From NCBI GenBank assembly GCA_048937405.1, contig JBHLNF010000002.1, forward strand, positions 224,001 through 288,000: a stretch of 64,000 nucleotides of DNA, in the 5' to 3' direction. The position numbers and the translations under genes were made by a program. Source of the stretch: Promethearchaeota archaeon (GTDB lineage Archaea > Asgardarchaeota > Lokiarchaeia > Sigyniarchaeales > SOKP01). A model generated the notes under the pieces. It was not told the DNA's origin. It did not search any database and saw only the letters and a program-made list of their open reading frames with translations. Positions 1-64,000 of the stretch are shown piece after piece (position 1 is the stretch's first letter; each line of letters starts with the position of its first letter).

Positions 1-438
1 AATAAAATTTCTATAGGTCTGATTATAGATAGTAATGAACTTAATAATAACCCCATTTTTCCAACAGAAATTAAAGAAGAACTATTAGAATCCCCCTATT
101 ATTTATTAATTTTCATTTCTCGAGAAGATGTTGTTAAAATAAGTTGCTTTCCAACAAAAAAAAGAAATATTAAAAAAATTCTTGTAAAATTAAAAGAATT
201 TTCACCAGATCTAGTCAAGGGAATATCTAACGTATTAAATGAATTAAATTTAAGCAAGGAAATTCTACATACTACGGGTTTGTGTTATGAAATGGAGAAA
301 TGTTTTTATGAGACATACCTTATTGGAGATCTTATAGATTCCGGGGAATTAACGATAGATAAAATAAGGGAGAAATTTATGGCCGTTGCAAATGTATTGA
401 AAGTACTAATCGAAGATATTCCATCTCTCACGGAATAA
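1..438 (+). CDS. Partial CDS (5' end outside window), possible C-terminal ACT-like domain
   Basis: Frame 1 is open from base 1 to TAA at 436-438 (NKISIG...DLVKGISNVLNELNLSKEILHTTGLC...IPSLTE). Not in the ORF track. Confidence 0.6.
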   Translation, partial: NKISIGLIIDSNELNNNPIFPTEIKEELLESPYYLLIFISREDVVKISCFPTKKRNIKKILVKLKEFSPDLVKGISNVLNELNLSKEILHTTGLCYEMEKCFYETYLIGDLIDSGELTIDKIREKFMAVANVLKVLIEDIPSLTE

Positions 439-520
439 AAAACTTATTAGCTAACAAACTGTAATTTATTATTTTAAAAATTTTAATAGAATTTTACTTA
501 TTAGTAACTTTTTTGCTTTT

Positions 521-727
521 ATGAATGATAAAAAAATACCTCCCCTACCTGTATTACCACCATCAATGACAATAAAAGAAAACTTCTGTCTTTTTCATAA
601 GGGGATTATTCAAGGTGATATTTATTCATGTCCTAAATGTAAAACCAAATATTGTTTGGAATGTGCTAAAAAAGCAAAATTAGAAGGAAAATTATGTATT
701 AAGTGCAAGCAATTAATTATTCTATAG
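521..727 (+). CDS. Small RING/PHD-like zinc-finger protein
   Basis: Eight ligands, C23-x2-H-x10-C-x2-C-x4-C-x2-C-x10-C-x2-C; Pro-rich N-terminus. Confidence 0.6.
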   Translation: MNDKKIPPLPVLPPSMTIKENFCLFHKGIIQGDIYSCPKCKTKYCLECAKKAKLEGKLCIKCKQLIIL

Positions 728-772
728 AAGATTGTTTACAAACAAGATTTTGAAAGTTAAATTTTGTCATCC

Positions 773-1165
773 TTAAGTTTGCTTAATTGAGGAAATTGAT
801 CTCCAACCCATCCAGAATATTATCCATAAAATGACAAAAATAAAAATTGATGTAAAAAAGGTGTACCATCCAATAAAGAGATCTCCATAAGGAGGCCTAA
901 GAAATGAAAATGGAATCCCTGCAACTGCAAATCCTACAAGATATCCATACCCCCAATATCGGTTCTTTAGCGCAATAATAACAGTAGGAATGATTGTAGT
1001 AAAAATTATCGTGAGATATGACAAGATCTCCATTGAGTCTAATATAAGCAACATATTTATCCATGAAGTAATAAAACCTATAATTACGCAGATTATAGTT
1101 CCAATATCAATTTTAAATTCTGGTTCTGGTCTTCCTACCGTTTGTTCTTTTGTTTTGTCAGACAT
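773..1165 (-). CDS. Small integral membrane protein (about 4 TM)
   Basis: 130 aa with four hydrophobic segments. Confidence 0.7.
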   Translation of the reverse strand: MSDKTKEQTVGRPEPEFKIDIGTIICVIIGFITSWINMLLILDSMEILSYLTIIFTTIIPTVIIALKNRYWGYGYLVGFAVAGIPFSFLRPPYGDLFIGWYTFFTSIFIFVILWIIFWMGWRSISSIKQT

Positions 1166-1394
1166 AATTGATTTATTTATCTTATAAAATTGATTACAAA
1201 TTACTAGTTTTTATTTTAATATCTTTGTACCCTGAATATAATAAAATTATTTAAGTGGTCATCATAATGATTTTATTTATAAACACTTAATGATATATTA
1301 ATGTTAAGATAGAAATTTAAATTTAATAACCATATTAAATATCAAACAAAAACATCAAAATTTGAAATCAACAATTTAAAAGATAATAAAACAA

Positions 1395-1514
1395 TGACTC
1401 CTGCCTACACCCTGGATTTTTGTCTTTTGGTAGTGTAATTCTTACACTCTGATTTCGCCCTCCTCCCCCTATTTTATTTTTGACGCTTATTTGCGTCGCG
1501 TAGGGCAGGAGTCA
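1395..1514. ncRNA. Candidate structured non-coding element (about 120 nt)
   Basis: GC-rich island in an AT-rich intergenic region. Terminal stem TGACTCCTGCCTAC (1395-1408) pairs with GTAGGGCAGGAGTCA (1500-1514). Internal hairpins AGTGTAA/TTACACT and GACGC/GCGTC. Confidence 0.4.
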
Positions 1515-1908
1515 CCCTTTAAAACCCTAAATATGATATCTTCATCTGCATATTGAAATAATTCAAAAGATCAAAACTAAAAAAAGTTATAAAATCAATT
1601 AAAACAAAATTATTGTTTTTGATAAAAATTTATTAATCTAATCATTTAAAAATAGCAAAATTAATGCATATATCATACTTTGCGCTTATTAAAATTTCCC
1701 CTTTAAAGTGAATGGTAATGTAATTTATATAATTACATTAAATATGAAATTATATTACTATTTTTATTAAAATATCGTGGTTTTTTTAATAATATCGATA
1801 ATATTATAGATATTATTAAAATATTTAAATCATTTAAAAGGTTAATTAGTAAAATAATTATTTAATAAAACATTTATCTAATTAAAAAAGAATAGTGTAA
1901 ATATTCTT

Positions 1909-3639
1909 ATGACTGAATTAGACATTCAATCTGCTCATAGGGAAGATGTTGAGATAATCCGAACAACTACGAGCATTTGTCCTGAATGTATGAAACATCT
2001 TCGAGCAGAAATATATGTAGATCCTGAAACGAACTGGGTTATGATGCGAAAAAACTGTAAGGATCATGGAGAATTTAAAGATAAGATTTCAATCAATCCT
2101 GACGAATATAAATGGCAACAGAATATTACAGACGAAGTTGGCTCTACTGTAAATAATTCTACTCAACCCGAATATACATCCTCTGGAATTAAAGAAATAA
2201 ATAAGGGTTGTCCATATGATTGTGGTTTATGTGCTAATCATAAGAGTGCTCCAAATATTTGCTTAATTGATATCACAAATCGCTGCAATCTAGCGTGTCC
2301 TATTTGTTTTGCTAATGCAAGCGCAAAAGGTTATGTAGTAGAACCTACCTTCGAAGAAATAGTACAAATTATGGAACATTTCAGATCAATAAAACCTATC
2401 CCCGCAGTTTTACTCCAAATATCAGGAGGAGAACCTACAGTTAGAGATGATCTCCCCGATATTATTCGTAAAGGACATGAACTAGGTTTTACTGAAATTA
2501 TGGTCACCACTAATGGTGTTCGATTTGGAAAATCCATAGATTTTATGAAAGAATGTTGGGATGCTGGAATGGATGCGTTATACCTACAATTTGACGCTAC
2601 TGATAATCCAGAAATATGGAAAAAGATCAGGGGTGTTAACTTATGGCCACTTAAAAAACGAGTTATTGAAAACGCTCGAAAAATGGGATTCTATGGCGTT
2701 ATGTTAGTCCCTGTAATTGCAAAGGGAGTAAATGATCATGAAATTGGGAAAATTTTAGAATTTGCTAAAAATAACTGTGATGTAGTATCAGGTGTTGTAT
2801 TCCAACCAGTTTCATTAACTGGACGTATTAGTTTCGAAGAATTAATGGATATAAGATATACTACTTCTGATTTAAAACAAGCAATTAATAAATACACTAA
2901 TGGATCTGTTACCCAATTTTATCCTATTGCATTTACATCGAAATTTACCAGACTGCTAGCATGGTTTGATGATGTTCCACAATTCAGTATGACAAGTCAT
3001 AGCGATTGCGGTTTTGCAACTATATGTGTCATCAATGATAAGGATGAATGGGAACCAATCGAACACTTCTTTGATGCTGAAGGATTGATTCGATGGACAA
3101 ATCATGTGTGGGATATGGTTCAAAAACAGGAAATTCCAAAACCTACTGGATTATTGAAAGGTATCAACCTAGAGGATTTTGGGCAGATTGCTTCTAAAAT
3201 TGGAAATTTTGTTGATGACATGACCAATTTAGGTTATCGACAAATTATGAAAACATATTACTTTGCGGGAGCAGCAAAATATATTAAAGATCCCCAAAAA
3301 ATTTTTACTAGTAAAACATATCAAGCATTTGCTCGTTTAGTAATGGCACCAAATTTAGCATCAGCAGGGAAATTCTTTCACGATCGAAATCTAATGATCA
3401 GCTCAATGCATTTTCAGGATGCATATAATTTTGACCTCGACAGAGTATGTAGATGCCTTGTTCATTACGGTGTTATCGATCCGGATGATCCTAGTAAAGT
3501 ACGCGAAATTCCTTTCTGCGCCCATAATACATTACATCGTCCTATTATAGAACGACAGCTTGCGATTAAAGGCCAAACAGCTAAAAAACCTGAAGAGATT
3601 CAGGCCGAAATAGAAGAATTATTAAAAACAATGGAATAA
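1909..3639 (+). CDS. tes: Radical SAM tetraether lipid synthase (Tes/GDGT-MAS, MJ0619 family)
   Basis: N-terminal TTSICPEC...CKDHG, then GCPYDCGLC..HKS, radical SAM CNLACPICF and GGEPT, and C-terminal MHFQDAYNFDLDRVCRC...PFCAHN. Confidence 0.85.
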   Translation: MTELDIQSAHREDVEIIRTTTSICPECMKHLRAEIYVDPETNWVMMRKNCKDHGEFKDKISINPDEYKWQQNITDEVGSTVNNSTQPEYTSSGIKEINKGCPYDCGLCANHKSAPNICLIDITNRCNLACPICFANASAKGYVVEPTFEEIVQIMEHFRSIKPIPAVLLQISGGEPTVRDDLPDIIRKGHELGFTEIMVTTNGVRFGKSIDFMKECWDAGMDALYLQFDATDNPEIWKKIRGVNLWPLKKRVIENARKMGFYGVMLVPVIAKGVNDHEIGKILEFAKNNCDVVSGVVFQPVSLTGRISFEELMDIRYTTSDLKQAINKYTNGSVTQFYPIAFTSKFTRLLAWFDDVPQFSMTSHSDCGFATICVINDKDEWEPIEHFFDAEGLIRWTNHVWDMVQKQEIPKPTGLLKGINLEDFGQIASKIGNFVDDMTNLGYRQIMKTYYFAGAAKYIKDPQKIFTSKTYQAFARLVMAPNLASAGKFFHDRNLMISSMHFQDAYNFDLDRVCRCLVHYGVIDPDDPSKVREIPFCAHNTLHRPIIERQLAIKGQTAKKPEEIQAEIEELLKTME

Positions 3640-3810
3640 TCTTTTATTTTGCTCTTTTTTTTCGTTTAGAAGTTATTTAAGCTTCCTTTTTTAGAAATAA
3701 AATTATTTTTAAAAATTACCTAACCTATTTAATTAATTTATTTCTTTTTTTTTCTTAAGTAATATATTCATTTTTTATTTTAAATAACAATCAAAAAGAA
3801 ATTGTGATTA

Positions 3811-4854
3811 TTGATTATGTTTTATGAAGGAAAATGTACTCTCTGTGGAGAATGCTTGTCGAAATGTTATTATTTATCATATCCGGAGGTAAAAGCTAAG
3901 TCGGAGTTTGAAAAGTTGATAAAAGGCGAAGATAGCTCAGTGACTAGGGAATGTGTCACATGTATAAGGTGCAATGACATCTGTCCTGAAAATGCAAATC
4001 CATTTGATTTGATATCTAAGAGACAAGAAGAAACTGGAACATTTCCCTTTAATAAGGATCGACTAGTAAATTATGATATGGTTAGAAAGATACCTTCAAG
4101 GATAACTAAAGGTGATCCAGGAAAGCCTGTAATGGGGCTTGCCTTAATTCAGAAGGCTCGTTTACCAGGAGTGTTGGAAGGACAACTTTTTGAGGGACTA
4201 ACTACTTTATCAGGAGGAGATTATTTTTCCTGGGTCGGTAATGTTCATATTGGAAGACAAAGTTTGGTTAATAAAGAAAATGTTCAAAATCTAGTGGATA
4301 ATTATGCAAAACTCAATGTTGAAGAAATTATTTTTTATCATGAAGAATGCTATGCGGTGGTAACTTATTTTGCAAAAGAATTCAATATTGATGTACCTTT
4401 TAGACCAATTCACATTTACGAATATTTAAAAGATTATGTGAAAGAGCATTCAGATCAAGTTAAAAAACTAAATATGAAAGTTGCCTACCATCCCCCATGT
4501 TCCTCTAGATATGTCAATGGAATGGATGAAGTTTTAGATGAGCTTTTTGAATTAATAGGAGTTGAGAGAGTAAAGCGAAAATATGACAGAGAAGGAGCTT
4601 TATGTTGTGGATCGGTTCAATCAGCAATGGATACTGTTTCTAAAGAAGAAGAGCATGAATGGAGAATGAAAAATATTATGGACGCAAAGGAGGCAGGAGC
4701 TGAAGCTTTTGTTCTATTATGTCCTGTATGTATTCCTGGTCTTAGAGGCAGAGCAAAAGCACAGGGAATGGAACCCTATATTCTAAGTAACCTCGTGCGT
4801 TTGGCTTTAGGTGAGGAACTCACCCATGGAGGAGCAGCAAAGAAATTTGATTAA
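3811..4854 (+). CDS. Fe-S oxidoreductase (HdrD/GlpC-like, 4Fe-4S + CCG domains)
   Basis: Two CxxCxxCxxxC motifs, then YHPPC, LCCG and LCPVC motifs. Confidence 0.8.
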   Translation: MIMFYEGKCTLCGECLSKCYYLSYPEVKAKSEFEKLIKGEDSSVTRECVTCIRCNDICPENANPFDLISKRQEETGTFPFNKDRLVNYDMVRKIPSRITKGDPGKPVMGLALIQKARLPGVLEGQLFEGLTTLSGGDYFSWVGNVHIGRQSLVNKENVQNLVDNYAKLNVEEIIFYHEECYAVVTYFAKEFNIDVPFRPIHIYEYLKDYVKEHSDQVKKLNMKVAYHPPCSSRYVNGMDEVLDELFELIGVERVKRKYDREGALCCGSVQSAMDTVSKEEEHEWRMKNIMDAKEAGAEAFVLLCPVCIPGLRGRAKAQGMEPYILSNLVRLALGEELTHGGAAKKFD

Positions 4855-4946
4855 AACAATTTGAAAAAGAAATTTTGCTAAAATAAATGCAAATTTTATG
4901 AAGACAAAAAATAACTATAAAATTCTCTTTTTTCTTATAATTTTAC
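4137..4946 (+). repeat. Copy 1 of an ~810 bp direct repeat (copy 2 at 8036-8845)
   Basis: Collinear at an offset of 3899 bp; the 3' part and downstream flank are nearly identical. Confidence 0.9.
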
Positions 4947-5050
4947 ATTAGTTTTCAAGCAATTTATTGTTGGAAACTATTTTTTTTTTATCCAATTAAA
5001 AATCTGTAAGTTAGCAAAATTTTAATTTTCAATTACTTTTTAACCCAAAA

Positions 5051-5833
5051 TTAGACAAGTTCTTCTTTTAGTTTAATTAAGTATCTTAGAGCTTTTAAGC
5101 CTTCAATCGTAATCATATATTTTCTTTTCTCTTGCAATACATATCCTGCTTTAATAAGTTTTTCTATATGGAAGATTAAATGTCCCGCTTTAATACCTAT
5201 ATCTTTTTCTAATTGACTATAGGTTTTCCCACCATTTCTTAAATTCTTTAAGATTTTAAGCCTTATTACATTTGATAATGGAGTTAGGATTCTATTGATT
5301 TCATCCTCTATTCCATCTTTGAAATTTAGGTCATCATTTAGGGAAATAAGTTCTTCGGTATATATTTTGATATTTTCCTGTGCTGTGGTAATTAAATCTT
5401 TCAAAGTTGAATAAATTTGCATAGAATTACTTAAACAATCCTTATTACATTTTTTTTTATAAAATTTGTAATCTGAAGTTTTAAGATATGAATCAAGTAA
5501 ATTTATTGCTTTATTAGGGCCTTGGTCATTATAAACTTGTAAGACTTTGTAAATACCTCCTTCTAATAACCTTACACATAGGTTTATTCTTTCACATTCT
5601 GGATCTTTATTGTCTAAGAAATGTATCATACCTTTTTGAGCTGCAAAAGTTAATTTAGAAAAGTATTGATCTTTTGTATTTGCTTTTATTAAGATTTCTA
5701 ATTCCCTTTTCATCTGTAAAATTATATCTTGCAAGAAATCGAACTTTTTCTCTATATTATCTAATTTATTCTCAATCAGAGTTAAATCATTCATTTTTTT
5801 TGTAGTTGTTATTTTTTTTCTTAAATTTTTCAA
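5051..5833 (-). CDS. ArsR-family winged-HTH transcriptional regulator with Cys-containing N-terminal domain
   Basis: C-terminal LSNVIRLKILKNL...TYSQL...GHLIFHIEKL...YMITIEG; divergent from the enoyl-CoA hydratase gene. Confidence 0.75.
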   Translation of the reverse strand: MKNLRKKITTTKKMNDLTLIENKLDNIEKKFDFLQDIILQMKRELEILIKANTKDQYFSKLTFAAQKGMIHFLDNKDPECERINLCVRLLEGGIYKVLQVYNDQGPNKAINLLDSYLKTSDYKFYKKKCNKDCLSNSMQIYSTLKDLITTAQENIKIYTEELISLNDDLNFKDGIEDEINRILTPLSNVIRLKILKNLRNGGKTYSQLEKDIGIKAGHLIFHIEKLIKAGYVLQEKRKYMITIEGLKALRYLIKLKEELV

Positions 5834-5965
5834 ATCATCTTTTAAACTATATTAATCTATACTTACTTAATAATCTATAGAAAAATATAGGAGAAACTTA
5901 ACTTTTATATAGAAAATTAAATTATGAGGATTATAATAGTAGAACTCTCAATCATGGGAAATTAG

Positions 5966-6691
5966 ATGAATAATTTTAAATATATTAAATTGGAAAGAAA
6001 AGGTAAAATTTGTATTTGTATACTAAATCGTCCTGAAAAGAAAAATGCTTTAAGTGAAGCTCTCAGAACAGAAATTCTTACTGCATTAGATGACCTCAGA
6101 GAAGATGACCGTATTTCAACAGTAATATTCTATGGAGGTAAGGAATTTTTCTCTACTGGTTTTGATAAAGATGAAGTTCAAGAAGCAATATTAGATCCTG
6201 AAAAAACTCAACGATTAAAAGACACATCACTTCTCTTTCATAAAAAATTTTTTGAATATCCAAAATTAACCATAGCAGCAATTTCAGGTTATGCTCTTGG
6301 TGGTGGTTTTGATCTAGCCATACTCTGTCACCTTCGAGTTGCTTCAAAAACAGCGATTTTCGGTCACCCGGAAATAGGATTTGGGGCGGTACCATTATTC
6401 TTTTCTTACATGTCTCTTATAGGGCGTGGAAAGGCTTTAGAACTAGTACTGAATACTACTCGAAAAGAGAATTTTATTGATGCTGAAGAAGCTTATCATT
6501 TGAATATAATTAATAAATTGGTAGAACCCGAAAATGTCCTTAATGAGGCAATAAATATGGCAAAACAAATCCATAAATCTCCAAAATTAGCGGTATCTAG
6601 CTTATTAAAAGTGAATAATGCTTTTTTTGACCAATATAAAGCATATGAGAATGAAGTTGATGTTATTGTTAGTAATATGATAAAAAAATAG
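5966..6691 (+). CDS. Enoyl-CoA hydratase/isomerase family protein
   Basis: LNRPEKKNAL, FSTGFD, AAISGYALGGGFDLA, FGHPE motifs. Confidence 0.9.
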   Translation: MNNFKYIKLERKGKICICILNRPEKKNALSEALRTEILTALDDLREDDRISTVIFYGGKEFFSTGFDKDEVQEAILDPEKTQRLKDTSLLFHKKFFEYPKLTIAAISGYALGGGFDLAILCHLRVASKTAIFGHPEIGFGAVPLFFSYMSLIGRGKALELVLNTTRKENFIDAEEAYHLNIINKLVEPENVLNEAINMAKQIHKSPKLAVSSLLKVNNAFFDQYKAYENEVDVIVSNMIKK

Positions 6692-6724
6692 TAATAAAAA
6701 TATATAAAACTTAAAGGTGTTTAT

Positions 6725-7177
6725 TTGGTAAAGGAAAATATGAGCCTAAAAGATCCAATTTCTCTTATGCAAGGACATTTGGGATATAGTAACGAAGAGA
6801 TGAAAATTTTTCTTAAAGATCCAAGAATAAAAACAACTCTCAAACAATCATTCGCGCTATTAAACAAAACTTTTGTGGTAGAAGTTATTAAATCACATGG
6901 ATGTAATTCTCAGCATAAATCAGGAGATAAATTTTATTTTGACGGTGTAGGGAATCTTCTTACTAAACTAAACCCTAAAAAAATATGCATTTATGCATTA
7001 AGTCAAATTGAAAGGTTAATATTTGGAGCGCATGAACTTTTTTTTGCAAATCAAGATCCAAATGATATGAAAATAAAAAGGGTAGGATGTTTCGATGTTG
7101 GTCTGAAATGTGGAGGTTGGGGACGAATCATTATGGAAATTAAAATGATAGATAGAAAAGCTCTTAAAAAGATATAA
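6725..7177 (+). CDS. Conserved Cys-containing protein (TIGR04076-like)
   Basis: VEVIKSHGC...HK.GDKF, ICIYAL and CFDVG...GRIIMEI pattern. Confidence 0.55.
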   Translation: MVKENMSLKDPISLMQGHLGYSNEEMKIFLKDPRIKTTLKQSFALLNKTFVVEVIKSHGCNSQHKSGDKFYFDGVGNLLTKLNPKKICIYALSQIERLIFGAHELFFANQDPNDMKIKRVGCFDVGLKCGGWGRIIMEIKMIDRKALKKI

Positions 7178-7456
7178 AAGACATCTATAAATCTATAGCG
7201 CTATAAAATTAGTAGGTATTTTGAGTCATCATTACATTTTATATACCCTAAAAAACTCTCCCTATTTAAAGAAAAATACATATAGTGATTGCCGAAGTTT
7301 TTCCTTTAAATGTTTTCTTAGTGAGCCTTAAAATAAGTCAAAAAAACTACTGGAGTGTATGAATTTAAAATTGTATTTAAATTTTTGACAATAAAATCTT
7401 AAAAATGGTTTAAAATTTTTTAAAAATGAAAAAAAAAAGGTTTATAACTAGATTTT

Positions 7457-7837
7457 TTACCTATTAGAAAAATGATTTTTATAATATTGTAGACCATCTT
7501 TCAATGCAATATCAATGTTTTGTTTTTCCTCATCTGTCATTACAAGTCTTTTGAGATAAAAACCTAATCTCTCTACTATAAAAAATCCAATTTTTTTTAT
7601 TCGATCTTCTGATGTCATGTTCAATGCATCAGTAAAATAATGTTTGTTTTCCTTCTGCCAATCCATTACAGCACGGTATATAAATCCACGCATCGCCAGC
7701 TCTGACATGTTGATAAATTTACACATCATTTCAGCTTCAGTAATAATTATCTTCCTTTGAAAGCTATCCATTTTTGCTTTTGAAAAATCAGATTCTGCTT
7801 TTTCTAATTCAATTTTGTTAAATTCTATAGATGTCAT
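7457..7837 (-). CDS. Hypothetical protein
   Basis: 126 aa ATG ORF with no recognised motif. Confidence 0.6.
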   Translation of the reverse strand: MTSIEFNKIELEKAESDFSKAKMDSFQRKIIITEAEMMCKFINMSELAMRGFIYRAVMDWQKENKHYFTDALNMTSEDRIKKIGFFIVERLGFYLKRLVMTDEEKQNIDIALKDGLQYYKNHFSNR

Positions 7838-8035
7838 TTTTTTACACTTTTTTCTTTTTTTTACACTTTTTTCTTTTTTTTTGTAAAAAAATAAAAATAA
7901 TTATCATATTTAAACTTTTGAAAAAAGAAAATCAGTATTCTAAAGGTAATTTTTTGGAAATTTAGGTAAAAAAAAAGGAAAAAAATATAGAATTTATTTG
8001 ACTCATTCATTTATTCAATGAAATTAAGATATCTT

Positions 8036-8753
8036 GCTTGCCTTAATTCAGAAGGCTTGTTTACCAGGAGTTTTGGAAAGACAATTTTTTGAGGGATTAA
8101 CTACTTTATGAGGAGGGGATTATTTTTCTCGGGTCGGTAACGTTTATATTGGAAGGCAGAGTTTAGTTAATAAAGAAAATGTTCAAAATCTGGTGGATAC
8201 TTATACAAAACTCAATGTTGACGAAATTATTTTTTATCATGAAGAATGCTATGTGGTGTTAACTTATTTCGCAAAAGAATTTAATATTGATGTACATTTT
8301 AGACCAATTCATATTTATGAATATTTAAGAGATTATGTGAAAGAGCATACAGATCAAGTTAAAAAACTTAATATGAAAGTTGCTTATAATCCTCCATGTT
8401 CCTCTAGATATGTTAATGGAATGGATGAAGTTTTGGATGAGCTTTTTGAATTAATAGGAGTTGAGAGAGTGAAGCGAAAATATGACAGAGAAGGAGCTTT
8501 ATGTTGTGGATCCGTTCAGTCATCAATGGATACTGTTTCTAAAGAAGAAGAGCATGAATGGAGAATGAAAAATATTATGGACGCAAAGGAGGCAGGAGCT
8601 GAAGCTTTTGTTCTATTATGTCCTGTATGTATTCCTGGTCTTAGAGGCAGAGCAAAAGCACAGGGAATGGAACCCTATATTCTAAGTAACCTCGTGCGTT
8701 TGGCTTTAGGTGAGGAACTCACCCATGGAGGAGCAGCAAAGAAATTTGATTAA
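8036..8753 (+). pseudogene. 5'-truncated duplicate of the Fe-S/CCG oxidoreductase gene
   Basis: Begins mid-gene (matches from 4137), lacks the ferredoxin motifs, and has an in-frame TGA at 8109-8111 where the intact copy has TCA. Confidence 0.85.
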
Positions 8754-8846
8754 AACAATTTGAAAAAGAAATTTTGCTAAAATAAATGCAAATTTTATGA
8801 AGACAAAAAATAATTATAAAATTCTTATTTTTTTATTATTTTACTT

Positions 8847-10274
8847 TTATGTAGTTATTTTCCATCTGGGTCCTTCTGCTCCATCTTCAATTTGAATTCC
8901 GACTTCTTTTAATTTTTGTCTAATTTTATCACTTAATTCATAATTTTTTTCTTTTCTTGATTGTTCTCGAATATTAATTATTATCTCCATTAATTCATTT
9001 AGTTTTTGATCATCAAAACCTTTCTTTTTTGTGAAATCAAGTCCTAGAACTCCAAGTAATTCAATAAGAGTATCTCTTGCTTTTTTAAGTAATTCTTTTT
9101 TATTATCCAGTGATGAATTAACTTGTTTTATAAATTCATAAATTGCGGCAAAAGCTTTTGGAGTATTAAAATCATCATCCATAGCTTCCTCAAAACTACT
9201 TCTTACATCTTTTATTGCTGATTTAAGTGTATCATTATTTCCACCAGTGGAATGTTCAATGTTATTCAAACAATTTCTAATTTTTTCAATGTTACTTTTG
9301 GCATTCTCTATTACTTTTGGATTCCAATCCACAGCAGATCGATAATGACTCGAAACTAGGCCCATTTTTACCACAAGTCCTCCGTGTTCATTAATTAATT
9401 CACGGGCAGTGACATAGTTTCCAAGACTTTTACTCATTTTCTGCCCATTTACAGTTATAAATTCTGCATGCATCCACCAATTAACAAACTTTTTACCTGT
9501 TGCAGCCTCAGATTGAGCAATTTCATTTGGATGATGAGTAGGAATATGATCAATTCCTCCTCCGTGAATATCTAATGTTTCTCCTAAATATTTCATTCCC
9601 ATTACCGAACATTCAAGATGCCATCCAGGATAACCTTGACCCCATGGAGAATTCCATCTCATAATGTGGATTTGATCTCCTTTTCGTGCATTTAACCATA
9701 ACGCAAAGTCATAATAATTCCTTTTTAGTGGATCTTGAGCCACACGTGCCTGTGCTTTTTCCTCATCAAATTTTAATTTGGCAAGTTTTCCATAGTCCTT
9801 AAATTTAAAAGTATCATAATATACGTTTCCTTCAACTTCATAAGCATAACCTTTTTTTAGTAAAATCTTTATGATTTCGATCATTTCGGGAATAAGTGCT
9901 GTTGCTCTAGGGGATATATTTGGTCTTTGAATATTTAGATCGTCAATATCTCTCCAATATTTTTCGATTTGTTTATCGACCAATTCCCATGGATTTATCT
10001 TTTCCTCTCTTGCTCTTTTCTCTATCTTATCTTCCCCTAGATCTGCATCATCGGTTAAATGACCTACATCTGTGAAGTTTTGAACATGACACACATCATA
10101 GCCCTTATATCGAAGGTATCTCACTACCACATCCCAAGAACTATACGTACTTGCATTACCTATATGTAGATCATCATATACTGTCTGCCCACAAGTATAT
10201 ATTTTTACGCGACCTTCCTCTATCGGTTTAAATACTTCCTTTTGCCGACTCATTGTGTTATAGATTTTAAGCAT
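8847..10274 (-). CDS. cysS: Cysteine--tRNA ligase
   Basis: YTCGQTVY..LHIGN, PGWHLECS, DIHGGG.D..HH.NE, KMSKSLGN, DDFNTP. Confidence 0.97.
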   Translation of the reverse strand: MLKIYNTMSRQKEVFKPIEEGRVKIYTCGQTVYDDLHIGNASTYSSWDVVVRYLRYKGYDVCHVQNFTDVGHLTDDADLGEDKIEKRAREEKINPWELVDKQIEKYWRDIDDLNIQRPNISPRATALIPEMIEIIKILLKKGYAYEVEGNVYYDTFKFKDYGKLAKLKFDEEKAQARVAQDPLKRNYYDFALWLNARKGDQIHIMRWNSPWGQGYPGWHLECSVMGMKYLGETLDIHGGGIDHIPTHHPNEIAQSEAATGKKFVNWWMHAEFITVNGQKMSKSLGNYVTARELINEHGGLVVKMGLVSSHYRSAVDWNPKVIENAKSNIEKIRNCLNNIEHSTGGNNDTLKSAIKDVRSSFEEAMDDDFNTPKAFAAIYEFIKQVNSSLDNKKELLKKARDTLIELLGVLGLDFTKKKGFDDQKLNELMEIIINIREQSRKEKNYELSDKIRQKLKEVGIQIEDGAEGPRWKITT

Positions 10275-10350
10275 AAAATAATAAAGAAGAGAAAAAAATA
10301 AGAATTTTACGGAAGTTTTTAAGATCTATTATCTTCTGCTAAAGTTTAAA

Positions 10351-13206
10351 CTAATTCTTCACTTCTATATGTGCCTTCACTATTTTATTTTCAATTTTCA
10401 GTTCCTTTACATCTTGTTCAGCTTCTAAATTGTAAATGATACTATCAGCTTGTATCATCTTCTTAATTTTTTCTTTATGTTGTTCCAAAGCTTCTGAAAT
10501 TTCTTTATCAGATATTTCTAAATATAAATCAATTCGATTTCTGGTTGAGAGTTTCAATTTTTTTCTATAATTATTAAAATTTCTAATAAGATTTCTAGCA
10601 ATTCCTTCTAACCTTAGTGATGGTGTAATTTTGGTATCTAGTTCTACTATTAATTCCGAGTCTACTGGCATTTCAAGAGTCACCTTTCTCACATTTATAG
10701 ATTCTGCTATTATACCTAAATATTCTTCTTCAAGATCTACTCCTTTTAAAATAACCTCATTTAAAGCTTGTCTAACTGGAATTTTAGCATTATCTCTTAA
10801 TTCTAAGGACTTTTTGACTATTTCCCGTGCTAATTCCATATCTTTTAGAACTTTTTTATCAATTAATTTACTATCAAATTCAGGCCAAAACTCTAAATGG
10901 ACAGATTCTAAATTTACAATTCCTATTTCTCTTAATTTTTGATATATTAATTCCGAAATGAATGGAGTTAAAGGAGCTATTATCTTTGATAAATTTTTTA
11001 GAATGTACGACAATGTATTCATTGCTGATCTTTTTTCATTTATATTTTCACTCTTAAATCGATTTCTACTGTTCTTAATGTACCATGTAGACAGGTCTTC
11101 TATGAATCTGAAAAATAACCTACTGACTTCAGCTGTATCATAATCATCCAATAGCAGTGTTGTATCCCTTAAAAGACTATTCAGTAAACTTATAATCCAG
11201 CGATCTAAAATATTGTCTGAAGTTGTATTTTTCATAGGTATATTTTGCATGTTAACTAAAGAATAGAATTTTAGAACATTTATCAACAATAAGTTGAATC
11301 TACGGTAGACTTGCTTTACTATCTCTTCTTTAAAATATAAATCTTGCGCCCTCATTAACTGAGATGACAATAGATATATTCTTAACGCATCAGCTCCATA
11401 TTTTTCAATTATCTGGTTTGGATCTGGGAAATTTCTTCTAGATTTTGACATCTTTGATCCATCTTCAGCAAGTATATTGCCATTTATCACAACATTTTTA
11501 AACGGAATCTCATCAAATAATAACACAGCTACCACATGCATATAGTAAAACCATGCTCTAACCTGCCCGATATACTCAGAAACAAAATCGCATGGAAAAT
11601 TATGCTTAAACCATTCCATATTCTCAAAGGGATAATGTTTAGCTGCATATGGCATTGATCCTGATTCCAACCAACAATCGAATACCTCAGGTATACGAGT
11701 CATTTTTTTACCGCAATTTGAACATTGAAGATGAATTTTATCAACTATATGTCTATGTAGATCCAAATCATCAGGAACTTCTTCTATAGCATTCTCCTGC
11801 AATTCTTTAACTGAACCAATGACTTTAATTAGCTTGCACTCTTCACATTCCCAAATGGGCATAGCAGTAGCCCAAAATCGGTTTCTTGAAATACACCAGT
11901 CAGGAGCACTCTTCATAATATTTTGATATCGTCTTGAAATTTCTTTAGGATACCAGTTGATTTTTTCATTAGTTTCCAAAAGTCTTGGTTTTATTTTTTG
12001 AATATCAATAAACCACGCATCAAGAGCGTTATATATTAAGGGTGTATCGCATCTATAACAAAATGGATAGGAATGAGTGTAATCTTCTACATTAAATAAA
12101 AGATTCCGTGTTTCTAAATCCTCCAAAACCTCATTGTCTATTTCTTTAAACCACAAGCCCCTCCATTCTTTCGGACCATCAACAAGATCACCATGTTCAT
12201 CAAGATGTTGAATTATCGGCAAATCATACTTTTTAATCATTTCATAATCAAATTCTCCATATATCGCTAAATGAATAATCCCTGTTCCTTCATCAGATAA
12301 TACATCATCACCGCCATCGAGAATGAAATACCCTTTTTTGTTAGTATTGGTAGAAATGTGATATAAAGGTTCATATTCTTTATTTAATAGAGATTTTCCT
12401 TTAAATTCATCAATGATTCTATAATCTTTTTTGATTAGATCTAATTGATTCTTTATTAGTATCAAAAATTCTTCATTAAGCTTAATTTTTACATAATCCA
12501 GTTCACTATTTACAGCTAAAGCAACATTTCCTATTAAGGTCCAAGGTGTTGTTGTCCATGCTAGCAAAAAAGTGTTTGGTTCACCTTTTAATTTGAATTT
12601 GGCAGTTATAGCTTGTTCAGTAACCTCCTTATAACTATTATCCATTGAAATCTCAGAATTAGAAAGTGGAGTTTCACATCGAGGACAATAGAATAAAACT
12701 TTTTTTCCACGCATTACAAACCCTTCATCGTAGATTTTTTTAAAAATATACCACACAGTTTCCATATAGGAATTATCCATAGTTTTATAAGAATTATCAA
12801 ACTCTATCCATTTTCCCATTCGATCAACTGTTTTTTTCCATTCATTTGTATACCAAAGCACTTTTGATCGACAAAATTCATTGAAATATGATATGCCCAT
12901 TTCGTAGATTTCATTCTTCTGCTTTAAATTGAGTTCTCTTTCACAAATACTTTCTATTGGCAAACCATGGCAATCCCAACCCCACCTTCTTTCACAGAGG
13001 TAACCTTTCATTGTCCAATATCGTGGAAATACATCTTTTGTAACAAAACTCAATATGTGTCCATAATGAGGTAAGCCAGTAGCAAATGGAGGTCCATCAT
13101 AAAAAATATATGGATTATCTTTTGGTCTATGCTCTACACTTTTCTTAAATATTTCATTTTCTTTCCAAAATCGTAGAAGTTCTACTTCTTTTTCATTATA
13201 AATAAT
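10351..13206 (-). CDS. ileS: Isoleucine--tRNA ligase, type 2/eukaryote-like (HYGH); probable ATT start
   Basis: The frame stays open 51 codons upstream of the tracked TTG and contains FYDGPPFATGLPHYGH. The next upstream stop leaves only AAA-ATT-ATT, with SD-like GGAAGGTG 6 nt before. Also GWDCHGLP, WTTTPWT, WCISR, KMSKS. Confidence 0.95.
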   Translation of the reverse strand: MIYNEKEVELLRFWKENEIFKKSVEHRPKDNPYIFYDGPPFATGLPHYGHILSFVTKDVFPRYWTMKGYLCERRWGWDCHGLPIESICERELNLKQKNEIYEMGISYFNEFCRSKVLWYTNEWKKTVDRMGKWIEFDNSYKTMDNSYMETVWYIFKKIYDEGFVMRGKKVLFYCPRCETPLSNSEISMDNSYKEVTEQAITAKFKLKGEPNTFLLAWTTTPWTLIGNVALAVNSELDYVKIKLNEEFLILIKNQLDLIKKDYRIIDEFKGKSLLNKEYEPLYHISTNTNKKGYFILDGGDDVLSDEGTGIIHLAIYGEFDYEMIKKYDLPIIQHLDEHGDLVDGPKEWRGLWFKEIDNEVLEDLETRNLLFNVEDYTHSYPFCYRCDTPLIYNALDAWFIDIQKIKPRLLETNEKINWYPKEISRRYQNIMKSAPDWCISRNRFWATAMPIWECEECKLIKVIGSVKELQENAIEEVPDDLDLHRHIVDKIHLQCSNCGKKMTRIPEVFDCWLESGSMPYAAKHYPFENMEWFKHNFPCDFVSEYIGQVRAWFYYMHVVAVLLFDEIPFKNVVINGNILAEDGSKMSKSRRNFPDPNQIIEKYGADALRIYLLSSQLMRAQDLYFKEEIVKQVYRRFNLLLINVLKFYSLVNMQNIPMKNTTSDNILDRWIISLLNSLLRDTTLLLDDYDTAEVSRLFFRFIEDLSTWYIKNSRNRFKSENINEKRSAMNTLSYILKNLSKIIAPLTPFISELIYQKLREIGIVNLESVHLEFWPEFDSKLIDKKVLKDMELAREIVKKSLELRDNAKIPVRQALNEVILKGVDLEEEYLGIIAESINVRKVTLEMPVDSELIVELDTKITPSLRLEGIARNLIRNFNNYRKKLKLSTRNRIDLYLEISDKEISEALEQHKEKIKKMIQADSIIYNLEAEQDVKELKIENKIVKAHIEVKN

Positions 13207-13267
13207 TTTTTACACCTTCCTTATGAATTTTTTTTATAAGTATCAATTTACATGACTTAAAATTATC

Positions 13268-13470
13268 AAAAAAACATCTAATTTACAAATATTAGAGAAT
13301 CTCATCATTCACATATGATTTATTAGTGAAGCAGGATGTGGAATAAAAATTAGGAAAATTCACTTCACAAATAAATGAAATTAGATAATAATAATCGTGG
13401 ATATGATCATAATCATATTTCTAATGAAACCTAAGAATTTAGTAACTATATTCATAACATCCACATCCAC
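13268..13470 (-). promoter_or_regulatory. Putative attenuator-like ileS leader region
   Basis: Complementary segments GGATGTGGA (13460-13468) with TCCACATCC (13334-13342) or ATATCCAC (13397-13404); GTGAAG (13363-13368) with CTTCAC (13326-13331); U7 tract at 13268-13274. Confidence 0.5.
13381..13455 (-). CDS. Putative Ile-rich leader peptide of ileS (MNIVTKFLGFIRNMIMIISTIIII)
   Basis: Translated by hand: 9 of 24 codons are Ile, including 7 of the last 10. In-frame GTG alternative start at 13470; TATA-like TTTATAATATAAA about 28 nt before the ATG. Confidence 0.7.
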   Translation of the reverse strand: MNIVTKFLGFIRNMIMIISTIIII

Positions 13471-13536
13471 TTTATATTATAAATAAGGTGAAATGCTCTA
13501 AAAAATATTTCGGTATTTTATCAGTTTATTTCATCA

Positions 13537-15525
13537 TTAATCCAAAAATATATAATTATGAGCTATTTTTCTTTTGTCTCTACCTGCTAGAATATGAATT
13601 TGTTTTATTGTTTTCAGTGATTCCTTACTAAAATTATCAATTTGAATATATATTAATTCGCGGTTTTTTATTCCCGCAAGTGAAAAAAAATACTTGCGTG
13701 GAGGATTTGGAGCTATATATGCAATATACCGTTCTTTTGAATAAATAATAGCAGCCTTTAGAAGACGTTCCGCTTTATTTTTAGTATCTCTATATTCATA
13801 GTCCATAAACGAATCGAAAATAGAATGCATAAATATTGCAGGAAAAATAGAAAGTAATCCTCCAACTTCTACGTGAGTGATACCAGGTCCAATTACATAA
13901 TCACCAGGATTCGTTGAATAGAAAGCCATATCACTTTCTCTATCATGTTCTGCCCACCACGTTAATTTATAAGGATATTTTTCAACTTCTCCATCATCAT
14001 TATCAAATATTACTACAATAGTATCAATTTTGCCTTGAATTTGTTGGATATTTTGAACATAAATTTTTTTCTTAAATGCCCAATTTCGAATAGTTTCTTT
14101 AATAGCAATCCCATCCATTAAACTAGATTTGAATTCTTCAATCTTAATTCTCTGATTTTTCAAATTTTTTATACTCTTCTTTCTAATAAACGCAAAGTAA
14201 TCTTCCTCTATAATATCTTCAGGAGGCCAAGAAACTGTGTAGTCTTTTCCCTTTTCCCATTTATCTCTCCATTCTCCTAAGTATTTTTCTTCAGGTCTTT
14301 CTTTTAATGGTACTTCTTTTTCTTTACCATAGGTATAAGGATGATGTCTACGTAATCTTATGTAACGGCCGCTTGGATCATAACCCCCTTCTAAACCCAT
14401 TTTCAATGTTTCATAATTATCACTCTCATCATTATAAGGATATTTAGTAGCTTTTTCCATGACTTTCCACGCATAATCATCATCTACAATATTTTTTGAA
14501 CTGGTTAATAAGTGATATAAATTCGGTAATAATCTTTGATCTGCTAATGAGAGATTCCTTGAATACTGAAATAATGTTTTTAATTTATGAAGGTCTACAA
14601 ATTCCTTGAATTCCTCTTCATATTCGTACTTTGCTTTGATTAAAATAGTCCTAATCTGTTCAATTTTATCATAAGAATTTAAAACACTATAAAGCTCATC
14701 AGGAGTCTCTATGCGTTCCAATGTTTCTTTTGAAAACTCACCTCTAAATTTTAACCATTTATATATATGATATGGCAACTCTCTTAAAATGAATCTGGCA
14801 TCAGAACCTTTTATATTGTAAATTTTTACATACTTATGAGGAACTAACTCCAAATCTACATCTTTGATTTTTTCTGGATTTTCTATATAATATTTAATAT
14901 TTTCCCAATGAGCCATACCGATAATAAGTAAAACCCTATGATATATTGACATTAATTTTAAAAGGTGGGCAGCCATATACTTCTCTCTAAGAATATCTTT
15001 TTCAATGAAATTATATTTTTGATCCACATTTTCTTGATTTTCAAGAAAATCCTCTAAATTTACTTGATCTATTAGCATATCTTTTTCAGTTTTAAACTCG
15101 TTTTGAAAGTATTTCGCTATTTGTTCATAGAATGTAGGAAGTCCAATCTGATTAATAGCATAATCATCTGGTAATTTAATGCTGGGAGGTAAATATTCTG
15201 AAACTGAAAGATCAATGAATTCAATTGGAATATTATGCTCAAGCCCAATTCGGATACTTTCCATAATGGAATCTCCAGGATCTACAGGAATATAATTCAA
15301 TCTTTTTGGATTCAATGTATCCGCATATCCAATTAAGGATAAAAAAGGCAATCGTTCAATCGCTTCTATTACTTCGTCTTGAACGTTATTCGGTAATTCT
15401 ACAGCAATAACGTCAGGAAAAACTTTAAATAATCCTGTACGGACCAATTTCGCAAATTCTATACGAGAATGAAAGGTTGGGATAACATAAATATTCTTAA
15501 ATTTAATATAAGGATGTTCTATCAT
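13537..15525 (-). CDS. Conserved hypothetical protein, N-terminus with TraB/ChaN-like motifs
   Basis: PTFH, PDVIAVELP, REKYMA, VLLIIGMAHW pattern; 662 aa. Confidence 0.5.
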   Translation of the reverse strand: MIEHPYIKFKNIYVIPTFHSRIEFAKLVRTGLFKVFPDVIAVELPNNVQDEVIEAIERLPFLSLIGYADTLNPKRLNYIPVDPGDSIMESIRIGLEHNIPIEFIDLSVSEYLPPSIKLPDDYAINQIGLPTFYEQIAKYFQNEFKTEKDMLIDQVNLEDFLENQENVDQKYNFIEKDILREKYMAAHLLKLMSIYHRVLLIIGMAHWENIKYYIENPEKIKDVDLELVPHKYVKIYNIKGSDARFILRELPYHIYKWLKFRGEFSKETLERIETPDELYSVLNSYDKIEQIRTILIKAKYEYEEEFKEFVDLHKLKTLFQYSRNLSLADQRLLPNLYHLLTSSKNIVDDDYAWKVMEKATKYPYNDESDNYETLKMGLEGGYDPSGRYIRLRRHHPYTYGKEKEVPLKERPEEKYLGEWRDKWEKGKDYTVSWPPEDIIEEDYFAFIRKKSIKNLKNQRIKIEEFKSSLMDGIAIKETIRNWAFKKKIYVQNIQQIQGKIDTIVVIFDNDDGEVEKYPYKLTWWAEHDRESDMAFYSTNPGDYVIGPGITHVEVGGLLSIFPAIFMHSIFDSFMDYEYRDTKNKAERLLKAAIIYSKERYIAYIAPNPPRKYFFSLAGIKNRELIYIQIDNFSKESLKTIKQIHILAGRDKRKIAHNYIFLD

Positions 15526-15688
15526 CTGATTCTTTTCTTATTTTATTTAATCTGAAGAAATATTAAAACAACTGAAAAATTCACAAGTTTCTGAATTAAA
15601 ATAAGTAATTTTTTTTATAAAAATCTGTTTTTGCTTTTTATTATAAGTATAAATATATGTATAAAAAAGGAAAATAGAATAACATTAT

Positions 15689-17983
15689 TCACCATTTTTT
15701 GCCCTTTCCTTCCTTTTCCCAGTCTTCAAACGATTTTATTAATTTGTCAATTTCTTCAATATTTACTTGTTTTTGGAACACAACTTCTTTAGTGCTTTTG
15801 ATGTATTCTGCGGAGATTTCTCTGTTTTTAATCATATCTAGTATTGCTGAGAGGATATATGCTTCTCTCATCCCAGATTTTTCAACAATATCACTTACTT
15901 CTAATCTCTCGGAGTTTTGACTTAAATTAAAAATAAAATCTTTTGTTTTGATTATTCTTGTCGTAATGACATAATCCTTTAAAATTGATAGATTTTTATC
16001 CTTAAGTGTCTTATCCCTTATTTTATCAACATCAGAGAAGGTATCATTAAATAAACTTATGGATTCCTCAAATTTTTTCATTTCTCTTAATTTGAGAGCT
16101 TCTTCAATCTTTTTTTCGATTGTTTCGATATAAATAGAATCTAGGAGATTGAGTATATTCCTTGTAAGTTGTTCATTAATTGATTTATCGGTTATTTTAT
16201 CTACTAATTTTCCAGCAAGACTTAGATTCTCTAATGCTCCTATGAATTCTCCTTCCCTTTTTAATCTCTCTGCTTTTTCTACCAGTTCAGTTATTTGTAG
16301 TTTCATAATTCCACTTCGCATTGAATTTGTCATGTACTTTCTTGTCTTTTCCGTTTTTAAAAGATTTTTTTGATAAGAGTTTATAGATTCTTTTATAATA
16401 GGTTGGATATTCAAAAGATCTCCTTTTTCCGTCATTATTTTAATTTTTTGAGCATTTTTTTTTTTAATTTTCTTTTTAATTTCTCTATAACCTAATACTA
16501 GACCAGTAATAGAAACTGAAACAATTACAATAATAAGTACCCCTCTTAAAAGCCAATTATCAAAAAAGTTCAGTGGGTCTGTTCCAGAATTTACTTCTTC
16601 TCCATCTGTAAAACGATCACCATCAGTATCCGCATCTTTAGGGTTTGTTCCTAATTCTATTTCCATTCCATCGCTTAAACCATCAAAATCGGTATCTGAA
16701 TTATTTGGATTAGTAGAATAGAGATTAATTTCATCTTTATCACTTAACCCATCATTATCAGTATCAACACCATATTTTAATATGAAGGTATCATAACCAC
16801 CCTCTCCATAACTATGAGTTTGACCGGTGATAAATACATTTCCTGAACCATCTACTGCTATTCCCCACCCCCAATCATAATCAGAGCCTCCCCATGTTTT
16901 TTTCCACAACAGATTTCCATTCGAGTCAAATTTTAATAAAAAAGCATCATCCAAACCATATTCATAACCACCAATTTCACCTGTGATAAATATATTTCCC
17001 AAGCCATCTATAGCTATTCCATACCCTTTATCACCATAAGAATCAATCCATGTGTTATTCCAAAATTGATTTCCGTTTGGGTCATAATTTAATAAAATTA
17101 CATCTCCATCACTTGATCCTGTGATAAATATATTTCCCGAGTCATCAACCGCAATTCCATATCCATAATCAGAAGAAGAGCCCCCCCATGTTTCCTTCCA
17201 TAATTGATTTCCGTTTGTGTCATATTTTAATAAGATTATATCTCCATCAGTACCTGCTCTAAAACTGAAAGTAATACCTGTAATAAATATATTTCCCGAG
17301 TCATCAACCGCAATTCCATATCCATAATCAGAAGAAGAACCCCCCCATGTTTCATTCCATAATTGATTTCCGTTTTTGTCATATTTTAATAAGATTATAT
17401 CTCTATCAGTACCTGCTCCATAATTATAGGCATAACCTGTTATAAATACATTTCCTGAACTATCAACCGTAATTCCATTTCCATAATAGTTATCAGAGCC
17501 TCCCCATGTTTTATCCCAGAGTAGATTTCCTGATGAGTCATACTTTAATAAGATTAAATCTCCATTACTTGATCCTGTGATAAGCACATTTCCATTGCTA
17601 TCCAAAGCTATTCCCCTTCCCCCATCATATCCAGGATTCCCCCATGTCTTATACCAAAGTAAATTTCCCTTAGGGTCAAATTTTAATAAAAATACATCCC
17701 AGTCTCCTGCTCCGAAACTAGATGTTCGACCTGTGATAAATATATTTCCCAAGCCATCAACCGCAATTCCATATCCCTCATCATAATTAAAACCTCCCCA
17801 TATGGTATTCCACTCATATCTATTTGTATCACTAATAGATGGTAATTTTATTGTCCTTCTATTAATTTTATCATCCTGATTATCATAATTGAGTTTATAA
17901 TTTTGTTGTAACAAAAAACTAAAACATAAAATTGAAAGAAATAATGCAATCCCAATTTTCTTAGTATTAATCTTTTTATTCAT
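15689..17983 (-). CDS. Membrane protein: N-terminal signal/TM, SBBP beta-propeller, Ca-binding DTDxDG repeats, TM, helical linker, C-terminal PCI-like winged helix
   Basis: Repeated GIAVDxSGNIFITG blades; DTDNDGLSD/DTDFDGLSD; TM LLRGVLIIVIVSVSITGLVLGY; WH-like tail. Confidence 0.8.
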   Translation of the reverse strand: MNKKINTKKIGIALFLSILCFSFLLQQNYKLNYDNQDDKINRRTIKLPSISDTNRYEWNTIWGGFNYDEGYGIAVDGLGNIFITGRTSSFGAGDWDVFLLKFDPKGNLLWYKTWGNPGYDGGRGIALDSNGNVLITGSSNGDLILLKYDSSGNLLWDKTWGGSDNYYGNGITVDSSGNVFITGYAYNYGAGTDRDIILLKYDKNGNQLWNETWGGSSSDYGYGIAVDDSGNIFITGITFSFRAGTDGDIILLKYDTNGNQLWKETWGGSSSDYGYGIAVDDSGNIFITGSSDGDVILLNYDPNGNQFWNNTWIDSYGDKGYGIAIDGLGNIFITGEIGGYEYGLDDAFLLKFDSNGNLLWKKTWGGSDYDWGWGIAVDGSGNVFITGQTHSYGEGGYDTFILKYGVDTDNDGLSDKDEINLYSTNPNNSDTDFDGLSDGMEIELGTNPKDADTDGDRFTDGEEVNSGTDPLNFFDNWLLRGVLIIVIVSVSITGLVLGYREIKKKIKKKNAQKIKIMTEKGDLLNIQPIIKESINSYQKNLLKTEKTRKYMTNSMRSGIMKLQITELVEKAERLKREGEFIGALENLSLAGKLVDKITDKSINEQLTRNILNLLDSIYIETIEKKIEEALKLREMKKFEESISLFNDTFSDVDKIRDKTLKDKNLSILKDYVITTRIIKTKDFIFNLSQNSERLEVSDIVEKSGMREAYILSAILDMIKNREISAEYIKSTKEVVFQKQVNIEEIDKLIKSFEDWEKEGKGKKW

Positions 17984-20247
17984 AATTTTTTACCCTCTCC
18001 TTCTTTTTCCCAATCTTCAAACGACTTCATTAATCTATCAATCTGTTCAACATCTACTTGTCTATTGAATACTACTTCTTTAGTGCTTTTGATGTATTCT
18101 GCGGAAATTTCTCTGTTTTTGATCATATCTAGTATTGCTGAGAGGATAAATCCTTCCCCCATCCCACATTTTTCGACAATTTCACTTACTTCTAATCTCT
18201 CGGAGTTTTGACTTAAATTAAAAATAAAATCTTTTGTTTTAATCATTCTTGTCGTATTGATATAATCTTTTAATATTGAGAAATTTTTATCCATAAGTGT
18301 TGTATCCCTTATCTTATCAGCATCTGATAAAGCATTATTAAACATATTTATGGATTCATCAAAGTCTTTCATTTCTCTTAAATTAAGCGCCTCCTCAATC
18401 TTTTTTTCGACCATCTCAATATAAATTTGATCTAAATTGTTGATTATGTTTTTTGTAAGAAGTTGTTTAAGTGAACTTTCTGTTATTTTATCCACAATAT
18501 ATCCAGCATAATTGATGGTTTCCAATGCTTTAATGATTTCTCCCTCTCTTTTCAAATTGTCAGCTTTTTCAATCAGATCTTTTATTTGTAATTCCATAAA
18601 TACATTTTGTGTTGATTTCGGTATTGATTTATTTGTTTTCTTCATTTTCAAAACAGTTTCTTGGTAAGATTTGATAGATTCCTTTAAATTATTTGGTTTT
18701 TTAAAAGCCTCTCCCTTTTCTGATATTACATTGACTTTCTTACCATGTTTTTCTTTATATCGTTTATACCCTATCATTATGATAGCAATAGAAAATGTAA
18801 TAAGTATTCCTCTAGAAAGCCAATTATCAAAAAAGTTCAATGGATCTGTTCCTGAATTTACTTCTTCTCTGTCAGTAAACCGATCATTATCAGTATCCGC
18901 ATCTAGAGGATTTGTTCCTAATTCTATTTCTTTTCCATCGCTTAGACCATCAAAATCAGTATCTGGATTATTGGGATTAGTAAAATAAATAAATATTTCA
19001 TCATTATCGCTTAATCCATCATTGTCAGTATCAACACCATATTTTATTATGAAAATATCATGATTACTCAAATTTTCGCGAGAAGTAAAATAACCAGTGA
19101 TATATGCATTTCCGATACTATCAACCGCAATTCCTTGTCCATTATTATAAAAAAATCCCTCCCATGTTTTATACCATAGCAAATTTCCATCCGAGTCATA
19201 TTTCGATAAAAATATATCACCTCTTCCTGTTCCATAACTATAAGTATGCCCTGTAATAAAAGCATTTCCTGAATTATCTACTGCAATTCCATTTCCAAAA
19301 TCGCTATCAGAGCCTCCCCATGTTTTATCCCAGAGTAGATTTCCTGATGAGTCATACTTTAATAAGAATACATCATGGCTGCCTACGCCATAACTATAGG
19401 TAGTCCCTATGATAAATACGCTTCCCGAGCTATCTACCACTATTCCTTCTCCAGTATCATCCTCAGATCCCCCCCAAGTTTTATACCACAGCAAATTTCC
19501 ATCCGAGTCATATTTTAATACTAAAACATCATCACCAGCTCCATAACTATCAGTATAACCTGTGATAAATACGTTTCCTAAAGTGTCTATCGCAATTCCA
19601 GATCCTTTACCTTCCCAAATTCCTCCCCATGTGGTATACCATTCCAAATCTCCAGAAGAATTATATTTTAATAACAATATATCAGGTCCACCTGCACCGT
19701 AACTGCTGGTATAACCTGTGATAAATATGTTTCCCGCACCATCTATTGCAATTCCATATCCAATATCACCAGAAGAGCCCCCCCATTTTTTATACCAGAA
19801 AAGATTTCCAAATTGGTTATACTTTAATAAGATAACATCGCCTTGACTATATCCTGTGATAAATAGATTTCCTGAACCATCTATCGCAATTCCATTCCCT
19901 TTATTCCAATCATATACCCCCCATTTGATATTCCACAATAAATTTCCCTCGGAGTTATATTTTAGTAAGGTTACATCGCTACCGTCTAGCCCATAACCCG
20001 CAGAACCTGTAATAAAAGCGTTTCCCACACCATCTACTGCTATTCCATGAGCTCTGTCATCAATGCTTCCATCCCAGGTTTCATTCCATTCAAATCTATT
20101 AGTATTGCTGATAGCTGGTAAAGTTAATATATTATTTCTATCTTTTTTATTCTTTTTTTCAGAATGAAGTGTATTATCTTTTTGTAATAAAAAGCCAAAA
20201 TACAAGATTGATAGAAAAACTATAATGATAATTTTTTTATTTTTCAT
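17980..20247 (-). CDS. Tandem paralogue: SBBP propeller / Ca-binding repeats / TM / PCI-like winged helix
   Basis: Same architecture; C-terminal ~90 aa almost identical to the paralogue; 4-nt stop/start overlap. Confidence 0.8.
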   Translation of the reverse strand: MKNKKIIIIVFLSILYFGFLLQKDNTLHSEKKNKKDRNNILTLPAISNTNRFEWNETWDGSIDDRAHGIAVDGVGNAFITGSAGYGLDGSDVTLLKYNSEGNLLWNIKWGVYDWNKGNGIAIDGSGNLFITGYSQGDVILLKYNQFGNLFWYKKWGGSSGDIGYGIAIDGAGNIFITGYTSSYGAGGPDILLLKYNSSGDLEWYTTWGGIWEGKGSGIAIDTLGNVFITGYTDSYGAGDDVLVLKYDSDGNLLWYKTWGGSEDDTGEGIVVDSSGSVFIIGTTYSYGVGSHDVFLLKYDSSGNLLWDKTWGGSDSDFGNGIAVDNSGNAFITGHTYSYGTGRGDIFLSKYDSDGNLLWYKTWEGFFYNNGQGIAVDSIGNAYITGYFTSRENLSNHDIFIIKYGVDTDNDGLSDNDEIFIYFTNPNNPDTDFDGLSDGKEIELGTNPLDADTDNDRFTDREEVNSGTDPLNFFDNWLSRGILITFSIAIIMIGYKRYKEKHGKKVNVISEKGEAFKKPNNLKESIKSYQETVLKMKKTNKSIPKSTQNVFMELQIKDLIEKADNLKREGEIIKALETINYAGYIVDKITESSLKQLLTKNIINNLDQIYIEMVEKKIEEALNLREMKDFDESINMFNNALSDADKIRDTTLMDKNFSILKDYINTTRMIKTKDFIFNLSQNSERLEVSEIVEKCGMGEGFILSAILDMIKNREISAEYIKSTKEVVFNRQVDVEQIDRLMKSFEDWEKEGEGKKL

Positions 20248-20304
20248 TTTTTAACTCAATGTGATATTTTTCTTTCTTTATTTTTCTCTAAATACATTTT
20301 TGTT

Positions 20305-28522: not shown

Positions 28523-29836
28523 ATGAAAAACAATACTAATTCTACAGAAAAAGAAGAGAAAAACACCTCACGTAATAATATGAGAAGAAAATCAATTGAA
28601 GAGAAGTTGGTGCAGTATAATATTAGTAAAAAAGCAACTATTATTGCTTTACTATTATGCATAGTAGTGGATATCTTTGGATTTACTTTAATCCTCCCAT
28701 TATTACCATCTATAATAGAAGATTTCGGAGGTACTCCTTTAGTTTATGGAGTGGTTGTTGCATCCAATGCAGCGACCTCATTAATTTGTGGACCGATATG
28801 GGGAAAATTAAGTGATAAATATGGCAGAAAACCAATTCTAATCATTAATCAAATTGGAACGATTACTGCTTTTTTCATTTTAGCTTTTGCAGGAAATATT
28901 GAATTAATTATATTTTCAAGAATGTTGGATGGCATGTTTGGAGGTCAATTACCGATTGTTCAAGCAATAGTTGCAGATGTAACAGAAGTAGATACTCGAG
29001 CAAAAGATTTTAGCAAAATAATGGTTATAATGATGTTATCAACCTTTATTGGACCTGTAATAGGCGGAATTTTAGGAGAGATTAATTGGCGATACCCCGC
29101 ATTACTAACAATATGTTTAGCTTTATTATCTATGTTATTAACGATATTTGTATTAAAAGAAAGTATGCCAAAAGAACGACGCACTGATCTCATAAATCAC
29201 AGGATAATAATGCAGGAAGGACGTGAAAAACTTCCATTAAAAGACTTTTTTACTTCTAAGGTAATTCTACGTCTTTTACAAGGATTCGCGTTATCTATGC
29301 TGTTTCAATTCTTCTTTTCTACTTATGCATTAGTTATGAATTATCGGTATAATTCTACAGTATTTGAAATAGGGCTTATCATGGCGGCATTTTCTATTGT
29401 TAATGCAATATTTGGGGGTCCCATTCTTCATATATTACTAAAAAAGATTGATTCAATAAAACTAATTATGATTGGTGTTGGATGTTTGATAATATCAATG
29501 ATCATTTATGCAATTTCTTCAGAACATTGGATGTTATATTTATTTTTAGTACCATATATAGCAGGGGTTTCATTCACACGGCCAATCGTTCAAACCAATC
29601 TTACGAGGGCTGTCGATGAAGATCAACAAGGACGAGCGTCTGGATGGGCAATTTCCTTACAATCCGTAGCTCAAACTATAATACCTCTCTCTCTTTCTGG
29701 AATTATCGAAGTAGGATACCTGATGATATTTTTCGTTAAGCTTGATCCCTATGTGGCTATAGGAGGAATTGGGATAATTATTACATTGATTCTTATTAGT
29801 TTGGTTATCATCGATAAAAAGAAATTCGATTTTTAA
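28523..29836 (+). CDS. MFS efflux transporter (TetA/DHA1-like)
   Basis: About 12 TM; motif A GKLSDKYGRK; RMLDG; GPVIGG. Confidence 0.9.
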   Translation: MKNNTNSTEKEEKNTSRNNMRRKSIEEKLVQYNISKKATIIALLLCIVVDIFGFTLILPLLPSIIEDFGGTPLVYGVVVASNAATSLICGPIWGKLSDKYGRKPILIINQIGTITAFFILAFAGNIELIIFSRMLDGMFGGQLPIVQAIVADVTEVDTRAKDFSKIMVIMMLSTFIGPVIGGILGEINWRYPALLTICLALLSMLLTIFVLKESMPKERRTDLINHRIIMQEGREKLPLKDFFTSKVILRLLQGFALSMLFQFFFSTYALVMNYRYNSTVFEIGLIMAAFSIVNAIFGGPILHILLKKIDSIKLIMIGVGCLIISMIIYAISSEHWMLYLFLVPYIAGVSFTRPIVQTNLTRAVDEDQQGRASGWAISLQSVAQTIIPLSLSGIIEVGYLMIFFVKLDPYVAIGGIGIIITLILISLVIIDKKKFDF

Positions 29837-30783
29837 TCCTTTTTAGATTTATTTACAAATTTATCAGAATAATCCTCAACTTCTTCAAAATCTTTGAAAA
29901 TCTTAAGAGAAATTGAATCTTTTTGTTTTTTTAAATAGTATTCATACACATCAGGACAATAATTAATCGCATTTTCATCTAAAACAAATAAAATTGCGTT
30001 TTTAAATTGTTGTTCATCCAAAACATCTTTGTTTTTTTTCTGTAATACTCTTGTTTTCATATAATATCTAATAATATTGATACCATCTCTTACAACGTAA
30101 TTTTCATTATGATTATGTGCATTTTGGAGAAAATCAACACAATATTCTAAAATTTCTTCAGAACCAAATGGCAAATTATATTTTAATATTTTGAGTTCAT
30201 CTATTTTATTAGGGAATTCAATTTGAATACGAGGATTCAATCTTGACATAATATATTCTGGAATTTCATAAGTACTACTGTCTGCGTTCATGGTGACACA
30301 TAACCGAAATTCGGGATGAGCATAAATTCTAACACCTGCAATAATACTTTCAACATAACGCCTTTTATCCATTAATGGTGCTAAAGAAGCCCAACTTTTT
30401 TCACTCATCCTATTTCCTTCATCTAACAAACAAACACCTCCCTTTATCATAGCAGATACTAAAGAACTTGCAACATAGGCTATTTTATTATCTGAAGCAA
30501 TAACGGGGCTAATTAATAAATCTTCAGGTCGAGTATCCATTGTACACTGAAATATATATACATCCTTTTGTAATCTTTTCCCTGTAGCATAAGCTAGTGT
30601 TGTTTTACCAACACCAGGTTTACCTAATATTCGAGGATTAAGTGGTAAATCTTCCTTATCAACAATCATCCATGCTGCTTTCAATTGATTAATTAAATCA
30701 TCGTTACCAACCCAATCCATCTGAACATTAGCAGGCTCACTTAAAATCAGTTCTACACCAGAAATTTCCACTTTTTCAGGCAT
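29833..30783 (-). CDS. MoxR-like AAA+ ATPase
   Basis: Walker A GKPGVGKT, Walker [23 protein letters not shown]. Confidence 0.9.
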   Translation of the reverse strand: MPEKVEISGVELILSEPANVQMDWVGNDDLINQLKAAWMIVDKEDLPLNPRILGKPGVGKTTLAYATGKRLQKDVYIFQCTMDTRPEDLLISPVIASDNKIAYVASSLVSAMIKGGVCLLDEGNRMSEKSWASLAPLMDKRRYVESIIAGVRIYAHPEFRLCVTMNADSSTYEIPEYIMSRLNPRIQIEFPNKIDELKILKYNLPFGSEEILEYCVDFLQNAHNHNENYVVRDGINIIRYYMKTRVLQKKNKDVLDEQQFKNAILFVLDENAINYCPDVYEYYLKKQKDSISLKIFKDFEEVEDYSDKFVNKSKKD

Positions 30784-30962
30784 AATTTCTCTTTTAATAA
30801 TCTACTAATAATGGATATAAATGTTCAATATAAATAATTTTTTGAAATGTAGATGAAATAATAATTCGTAGCAAACTCATAAAAATCTCTTCTTTACCTC
30901 AAGTATAAAAAATATGAAATCATTTAATTTATAAATAACTAGAAAGGAAAATAAAAACGCTA

Positions 30963-31514
30963 ATGTCAGGAGAACATGAAAGATATATCGTTCTAAAATT
31001 TGTATTATTAGGCGATGCAGCTGTCGGAAAAACGTCTCTGGTCGATATTTATGCTCATCACAAGTTTCAAGAAAATTATATACCTACTCTGGGGGTCAAC
31101 ATTGTTGTTAAAGAATTAAAGATTGAAGAAATCAATGCCCAAATTCGATTGGTAATTTGGGATATAGCTGGACAAGATAAATATGATGTTTCAAGAAAGA
31201 TGTTTTTTCAAGGAGTTGTAGGAGCACTTTTAGTCTATGATATAACCAGAGAAGATACTTTTACCGGCATAGAATCTAAATGGCTAAATGATCTAAATGA
31301 TTTTTCAGAAAAAGATCTTTCCTTTATTCTCATTGGTAATAAAACTGATTTAAATGATTCAAGAGCAGTTTCGACAGAAAAAGGAAGAGCTTTTGCTGAT
31401 AAAATTAATGCAGCTGATTTCGTTGAGACTAGTGCAAAATACGGAGAAAATGTCGAAGAAGCGTTTAAGAAATTGGTTATTAAAGTATTAAAGAAATCAA
31501 AGGTTATATCTTAA
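30963..31514 (+). CDS. Rab-like small GTPase
   Basis: GDAAVGKT, PTLG, WDIAGQ, NKTD, ETSAK. Confidence 0.93.
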   Translation: MSGEHERYIVLKFVLLGDAAVGKTSLVDIYAHHKFQENYIPTLGVNIVVKELKIEEINAQIRLVIWDIAGQDKYDVSRKMFFQGVVGALLVYDITREDTFTGIESKWLNDLNDFSEKDLSFILIGNKTDLNDSRAVSTEKGRAFADKINAADFVETSAKYGENVEEAFKKLVIKVLKKSKVIS

Positions 31515-31550
31515 AACTTAATTATTAATTTATACGAGATTGGTGTGTAA

Positions 31551-31979
31551 TTGAAAATCCTTGAAACTAAAATTAAGAGAGTACTTGTAGGAAAAATAGA
31601 ACCGGATGAGGATTTAATTGATTCTATCCTAAAATTGGTGAAACAATATAATGTTTATTCAGGATTTATCAAATGTATTGGAGCTCTAAAAATCTTTACG
31701 ATTGGTTTCTATAGGATTGATTCTAAAGAATATGATATGAAAACTTTTAATGAAAATGTGGAATTAATCTCATGTATTGGAAATATTGCATATATGGAAG
31801 GAGAACCAATAATTCACTTGCATGTTTCATTAGGAAGAAGTGATTACAGTATAATAGGAGGACATTTAAGTAGACCAAGTATAATTTCTATTACTGGAGA
31901 AACAATCATTTTTGAGTTTGATAAAAAAATTAATAGAGTTAATGATCCAATATATAATTTAAATTTATTAGAATTGTAA
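31551..31979 (+). CDS. PPC/DUF296 domain protein
   Basis: ELISCIGNI, HLHVSLG, GGHL. Confidence 0.85.
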   Translation: MKILETKIKRVLVGKIEPDEDLIDSILKLVKQYNVYSGFIKCIGALKIFTIGFYRIDSKEYDMKTFNENVELISCIGNIAYMEGEPIIHLHVSLGRSDYSIIGGHLSRPSIISITGETIIFEFDKKINRVNDPIYNLNLLEL

Positions 31980-31996
31980 TAAAAAGGTAATTTTTA

Positions 31997-32557
31997 ATGG
32001 ATGCAGGAGATAAAAGAAAATGGGCAATTAAATTAACTATATTAGGTGATGCTGCAGTAGGAAAAACTTCTTTAATTGATAAATATATTACAGATTCCTT
32101 CAAGGAAAATTATCAACCAACCTTAGGTGTTAACATTGTAACCAAAGATATACGAATTAAAGATAATAATTCCGACGTTCGTTTGCTTCTTTGGGATATT
32201 GCGGGACAAGATAAATATGAATTAACACGTCAAATGTTTTTTCAAGGATGTACTGGATCGCTTTTAGTATATGATATGACAAGATATTCTACATTTGAAC
32301 GGATTAAAACTAAATGGCTCAAGGATTTTCAGAAGTATGGCAGACAGGATGGAATATATATATTAATTGGTAATAAATCAGATTTGAAAGACTCAATTAA
32401 AGTATCATCGGAAGAGGGAGAATTATTATCAAAAGAGATTAATGCAGTAGAATTCATTGAAACCTCTGCTAAATATGGTGAAAATGTTGAAAAAGCTTTT
32501 AAATCTTTAGTATCTCATGTATTAGGAAAATTTGGTGTTAAAATAGATTTTGAATAA
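31997..32557 (+). CDS. Rab-like small GTPase
   Basis: GDAAVGKT, WDIAGQ, NKSD, ETSAK. Confidence 0.93.
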   Translation: MDAGDKRKWAIKLTILGDAAVGKTSLIDKYITDSFKENYQPTLGVNIVTKDIRIKDNNSDVRLLLWDIAGQDKYELTRQMFFQGCTGSLLVYDMTRYSTFERIKTKWLKDFQKYGRQDGIYILIGNKSDLKDSIKVSSEEGELLSKEINAVEFIETSAKYGENVEKAFKSLVSHVLGKFGVKIDFE

Positions 32558-32603
32558 GAATGAATTTATAAAGATAAAAAATAATATATTATAACATATC
32601 AAA

Positions 32604-33170
32604 ATGATAGGGGACTATAAAGGATTCGTAAAGAATAAAGTTGTAGTAGCGCTACTCCAAGCATATCATGATATACTTGATTATGATGGAATGAAATCTA
32701 TTTTAAGAGAAGCAGAAATGATGCATTTAAAGGATGTACACACTATGAGTCCTAATGACTCAATGGATTTCTTTTCTTTCAAAAAAGTCATTTCTGCTCA
32801 AAATTGTCTATTATATGATTCATCTATACTTCTTTTTGAGATTGGAAAAAAATTCTCTTTTTACTTATTTCCTTTTGGAATTAGTTTTAAAGAAATAATT
32901 GAGAAAATTAATTCATTAATTAATACGGATTGGAAAGTTGAAATTATCGGAAATAACACAAATGAAATCATAGTTCGAGTAGATAAATGCATATTTTGTT
33001 CTGAAATTGGAGTTCCTTGCGATTTATTTGTGGGATTCCTAGTTAATTCTTTACAAAAATCATTACCCTCAGAACAGGTTGTTAACTATGAAATAGATAA
33101 ACAAGATACAAATGATCCGAGTCACAATAATTATATTATTAAACTAAAAATTAGAAGATACATTAAATAA
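32604..33170 (+). CDS. V4R-domain protein
   Basis: IVRVDKCIFC...PCDLFVGFL pattern. Confidence 0.6.
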   Translation: MIGDYKGFVKNKVVVALLQAYHDILDYDGMKSILREAEMMHLKDVHTMSPNDSMDFFSFKKVISAQNCLLYDSSILLFEIGKKFSFYLFPFGISFKEIIEKINSLINTDWKVEIIGNNTNEIIVRVDKCIFCSEIGVPCDLFVGFLVNSLQKSLPSEQVVNYEIDKQDTNDPSHNNYIIKLKIRRYIK

Positions 33171-33279
33171 ATTTATAGCAAAGATAATAATTGAAATCCT
33201 CTTTAAAGAATAAAGACTTTCTTTTAAAAACTAGAAATAAAGTATTAAATAGACATACAACAAAGTTATTAATTGCATA

Positions 33280-33837
33280 ATGATTAAAGAAGAAGAGTCT
33301 AGAGATCTAAGAGAATTTGTATTTAAAATAGTAATTATTGGAGATGCTGCTGTAGGTAAAACTTCTTTAATAAATCAATTTGTAGAGAGTTCCTTTACTG
33401 AGGATTATAAACCTACACTTGGAGCTAATATAGTTCGCAAAGATGTAAATTTAGATAACACAAAAGTTAGATTGATAATCTGGGACCTCGCAGGTCAAGA
33501 AAAATATCGTGTAGTTCGGAGTATGTACTTTCAGGGATGCGAAGGAGCTCTCCTTGTTTATGATGTTACAAGATATAGTACATTGGATAACATCAACAAT
33601 AAATGGTTAAAAGATTATAAAAAACATGTAAAAAAAATGGGAGCGTTTATATTAATTGGAAACAAGACCGATTTAAAAGATCAGGTAGCAGTTCCAACAG
33701 AAAAAGGAGAAGAAGTGGCGAAAAAAATAAAAGCGAGCTATTTTATAGAAACATCAGCAAAACTCGGAGAAAATATTGAAACAGCATTTTCTCTTTTAGT
33801 GAGTCAAATTTTAAGTAATCATAATGTAATAGTTTAA
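33280..33837 (+). CDS. Rab-like small GTPase
   Basis: FKIVIIGDAAVGKT, WDLAGQ, NKTD, ETSAK. Confidence 0.93.
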   Translation: MIKEEESRDLREFVFKIVIIGDAAVGKTSLINQFVESSFTEDYKPTLGANIVRKDVNLDNTKVRLIIWDLAGQEKYRVVRSMYFQGCEGALLVYDVTRYSTLDNINNKWLKDYKKHVKKMGAFILIGNKTDLKDQVAVPTEKGEEVAKKIKASYFIETSAKLGENIETAFSLLVSQILSNHNVIV

Positions 33838-33926
33838 AAAGCTTTAATAGTTTCAAAAAACTCTTTTTTGTATTATTTAATTGAGAACTAAATCAATCTT
33901 TATTAATTAAGAAGAGTAGATTTATT

Positions 33927-35078
33927 ATGAAAGAAACATCTCTTAGAGTAGCTAAAGCTCCTAAATCAGCAATTAGAGAATTATTTGATCTTGCTTCGGG
34001 GCGTTCAGATATTATTAGTTTAGGGATCGGACAACCAGATTTTATAACACCCGAAGCAGTAATACAGGGAAATATTAATGCATTAAAGAACAAAATCACT
34101 ACATATGCTCCTACTAAAGGAGTACCAGAGTTATTAGAATTGTTAGAGAAAAAAGTCAAGAAAATAAATGGCATTAATACAATTTGGAAAGATAATATAA
34201 TAGTCACAAATGGTGGTAGTCAAGCAATTACTTTAGCATTTGCTTCAATTTTTAATCCTGGTGATGAATTAATAATTTCTTCACCGAATTTTATCTCCTA
34301 CTTCTATTGTGCTGTGTTTTTTGGAGTAAAAGCAGTTGAAGTTGAAAGAAACAAAGATTTTAGTCTTAACATTGAAGGAATACAAGACGCAATTACATCT
34401 AAAACTAAGGCGATATTACTTAATTCTCCAAATAATCCAACGGGTTATGCATTAACATCAAGTGAATTGAAAAAAATTGTTGAAATGACCATTGAAAATG
34501 ATTTATATTTAATTTCAGATGAAGTATATGAAAATTACATTTATGATGGATTAAAGCATGTAAGTCCAGCCTCTTTAAATGGAATGTTTGAAAGAACTAT
34601 TACATTAAATGCAATGTCAAAAATATTCTCAGCTACAGGATTTAGACTTGGATATGTTGTTGCTTCAAAAGAAATCATAGATTTAATGGAAAAGTTTCAC
34701 CAATATACAGTAGCGGGAACAAATCATGCGGCTCAATATGGATTTATTGAAGGTTTAAAAATGAATATTGGATTTTTTGAAGAAATTTTAAATAGTTTTG
34801 ATGAGAGGCGAAATCTGGTTTATAATAGATTGAAAGAGATTGGTTTTGATGTTGTAAAGCCAAGTGGTGCTTTTTACATTATGCCCTCAACAAAAAATTT
34901 TAATATCACTGGAAAAGAATTTTCATTAAAGCTTATGAAAGAACAGGCAGTTGCAGTTGTTCCTGGAGGTATCTTTGGTTCCTTTTCCGATTATATGATA
35001 AGGATATCCTATGCTACCGAAATTGAGAAACTTAAGGAAGCCTTGATAAGAATTGAGAAGTTTGTTCAAAATCTCTAA
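33927..35078 (+). CDS. PLP-dependent aminotransferase class I/II (AspAT-like)
   Basis: LGIGQPDF, NSPNNPTG, SDEVY, MSKIFSATGFRLGY. Confidence 0.93.
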   Translation: MKETSLRVAKAPKSAIRELFDLASGRSDIISLGIGQPDFITPEAVIQGNINALKNKITTYAPTKGVPELLELLEKKVKKINGINTIWKDNIIVTNGGSQAITLAFASIFNPGDELIISSPNFISYFYCAVFFGVKAVEVERNKDFSLNIEGIQDAITSKTKAILLNSPNNPTGYALTSSELKKIVEMTIENDLYLISDEVYENYIYDGLKHVSPASLNGMFERTITLNAMSKIFSATGFRLGYVVASKEIIDLMEKFHQYTVAGTNHAAQYGFIEGLKMNIGFFEEILNSFDERRNLVYNRLKEIGFDVVKPSGAFYIMPSTKNFNITGKEFSLKLMKEQAVAVVPGGIFGSFSDYMIRISYATEIEKLKEALIRIEKFVQNL

Positions 35079-35177
35079 TTTTTATTTTTAAAAATTTAAA
35101 TCATTAAGATATTTGGTTTAATAATATAGAACCAAAAATTTAAATAAAAATATAAAAAATTCTCATGAATAACTTAG

Positions 35178-37463
<2,286 letters not shown>

Positions 37464-37572
37464 CTAACGAATAAGTTATCATATTTTGGAAAATAAATTT
37501 ATCTAAATACAAGTAAAAAAAGTAAATTATGTTTTATTTTCTTTTTCTTTAATTTTTATAAAAGTTAAAATA

Positions 37573-38394
37573 TTAGAGTTTTTCTGAAACTTTGATATTT
37601 AGTTTTTTTTCTAAAAACTTTTTAAATGTAATTAAAATTTCAGATTTTTTAAGTGCTTTATTTCTATTTTCCTTTACATAATCCTTTCGCAGCTTAATAA
37701 TCTTCTTTTTTAAAGGTAAATAAGTCGAATTATGCAAAAGAGAACTTACATAAATCCTTGTGATTTTATCTAGACTTTCATTATCCAAATTTTTTTGATT
37801 ATTATTTAAAACTAGCACTTCTAATTTGGTATTCCTGCTCTTTCTTTTTTTTTGTATTTTGGCTAAAGTTTCATTAATTATATGATTCAAATCTTTATCT
37901 CTTGATAGATCGTACACCAAATCTGGTCTATCCCATTTATACTTATTAAACTCATCAATTCTTTCATTAATTTTTTTAATTACATTGTTTGGAATTGGAT
38001 TACCTCGATAATTATTCCACTTAAGACAAATTTCAATAGGAGTTGCCACATATATCATAAAAAACATTAAATTAAGCATTTCAGCAATAACTTTCAATTC
38101 ATGTCTCATACTAGTATAATAATTTAAATCATCACTAATTACGATATTGCCTCTTTCCAATTCCCTCCTTATTACATTTAGATTTTCCTTTCTAATAATC
38201 TGTTCTTTATCGTGATCAAATTCATCTGGGGTCAGATTGTGCCTTATAATGTCTGGATCTACGATTTTAACATTCAAATTATCAAATTTTTTTGTAAGAC
38301 CTATTTTTAAAGCATTAGCAAAGGTACTTTTTCCTGAAGCTGGGAGACCTACTAAACATATTAAAAAGTTTTGGTTAACCAATAATAAAATCAA
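37573..38394 (-). CDS. pstK: O-phosphoseryl-tRNA(Sec) kinase / Kti12 family
   Basis: GLPASGKST, DDLNYYTSMR, YKWDRP. Confidence 0.75.
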   Translation of the reverse strand: MILLLVNQNFLICLVGLPASGKSTFANALKIGLTKKFDNLNVKIVDPDIIRHNLTPDEFDHDKEQIIRKENLNVIRRELERGNIVISDDLNYYTSMRHELKVIAEMLNLMFFMIYVATPIEICLKWNNYRGNPIPNNVIKKINERIDEFNKYKWDRPDLVYDLSRDKDLNHIINETLAKIQKKRKSRNTKLEVLVLNNNQKNLDNESLDKITRIYVSSLLHNSTYLPLKKKIIKLRKDYVKENRNKALKKSEILITFKKFLEKKLNIKVSEKL

Positions 38395-38670
38395 CTAATT
38401 TGTGTCAATAACTATGCTTTTTATTAATTCTTTTTTTTGTTGCCTAGAAAATGATTTAATCTCTAATTCTCTCCTCATTGCTTCCTTTCTATTCTGATAA
38501 GATTCAAAATATTTTAATTCAATATGTTTTTTACCACGACAGAATTTAGCGCCAGTTCCGGCTCTATGTTCATGCCATCTTCTGTATAGATTATTTGTAT
38601 ATCCAGTGTAATACATTACTCTTCCATTTTTAGCAAGAACCTCTAAAATATACACATAATAGACAACCAT
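38395..38670 (-). CDS. GIY-YIG nuclease (small, YhbQ-like)
   Basis: YVYIL...YYTGYTNNL.RR..EH..G.GAKF...AMRRE. Confidence 0.9.
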   Translation of the reverse strand: MVVYYVYILEVLAKNGRVMYYTGYTNNLYRRWHEHRAGTGAKFCRGKKHIELKYFESYQNRKEAMRRELEIKSFSRQQKKELIKSIVIDTN

Positions 38671-38875
38671 ATCGAAACCTCTAGGTAATAGATCGATATT
38701 GTTCTATTTATTTTTTTAGTTCATTTCTGTAAATATAGTTAAAAGTTTCAAGTTTACGGGTAAATATTTATATTACAATATCATATTTGATTAATTAAGT
38801 AATTAAGAATTAACTTATTAATTATCAACTATTATTTTATTATTAAGATTTAAACTGGGTTTTATTCGATAAACA

Positions 38876-39508
38876 ATGCCAAATGGTATTTTTCTAATTC
38901 AATGGGATGAAGTGGAGGGTGGTATGGTTTATTTAAAATATCCCGATGATTTAGAGATCCCAAACCCTGTTGTCCAGCAAATTACAATATCACATAATTT
39001 TACAGAATCTTATATAATTACAGAAGAAAAAAATTGGAACTCAGTTTCTTATTATAATGAAAATAAAGAATTAATCGTTGTTTTGGTTTTAAGTAAATAC
39101 GATGATGGAAATGATTATTTAGAAATTCTTGAAAAATTCAATAGGGAAATTGATAAATTAAACGAACAGAAACTAAAAGAAAATTTAGAAGCCATGTTTC
39201 ATATCAGTCTAGATGCCTTTCGTACAACTGATGAAGTAATTACTAAACTAAGCAATGAAGTAGCATATCTTAAAACAAGAGAATATGATTTTGGAGTAAA
39301 ATTTGATTTTATAACTAGATCAAATCACTTATCAGTGAAAAGTAAAATTTTGTTTCTATTAGCAATAAATGAATATGTAACCTTCGAAGACTTCGAAAAA
39401 GTAATAAAAACAAGTAAACGATGGTTTCAAAACGTACTTGAAACACTTGTAAAAAATAAAGTTGTTGGATATGATTCTAACAAAGATAGTTATTTTTTAA
39501 GAGTATGA
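38876..39508 (+). CDS. Putative uDENN/longin-like domain + C-terminal winged helix
   Basis: GIFLIQWDEVEG...KYP start resembles uDENN/longin folds; wHTH-like tail. Confidence 0.4.
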   Translation: MPNGIFLIQWDEVEGGMVYLKYPDDLEIPNPVVQQITISHNFTESYIITEEKNWNSVSYYNENKELIVVLVLSKYDDGNDYLEILEKFNREIDKLNEQKLKENLEAMFHISLDAFRTTDEVITKLSNEVAYLKTREYDFGVKFDFITRSNHLSVKSKILFLLAINEYVTFEDFEKVIKTSKRWFQNVLETLVKNKVVGYDSNKDSYFLRV

Positions 39509-39786
39509 AAACTACGAGGATAAAAATTAAGGTATTTGGATATGTTCAAGGTGTATTTTTTCGATATACAACTCGGAAAATCGCCCGAAGTCTTGGATTA
39601 ACTGGATATGTTAAAAATATGCCTGATGGTACTGTGTATATCGAAGCTCAAGGACCTGAGGATAAAATAATTGAATTATTAGAATTTTCTAAAAAAGGAC
39701 CAAAACATGCTCAAGTAGATAATGTTGAATACAAATATTTTGAGCCCACAAACAAATTTAAAGGATTTGATTATCAGTTTGAATAG
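39505..39786 (+). CDS. acyP: Acylphosphatase
   Basis: GYVQGVFFR, GYVKNMPDGTV. Confidence 0.95.
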   Translation: MKTTRIKIKVFGYVQGVFFRYTTRKIARSLGLTGYVKNMPDGTVYIEAQGPEDKIIELLEFSKKGPKHAQVDNVEYKYFEPTNKFKGFDYQFE

Positions 39787-39844
39787 TTAATATGATATCT
39801 CCGTAATACACCCTTTGAAAAATGAGTGATTAAATTCTATATTT

Positions 39845-40183
39845 ATGTCGGTGTATTTAAAACGATATAACTATTTAAAAATGTTTCAATTACTCCATCA
39901 TACTAAAATTAGATTTCAGACACCGTTAATAATAAGAATGTTTGGAATATTAAATCAGGTAAATATGCGAAATGAAAATCGGTATATATTATGCAATTTT
40001 CTTGATCAAAATAGTGACCAAATAGGGTTAACTGAAGATATTTATGATCTTAATAATAAAATATCTCTTAATCAATTGTTTCTATTGGCTTTTAATAAAG
40101 CTAAAGAATATAATTTAGTAAATGCTTTATATAAAGAATATATTGATTCTATTGGTGCTATAAAAGGGAAGAAATCATTTTAA
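39845..40183 (+). CDS. Hypothetical protein
   Basis: 112 aa ORF with no recognised motif. Confidence 0.55.
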   Translation: MSVYLKRYNYLKMFQLLHHTKIRFQTPLIIRMFGILNQVNMRNENRYILCNFLDQNSDQIGLTEDIYDLNNKISLNQLFLLAFNKAKEYNLVNALYKEYIDSIGAIKGKKSF

Positions 40184-40247
40184 TGCTACTTCTTATTAAG
40201 ATTTTTAGACAATAGAATTTAAATGAAAGAAAAAAAACTGAAATAAA

Positions 40248-40910
40248 TTAAATAAAGGTTATATCTTGATATTCTGAATCTCCAATATCCGTTTTTGCTA
40301 CTCCCAATTCCCTAACCTGTTGGTTTAACTTTAGGACAGCATCTCTTACAATTTCTTTTTGTTTTGCTCCAGTACAAACTATGCGTCCTGTGCTGAATAT
40401 CAAAAATACAGTCTTAGGGTCTTGCATTCTATAAATTAATCCTGGAAATACTTCAGGTTCATACATAGCATATTCCATAACGATTGCAGCCATGTTTAAA
40501 TCAATATTTGTATGTAAATCCCCTGAAGCTACAATATTTTGAATAGTAATTTCTGGATTTGATAATTTTATTCCTGCTTTTCTGATATTTTTAACAACTT
40601 TATCAACTACTCGTTCTGCCTCTGAAGCTTGCCTAAGACCTGTTACCACCATTTTACCTGTTGAAAATATTAAAATTGTTGCTCGAGGTTTTTCAATCCG
40701 CATTACAAGTCCAGGAAAGCGTTCAGGATTATACTCTACTTCCTCATGACGTCTTGCTATCTGATTTAAATCAATTTTTTCTGTGATTTCGACTGTAACT
40801 GTAGCTACTACATTTTCAATTTTATAATCTAAATCCGTCTCATAGTCATATTCTTTTTCTTCTTCTTCTTCCTCTTCTTCAAAATCTTCATCAAATTCTT
40901 CTTCTGACAT
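40248..40910 (-). CDS. tbp: TATA-box binding protein
   Basis: IENVVAT, YNPERFPGL, IFSTGK and YEPEVFPGL repeats; acidic N-terminus. Confidence 0.98.
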   Translation of the reverse strand: MSEEEFDEDFEEEEEEEEKEYDYETDLDYKIENVVATVTVEITEKIDLNQIARRHEEVEYNPERFPGLVMRIEKPRATILIFSTGKMVVTGLRQASEAERVVDKVVKNIRKAGIKLSNPEITIQNIVASGDLHTNIDLNMAAIVMEYAMYEPEVFPGLIYRMQDPKTVFLIFSTGRIVCTGAKQKEIVRDAVLKLNQQVRELGVAKTDIGDSEYQDITFI

Positions 40911-41129
40911 GATTATATTAAGTGATAATTATGATTTGAAATCTAAAAAATTAAAATAAACTTCATAACTACGTTTTTTGTTAATTTTATTTAAATAAAT
41001 CTTCCTTTATAAAGGTGGTAGATTTAAAAAAGGTTAGTGCTGAAAGCACAAAATTTTGATAGTTGTTAAGTAATTTTGATCATCAATTTTAGATAAAAAT
41101 CAATAAATCAAAATAATTGACTTAATTAT

Positions 41130-41660
41130 TTAAGTATTATTTGAAATTTGATCTAATATTCTTTTCGTTAATTCACTAAATGCTTCTTCAACATTTTCGC
41201 CTGTTTTAGCAGAAGTAATAATCATTCCTAAATTGTTTGCTTCTGCGAACTCCTTTGATTGATTTTCTGTTATTTTAATTTGATTTTTCAGATCAGATTT
41301 ATTTCCAATTAATATTATAGGAGCAGCATCTCTAGCTTCCCTGAAGTCATTTATCCAATCATTAAGTTTCTCAAATGTCTTAGAACTAGTCATATCATAG
41401 ACTAATAATGCCCCATTTGCTCCTTCTAAATATAATTTTCTTAGTGACTTAAATGATTCTTGTCCTCCGAGATCCCATATTTGAGCAGATACATCACCAT
41501 ACACCTCTATAGTCATATCTTTTTTTAAAAGGTTAACACCAAGAGTACTTTTGTAATTTTCTCTAAATTTATTTTCTATAAATCTATATACGAGTGAAGT
41601 TTTTCCCACATTGGCTTCTCCGAGTAAAGTTATCTTAATAATGTATTTTGCCTCTGTCAT
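41130..41660 (-). CDS. Rab-like small GTPase
   Basis: GEANVGKT, WDLGGQ, NKSD, TSAK. Confidence 0.93.
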   Translation of the reverse strand: MTEAKYIIKITLLGEANVGKTSLVYRFIENKFRENYKSTLGVNLLKKDMTIEVYGDVSAQIWDLGGQESFKSLRKLYLEGANGALLVYDMTSSKTFEKLNDWINDFREARDAAPIILIGNKSDLKNQIKITENQSKEFAEANNLGMIITSAKTGENVEEAFSELTKRILDQISNNT

Positions 41661-41819
41661 TAATCATAACCTAATAAAATACTAACAAAATTATTATATA
41701 TTCAAAGTATAATTTGCACTTATTAATAATTTTCTGATAAAAATTCTAAATTATACAATCAATTTTATGAGTAAGAATACCTTTCAAAAAAAGTAATAGT
41801 AAAAAAATATTATATAAAA

Positions 41820-42299
41820 TTAATCTTTCTGGAATACTATCATAAATTCACAATAATTCTCGCCGGTTTGTAAACTACATCCGAGCTCTTGAGCAAAACA
41901 ATGCCGGTCGCTTAATTTTTCTACTATTCCAGCTAATAATCCAGCTTCAAATGAACAAAAGCTTCCTGATGATTTAATTCCTTTTTTAATTAAATCTTTT
42001 ATAGATGAATGTTCTTGTAATTTTAGTTGTACAATTTCTTCACTACTTTCTGTAATCTCAACTGATCCGATGTTGAATTCAGAAATAATTCGATTTAATT
42101 CTTCTGGAATTTGAGATACATCTTTAACAGCTTTAATTTTTAGTATAGATCCTAATTCATGTCCTAAATAATAAAAAATAGCTTCAAGTTGATGTCCTAA
42201 TGCAAGTAAAGCACCTACTTTCATATCTCCGATATCTTTACCTTCTTTTAAATTTTTTTTCATTTGGGCAAGAATTTTTGATAATAATTGTCTATCCAT
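41820..42299 (-). CDS. V4R-domain protein
   Basis: FCSFEAGLLAG...ELGC...GENYCEF. Confidence 0.8.
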   Translation of the reverse strand: MDRQLLSKILAQMKKNLKEGKDIGDMKVGALLALGHQLEAIFYYLGHELGSILKIKAVKDVSQIPEELNRIISEFNIGSVEITESSEEIVQLKLQEHSSIKDLIKKGIKSSGSFCSFEAGLLAGIVEKLSDRHCFAQELGCSLQTGENYCEFMIVFQKD

Positions 42300-42341
42300 T
42301 AAATTTCACTTTATTTTGTTTATTTTTATTTTCTTTAATGA

Positions 42342-42641
42342 TTATATTTTAACTGAAGATATAAATGCATAAAGAATCGCATCTATAATTTCCTCTTCTT
42401 GTATATTAACTGATATTCTCTTGTCTGCTATAATTAAAGTGGGTACCGAAGTTATACGATAATCTTGAGTAAACTTCCGATTTTCTTCTAAGTCAATTGA
42501 TATTTTTTCAATTCTTAATTTTTTTCCGAACAAAGATATATTTATTCTTTTTAACATTTCTTCAACTGGTTTGCATGGTGCACAATGATTTGAAGAGAAA
42601 AATAAGATTTTCGGATATCCTTGGTTGATATCATCATACAT
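42342..42641 (-). CDS. Thioredoxin-fold protein
   Basis: CAPC and SVPTLI motifs. Confidence 0.8.
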   Translation of the reverse strand: MYDDINQGYPKILFFSSNHCAPCKPVEEMLKRINISLFGKKLRIEKISIDLEENRKFTQDYRITSVPTLIIADKRISVNIQEEEIIDAILYAFISSVKI

Positions 42642-42644
42642 TTT

Positions 42645-43184
42645 CTAATCTTCTTTATATTTATTATATAACTCTTTAATTATTGCTTGGAATGCTTCAA
42701 AAACACCTTGTCCGGTCTTTGCAGAAGTTTTGTAATACCCAAGAAAATTCCTCTCATCTACGATTTTCTTTACTTTTTTATCATCTAAATCTTTTTCCTC
42801 AACTAAATCGGTTTTATTTCCAAATAAAACGATAGGGAGTTCTCCAGTATACTTTTTAATATCTTCATGCCAATCTAGTATACTATCAAAACTTTTCTTA
42901 TCCGTATGCGAAAATACTATGATTGCAGCCTTGCTACCCTTATAAAACGTAGGTCGCATAAAATTAAACTCATCTTGTCCAGCAATGTCCCAAAAAAATA
43001 ATTTACAATTATCTCCTTCAACTTCTTCATCATATTTTGAAAATTGTGCCCCCAACGTTTTAATATAATCTTTTTGAAAACTCCCTTGAGTATATTTTTT
43101 AATTAAGGAGGTTTTCCCTACAGCGCCATTCCCTATTACAGTTATTTTAAATACGAATCCTTTAGTAGCATCATTTTTTCCCAT
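42645..43184 (-). CDS. Rab-like small GTPase
   Basis: GNGAVGKT, WDIAGQ, NKTD, TSAK. Confidence 0.93.
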   Translation of the reverse strand: MGKNDATKGFVFKITVIGNGAVGKTSLIKKYTQGSFQKDYIKTLGAQFSKYDEEVEGDNCKLFFWDIAGQDEFNFMRPTFYKGSKAAIIVFSHTDKKSFDSILDWHEDIKKYTGELPIVLFGNKTDLVEEKDLDDKKVKKIVDERNFLGYYKTSAKTGQGVFEAFQAIIKELYNKYKED

Positions 43185-43315
43185 TTAAATCACTCTGTTA
43201 ATTTTATTTGTTAAATTCTGTTATTGTAGTAATATTTATCAAAAGTATACTATATTATTATTTTATTTAATTTTATTTTTTATTAATTTATATTAATAAT
43301 AACTACTCATTTTAA

Positions 43316-43780
43316 ATGTTTACATTGAGAGTCAAGGTTCAAGATCCAAATGATATGATGTTTTGTTCTCAATGTAAAATGAATGTTTACCCTTCAAGAC
43401 CTAAATTCAATATTGTTTTATTTGTTGTTTTAGCTATAATTATGTTATTTGTATTCACTACAATAACTCTAATATCTATGTCATTTTTTTCAGAATTTCT
43501 TCTTTTTATTTTTTTTATGTGGGGATTTTTGATAATTAATCCCTATTTAGTCTATTTTGGATTAAGGAGGAAGCAAAATTGTCCCTTATGCTTTAAAAAG
43601 GCTTCTGAAAAAAACTTAGAATATAAACCATTTGGAGAAAAAGAACCAGAGATTTATAAAAAAATAGATCCTCCTCAACAAACTAATATAAAGTGGTTTT
43701 GTCCTTATTGTGGGGTTTCTTTAAATGAGGGCGCTATATATTGTGGCTCATGTGGGAAAAAATTTGAAATTAATCAATAA
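43316..43780 (+). CDS. Membrane protein with zinc ribbons
   Basis: CSQC, two TM, CPLC, then CPYC...CGSC. Confidence 0.7.
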   Translation: MFTLRVKVQDPNDMMFCSQCKMNVYPSRPKFNIVLFVVLAIIMLFVFTTITLISMSFFSEFLLFIFFMWGFLIINPYLVYFGLRRKQNCPLCFKKASEKNLEYKPFGEKEPEIYKKIDPPQQTNIKWFCPYCGVSLNEGAIYCGSCGKKFEINQ

Positions 43781-43788
43781 ATTAAATT

Positions 43789-44262
43789 ATGGGAATATTA
43801 CGCAGAATAGAAAAAATAGTGAGAATTTTCTCAGAGAAAAAACTAAAAATTTCAGTAGCTGAAAGTTGTACTGGAGGTTTTATCTCTCATATGTTTACAA
43901 ATATTTCTGGATCATCAAAAGTCTTTGAAAGAGGAATTGTCTGTTATAGTAATGAAGCAAAGATAGAACTACTGAAAGTAGATCCAAAAATTATTGAAAT
44001 CTATGGTGCTGTATCAGAAAAAGTAGTTAATTCATTAGCTTATAATATTAGAATTCAATCAAATGTTGATTTTGGAATAGGAATCAGTGGAATTGCTGGA
44101 CCTACTGGAGGCACTCCAGAAAAACCAGTGGGGCTTGTATTTATAGGCATTTCAACAGAGAAGGATACAATTGTACAGAAATTCATTTTTAAAACAAACC
44201 GTATAAATTTTAAAAGAAAAGTATTGGAAAAAGTAATTGATATCTTAGAAGAATCTCAGTAA
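43789..44262 (+). CDS. pncC: CinA C-terminal / NMN deamidase PncC
   Basis: AESCTGG, GSS, YSNEAK, GAVS, GIAGP.GG...KPVG. Confidence 0.9.
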   Translation: MGILRRIEKIVRIFSEKKLKISVAESCTGGFISHMFTNISGSSKVFERGIVCYSNEAKIELLKVDPKIIEIYGAVSEKVVNSLAYNIRIQSNVDFGIGISGIAGPTGGTPEKPVGLVFIGISTEKDTIVQKFIFKTNRINFKRKVLEKVIDILEESQ

Positions 44263-44303
44263 GCAATTTCAGATAATAAAATGAAGAGTAAGAAAAAAAG
44301 AAC

Positions 44304-45539
44304 TTATTCTTCAATTAATTTCCCATTTTCCATTATACTTTTTTTAGAACCATCTATATACTCAACAGTTATGTTTGCTTTAGGAGAAGTAACAAAATCC
44401 CAATGCATTTGAGATGCGGATGTACCTCCAAATCCCTTATTTGAGCCAAAAGCAACATGAACACTTCCATTAATTTTTTCATCAGTAAGAATGTATCCAA
44501 TTGCTTTTGTTATTACAGGATTACATCCTATTCCAAGTTCACCTACGTTATACGTTCTGATCTCTGGTACATTATTTTCTCTATCTACTTTCTCACTCTG
44601 TTTAAAAGCATCTATTAAGAGATCCAGGTTAATATCCGCTGAAACCTTATCGATCAATAGTTTACCATCCTTGAAACTAAGTTCTACATTTTTTAAAATT
44701 TTATGAGTGTAACGTTCAATTGTTAAAGGACAAAATAATGTTCCTTCTCCCTGTTTTTCATGTGGTGGGAAAAAAACTTCTCCGGCAGGCAAGTTTCCTC
44801 CTAAATCTCCTAAGGCAATTTGTTCTTCAGATATTAAACCATCATCAAGAATTTTATCTCGATTTTCTATTGATACCCAAAAGTCAGTACCATAATCATC
44901 ACTAACATATACTTTTTTAGCTTTTTCAAAAAATTTTCCAATATTTTCTGTAATTTTGGTTAAATCTTCTGAAGGAATACACATACCATTAATAATGAAT
45001 TTTTCAAGTAAATCATACTCAATTTTATAGTAATTTGCCATTTTCTCTGAAGGCCAACATGAGTATATCCATCTTTTTCCTGGAGCATATTCTTCTTTAT
45101 ATCCATACAATATATCATTTAATGACGCACGTCCTTCTTGATAAGCTTCAAGCTTATCTTTTGGTGCTCTATTACGAACTAAAGGGTCTTCGGGGTACTC
45201 AATTACAATGTAAGCATCGATTTTTTTAATCATTTCCAAATAAGGGAGTGGCGTACTTTTAATTGTTTTGGCTTTAATTTGGTCATCTTGCCACATTGAA
45301 TTCTCATAATAGTCACTTATCGGGCTAATATGCGGATTTCCTCCTTTTCTAAGAACACTTACCCCTATTTCGTCTAATAAGTCGTAACAATAGAGACCGC
45401 CCTTTATAAGAATGAATTCATTTTCTTTTTTGATGTTTATACCTTTAACAATGTTTTCTGCACATAATTTAATTTTTTCTTTAGGGATCATATCATTATC
45501 AAATATTTCATGAATATTATTTATTGCTATATTCTGCAT
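44304..45539 (-). CDS. Aminopeptidase, peptidase M29 family
   Basis: NLPAGEVF, GELGIG.N, DEK..GSVHVAFG, HWD. Confidence 0.85.
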   Translation of the reverse strand: MQNIAINNIHEIFDNDMIPKEKIKLCAENIVKGINIKKENEFILIKGGLYCYDLLDEIGVSVLRKGGNPHISPISDYYENSMWQDDQIKAKTIKSTPLPYLEMIKKIDAYIVIEYPEDPLVRNRAPKDKLEAYQEGRASLNDILYGYKEEYAPGKRWIYSCWPSEKMANYYKIEYDLLEKFIINGMCIPSEDLTKITENIGKFFEKAKKVYVSDDYGTDFWVSIENRDKILDDGLISEEQIALGDLGGNLPAGEVFFPPHEKQGEGTLFCPLTIERYTHKILKNVELSFKDGKLLIDKVSADINLDLLIDAFKQSEKVDRENNVPEIRTYNVGELGIGCNPVITKAIGYILTDEKINGSVHVAFGSNKGFGGTSASQMHWDFVTSPKANITVEYIDGSKKSIMENGKLIEE

Positions 45540-45736
45540 TTTGAAATTAGCATATAAGAGAATATAAAAAAATAAGAAATTAAATGAAATTAATTTTGCA
45601 TAAAAATTGAAGTAATATCAATTGATCTTTTTGATTTAAAGGAGAATAAATTTAAATTTAGATCTAAACTTCAAAAATTATTATCTATATTGAAAATATA
45701 ATTGTTCTTAATCAGTTATCAAGAATGTGATATACA

Positions 45737-46399
45737 TCAGGAAAATTTTTTTTGAACTTTTGTTTTTTGAAGTTCCTCTCTTCGGAACCTATCTCCTTCA
45801 AGTACGTCTTGGGGTAATATTAATTTAACTATCCAGTCTACATCAATTTCCTTTTGATTTTTTACTGTATTCTTTATATCATGTCTAATTGGAATCCTGT
45901 CTGGAGCTATAATAAAGGGATAGTCATCGTTTATTTTACCTTGTTCTCGAAGTTTTTTTACAACTTGATTGTTGGATTCCCAAGTAATCTTTGTCTTTAC
46001 ACCTTCTTTATAATTCTTTATTGCTTCTCGAAACTCAGATAAATAATAAAACCTCTCGGCTTTATCTTTTTCATCAAATAACTGGTCCTTTTCATCGTCC
46101 CAATTAGAATTGATTAAGATAAGCTCTTTGAGTGCGTTTGTCATCTTAGCCCCAAATTTCATCAAATATACGCCTAAAACTTGATATGCCAATCGGGATT
46201 TTTGTTTAATTGCAAGTCTAACTAAATCCTCATATGTCTGTTCAATTAATTCTTTGTTCCTTTCATCGGAGATTTCCCTTAAAGTTTCTTTTTCAATGTC
46301 ACTTAAAGCATTATCAACTATATCATTAAATCTGGCAAAAAAAATGTTTGCTTGACTATTCCCCATGATTGTGTAAGACCAAGTTCTCATTTCTGTCAT
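45737..46399 (-). CDS. Hypothetical protein, candidate immunity protein (DUF4259-like N-terminus)
   Basis: Starts 48 bp after the giant ORF on the same strand; MRTWSYTIMGNSQA resembles MGxWgxgxfdND.A. Confidence 0.45.
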   Translation of the reverse strand: MTEMRTWSYTIMGNSQANIFFARFNDIVDNALSDIEKETLREISDERNKELIEQTYEDLVRLAIKQKSRLAYQVLGVYLMKFGAKMTNALKELILINSNWDDEKDQLFDEKDKAERFYYLSEFREAIKNYKEGVKTKITWESNNQVVKKLREQGKINDDYPFIIAPDRIPIRHDIKNTVKNQKEIDVDWIVKLILPQDVLEGDRFRREELQKTKVQKKFS

Positions 46400-46447
46400 A
46401 TTTAAAAATAAATTTTCTTTCTAATAGCAATATAAAAAATATAGTAT

Positions 46448-49400
46448 TTAAATGTTTGACCTCGACCCTAAAAATTGATCGAACCAATATTCATTAACTC
46501 CCATTTCATTTAAACTTATGATTGCATCATCTTTTTTATCCATTAAAGCATTAAATGCATCTTCATCACCTTTGAGTGATTCTTTCTTGAGTTTCATTAA
46601 TATATTGATTTCTGGAGGAAGTGGATTATCCGGATTAGTCCCTGTCCCAGCTAATCCTAAGAAATTCGACAAATCCTCAATTGTAATAACGTTTATACGA
46701 TCTGGGAAATCGTCAACTAATTTTTTAATATCTCTATCCCATTTAGGAGCTAAATAATGACGTTTTTCATTATATAGCACAATTAATAGATGTGTGTCGT
46801 CAGTATAATAACCTTTTTCTAACTTTTCTTGAATTTTATCGAATCTTGTATTCATTGTCCAATCTATAACAATCCTTTTTATATCTTTGTCAAAATGAGG
46901 AATAGTATAGAAATATTTTTTGTCTTTGTGAAAGTAAAATCTTCCTTGTAAGTCTTGTAAACGATTTTCATCCTCAAAGAAATTTATAAATTCTGTTGTT
47001 CTTGGAATAAGAGTGTCAACTTTAGTGCCTTTATCAAAATCAAGGTTATACCTCTTCGCTCGGATTTCATAAAAGCTTTTAAAATTCCTATCAAGTAAAG
47101 ATCTGATAAATATTTCTGAAATCGGAACATGGAATAAGGTACCAATATCTTCTCTTTTATAATCTCCAATATTTTTTAAGAAATCATTAACCCAGTCTAT
47201 TGCATTTCGCTTTGATTTTGAAGAAACTGATGAAGTTAAACTATTAATTTTCTGTTTAAGATTTATAAATACTGATTTCTTGGGAGTAATCCCTCTCCTT
47301 AAATCTGTCATAAGAGTTGGAGCTATCTTATATATTGATACTATTTCTCTGTTGTTATCATCAGCAAACGCAAACATTGCAGAAATGATAAGATTTAATA
47401 AATCTTGATCAATATCATCTATCAAAACATCCTGCTTCTGCAATTTTACAGTAAAACCATACCTTAAGATATGACCTATCACTAACTTATTGATCGAGGT
47501 AACAAACTCTTTAAAATTATTTTTATCTATATATAAATCTACATCTGTTTCTTTGATTATTATATTTCTTGTCTGCTTGAAATTTAACCTATTAGAATAA
47601 TATATAAATTCAAAAAGAGTTGTAAAATCAAATTCATCTCTTTTTTTGGAATATGTGTGAGATTTTAAAGATCTTAAGACCTTGTCTGGATGTTCAGAAT
47701 GTCCAGAATATAAAATTTTTGATATTAACTCATCAGTCAAAGGTTTTTTAACTCCACATTTTCCAATAAGCTTTTGTAATTCTTCAATAATATTATCTAC
47801 TAATTCTACTCGGTTCGGTTTATCAACTTCTTCTGAATAACGTTTATTATACCAAATATCTAACATTGGATCTGTGAAATGTTCAATTGCACTTACTCTA
47901 ACAAATTCAGGGAGGAACTGGAATGTCTTTCTTTTTAGGATATTAGTAGAAATCTTAATTATAGAATCAATTTCTACAAATTTACGCTTCCCTTTTCTAA
48001 GTTCACCTACCCAACCCGCATTCATTCCAAGCTCTAAACTAAGTCTCTGATATGAAAACTTCTGTTCCCCGTTCCATTTATAGAAAAATTCACTTCCGCC
48101 TATTTTTCTTTTATTAGCTTCTCTAATATTCGCTTGAAGATAATTGATTAAACGAATTGCCAAATTGTTGATACGTTTTATTTGATTTGGATTTAGCCCT
48201 CGAGCTCCAATAACATTACCAGTATTTTCACTTACTGAATAATCATGATCAGGATAGAATTGGAAATTCTTGATACCTAATATTAAATGCGCAAGTGGAT
48301 TATATCTCGTCGCTAACAACAGCTCTACTGTAGAATCAAATAATTCATCTTTTATGAGAGGCTTCTGAGTTTGACCCAACTGGGCCCATTCTATTGCTTC
48401 ACTAAGATCATCTTGTACTATATCGTTTATAGTAACATATTCCAAAAGTGAATCAGAAATTCTATCGGTAAGATAAGTATTTGAAGCTTTAACCTGTTGC
48501 TTTTGTAATACCGACTTATATATATCCTTCAATGAATCTAAAGTCTCTGCGGAAGTTCCAATGCCTATTAGAAGATTTCCGAATCCTGCACTGATGGAGC
48601 CCAAAAGACCCCCAGTAAGAGCTCCAGCAAGCATAATGAAAGGAGAGAAATCATCTATATAATCAATCATTCCCTTTTTAGTTTCTTGCTGTTCTTTAGC
48701 TTTAATCTTTAAGTCATTGGTGGTTTCGATTTGAGATTGAACGCGAATATTAGGCTCGATTTCAGCTTTAATCTGTATTTGAGATTGTTCTTGAAAGTGT
48801 GTATTCATACCGGAACCCGTCCAAATGAGCTGGTTGAGATCACCGGTCATTTCACGTCCCGATTCGGCAAGCCCGCTCCATAAAATCTGAGCAGCAACAC
48901 CATATCCACAGTCGGCAACATAATTAGATACCACTGAGTCAATCCACGGATCCACATACACTTCTTCAATCGATTCGCTTATCATGGCTCCAAAAATACG
49001 GTACATGCCCATGTGTTTACCCCCAAGATCTTCAAACTTACTTCCAATATTTTTGAGAACTTGAGAAGTCATTGTTTTCGAAGATTCCGCAGCCAATGCT
49101 TTGCCTTGAGTAGTGATACTATTACCGAGGCTGCCGAATGCCTTATCAATCCCCATAGTAGCTCCAATGGAGAGCGCGGTGCTAATTACGGTTATAAACA
49201 CTGTGTAGCAAATTTCACTTAAGCGCTGTTGCGTCTGCTCTGCGACCGTAAACTGATAAAGATATTGGAGCATGGATTGATGAGTAGATTGCATGGTAGC
49301 AATTCTCTGAGCTTCTTCTGGAGTGATGTCATCTCTTTCCACAGTGATATCGCGATATTTCTCAATGTGAAAGTCAAGCACAATATATGCATCATATGAG

Positions 49401-52400
49401 GATTGTCCTGGAGATGGATGGTCTTCTTTTGCATCGTTAATAATTGCATTTAACGTTGAATAAATATCTTTACCTGAAATAAGAGATACCTCACCTGTGA
49501 ATGGATTGTATTCTGTATCAATATTTAAACCATCTTTCTGTTCAACTGTTCCTATATTATCAACTAACCATACATCGACTCCTACAATATTGGACATTAA
49601 GGGGCGGTTGGCAAGATATTCATCGGGAATTAACTGAATGGTCTCAGTGGTCTCATCATAAATTTTATAGATATGGTTATATTCATCGTATAGTTCTTGC
49701 TCTTCATATTTTTCATGGGTAACATAAATAGGATAATTCAGGTAAAATTCAGGGACTGCCGTAGTTTCGGAGTCTAACACTTGTAAAGAAGGCTTTACGG
49801 ACATCATATACGGAATAATGCGGTTATAGGACTTTTCCTCGTTTTCGGTGAGGGAGGATATCTGGTCTTCAAGATACATGAGGGAATTTCGCATATATTT
49901 AATATTTTTATTACGGGGTTTTGTGATGGTCATGTCTTTCAAATTGATAGTTCCATCGAGTATTCCTTCACTAGTTACTTCATTTTCCTCCTCGATTGGT
50001 TCGGTAACTACTAAGAATGGTTCCAATCGAGGATCCTCAATATCGGAATATGCTTCATAACTACGAGTCTGTTGGGAATAATCCAATACAATCTTATTAA
50101 ATTTAGTTCCAAAATTGGTGGTTTTATCAATTCCCGGGGAAGCAATAAGAAATTGCCCTTGATAAATATGCTCATCGGTCTCTACCTTAATCTCTGAATA
50201 TACACCTCCTGTCGTTCCAAGTAAGGCGTTGGTCATATGCTCATGGAAGTAACGGTCCTTCCACCATTTATCAGATAAGGTCTCTGTTGTCTTATAATTT
50301 TCATTATACGTCATCTGAGAGACGAGGTAGTTATTTACTTTCTTTTGTTGCTCGATGGCATTTAGGGAATTAATCAGCCAATACGTAAGCATTCCAACAA
50401 CAAATCCGATGGCAGCACCAATATATCCTCCTCCTGCTGTTCCAATAGATGTTCCTTCTAATGCTGCTCCGAGTACTCCCGCAAGAGTAATCCCAACCAC
50501 TTTCCCAATTGTATAAGATGCCACCATGGCACTTACTTGAAATGTGATATCCCCCACTATTTTTTGGGGAGTAAGGGCTTCTATAAATTGATGGGAGGTA
50601 ATACTCATAGCAAGTTTCATTAACTTACTTGACTTTCCAGAATAATCCATCTTCCATACATCGAAAAGCGAATCCCTAAAGGTGGGTTCGACAAATAACC
50701 CGTCAAAATTATTATAATCTTTGTAATTTATTAACCTTCCCTCAGCGATATTTAATGATGTGGCAAAAGAATCGGGAATTTCAGCAGTAGCTGCCTCGCT
50801 TTTTATAATATGCTTTTCCACAGGCATAGATTTATGAGGTTCAAAATATGCGTTTCCATCATAATCAAGCCCAATTCCTACCGTATATCCTTCTGAATCG
50901 GTGATAAAGATGACATTATACAGTCCATCACCATCATCATCATAATACAGATACTTATAATCCTCAATGGTATCCTTGTTATATCCTTCAGTATTATCAT
51001 ATGCAACTCCCATTTCGGGAATTACTTCAATTGCATCCACAGTAATTTGCTGCTCTTCGGTATAATCAGCAATCCCGGAACCTTCATTATATGATCCAGG
51101 AACGGTGATTACTTTTTCGGTGGCTAAAATATTAGAAACCTCAACAGGACTGTTTACAGTGATTTTCCTATCATAAATAGCGGGTACATTATCATCTGGG
51201 TGGGAAAGACTCAAAAGATTTTCAAGTAAGGGCGCTTGTATTTCAATGTCATTGGAAGGATCAGAATCCCCTTGGGTGTCTACGACGGGTATCAGATTAT
51301 TATCTAAGTTATATATTTCAGAAAGCTCGTTTGGAAATACATCATCATAATACCTAGTGCTTACCACTTCACCATATTCAAAATCCCTGAATGTATAGGA
51401 TATGCTGTCATCTGTTATAATATAAGATGAGTTTCGATATTCGGTGAAATTTGCAACTGCATATTTATGATTTACATCATCACTTTTGAAAAATGTGAGA
51501 TAAGTGATTTCGGTGGTACATACTATAGCATAAGTGCTAGTAAATATTTGTTCAGAGGTAAGTTCACTATCTATGTATCCATCTTGATCGATATCTTTTT
51601 GAATTAAAGTGGATAATTTACTAACTCGAGTAGTAGTAGTGGTATTGGTAATTATGGTACGTGTAGCCCACACTCCATTGTTGGCTACTTCATATTGCTC
51701 TGTTTCTCGAATTTCTCCGTTTTTATTTACATTTACTTCAGTAGAGAATACTTCCTGCACTAAGGTATGGAAAGAAATCTCTCCTACGGGATTGATATAT
51801 CCATATTTGAAGGAATCATAGGTGCCATCTCCTGTAATATCATCTTTTTGGACAACATATTCATGGGTACAATCCTCATCATAATCATAGAATTCCAGTA
51901 TAGTTTTTGGATCATCAATTTTTGTAAAGTTGTCGAAATCTTGTCCTTGATCTCCGAACGTAAGGGAATAGGGCTGACTGGGTGGATTATAGAGCACAAA
52001 CCCCTTATTTCGCATATATTCAAAATGCTCAAACATGGACTCTTCTGAGCCCACCGCATACTCTTCCATAAGTAGGAAGTAATCAATATCATTGTATTCA
52101 AAATCAACGTAAAGGCTATCATTTTTTGTCCACGCTGGTGCTTCAGGATGGTTAATAGTAGCAGCATCAGTCATTTTAAATTGGGTATAATCTGAATAAG
52201 CTCCTTCTGAAAAGTTGAGATATACTAAAATTTTCTCAAAATGTTCAAAGGTATATCCATTTGGTGGGGTAATTTCGATCGTTTTTGCTGTGGGGTATAT
52301 AATTACTTGATCTGGATCAAAATCAATGCTGGTTTCGTTGAAAAAATACCCTTTAATGAGCATGATATCGAGGTCTAGGGCGTTCGAGTAATCCTGCGAT

Positions 52401-54724
52401 AAGGTAAAATTCACTTCAGTTGGAACGGTAGCAAACCACGGATAGATAGTCTCTACTGCAATATTTCGAGCTTTGAAGTCTCCAAGAGTTTGATTGTATA
52501 CCACTGATTCATAGTCTTCTGAGCCCTCATCATACCATTCAAAGGTAATATCGAGGGTGTCAATATTGATATTAGGAGATTCAATAGTGTGCCATTCTGA
52601 CCAGGCATTCTCATCTGCCCATGAAATATAGAGATAACTGTAATTTGCAATATGGGGTTGATAATAGTCATATAATTCTTCAAGATTTTCTTTTCCCTCG
52701 ATGTAGGCATTATAATATTCTCCCGAATACATGGGGTTCCAGGTAATATCATAGATTCCAAGTGAAGTATTTTTCCCTATTAAATGAGAATCAAAATAAT
52801 AATAATTCCCATCGCTGTCAAACGCATCAAAATAGAAGGTTTCATTGATGGAGTGATCTCCTGCGTAGAGTGGTAAATAAACGGAAGCATCTAAGGTTCG
52901 CAATTCAGAATAAATATCCTCGTAATTCCCGTAATAAAATGATTGAATGTGATTATTTGGATAAATATCAAATATTTCCGAATCATATAAGGTAGCATTG
53001 TAATCAAATTCAAAAATAAAGAAGGAATCCACGACCACTTGATATCTTGGATCGTTAGATGTAATTAACACATCGGTAATATAGCAATATTCAATGCTGT
53101 TTGAATCGGTGGTTTTAAACTCAGAAGAAATATCTTCAAAAGAAATATTCAATACTTTCTGCTGATAGGTATCATAAAACTCATTTTCGAATGGAGTTAA
53201 ATCTAAAGCCGTTTCCCAAGCTACTAATTTACCTCGCTCTGAATAGATATCATCTATGGTGTAGGTATTACCGTCGTTATGTATTCCGAGAAGTGAAATT
53301 TCCGCAATAGGTACATCATCAATATTGGTAAGGTAATCAGTGATGTAAGGTGCTTTTTGGAGTACCATCTGGTCAATAGTAAGTCCTATTGATTGCTCTA
53401 ACGTGGCATTAAATTTTAAATATAAGATATCACCATCTTTCATATACATAAGATTACCATTTGGATCTATGTACGATTCAGGAAGTGAAATGTTATTATA
53501 CTCCACTTCATAGGTCTGTTGATTATCATAAATGTTAAGTTCTTCGGTTCTGGTATCCACATTGTAAATTGGATAGATTGGTTCATATAACTCATTTAAC
53601 ACAATTACGTATTGATTATGTGAATAACTTTCATTTAACATTCTGATAAGATCTACATTGAGCAATCCGTTTTTCGCTAATTCAGAATCCCACTCAATCG
53701 TCTGTACCGTTGGTATACCTTTTTTGTAAAAATCACCTACAAAATCGGTCGCATTATTAAAGATCGGAGTAAACATAATAGACGCATCATTTGCTACTTT
53801 GAAATTAGACCATTGATTTGGTTGACTTGGTTCTGGAAGGGTGATATAGAGAGTTCCTGAATCATCCTCAAACATATCAAGAGACACCAATGTAGATCCT
53901 ATATAGTTATTCTGTTCGTTATAATAAAAGGAAACATTAAGATATCTGAGCACATCGGGATTTAGAAAGCCCATTTTTAGGATTAATGTATCAAAGGAAT
54001 CCCATCCGTCATAGGGGTCGTTAAGATCTTCGGTAAGATAATAAATGAGGCTGTTGGTGCTATCCTTAGAGCTATTAAGAATGGCAAAAATTTGCTGTAC
54101 CTTACCCCTACTTACAGTAGTATAAGGATCGGTATCATAAATAAAGTGCGACGATTCATAATTTGCCATAAGTGTATCTTCGGGATGTTGAGTAGTAGTC
54201 CAGTTAAGAAGGGTGATCTGATCGGTTGCCAAATTCACAGTAAAGCTATGATAATTCTGATATTTATTATAATAATTGGCATAAATAGTAAGAGTTATCA
54301 TATCATTTTCTCCAAGTTCGCCATCCGAGAGCTCATCTAAATTCGAAATGGTGACTGAATTGTTTGAACTATAATAGTAAATATAAATCTCATCAATAAC
54401 TTCCTGCTGTCCTGTGGAATTCATAAAGGACGCTAATATAATAGGGGTACTATCAGAATATTGTTGGGGTACATTTGGATCCAATTCAATATTGACTTTT
54501 TTATTGGCAATATCTCCATTATTCAAAATTGTTTCAAAGGTTAAAATTGCTTTTTCCTGGAGTCTGTAGTTTAACGCCATCTGATATTGATAGTTTGCTG
54601 ATAGATTGTAGTACAGAGGTGCAATAATTGAACTTCCACTGAACGGATAATAATTATTGTAAAATTTATAATAAAGATGATAGATTATTGGGAATTTATT
54701 TTTATGACACCTTAGAACAGGCAA
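46448..54724 (-). CDS. Giant protein (2758 aa, probably 5'-truncated): acidic beta-rich and Ca-binding region, Gly-rich hydrophobic segments, C-terminal HTH and PD-(D/E)xK-like domain
   Basis: DxDxDG motifs (DITGDGTYD, DIDQDGYID, DDDGDGLYN); GVLGAALEGTSIGTAGGGYIGAAIG; basic C-terminus with IGTLFH..E...YEI...KVDTLI...IVIDWT. Confidence 0.6.
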   Translation of the reverse strand: MPVLRCHKNKFPIIYHLYYKFYNNYYPFSGSSIIAPLYYNLSANYQYQMALNYRLQEKAILTFETILNNGDIANKKVNIELDPNVPQQYSDSTPIILASFMNSTGQQEVIDEIYIYYYSSNNSVTISNLDELSDGELGENDMITLTIYANYYNKYQNYHSFTVNLATDQITLLNWTTTQHPEDTLMANYESSHFIYDTDPYTTVSRGKVQQIFAILNSSKDSTNSLIYYLTEDLNDPYDGWDSFDTLILKMGFLNPDVLRYLNVSFYYNEQNNYIGSTLVSLDMFEDDSGTLYITLPEPSQPNQWSNFKVANDASIMFTPIFNNATDFVGDFYKKGIPTVQTIEWDSELAKNGLLNVDLIRMLNESYSHNQYVIVLNELYEPIYPIYNVDTRTEELNIYDNQQTYEVEYNNISLPESYIDPNGNLMYMKDGDILYLKFNATLEQSIGLTIDQMVLQKAPYITDYLTNIDDVPIAEISLLGIHNDGNTYTIDDIYSERGKLVAWETALDLTPFENEFYDTYQQKVLNISFEDISSEFKTTDSNSIEYCYITDVLITSNDPRYQVVVDSFFIFEFDYNATLYDSEIFDIYPNNHIQSFYYGNYEDIYSELRTLDASVYLPLYAGDHSINETFYFDAFDSDGNYYYFDSHLIGKNTSLGIYDITWNPMYSGEYYNAYIEGKENLEELYDYYQPHIANYSYLYISWADENAWSEWHTIESPNINIDTLDITFEWYDEGSEDYESVVYNQTLGDFKARNIAVETIYPWFATVPTEVNFTLSQDYSNALDLDIMLIKGYFFNETSIDFDPDQVIIYPTAKTIEITPPNGYTFEHFEKILVYLNFSEGAYSDYTQFKMTDAATINHPEAPAWTKNDSLYVDFEYNDIDYFLLMEEYAVGSEESMFEHFEYMRNKGFVLYNPPSQPYSLTFGDQGQDFDNFTKIDDPKTILEFYDYDEDCTHEYVVQKDDITGDGTYDSFKYGYINPVGEISFHTLVQEVFSTEVNVNKNGEIRETEQYEVANNGVWATRTIITNTTTTTRVSKLSTLIQKDIDQDGYIDSELTSEQIFTSTYAIVCTTEITYLTFFKSDDVNHKYAVANFTEYRNSSYIITDDSISYTFRDFEYGEVVSTRYYDDVFPNELSEIYNLDNNLIPVVDTQGDSDPSNDIEIQAPLLENLLSLSHPDDNVPAIYDRKITVNSPVEVSNILATEKVITVPGSYNEGSGIADYTEEQQITVDAIEVIPEMGVAYDNTEGYNKDTIEDYKYLYYDDDGDGLYNVIFITDSEGYTVGIGLDYDGNAYFEPHKSMPVEKHIIKSEAATAEIPDSFATSLNIAEGRLINYKDYNNFDGLFVEPTFRDSLFDVWKMDYSGKSSKLMKLAMSITSHQFIEALTPQKIVGDITFQVSAMVASYTIGKVVGITLAGVLGAALEGTSIGTAGGGYIGAAIGFVVGMLTYWLINSLNAIEQQKKVNNYLVSQMTYNENYKTTETLSDKWWKDRYFHEHMTNALLGTTGGVYSEIKVETDEHIYQGQFLIASPGIDKTTNFGTKFNKIVLDYSQQTRSYEAYSDIEDPRLEPFLVVTEPIEEENEVTSEGILDGTINLKDMTITKPRNKNIKYMRNSLMYLEDQISSLTENEEKSYNRIIPYMMSVKPSLQVLDSETTAVPEFYLNYPIYVTHEKYEEQELYDEYNHIYKIYDETTETIQLIPDEYLANRPLMSNIVGVDVWLVDNIGTVEQKDGLNIDTEYNPFTGEVSLISGKDIYSTLNAIINDAKEDHPSPGQSSYDAYIVLDFHIEKYRDITVERDDITPEEAQRIATMQSTHQSMLQYLYQFTVAEQTQQRLSEICYTVFITVISTALSIGATMGIDKAFGSLGNSITTQGKALAAESSKTMTSQVLKNIGSKFEDLGGKHMGMYRIFGAMISESIEEVYVDPWIDSVVSNYVADCGYGVAAQILWSGLAESGREMTGDLNQLIWTGSGMNTHFQEQSQIQIKAEIEPNIRVQSQIETTNDLKIKAKEQQETKKGMIDYIDDFSPFIMLAGALTGGLLGSISAGFGNLLIGIGTSAETLDSLKDIYKSVLQKQQVKASNTYLTDRISDSLLEYVTINDIVQDDLSEAIEWAQLGQTQKPLIKDELFDSTVELLLATRYNPLAHLILGIKNFQFYPDHDYSVSENTGNVIGARGLNPNQIKRINNLAIRLINYLQANIREANKRKIGGSEFFYKWNGEQKFSYQRLSLELGMNAGWVGELRKGKRKFVEIDSIIKISTNILKRKTFQFLPEFVRVSAIEHFTDPMLDIWYNKRYSEEVDKPNRVELVDNIIEELQKLIGKCGVKKPLTDELISKILYSGHSEHPDKVLRSLKSHTYSKKRDEFDFTTLFEFIYYSNRLNFKQTRNIIIKETDVDLYIDKNNFKEFVTSINKLVIGHILRYGFTVKLQKQDVLIDDIDQDLLNLIISAMFAFADDNNREIVSIYKIAPTLMTDLRRGITPKKSVFINLKQKINSLTSSVSSKSKRNAIDWVNDFLKNIGDYKREDIGTLFHVPISEIFIRSLLDRNFKSFYEIRAKRYNLDFDKGTKVDTLIPRTTEFINFFEDENRLQDLQGRFYFHKDKKYFYTIPHFDKDIKRIVIDWTMNTRFDKIQEKLEKGYYTDDTHLLIVLYNEKRHYLAPKWDRDIKKLVDDFPDRINVITIEDLSNFLGLAGTGTNPDNPLPPEINILMKLKKESLKGDEDAFNALMDKKDDAIISLNEMGVNEYWFDQFLGSRSNI

Positions 54725-54897
54725 AAAAAGAGTTCTTACATTATGATAGTTTTATTACAGGATATTGTATTATAACCGATAGAACCACTAAGACTCAGTT
54801 AAAGATAACTGATAATGGGAAAGAGTCAGTCATTATCTTAGGAAAACAACTTTCCATCAATTCTTAACATTTTTTTCTTTAAATAAATCAAAAAGAA

Positions 54898-55128
54898 GTG
54901 ATAGTAATGAGTCGAGCTTTAAATTTTGAATTGGTAAAGGAGGGTATTTTGAAAGCTATTGAACTAAATGATTTTGAACAGTTACACCATTTCAAATCGA
55001 TGTTAAGTGAACTTATTGCACAAGTTCAGTTTCTAATCGAGAGTAATCCATTGATCAATAAAAACAATGTTGATATATTGGAGAAAGCTCAGAAATTATA
55101 TTTGTTAGCAGTAAATATCTCAAATTAG
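54898..55128 (+). CDS. Small hypothetical protein
   Basis: 76 aa, helical composition; SD-like GAAGTG upstream of the internal ATG. Confidence 0.5.
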   Translation: MIVMSRALNFELVKEGILKAIELNDFEQLHHFKSMLSELIAQVQFLIESNPLINKNNVDILEKAQKLYLLAVNISN

Positions 55129-55232
55129 TAGAAAGGAATGACTGAAAAAATGAATCACTACTTATTAAGAATCACTTTTCTTTCTTACTAATATTTTTCT
55201 TCATTTTAAAATAATTTTAAGAAATTTGCGAG

Positions 55233-55619
55233 AAGAATGAGGGATTGCTTTGGAAATATTTGTAATTATATGAGATAAATTGAAAGCCTTCCTATTTTGC
55301 TGAAAAAGTTACTAATTTATCATTACTTTGAGAAAATTTAAATATGGTATAGGATGAGAAAATAATATTTCACATTCTTGCATATAACTTACTTCTCCTC
55401 AAATTTGAAATATAATTCAGAAAAATAGCATATATTTTCAAGTACTTCTTAATATCTCTCTTAAAATCTATCATTTCTGTATATTTCTTGAAGATGACAT
55501 ATTTGAGGTATTTCACCTATATAATTGTTCTTTCTTAATGTTTCGTTGGTTTTCTCATTTAATTTTGTTGGGATACAGTTTTTCCAATCTCCTTCCCTAC
55601 GATGCAATCCCTCATTCTT
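55233..55619. repeat. 16-bp perfect inverted repeat pair
   Basis: AAGAATGAGGGATTGC at 55233-55248 and GCAATCCCTCATTCTT at 55604-55619; imperfect extension TGCG/CGCA. Confidence 0.8.
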
Positions 55620-55915
55620 ACGCAGATCTTTCTTTCTTACTCCGTATTCTTCCCTAAGATATGTTCAAATAGACTTCAAAAGGTCGCGTACATGCTGAAA
55701 AGGTACTAATATTCTTCAGCGATTCCAAGATTATATATTTTTTAGATTATGTAAAAATGGCTTCAAAAAGCTTAGGTTTTGCGAATCTTTGAAGATAAAA
55801 TTTGGTAATGGCATGGAAGATTAACAGAAATTCCATAAATCATCAATCTCTCATTATTGATAAATGATTCAGTCTATTCTATTCATATAAGAAAACATAT
55901 AAAATGGTAGCTTAA

Positions 55916-56161
55916 ATGATTGATACCCAAAAATACATGGATTTGATAAAAGAAAGCGAAATGGCAAAAGATTTAGAGAAACTCAATGACCTCTTAGACA
56001 CGGTGTCCAGCCTCTTAGTCGAATTACAATCTCATAGAGGGAACTCCTATAGTGAAGTACAGCAACTCGAAACCCTAATCTGCTGTATATTTCACAGCTA
56101 CGGGAAGGTTTCGCGAAATCGTGAGTTTAAGCTATCCAAAACACCAAAATTAAAAAAATAA
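55916..56161 (+). CDS. Small hypothetical protein (mobile-element-like cluster)
   Basis: 81 aa; first of three tightly packed co-oriented ORFs. Confidence 0.5.
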   Translation: MIDTQKYMDLIKESEMAKDLEKLNDLLDTVSSLLVELQSHRGNSYSEVQQLETLICCIFHSYGKVSRNREFKLSKTPKLKK

Positions 56162-56185
56162 CAAAAAAGGATGTGAAAATAAAAA

Positions 56186-56374
56186 ATGTGCTATTATGTG
56201 GTAGATTTTTGTAAAAAGACAATTACCAAGTGTGAAACGCAAGGACAAGCGAAAGCCTTGTGTATTTTAGCCTTGACCAAGTCTCCCTCTCTTAATATTT
56301 TTTCGTATAACGAGATTGATTTTAACAAGTTGGAGTTAAATAAAACCGAATTTGAAGAATTAACAGTTTTTTAG
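56186..56374 (+). CDS. Small hypothetical protein
   Basis: 62 aa; SD-like GGATGTGA upstream. Confidence 0.5.
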   Translation: MCYYVVDFCKKTITKCETQGQAKALCILALTKSPSLNIFSYNEIDFNKLELNKTEFEELTVF

Positions 56375-56392
56375 AATTCAAGAGGAGATGAT

Positions 56393-56791
56393 ATGAAAAT
56401 GATTTATCAAGATATTTATAGGCTGTTAAGTGAGATTGTGGATTTATCTACATTGCGAGATCAGGGATATTTAAAATACAAATCAAGCGGATTTATGGAT
56501 CTAAACGTGGACTTTCTCATGGAAGATGAGCAAAAGCGGGAAATTATCGCCCTTTCTCATTATTATAAGCAAAATGGTGATATGATTGCCGATCCTGATA
56601 TGGAACTAAGGATTGATTATGCATGGGATAATCCTACTTGTGAGGCATTGTCTTATCAAGACTATTTTGGTTATAAAAAAGTGTATAATGAGATTGGGAA
56701 TTTTGATCCCAAGATAAAAGCTGATTTAAATGAGTTTTTATTGATATGGTTAAAGAATCTCAAGAATCAACAATTCAAACTATTTATTTAA
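56393..56791 (+). CDS. DUF1249/DUF6908-like protein typical of mobile elements
   Basis: GFMDL.VD, ALSHYYKQNGDMIADPDME, LNEFL..WLKNL..Q; SD GAGGAG. Confidence 0.65.
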   Translation: MKMIYQDIYRLLSEIVDLSTLRDQGYLKYKSSGFMDLNVDFLMEDEQKREIIALSHYYKQNGDMIADPDMELRIDYAWDNPTCEALSYQDYFGYKKVYNEIGNFDPKIKADLNEFLLIWLKNLKNQQFKLFI

Positions 56792-56997
56792 TAATTTTTT
56801 TAATTTTTTCTTTGGGGATCATACATTAATTCAATATTTTATTAATAATATTAGTTATTAGATTTATTAAAAAAAATCAATATGCAAGAGTACAAAAGCA
56901 TTTATTATTAAAAGTTCGTATATTAAAAATATTAAACTAATTGTATTATTAAACTATTATTCTAAATATCTCAAAATCGTACACAAAGCTCTCACTT

Positions 56998-57459
56998 ATG
57001 GTTGTTCGAGAAGCAGGACTGTTATTTAGGGGCTATACATTAGTAAAAAAAAGTTATCACAAATCTACAAAAGGAAAAATTGATACTGACTTAAGAAGTG
57101 GATTGCTTACTGCAATCTTAAATTTTGCTCAATCTACTTTTTCAAAAGACTTTGTTGAATATTTTGAAGGTAAAAAATATCTTATTGCATTTACAGAGGA
57201 CGCAATTAATGCTGAAGATAGTTTTGAACCAGAACTTTTAATTTCTTATGTTATTTTAGATAAAGAGAAAAAAATTGAAAAATATATTAGGAAAATTATT
57301 CAACCATTACTTAAACAAATAACTAAAGAATTTAAAACACAAAATGTTGGAAAAAATTTATCAGAAGTTTCTCAATTTAAAGATTTTAAACTATATTTAG
57401 ATAAAATTTTTGGTTCTGATACAAAAACAATTGATCAAAAATTTAAGAATTTATTTTAA
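56998..57459 (+). CDS. Asgard longin-like domain protein
   Basis: G.TLV...DTDLRSGLLTAILNFAQ..F pattern. Confidence 0.55.
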   Translation: MVVREAGLLFRGYTLVKKSYHKSTKGKIDTDLRSGLLTAILNFAQSTFSKDFVEYFEGKKYLIAFTEDAINAEDSFEPELLISYVILDKEKKIEKYIRKIIQPLLKQITKEFKTQNVGKNLSEVSQFKDFKLYLDKIFGSDTKTIDQKFKNLF

Positions 57460-57497
57460 TAAAATAAACTTAGTTATGCAAATATTCTCAATATACA

Positions 57498-58445
57498 TTA
57501 TTTTTTTAGTATGTTTATCAAATACCACAAAATTATTGGTAAAACAATAGTTGCATCTGAAATCACAGTACAATATTTTGCTTTTTCATTCACTTTACCC
57601 CATGAAATTGCTTCTCTCAAACTAGCTCCACTCAATCCTCCGGGTTCTGGACGATCCATAGTAATTTGGATGGCAAAAGTGGCAGAATTTGGGCAAAATT
57701 GTAATGATTGCATAATAAAATTCTTTGGTACACCACCGCCAACTATACATATACCAGCATTTTTAGCATCCCATGCTAAATTTACCATTTCTAGCATATC
57801 TTTAAAGTGATTTAAATTTAAATTTTTATGATGAAATCCTAATTGCATAGCTAATCCTGAATCAGTAAATGCAGGACAGAAAATGGGTATCTCTTTCTCG
57901 GCACATACTCTAAGAATGGAATAAGATGATGTCGGTAGCTTTTCACCAAGAAATTTAAGAAATGAACTTACCGACATTTGACTATCTGGTATTGTTAATT
58001 TGGAAATGAAGTTTTCAATTCCTTCATATACGTTATTTGGCATGAATATATCATATATTCTATTTATTTCTGTCTTATGTAAATCTCGATCATCAACATC
58101 ATCCAAATTAATATTGCCTTGTAAATGATGATATCCTAGGGCTTCTGCGAGATCATGGGTTAAGTTTGCACCTGTAGTTACTAAGACATCTATAAATCCT
58201 TCCTGTAAGAAATCAAATATAATTTTTTGTAATCCAACAGGAACCATAGCTCCTGCTAATCCGAAAAATTTTACACAGTCATTAGTTCTTATCATTTTTT
58301 CATAAATTTCGCAAGCTTCCGCTAATCTCTTTGCATTAAATCCTGTATTTTTCAGAGATTTGACCAAATCAACAATTTTGGTACCCTCATTTATTTCAAA
58401 TTGCTCTACTTCTCTTAATTTCTCTTTAAAATCTTCTTTTGACAT
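57498..58445 (-). CDS. dys: Deoxyhypusine synthase
   Basis: TTGANLTHD, NRIYD, PAFTDS, GGGVPKN, GGLSGA...EAISWGK. Confidence 0.95.
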   Translation of the reverse strand: MSKEDFKEKLREVEQFEINEGTKIVDLVKSLKNTGFNAKRLAEACEIYEKMIRTNDCVKFFGLAGAMVPVGLQKIIFDFLQEGFIDVLVTTGANLTHDLAEALGYHHLQGNINLDDVDDRDLHKTEINRIYDIFMPNNVYEGIENFISKLTIPDSQMSVSSFLKFLGEKLPTSSYSILRVCAEKEIPIFCPAFTDSGLAMQLGFHHKNLNLNHFKDMLEMVNLAWDAKNAGICIVGGGVPKNFIMQSLQFCPNSATFAIQITMDRPEPGGLSGASLREAISWGKVNEKAKYCTVISDATIVLPIILWYLINILKK

Positions 58446-59357
58446 TTATACCATATCTTTTTCCTTACTTGCAATAAATGAAATCAGCTCTATTATTATT
58501 TTTGCAGCCAAATTACATGTCATTTTATTTTTTAAATCTAAATTGGGTGCAACTTCAACTAAATCAAATCCAATAATTTTAAAATTTACAGATACCTCTT
58601 TTAATATTTTCCATAATTCTCTATAAGAAAAACCTCCTGGAATTGCAAATCCTGTCCCAGGTGCGATAGAGGGATCAAAAGCATCAATATCTATTGAAAC
58701 ATAAAGATAGTTGATATTAGATTTTTTGAAAAAATCAGTAATTCCTGAGATAATATTATCTAATCCATCTGTTAAATGATAAGCACTAATATATTCAATG
58801 CTTTCTGCTTTGGCTAACTCTAACTCTGGGATATCTATATCTCTAGCTCCAACAACAAGGAGATTTTTATTATTTATATAATCAAAATCATAAATTCTAT
58901 GAGAAACTGTGGCATGAGAATAGACGCCCTTATCCCATTCTTGATAAAAATCTAAATGAGAATCAAATACTAACACACCAAATTCTTCTTTTTTTTCAAA
59001 ATGATCTCCAATTGTTTTTATTACAGGATAAGAACAGAAATGATCACCCCCAATCATAATAGGAATTATGTTTTCATTTTTCTTGTATATATCTTCTATG
59101 AAATTCTTGATATTTTTAAGATTTTTATCTATATTCATTTTCTCGACAGGAATATCTCCAATATCAACTACTTTTAATTTAGTTATATGATATCCTAGTT
59201 CCGATGTCAAACCAATATCATTAGTTACATTTCTGATTTTTTCTGGAGCAATTGAAGAGTTAGGTAAATCAATTGAAGTTAAATAATCCCATGGTATACC
59301 AAAAATAACAAATTGTGTATCTTTTTTGATATCTTTTTCAAAATCAAAAAATCTCAT
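58446..59357 (-). CDS. speB: Agmatinase (arginase family)
   Basis: GGDH, DSHLD, SHAT, SIDIDAFDP..APGTG, DLVEVAP. Confidence 0.9.
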   Translation of the reverse strand: MRFFDFEKDIKKDTQFVIFGIPWDYLTSIDLPNSSIAPEKIRNVTNDIGLTSELGYHITKLKVVDIGDIPVEKMNIDKNLKNIKNFIEDIYKKNENIIPIMIGGDHFCSYPVIKTIGDHFEKKEEFGVLVFDSHLDFYQEWDKGVYSHATVSHRIYDFDYINNKNLLVVGARDIDIPELELAKAESIEYISAYHLTDGLDNIISGITDFFKKSNINYLYVSIDIDAFDPSIAPGTGFAIPGGFSYRELWKILKEVSVNFKIIGFDLVEVAPNLDLKNKMTCNLAAKIIIELISFIASKEKDMV

Positions 59358-59385
59358 TTTTTACTTACTATTTTTTTTAATTTTC

Positions 59386-61095
59386 TCACATTTTATCTAA
59401 AGTTTCAATTCCTAGTATATCTAGTCCTATTTTAATAACAATTTTTACACAATATATAAGTAATAACCTTGCCTTTTCTAAATCTTTATTATTAGATATA
59501 ACTTGACAGGATGTATAAAATGAATTGAATGCCTGACATAACGTGAGAAGATATTGTGGAATTAGATGAATATTATAGGATTTTTCTGCTGTATCAATTA
59601 CTTCAGGAAAGTAAATCAGTTGTTTTATTAGAAATTTTTCTTTTTCATGAGAAAGTAAATCCCATTTAATATTTGTTGTTATTTCTCTTTCTGACTTTGA
59701 AATAATTGAGATAATCCTTGCATAACAATATTGAATATAAGGTCCTGTTTCACCCTCAAAAGAGATACTTTCATCAGGTTTGAATACAAAACCCTTTACT
59801 GGACTATATTTGAGAAGGTAAAAGATTACTGAAGCTAAACCAATAATTTCGGCTCTTTTTTTCTTTTCATCATTATGTAATTCAGGATATCTCTTATTTA
59901 CTTCCTCAAGTGCAAGGTTTTCAACTTCTTCAATTACATCATCAGCATCAACAACAGTACCTTCTCTACTTTTCATTTTACCACTAGGTAGACTAATCAT
60001 ACCATATGAAAGATGATAATTATCTCCTTCAAATCCTAAAATATCTAATATAGCAAAGAGCCATTTAAAATGCTGTATCTGTGGATCTCCAACAATATAA
60101 ATTGATCTGTCATAATTAAAATCTTCTTTTTTTTTATATGCTAGGTATATATCCTGTGTTATATAAATAGAAGTTCCATCGCTCCTTATCAAAATTTTGT
60201 CATCTAGATCATATTTCTCTTTTAATTTGGCGATTATAGCACCATCATTGGTTTTTTCAAAAAGACCTTTTTTCAATCCATCTAAAATTATCTCTTTTCC
60301 TTTCAAGTATAAATCAGATTCAAAATACTCTTTGGTAAATTTAATTCCAAATTTATTAAATGTAGTTTTAAATCCCTCAAGTGCCCATTTATTCATCTTT
60401 TTCCATAAATCTCTAGTTTCTTTATCTCCCTTTTCCCAAGATCTTAATAATTCTTGGGCTTCTATCTCTAAATTAGCATCTGATTTAAATTTTTGAGTAT
60501 ATAATACATAATATTCACCAACGAAATGATCACTTTTTTTATCTGGGGCCTTTCCATTTCCCCATTTCTTATATGCAAGCATACTTTTACAAATATGAAT
60601 TCCTCTGTCATTATTTAAATTAACTTGAAATACCTTATGTTTTTTATATTCTAATAAATTAGATAAAGATTTACCAAGAACCATATTCCGAACATGTCCA
60701 AAATGAAGTGGTTTATTAGTATTAGGAGAAGGATATTCAACTACTATTCTAAGTTTATTAGATTTTTCTGAAATATCTCTTATTCTACCATAATCATTGT
60801 TATAATCAAAAATATTTTCAAGAATAGGTCTTTGTTTTATTGTAAAATTTAAATAAGGTCCTTTGACATCAATGTTTTCTATAAACTCCGGGATCTTAAT
60901 TTTATCTTTTAATTCTTGAGTTATTAATTGTGGTGCTCTTTTCTGTAATTTTGCAAGTTTAAAACAAGGAAATGCATAGTGATACTCATAATCAGGAGGA
61001 GGTATTTCTATTGATGATTCGATTTCTTCTAAATTAAGATTGGGGATATATTCCATTAAGATATTGGCTATTGATTTTTTATCTATAATTTTCAT
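59386..61095 (-). CDS. argS: Arginine--tRNA ligase
   Basis: VEYPSPNTNKPLHFGHVRN, KMKSREG, GPYIQYCYAR. Confidence 0.96.
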   Translation of the reverse strand: MKIIDKKSIANILMEYIPNLNLEEIESSIEIPPPDYEYHYAFPCFKLAKLQKRAPQLITQELKDKIKIPEFIENIDVKGPYLNFTIKQRPILENIFDYNNDYGRIRDISEKSNKLRIVVEYPSPNTNKPLHFGHVRNMVLGKSLSNLLEYKKHKVFQVNLNNDRGIHICKSMLAYKKWGNGKAPDKKSDHFVGEYYVLYTQKFKSDANLEIEAQELLRSWEKGDKETRDLWKKMNKWALEGFKTTFNKFGIKFTKEYFESDLYLKGKEIILDGLKKGLFEKTNDGAIIAKLKEKYDLDDKILIRSDGTSIYITQDIYLAYKKKEDFNYDRSIYIVGDPQIQHFKWLFAILDILGFEGDNYHLSYGMISLPSGKMKSREGTVVDADDVIEEVENLALEEVNKRYPELHNDEKKKRAEIIGLASVIFYLLKYSPVKGFVFKPDESISFEGETGPYIQYCYARIISIISKSEREITTNIKWDLLSHEKEKFLIKQLIYFPEVIDTAEKSYNIHLIPQYLLTLCQAFNSFYTSCQVISNNKDLEKARLLLIYCVKIVIKIGLDILGIETLDKM

Positions 61096-61336
61096 ATGAA
61101 TAATCAGAATAAATTCTAAAACTATTATTTATAAATTGATTGATATCTGTATCCTATTTTGATAATTATATATGAAATTATTCATAAAATTTATGAATAT
61201 GAATTGAGGATGTAAATATCGTTAAAATTAAGATTAAATAATATTAATTTTATATTGTAATAAAAAAAATTAAAATTTTTTAATAAAGAAGATAATTTAA
61301 TTTCTAGATATTTTAAAATAGCTTATTGGGAATACA

Positions 61337-61681
61337 ATGACAGAAAAAAAAGACAATTTCATATTAAAATGGCATGATGATTCTGGTACATTTATGCCAA
61401 TCGAATCTGATGCAGATATGAATGAAGGGATTTTCATTGAACTGGTCAATGACTCTAAATGGAGATATTTCTATATTAAAGGTGCATCATTAATCTCTAG
61501 ACGTACAGCACTTAGAGCTGCAAATGGTATTTCAAAAACAGGATATATTCACCCAAAAACAAATATTCGATATGGTATAGAATGTGAACTTAAAGAGGAA
61601 ATATCCCCATATGAGGATATGCCTGATACTCTCAGAAAATCTCAACGTTCATGGTATAAAGGTGAATATAAACAATATTAA
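61337..61681 (+). CDS. Hypothetical protein, weak gelsolin-domain resemblance
   Basis: YFYIKGASLISRRTALRAANGI resembles the gelsolin strand-helix. Confidence 0.3.
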   Translation: MTEKKDNFILKWHDDSGTFMPIESDADMNEGIFIELVNDSKWRYFYIKGASLISRRTALRAANGISKTGYIHPKTNIRYGIECELKEEISPYEDMPDTLRKSQRSWYKGEYKQY

Positions 61682-61771
61682 CATATCAATATAATACTTA
61701 AATCCTTTTTCTGTTTATTTCTTAAAAAAATTAAAATTCTAAACTAATTGGAGATCTCTTCCCACTATTTA

Positions 61772-62560
61772 TTATGCTACAAAATTAGTTAACTCAACCT
61801 TCTCATCTTTTAAATCCTTTCGATTAAGAATTATCTCCTTAATTTTTGGTAATACTTTATCAAAAAATACAAATAAATAAGGGACACCTTGATTGGTTAA
61901 TATTAATGAATCATATAATAATAATTCAACCCCGGATGGTCTCATTTGCGTAATGAGTAAATATGATTCCATCATAAAAGAAAGCATAAAACCAATCCAA
62001 AAAATATATAGAATCGTTTTATAGTCATATCTCAATACAATTAGCAATAAAAATCCACATAAAACGGTAATAATTTCTACTATTCTTAAACTACGCATAT
62101 GTCTAACCGTAGTTATTTCTAAATCAAGCAAGGGTAATATTTGCGACAAACTAGCTGTTACTAACCAACCACCATATAAAAAAAGAGTCCATAATATTAT
62201 TTCCTTTAGATTATTCCTTTCAAACATTATCATTACCCAACTAAAGGCTACCAAACCATAGCTAAAATCCATCATAAAATCTACAAAAAATTTGTATTCG
62301 GGGGGAAAAATTTCACGAACTCCGGTATTCCACCAAATTATACTATCTATTATTAGAAAAAGTACTCCACATAAAAGACCAACATAAAGTGGTTTTCTTT
62401 TTTTCTTAATAATTAGAACTGTAAGAAAAATTAAGAAGAAAATTAAATCGAAAATAAGATAATCCAAATCAAAGTTTCTTGTTATATCATATGTAATCTG
62501 TATCATGAAAATCATTAGTCGAATATTTCCTTTCCATTGATCTATTGAAATTAATAACAA
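61772..62560 (-). CDS. Multi-pass membrane protein
   Basis: About 7 hydrophobic segments; the true start is probably a downstream ATG. Confidence 0.7.
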   Translation of the reverse strand: MLLISIDQWKGNIRLMIFMIQITYDITRNFDLDYLIFDLIFFLIFLTVLIIKKKRKPLYVGLLCGVLFLIIDSIIWWNTGVREIFPPEYKFFVDFMMDFSYGLVAFSWVMIMFERNNLKEIILWTLFLYGGWLVTASLSQILPLLDLEITTVRHMRSLRIVEIITVLCGFLLLIVLRYDYKTILYIFWIGFMLSFMMESYLLITQMRPSGVELLLYDSLILTNQGVPYLFVFFDKVLPKIKEIILNRKDLKDEKVELTNFVA

Positions 62561-62799
62561 TTTTAATATTTTTCAATTGCTTATTATTAATTCTGAAATT
62601 TAACGCGATGAAGAAAAAATATTGCAAGTAAATTTAACTAAACTTTTTTCATGATAGCTCAAGAAAATCTCTTTCTTTATGGATGGGATGAATTAAGGAT
62701 GAGAAGAAAAATCATTATATCATTAAACACACCTCTTTTTAAACAAATTACTCTCTATTATATTAATCTGAAACTGACTTAAAAGAAAAACGAAACAGG

Positions 62800-63240
62800 T
62801 GATACAAAAAGGAATAAAAACCACAAAATCCTCAACTATTCAGTTCATATCATAGGCTATTTGTCACGATTTGTCGAATTCTTAACCTATAATGAGGAAA
62901 AAATAGGTAAAAGAGTAATAAGAATTGATGAGTCCAAGACTACAAAAGTCTGTTGTAATGGTAAAAAACTGAAAAAAAGGTTACTCTTCGAAAGAAATAT
63001 TACATGCGACCGTGGAACTCATGTTGACCAAGACCTCAATTCGGTACTCAAAATCATGAGATCATGACTCTTTTTTAAGTCTTCAAGCATAACTATGAAT
63101 CCCTATCGCATTAACCCTCTGTGAACGGGGAATTATTCCTAACATGATGGAATGGTTTTCTACGACATAAAGACCAACCCGTACTAGAAGCGGTTGCGTA
63201 CTCGTACAAAAACATAGCCTTTAAGCTATGCCTAGTTCAT
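62800..63240 (+). mobile_element. IS200/IS605-family remnant with right end (left boundary uncertain)
   Basis: The tnpB fragment is followed by hairpin CATAGC-CTTTAA-GCTATG (63213-63230) and TAGTTCA (to 63239). Confidence 0.6.
62861..63067 (+). pseudogene. tnpB: Decayed tnpB C-terminal fragment
   Basis: FLTY..EK.G..V..IDES.TTK.C and DQDLNS..KI (degenerate DRDxNAAxNI); Zn-finger Cys partly lost. Confidence 0.75.
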
Positions 63241-63790
63241 AAACCAAATAATCTACTTTATGTGGATTCTTTTTTTCATTAGTCATATTTCTAACACCAT
63301 TATAATGAAAAGTGATGAATATAATTAAAGTGAACTAATGCAAAAAATAAGTAAAAAAAAATTATTTGTATTTATAGTAGTATTATTATTTGAATATTTT
63401 TCTATTGAATATTCTAATTATTTAAAAACTACTTATAATAATATTTAATTAAATAAAGAGATTGGATTTATATATCAAATTAGTATGGGCTAAGTTCTTA
63501 TTTCACAATAGTTATAAAATAGTTAAATAAAAATGAAATATTAAAATTAAGCATATTAATTAATTTTTTGATAGGTCAATAAAATACAATCACATAAAAT
63601 TTTAAACAAATATTATAATCTTTTTAATATATCACATCGAAATATTTAATATATATAAAAAAAGTTATAGATTATAGAAATCGTATTAGTGATTAACTCT
63701 AAAAACAAGAATTCTCACTAAAAGAAGCAAAAATACACAAAAACCTTTCAAATAATAAAACCTACTAAAAAAGGGAGGTAAGCATGCAAA

Positions 63791-64000
63791 TTGTATGATG
63801 CAACGTATAAAATTGTAATCTTTGGAGATGCAGGTTGCGGAAAAACTACATTAACTCAAAGGTTTTTGACAAATTTATTTAAATCAGATTCAAAAATGAC
63901 TATAGGCGTTGATTTCGAAGTAAAAAGCCTAGAAATCAATGGAAAAAAAATAAAACTCCAAATCTGGGATTTTGGTGGAGAAGAACGATTTAGGTTCTTA
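63791..64000 (+). CDS. Rab-like small GTPase, 3' end outside window
   Basis: TTG start after SD GGGAGGT; YKIVIFGDAGCGKT...TIGVDF...QIWDFGGEERF. Confidence 0.9.
   Translation, partial: MYDATYKIVIFGDAGCGKTTLTQRFLTNLFKSDSKMTIGVDFEVKSLEINGKKIKLQIWDFGGEERFRFL

What the first reader, a model, noticed from the sequence alone, without database searches (positions are those of the whole stretch)
13268..13483. Ile-rich leader peptide and alternative RNA pairings upstream of ileS: attenuation-like control in an archaeon
Seen: an untracked 24-codon ORF (13455-13381) ending MIMIISTIIII uses all three Ile codons (ATT x5, ATC x2, ATA x2) and stops 174 nt before ileS. GC-containing complementary segments could pair in mutually exclusive ways, one lying within the Ile run, and a U7 tract follows. 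Known: cognate-amino-acid leader peptides control bacterial biosynthetic operons and pheST, but are not well established in archaea. Inference: ribosome stalling on Ile codons regulates ileS and possibly the downstream cysS. Caveats: Ile is common in AT-rich genomes, and if the transcript is leaderless from the ATG the 5'-most pairing segment is not transcribed.
Basis: partly seen in the sequence, partly recalled or inferred. Interest (0 to 1): 0.85.

Follow-up and report, generated by a model that had tools for sequence, protein, structure and literature searches.

The report
Isoleucine-sensing leader peptide before archaeal ileS
In front of a second isoleucyl-tRNA synthetase gene of this Asgard archaeon lies a tiny translated gene that always ends in three AUU isoleucine codons, inside a conserved folded RNA leader. 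This is the hallmark of the ribosome-based amino-acid gauges of bacteria, and I found no published report of such a gauge in archaea.

Summary
The 24-codon uORF (13455-13381, minus strand) reads MNIVTKFLGFIRNMIMIISTIIII*.

- **Conservation:** the uORF and the GC-containing segments around it are kept upstream of every orthologue of this ileS found, in 39 distinct Promethearchaeota (Asgard) leaders from two genera.
- **Translated frame:** the frame is open in 36/36 leaders and the other two frames in 0/36. Indels come in multiples of three.
- **Invariant coding feature:** only ATT-ATT-ATT is invariant, placed 0-2 codons before the stop.
- **RNA helices:** three helices are conserved. H1 (segment 1 with segment 2) and H3 (segment 3 with segment 4b) show compensatory changes. 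In one divergent leader a G-to-A change in segment 1 is matched in both of its partners.
- **The gene:** it is an accessory, MupA/MupB-like IleRS. A second IleRS gene lies elsewhere in the genome.
- **A class, not a one-off:** the same genome has cognate-codon leaders before leuS, cimA and leuA, and a candidate one before argJ.

The way the signal reaches ileS is not established. No terminator hairpin adjoins the U7 tract, the transcription start is unmapped and no RNA data could be obtained.

Earlier notes of this scan report similar leaders before leuA, trp, shikimate and ilvB genes in other archaeal genomes. A leader before a tRNA synthetase gene is new here. I found no publication on archaeal leader-peptide control.

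The parts
13497..13517 (-). Conserved AATACCG-N-AATATTTTTTAGA box, the candidate BRE/TATA of the leader. A start about 23-25 nt downstream of it would put the RNA 5' end just before segment 1.
   Evidence: Conserved in all leaders, including those with a different upstream neighbour. The promoter role is inferred from spacing only.
13471..13486 (-). Second TATA-like box (TTATTTATAATATAAA) that abuts segment 1. If this box is the promoter, the uORF is leaderless and segment 1 is not transcribed.
   Evidence: Sequence; conserved. Which box is used is not resolved.
13458..13470 (-). Segment 1, GTGGATGTGGATG. Its core GGATGTGG (13468-13461) pairs either with segment 2 (helix H1) or with segment 4a (helix H2). 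It may also serve as an SD-like site 6 nt before the uORF ATG.
   Evidence: The core is invariant in 38/39 leaders. The single G-to-A change (L185) is matched in both partners.
13381..13455 (-). Leader uORF of 24 codons plus stop: MNIVTKFLGFIRNMIMIISTIIII*.
   Evidence: ATG lies at a fixed offset (GTG in one leader). The frame is open in 36/36 leaders and the other frames in 0/36. Indels are -6, -12 and +3 nt. The N-terminal half is free to vary.
13397..13404 (-). Segment 2, ATATCCAC (codons 18-20), the 3' strand of helix H1. It ends one codon before the Ile run, so it sits inside a ribosome stalled there.
   Evidence: H1 is 95-96% paired. Pair types: UA/UG/CG at cols 6-77, GU/GC at 11-72, GC/AU/GU at 7-76.
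13384..13395 (-). Regulatory Ile codons ATT ATT ATT ATC, followed by TAA.
   Evidence: ATT x3 is invariant in all leaders (108/108 codons). The codon before it and the 0-2 codons after it vary freely.
13361..13375 (-). 5' arm of hairpin H3 (TTTATTTGTGAAGTG; core segment 3 is GTGAAGTG). It starts 8 nt after the stop codon.
   Evidence: RNAalifold consensus. Covariation at 117-151 (GC 32, AU 7), 118-150 (CG 15, UG 14, UA 10) and 112-156 (AU/GU/GC).
13334..13341 (-). Segment 4a, CCACATCC, in the 3' part of the 27-nt U/C-rich loop of H3. It is the perfect complement of the segment 1 core (helix H2, a pseudoknot with H3).
   Evidence: 99.7% paired. One compensatory change (GC to AU in L185) and three wobble-preserving changes (one UG, two GU).
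13319..13333 (-). 3' arm of hairpin H3 (TGCTTCAC plus TAATAAA).
13268..13274 (-). U7 tract, a candidate archaeal oligo-U termination site. Alternatively it is part of a T-rich promoter of ileS itself.
   Evidence: A run of >=5 T lies 57-78 nt after segment 4a in 29/36 leaders. It is absent in the genus-g22 clade and in L059. Its function was not tested.
13213..13220 (-). SD-like GGAAGGTG of ileS.
   Evidence: Sequence. (A)GGTG is conserved 7-9 nt before the homologous start position.
10351..13206 (-). ileS paralogue (951 aa): a type-2, MupA/MupB-like isoleucyl-tRNA synthetase. It starts at ATT in this genome.
   Evidence: TIGR00392 at 825 bits (cut-off 621); MupB at 703 bits and MupA at 676 bits, both below the 1900 cut-off. 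A second IleRS gene lies at G000:C18.
8847..10274 (-). cysS, 76 nt downstream of ileS. It is possibly co-transcribed.
   Evidence: TIGR00435 at 505 bits (cut-off 340). Co-regulation was not tested.

Best explanation
The 330-bp spacer before the accessory type-2 ileS is a structured 5' leader RNA that contains a translated 24-codon mini-gene. Its only invariant coding feature is AUU-AUU-AUU, placed 0-2 codons before the stop. The speed at which a ribosome reads these codons reports the supply of charged tRNA-Ile.

**Proposed switch.** Segment 2 (AUAUCCAC) ends one codon before the Ile run and pairs with segment 1 (GUGGAUGU) near the 5' end, forming helix H1. A ribosome stalled on the Ile run holds segment 2 in its mRNA channel. 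Segment 1 is then free to pair with the invariant CCACAUCC (segment 4a). That segment is displayed in the loop of the long hairpin H3, which begins 8 nt after the stop. The new pairing is helix H2, a pseudoknot with H3.

**Inferred states.** I infer that H2 plus H3 is the 'on' state, in which transcription or translation reaches ileS and perhaps cysS. H1 with a free U/C-rich loop would be the 'off' state. In it, transcripts end at the downstream oligo-U tract or are cut or terminated by a factor.

**Physiology.** The resistant-type second IleRS would be induced when Ile-tRNA charging fails, through Ile shortage or inhibition of the housekeeping IleRS.

**Shown:** the uORF, its frame, the codon run, the three helices and their conservation, and the linkage to ileS.
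**Inferred:** that the uORF is translated, the direction of the switch, and the output step.
For: - The leader is present upstream of every orthologue found: 14/14, 36, and all 33 Promethearchaeota loci. It is absent from DPANN and bacterial homologues.
- It stays with ileS where the upstream neighbour differs.
- The uORF frame is open in 36/36 leaders against 0/36 for the other frames. The start is at a fixed position and indels come in threes.
- ATT x3 is invariant (108/108 codons), while flanking codons and the other Ile codons vary.
- H1 and H3 are 95-97% paired against <=50% when the partner is slid. Six pairs have changes on both sides, and 0/500 shuffles reach the observed score.
- H2 is 99.7% paired, with a GC-to-AU double change in L185 that is also matched in H1.
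- G.U intermediates occur in several lineages.
- The same genome has cognate-codon leaders before leuS (LeuRS), cimA, leuA and argJ. Those before leuS, cimA and leuA are conserved in relatives with their codon run. In the argJ leaders the Arg run is only partly kept.
Against: - There is no expression, transcription-start or ribosome data.
- A TATA-like box abuts segment 1. If it is the promoter, the uORF is leaderless and H1 and H2 cannot form in RNA.
- H3 is not followed by a U run. The U7 tract lies about 65 nt further on, a run of five or more T is absent in 7/36 leaders, and it could belong to a promoter of ileS itself.
- Single-sequence folding with ribosome masks shows no clean switch. 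It favours a long-range segment 1 with segment 4 pairing in every state.
- The compensatory changes rest on a few independent events among related genomes.
- No conserved pairing to the ileS ribosome-binding site was seen on inspection of the alignments.
Confidence: 0.75

Rival explanations
1. The repeated GGATG/CATCC motifs (segments 1, 2 and 4a) are DNA operators of a transcription factor. The factor would bind between the TATA box and a leaderless start, and the uORF's Ile run would be incidental.
For: A TATA-like box directly abuts segment 1, at the usual archaeal distance (about 20-25 nt) from the ATG. The motif occurs three times, in direct and inverted orientation. The concerted change of all three copies in L185 could also reflect co-evolution with a binding protein.
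Against: - Changes in single copies are those that keep G.U or U.G pairs, which are RNA-compatible but would be mismatches to a DNA motif.
- The 11-mer occurs elsewhere in the genome only inside coding sequence that encodes G-C-G.
- This rival does not explain the open frame in 36/36 leaders, the indels in threes, the invariant ATT x3, or the parallel leaders with other cognate codons.
Confidence: 0.07
2. The uORF region is a separate small transcription unit (a micropeptide or small RNA gene). ileS is transcribed from its own promoter in the T-rich stretch around 13290-13230, so the uORF does not control ileS in cis.
For: TATA-like T/A-rich sequences lie 40-90 nt before the ileS start in both genera, e.g. 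TTTATAAAATAA in genus g22. There is no terminator hairpin. The peptide is hydrophobic at its C-terminus.
Against: - The element is found only upstream of this ileS, in the same orientation, in every genome that has the gene, whatever lies upstream.
- The peptide sequence is poorly conserved apart from the Ile codons, and its polar, Lys-rich N-half is not a membrane helix.
- Cognate pairing of run and gene recurs at four other loci.
Confidence: 0.1
3. The uORF is translated and acts in cis, but not as an amino-acid gauge. It could be a constitutive translational barrier, a coupling element, or a stabiliser of the leader, with Ile codons reflecting AT-rich sequence and RNA constraints.
For: The ATT triplet is invariant at nucleotide level, with no ATC or ATA. 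That could mean an RNA-level constraint rather than a codon constraint. Ile is 10.7% of codons in this genome.
Against: No conserved partner for AUUAUUAUU was found in the consensus fold. The run matches the amino acid of the downstream gene here and at leuS, leuA, cimA and argJ. Among only 16 Ile or Leu candidates genome-wide, four precede cognate genes.
Confidence: 0.06

Closest known systems
E. coli pheST attenuator with the pheM leader peptide
   Same: A short leader ORF with a run of codons for the amino acid that the downstream tRNA synthetase charges, embedded in alternative RNA pairings.
   Different: - pheM works through a hairpin-plus-U intrinsic terminator next to the leader ORF. 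Here the conserved hairpin has no adjoining U run.
- One pairing here is a pseudoknot with a hairpin loop.
- The organism is an archaeon with a different RNA polymerase and different termination rules.
- There is no sequence relation: no Rfam family reached its gathering score.
Enterobacterial biosynthetic leaders (trpL, leuL, ilvL, hisL, thrL, pheL)
   Same: Regulatory codons cognate to the pathway. The ribosome's position chooses between mutually exclusive helices.
   Different: - In this leader the codon run sits at the very end of the ORF, 0-2 codons from the stop.
- The ribosome-masked strand lies upstream of the run, not downstream.
- The terminator part of the classical four-segment scheme was tested and not found.
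Mycobacterial polycysteine leaderless short ORFs acting as Cys-responsive attenuators (bioRxiv 10.1101/834739, listed; abstract only read)
   Same: Short ORFs at or near the 5' end of the transcript whose cognate-codon run tunes downstream genes. This is relevant if the uORF here is leaderless.
   Different: That system is bacterial and its details were not read here. This leader has a conserved GC-rich segment before the ATG that behaves as a paired RNA strand.
T-box leaders of Firmicute ileS, and the ileS1/ileS2 pair of Bacilli (own knowledge)
   Same: Expression of an IleRS gene is tied to tRNA-Ile charging. The genome holds a housekeeping IleRS plus a MupA/MupB-like one.
   Different: A T-box binds uncharged tRNA directly and has no translated ORF. 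No T-box match was found here, and here the frame is conserved.

Membership tests
Ribosome-mediated leader-peptide attenuator (trpL/pheM type) | A short ORF in the 5' leader that is translated | tested here: inconclusive
   Comparative signs of translation are strong: the frame is open in 36/36 leaders against 0/36 for the other frames, the ATG is fixed, and indels are -6, -12 and +3 nt. No ribosome or RNA data could be had.
Ribosome-mediated leader-peptide attenuator (trpL/pheM type) | A run of regulatory codons for the amino acid handled by the downstream gene | tested here: met
   ATT x3 is invariant in 39 leaders before an IleRS gene.
Ribosome-mediated leader-peptide attenuator (trpL/pheM type) | Mutually exclusive RNA helices, one strand of which is covered by a ribosome stalled at the regulatory codons | tested here: met
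   H1 and H2 share segment 1. Segment 2 ends 1 codon before the run. Pairing and covariation were counted. That the helices switch in vivo is inferred.
Ribosome-mediated leader-peptide attenuator (trpL/pheM type) | An intrinsic terminator (hairpin directly followed by a U run) as one of the alternative structures | tested here: not met
   H3 is followed by A-rich sequence. The U7 tract lies about 65 nt after segment 4a, and a run of five or more T is missing in 7/36 leaders.
Ribosome-mediated leader-peptide attenuator (trpL/pheM type) | Downstream expression responds to the cognate amino acid or charged tRNA | not testable with these tools
   This needs culture or reporter work.
Rfam leader and T-box families | Match to a curated covariance model | tested here: not met
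   cmscan of 12800-13900 on both strands: best E-value 0.66, and every hit far below its gathering score.
Isoleucyl-tRNA synthetase, type 2 (MupA/MupB-like) | IleRS equivalog score above cut-off, and closest to the Mup models | tested here: met
   TIGR00392 at 824.7 bits against a cut-off of 621.4. MupB at 703 bits and MupA at 676 bits are the next best hits. They fall below the 1900-bit 'exception' cut-off, so resistance itself is not implied.

The most novel reading that the evidence does not exclude
Promethearchaeota (Asgard archaea) run a whole set of ribosome-read amino-acid gauges. They stand before tRNA synthetase genes (ileS2, leuS) and first-step biosynthetic genes (cimA, leuA, perhaps argJ).

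The common design differs from the bacterial one: a cognate codon run sits next to the stop, followed at once by a long hairpin with a U/C-rich loop. The output goes through archaeal oligo-U or factor-dependent termination rather than through a hairpin terminator.

The ileS2 leader would make a resistant-type IleRS inducible when the housekeeping enzyme is inhibited. Short III-ending uORFs before the related ileS of Nanoarchaeia hint that the gene and its leader may have travelled together.
Probability: 0.4. Interest if true: 0.92.

Novelty: new variant of a known kind. Interest (0 to 1): 0.85.

Why it matters
Leader-peptide attenuation is a textbook consequence of coupled transcription and translation in bacteria. 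I found no published case in archaea.

- **A concrete, mutable system.** A conserved, covarying, cognate-codon leader before a tRNA synthetase gene in the closest prokaryotic relatives of eukaryotes offers three AUU codons and three short pairings to change. With them one can ask how archaeal ribosomes talk to archaeal RNA polymerase or to mRNA fate.
- **A regulatory network.** With the sister leaders in the same genome, it suggests a network for branched-chain amino acids that can be predicted from sequence alone.
- **An ecological reading.** The regulated gene is a second, MupA/MupB-like IleRS. The leader may be an inducible defence against natural IleRS inhibitors.

Tried and rejected
- **RNA-seq and read evidence.** I did not try another route, so transcription start, termination and expression are untested.
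- **Rfam.** Nothing near any gathering score.
- **Segment 1 as a common operator.** The other four genomic copies of GTGGATGTGGA lie in coding sequence for G-C-G motifs.
- **A stop-proximal hairpin (H4, cols 98-107 with 115-124).** Only 87% paired, and one position is unpaired in 16 sequences. I dropped it as a conserved helix.
- **Pairing between the leader and the ileS ribosome-binding site.** No conserved complement was seen on inspecting the alignments.
- **Ribosome-masked folding of the window's own leader.** No clean switch. A long-range segment 1 with segment 4 helix wins in all states.
- **The 16S rRNA 3' end in the assembly, to judge SD pairing.** Not found.
- **Leaders before the other class-Ia synthetase genes.** None was seen before the housekeeping IleRS, the 915-aa gene or the 929-aa gene. 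One was found before the 962-aa LeuRS.
- **Other sORFs with codon runs.** These preceded L10, MenB-like, NifS-like and unassigned genes and had no cognate link.

Full report
**1. The observation.**

On the minus strand the spacer between an unassigned 662-aa gene (stop at 13537) and ileS holds ATG 13455 ... TAA 13381. This encodes MNIVTKFLGFIRNMIMIISTIIII with 9 Ile codons: ATT x5, ATC x2 and ATA x2.

The ileS frame is closed by TAA at 13212-13210 and has no in-frame ATG, GTG or TTG before the HYGH motif. In this genome it must therefore start at ATT 13206, which lies 174 nt after the uORF stop and 6 nt after GGAAGGTG. The U7 tract is 13274-13268.

The complementary segments exist as described. 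One correction applies: the segment inside the uORF (ATATCCAC, 13404-13397) ends one codon before the Ile run and does not lie within it.

**2. What the gene is.**

The downstream protein is an isoleucyl-tRNA synthetase. TIGR00392 scores 825 bits against a cut-off of 621. Its next-best models are the mupirocin-resistant MupB and MupA (703 and 676 bits, below their 1900-bit cut-off).

cysS follows after 76 nt. The genome has a second, 1048-aa IleRS gene on another contig, 35% identical over the N-terminal part compared. The window copy occurs in only part of the genus.

The relatives are named Promethearchaeota MAGs. The nearest homologues outside them are in DPANN archaea (60-68% identity) and CPR bacteria.

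**3. Conservation of the leader.**

- All 13 orthologues first fetched carry the same arrangement upstream.
- A DNA search of the family found it in two genera, giving 36 leaders.
- The wider scan added three more distinct ones. It showed the element in all 33 Promethearchaeota loci and in none of the DPANN or bacterial loci.
- The element stays with ileS where the upstream neighbour differs.

Within the leader:
- The ATG lies 13 nt after GGATGTGG in 35 of 36 leaders and is GTG in one.
- The ORF has 20-25 codons. Indels are -6, -12 and +3 nt.
- The frame is open in 36/36 leaders, while both other frames are closed in all 36.
- The N-terminal half varies freely.
- The only invariant coding feature is ATT ATT ATT followed by 0-2 variable codons and a stop. 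The endings seen are IIII, IIIR, IIIG, IIIS, IIIQ, IIIN, IIIE and III.
- All 108 codons of the triplet are ATT. Yet long ORFs of this genome use ATT 53%, ATA 34% and ATC 13%, and the other Ile codons of the same uORFs are mixed.

**4. RNA helices.**

I counted pairs on the 36- and 39-sequence alignments (A1, A2).

| Helix | Strands | Cells paired | Pair types that vary |
|---|---|---|---|
| H1 | GUGGAUGU with AUAUCCAC | 95-96% | UA 23 / UG 6 / CG 6; GU 28 / GC 11; GC 35 / AU 1 / GU 1 |
| H3 | GUGAAGUG with UGCUUCAC | 97% | GC 32 / AU 7; CG 15 / UG 14 / UA 10; AU 19 / GU 10 / GC 5 |
| H2 | GGAUGUGG with CCACAUCC | 99.7% | almost invariant; see below |

- RNAalifold extends H3 to about 15 bp.
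- For H1 plus H3 together, no shuffle of 500 reaches the observed score. Sliding the partner drops pairing to 50% or less.
- H2 is almost invariant. In the most divergent leader (L185) the first G of the core is A. The partner C is U in segment 4a and also in segment 2.
- Single-sided changes elsewhere keep G.U or U.G pairs.
- H1 and H2 share segment 1 and so exclude each other.
- Segment 4a lies in the loop of H3, so H2 plus H3 is a pseudoknot.
- A stop-proximal hairpin I also considered (H4) is poorly supported.

**5. The leader belongs to a class.**

I scanned the whole genome for ATG-sORFs of 10-45 codons that have three identical codons near the stop and lie up to 350 nt upstream of a long ORF. 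Only 53 candidates came out. Four of the 16 Ile or Leu candidates precede cognate genes:

| Codon run | Downstream gene | Family score (cut-off) |
|---|---|---|
| Ile | this ileS | TIGR00392, 825 bits (621) |
| Ile | citramalate synthase cimA | TIGR00977, 677 bits (450) |
| Leu | a LeuRS gene | TIGR00395, 914 bits (648.5) |
| Leu | 2-isopropylmalate synthase leuA | NF002085, 563 bits (517) |

A looser scan added CGT-CGC-CGT before argJ.

Conservation of these sister leaders:
- The leuS leader keeps ...AVLLL(S)* with TTA x3 in 27 of 30 loci, plus a perfect 12-13-bp hairpin right after the stop.
- The cimA leader keeps an Ile-rich ORF (...IIIGIII*) and a 14-bp hairpin in more than 20 genomes of eight genera.
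- The leuA leader is kept in five genomes.
- The argJ leader is kept in eight genomes, though its Arg run is kept only in part.

All share one plan: a codon run next to the stop, then at once a long hairpin with a U/C-rich loop. As a rough estimate of my own, with some thousands of genes and a handful of cognate targets per amino acid, fewer than 0.1 such coincidences are expected among 16 candidates.

**6. Mechanism.**

The evidence fits a ribosome that gauges charged tRNA-Ile on the three AUU codons. A ribosome stalled there covers segment 2, so segment 1 can pair with the loop of H3 (H2). Without a stall, H1 forms and the loop is free. I take the stalled state to be 'on' because the regulated genes are needed when charging fails.

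How the state reaches ileS is open:
- H3 has no adjoining U run.
- The U7 tract lies about 65 nt further on, a run of five or more T is missing in 7 of 36 leaders, and it may instead belong to a promoter of ileS.
- Folding the window's leader with ribosome masks gives no clean switch.

Oligo-U termination, factor-dependent termination on the U/C-rich loop, and RNA stability are all possible.

The transcription start is unknown, because two TATA-like boxes compete.
- The box at 13517-13497 would place the 5' end just before segment 1.
- The box at 13486-13471 would make the uORF leaderless. That appears to be the case for the leuS and cimA leaders, judged from spacing.
- The RNA-like evolution of segment 1 argues for the first option.

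**7. Comparison and novelty.**

Functionally the closest case is the pheM-pheST attenuator of E. coli, followed by the classical biosynthetic leaders. The terminator feature of that family was tested and is not met, and no Rfam family matches.

Full-text searches gave no paper on leader-peptide attenuation in archaea or Asgard archaea.

Earlier AI notes of this scan describe similar leaders before leuA, trp, shikimate and ilvB genes in other archaeal genomes. My independent finding of the leuA and cimA leaders in this genome agrees with them. A leader before a tRNA synthetase gene, and the H1/H2 pseudoknot design, are new here.

I rate this a new variant of a known kind, of high interest. About 0.75 confidence applies to the gauge itself, and much less to the details of the switch.

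Noticed in passing
window 13201-13220 (minus strand): In this genome ileS can only start at ATT, because an in-frame TAA follows the GTG of GGAAGGTG. At the homologous position orthologues have ATT, ATA, ATG or TTG, and many could instead start at the in-frame GTG 9 nt upstream.
   Followed up: partly
L068:2955-3180 (= G000:C22, minus strand), upstream of a 962-aa LeuRS gene: A 28-codon uORF, MNLNKTALNINLRDLVSLVKLHAVLLLS*, with TTA x3 one codon before the stop. A hairpin follows: GCGAAACAAATCC...GGATTTGTTCGC in most relatives, diverged in G000 itself. The uORF is kept in 27/30 related loci.
   Followed up: partly
L103:150-300 (= G000:C20:77276-), upstream of citramalate synthase cimA: An Ile-rich uORF, MKLKLKPIIGIIAIFIIIIGIII*, followed by a 14-bp hairpin with a U-rich loop. 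It is conserved in more than 20 genomes of eight genera.
   Followed up: partly
L100:1650-1810 (= G000:C7, minus strand), upstream of leuA: A uORF ending LLSLLLLLLL* before 2-isopropylmalate synthase, kept in five genomes.
   Followed up: partly
L235:1243-1485 (= G000:C7, minus strand), upstream of argJ: A uORF ending ...SARRRL* that uses CGT CGC CGT. A hairpin (GAAGTG...CACTTC) and several T runs follow it. The hairpin and T runs are conserved in eight genomes, but the Arg run only in part.
   Followed up: partly
L192:430-520, L224:440-520, L194:480-580 (Nanoarchaeia ileS loci): Short uORFs MKFIINKIIIE*, MKLIINIIIA* and MQQSFLSVKIIIQ* lie 74-123 nt before the related ileS. Each is followed by a small hairpin, and in L194 a U6 run follows the hairpin. 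The gauge may predate, or have travelled with, the Asgard copy of the gene.
   Followed up: no
G000:C18:103262-106405 (minus strand); N-terminal part held as L236:3-1406: A second, 1048-aa IleRS gene, present in most genomes of the genus. I saw no Ile-run uORF in its 400-nt upstream region. The window copy is the accessory one and groups with DPANN and CPR sequences.
   Followed up: partly
L099 (= G000:C7:244765-246234), upstream of the ribosomal protein L10 gene: The sORF MRRRNLRKNLPKNMIILLLKIK* is followed by the most stable hairpin of the scan (-24.5 kcal/mol). This is probably an r-protein operon leader and not an amino-acid gauge.
   Followed up: no
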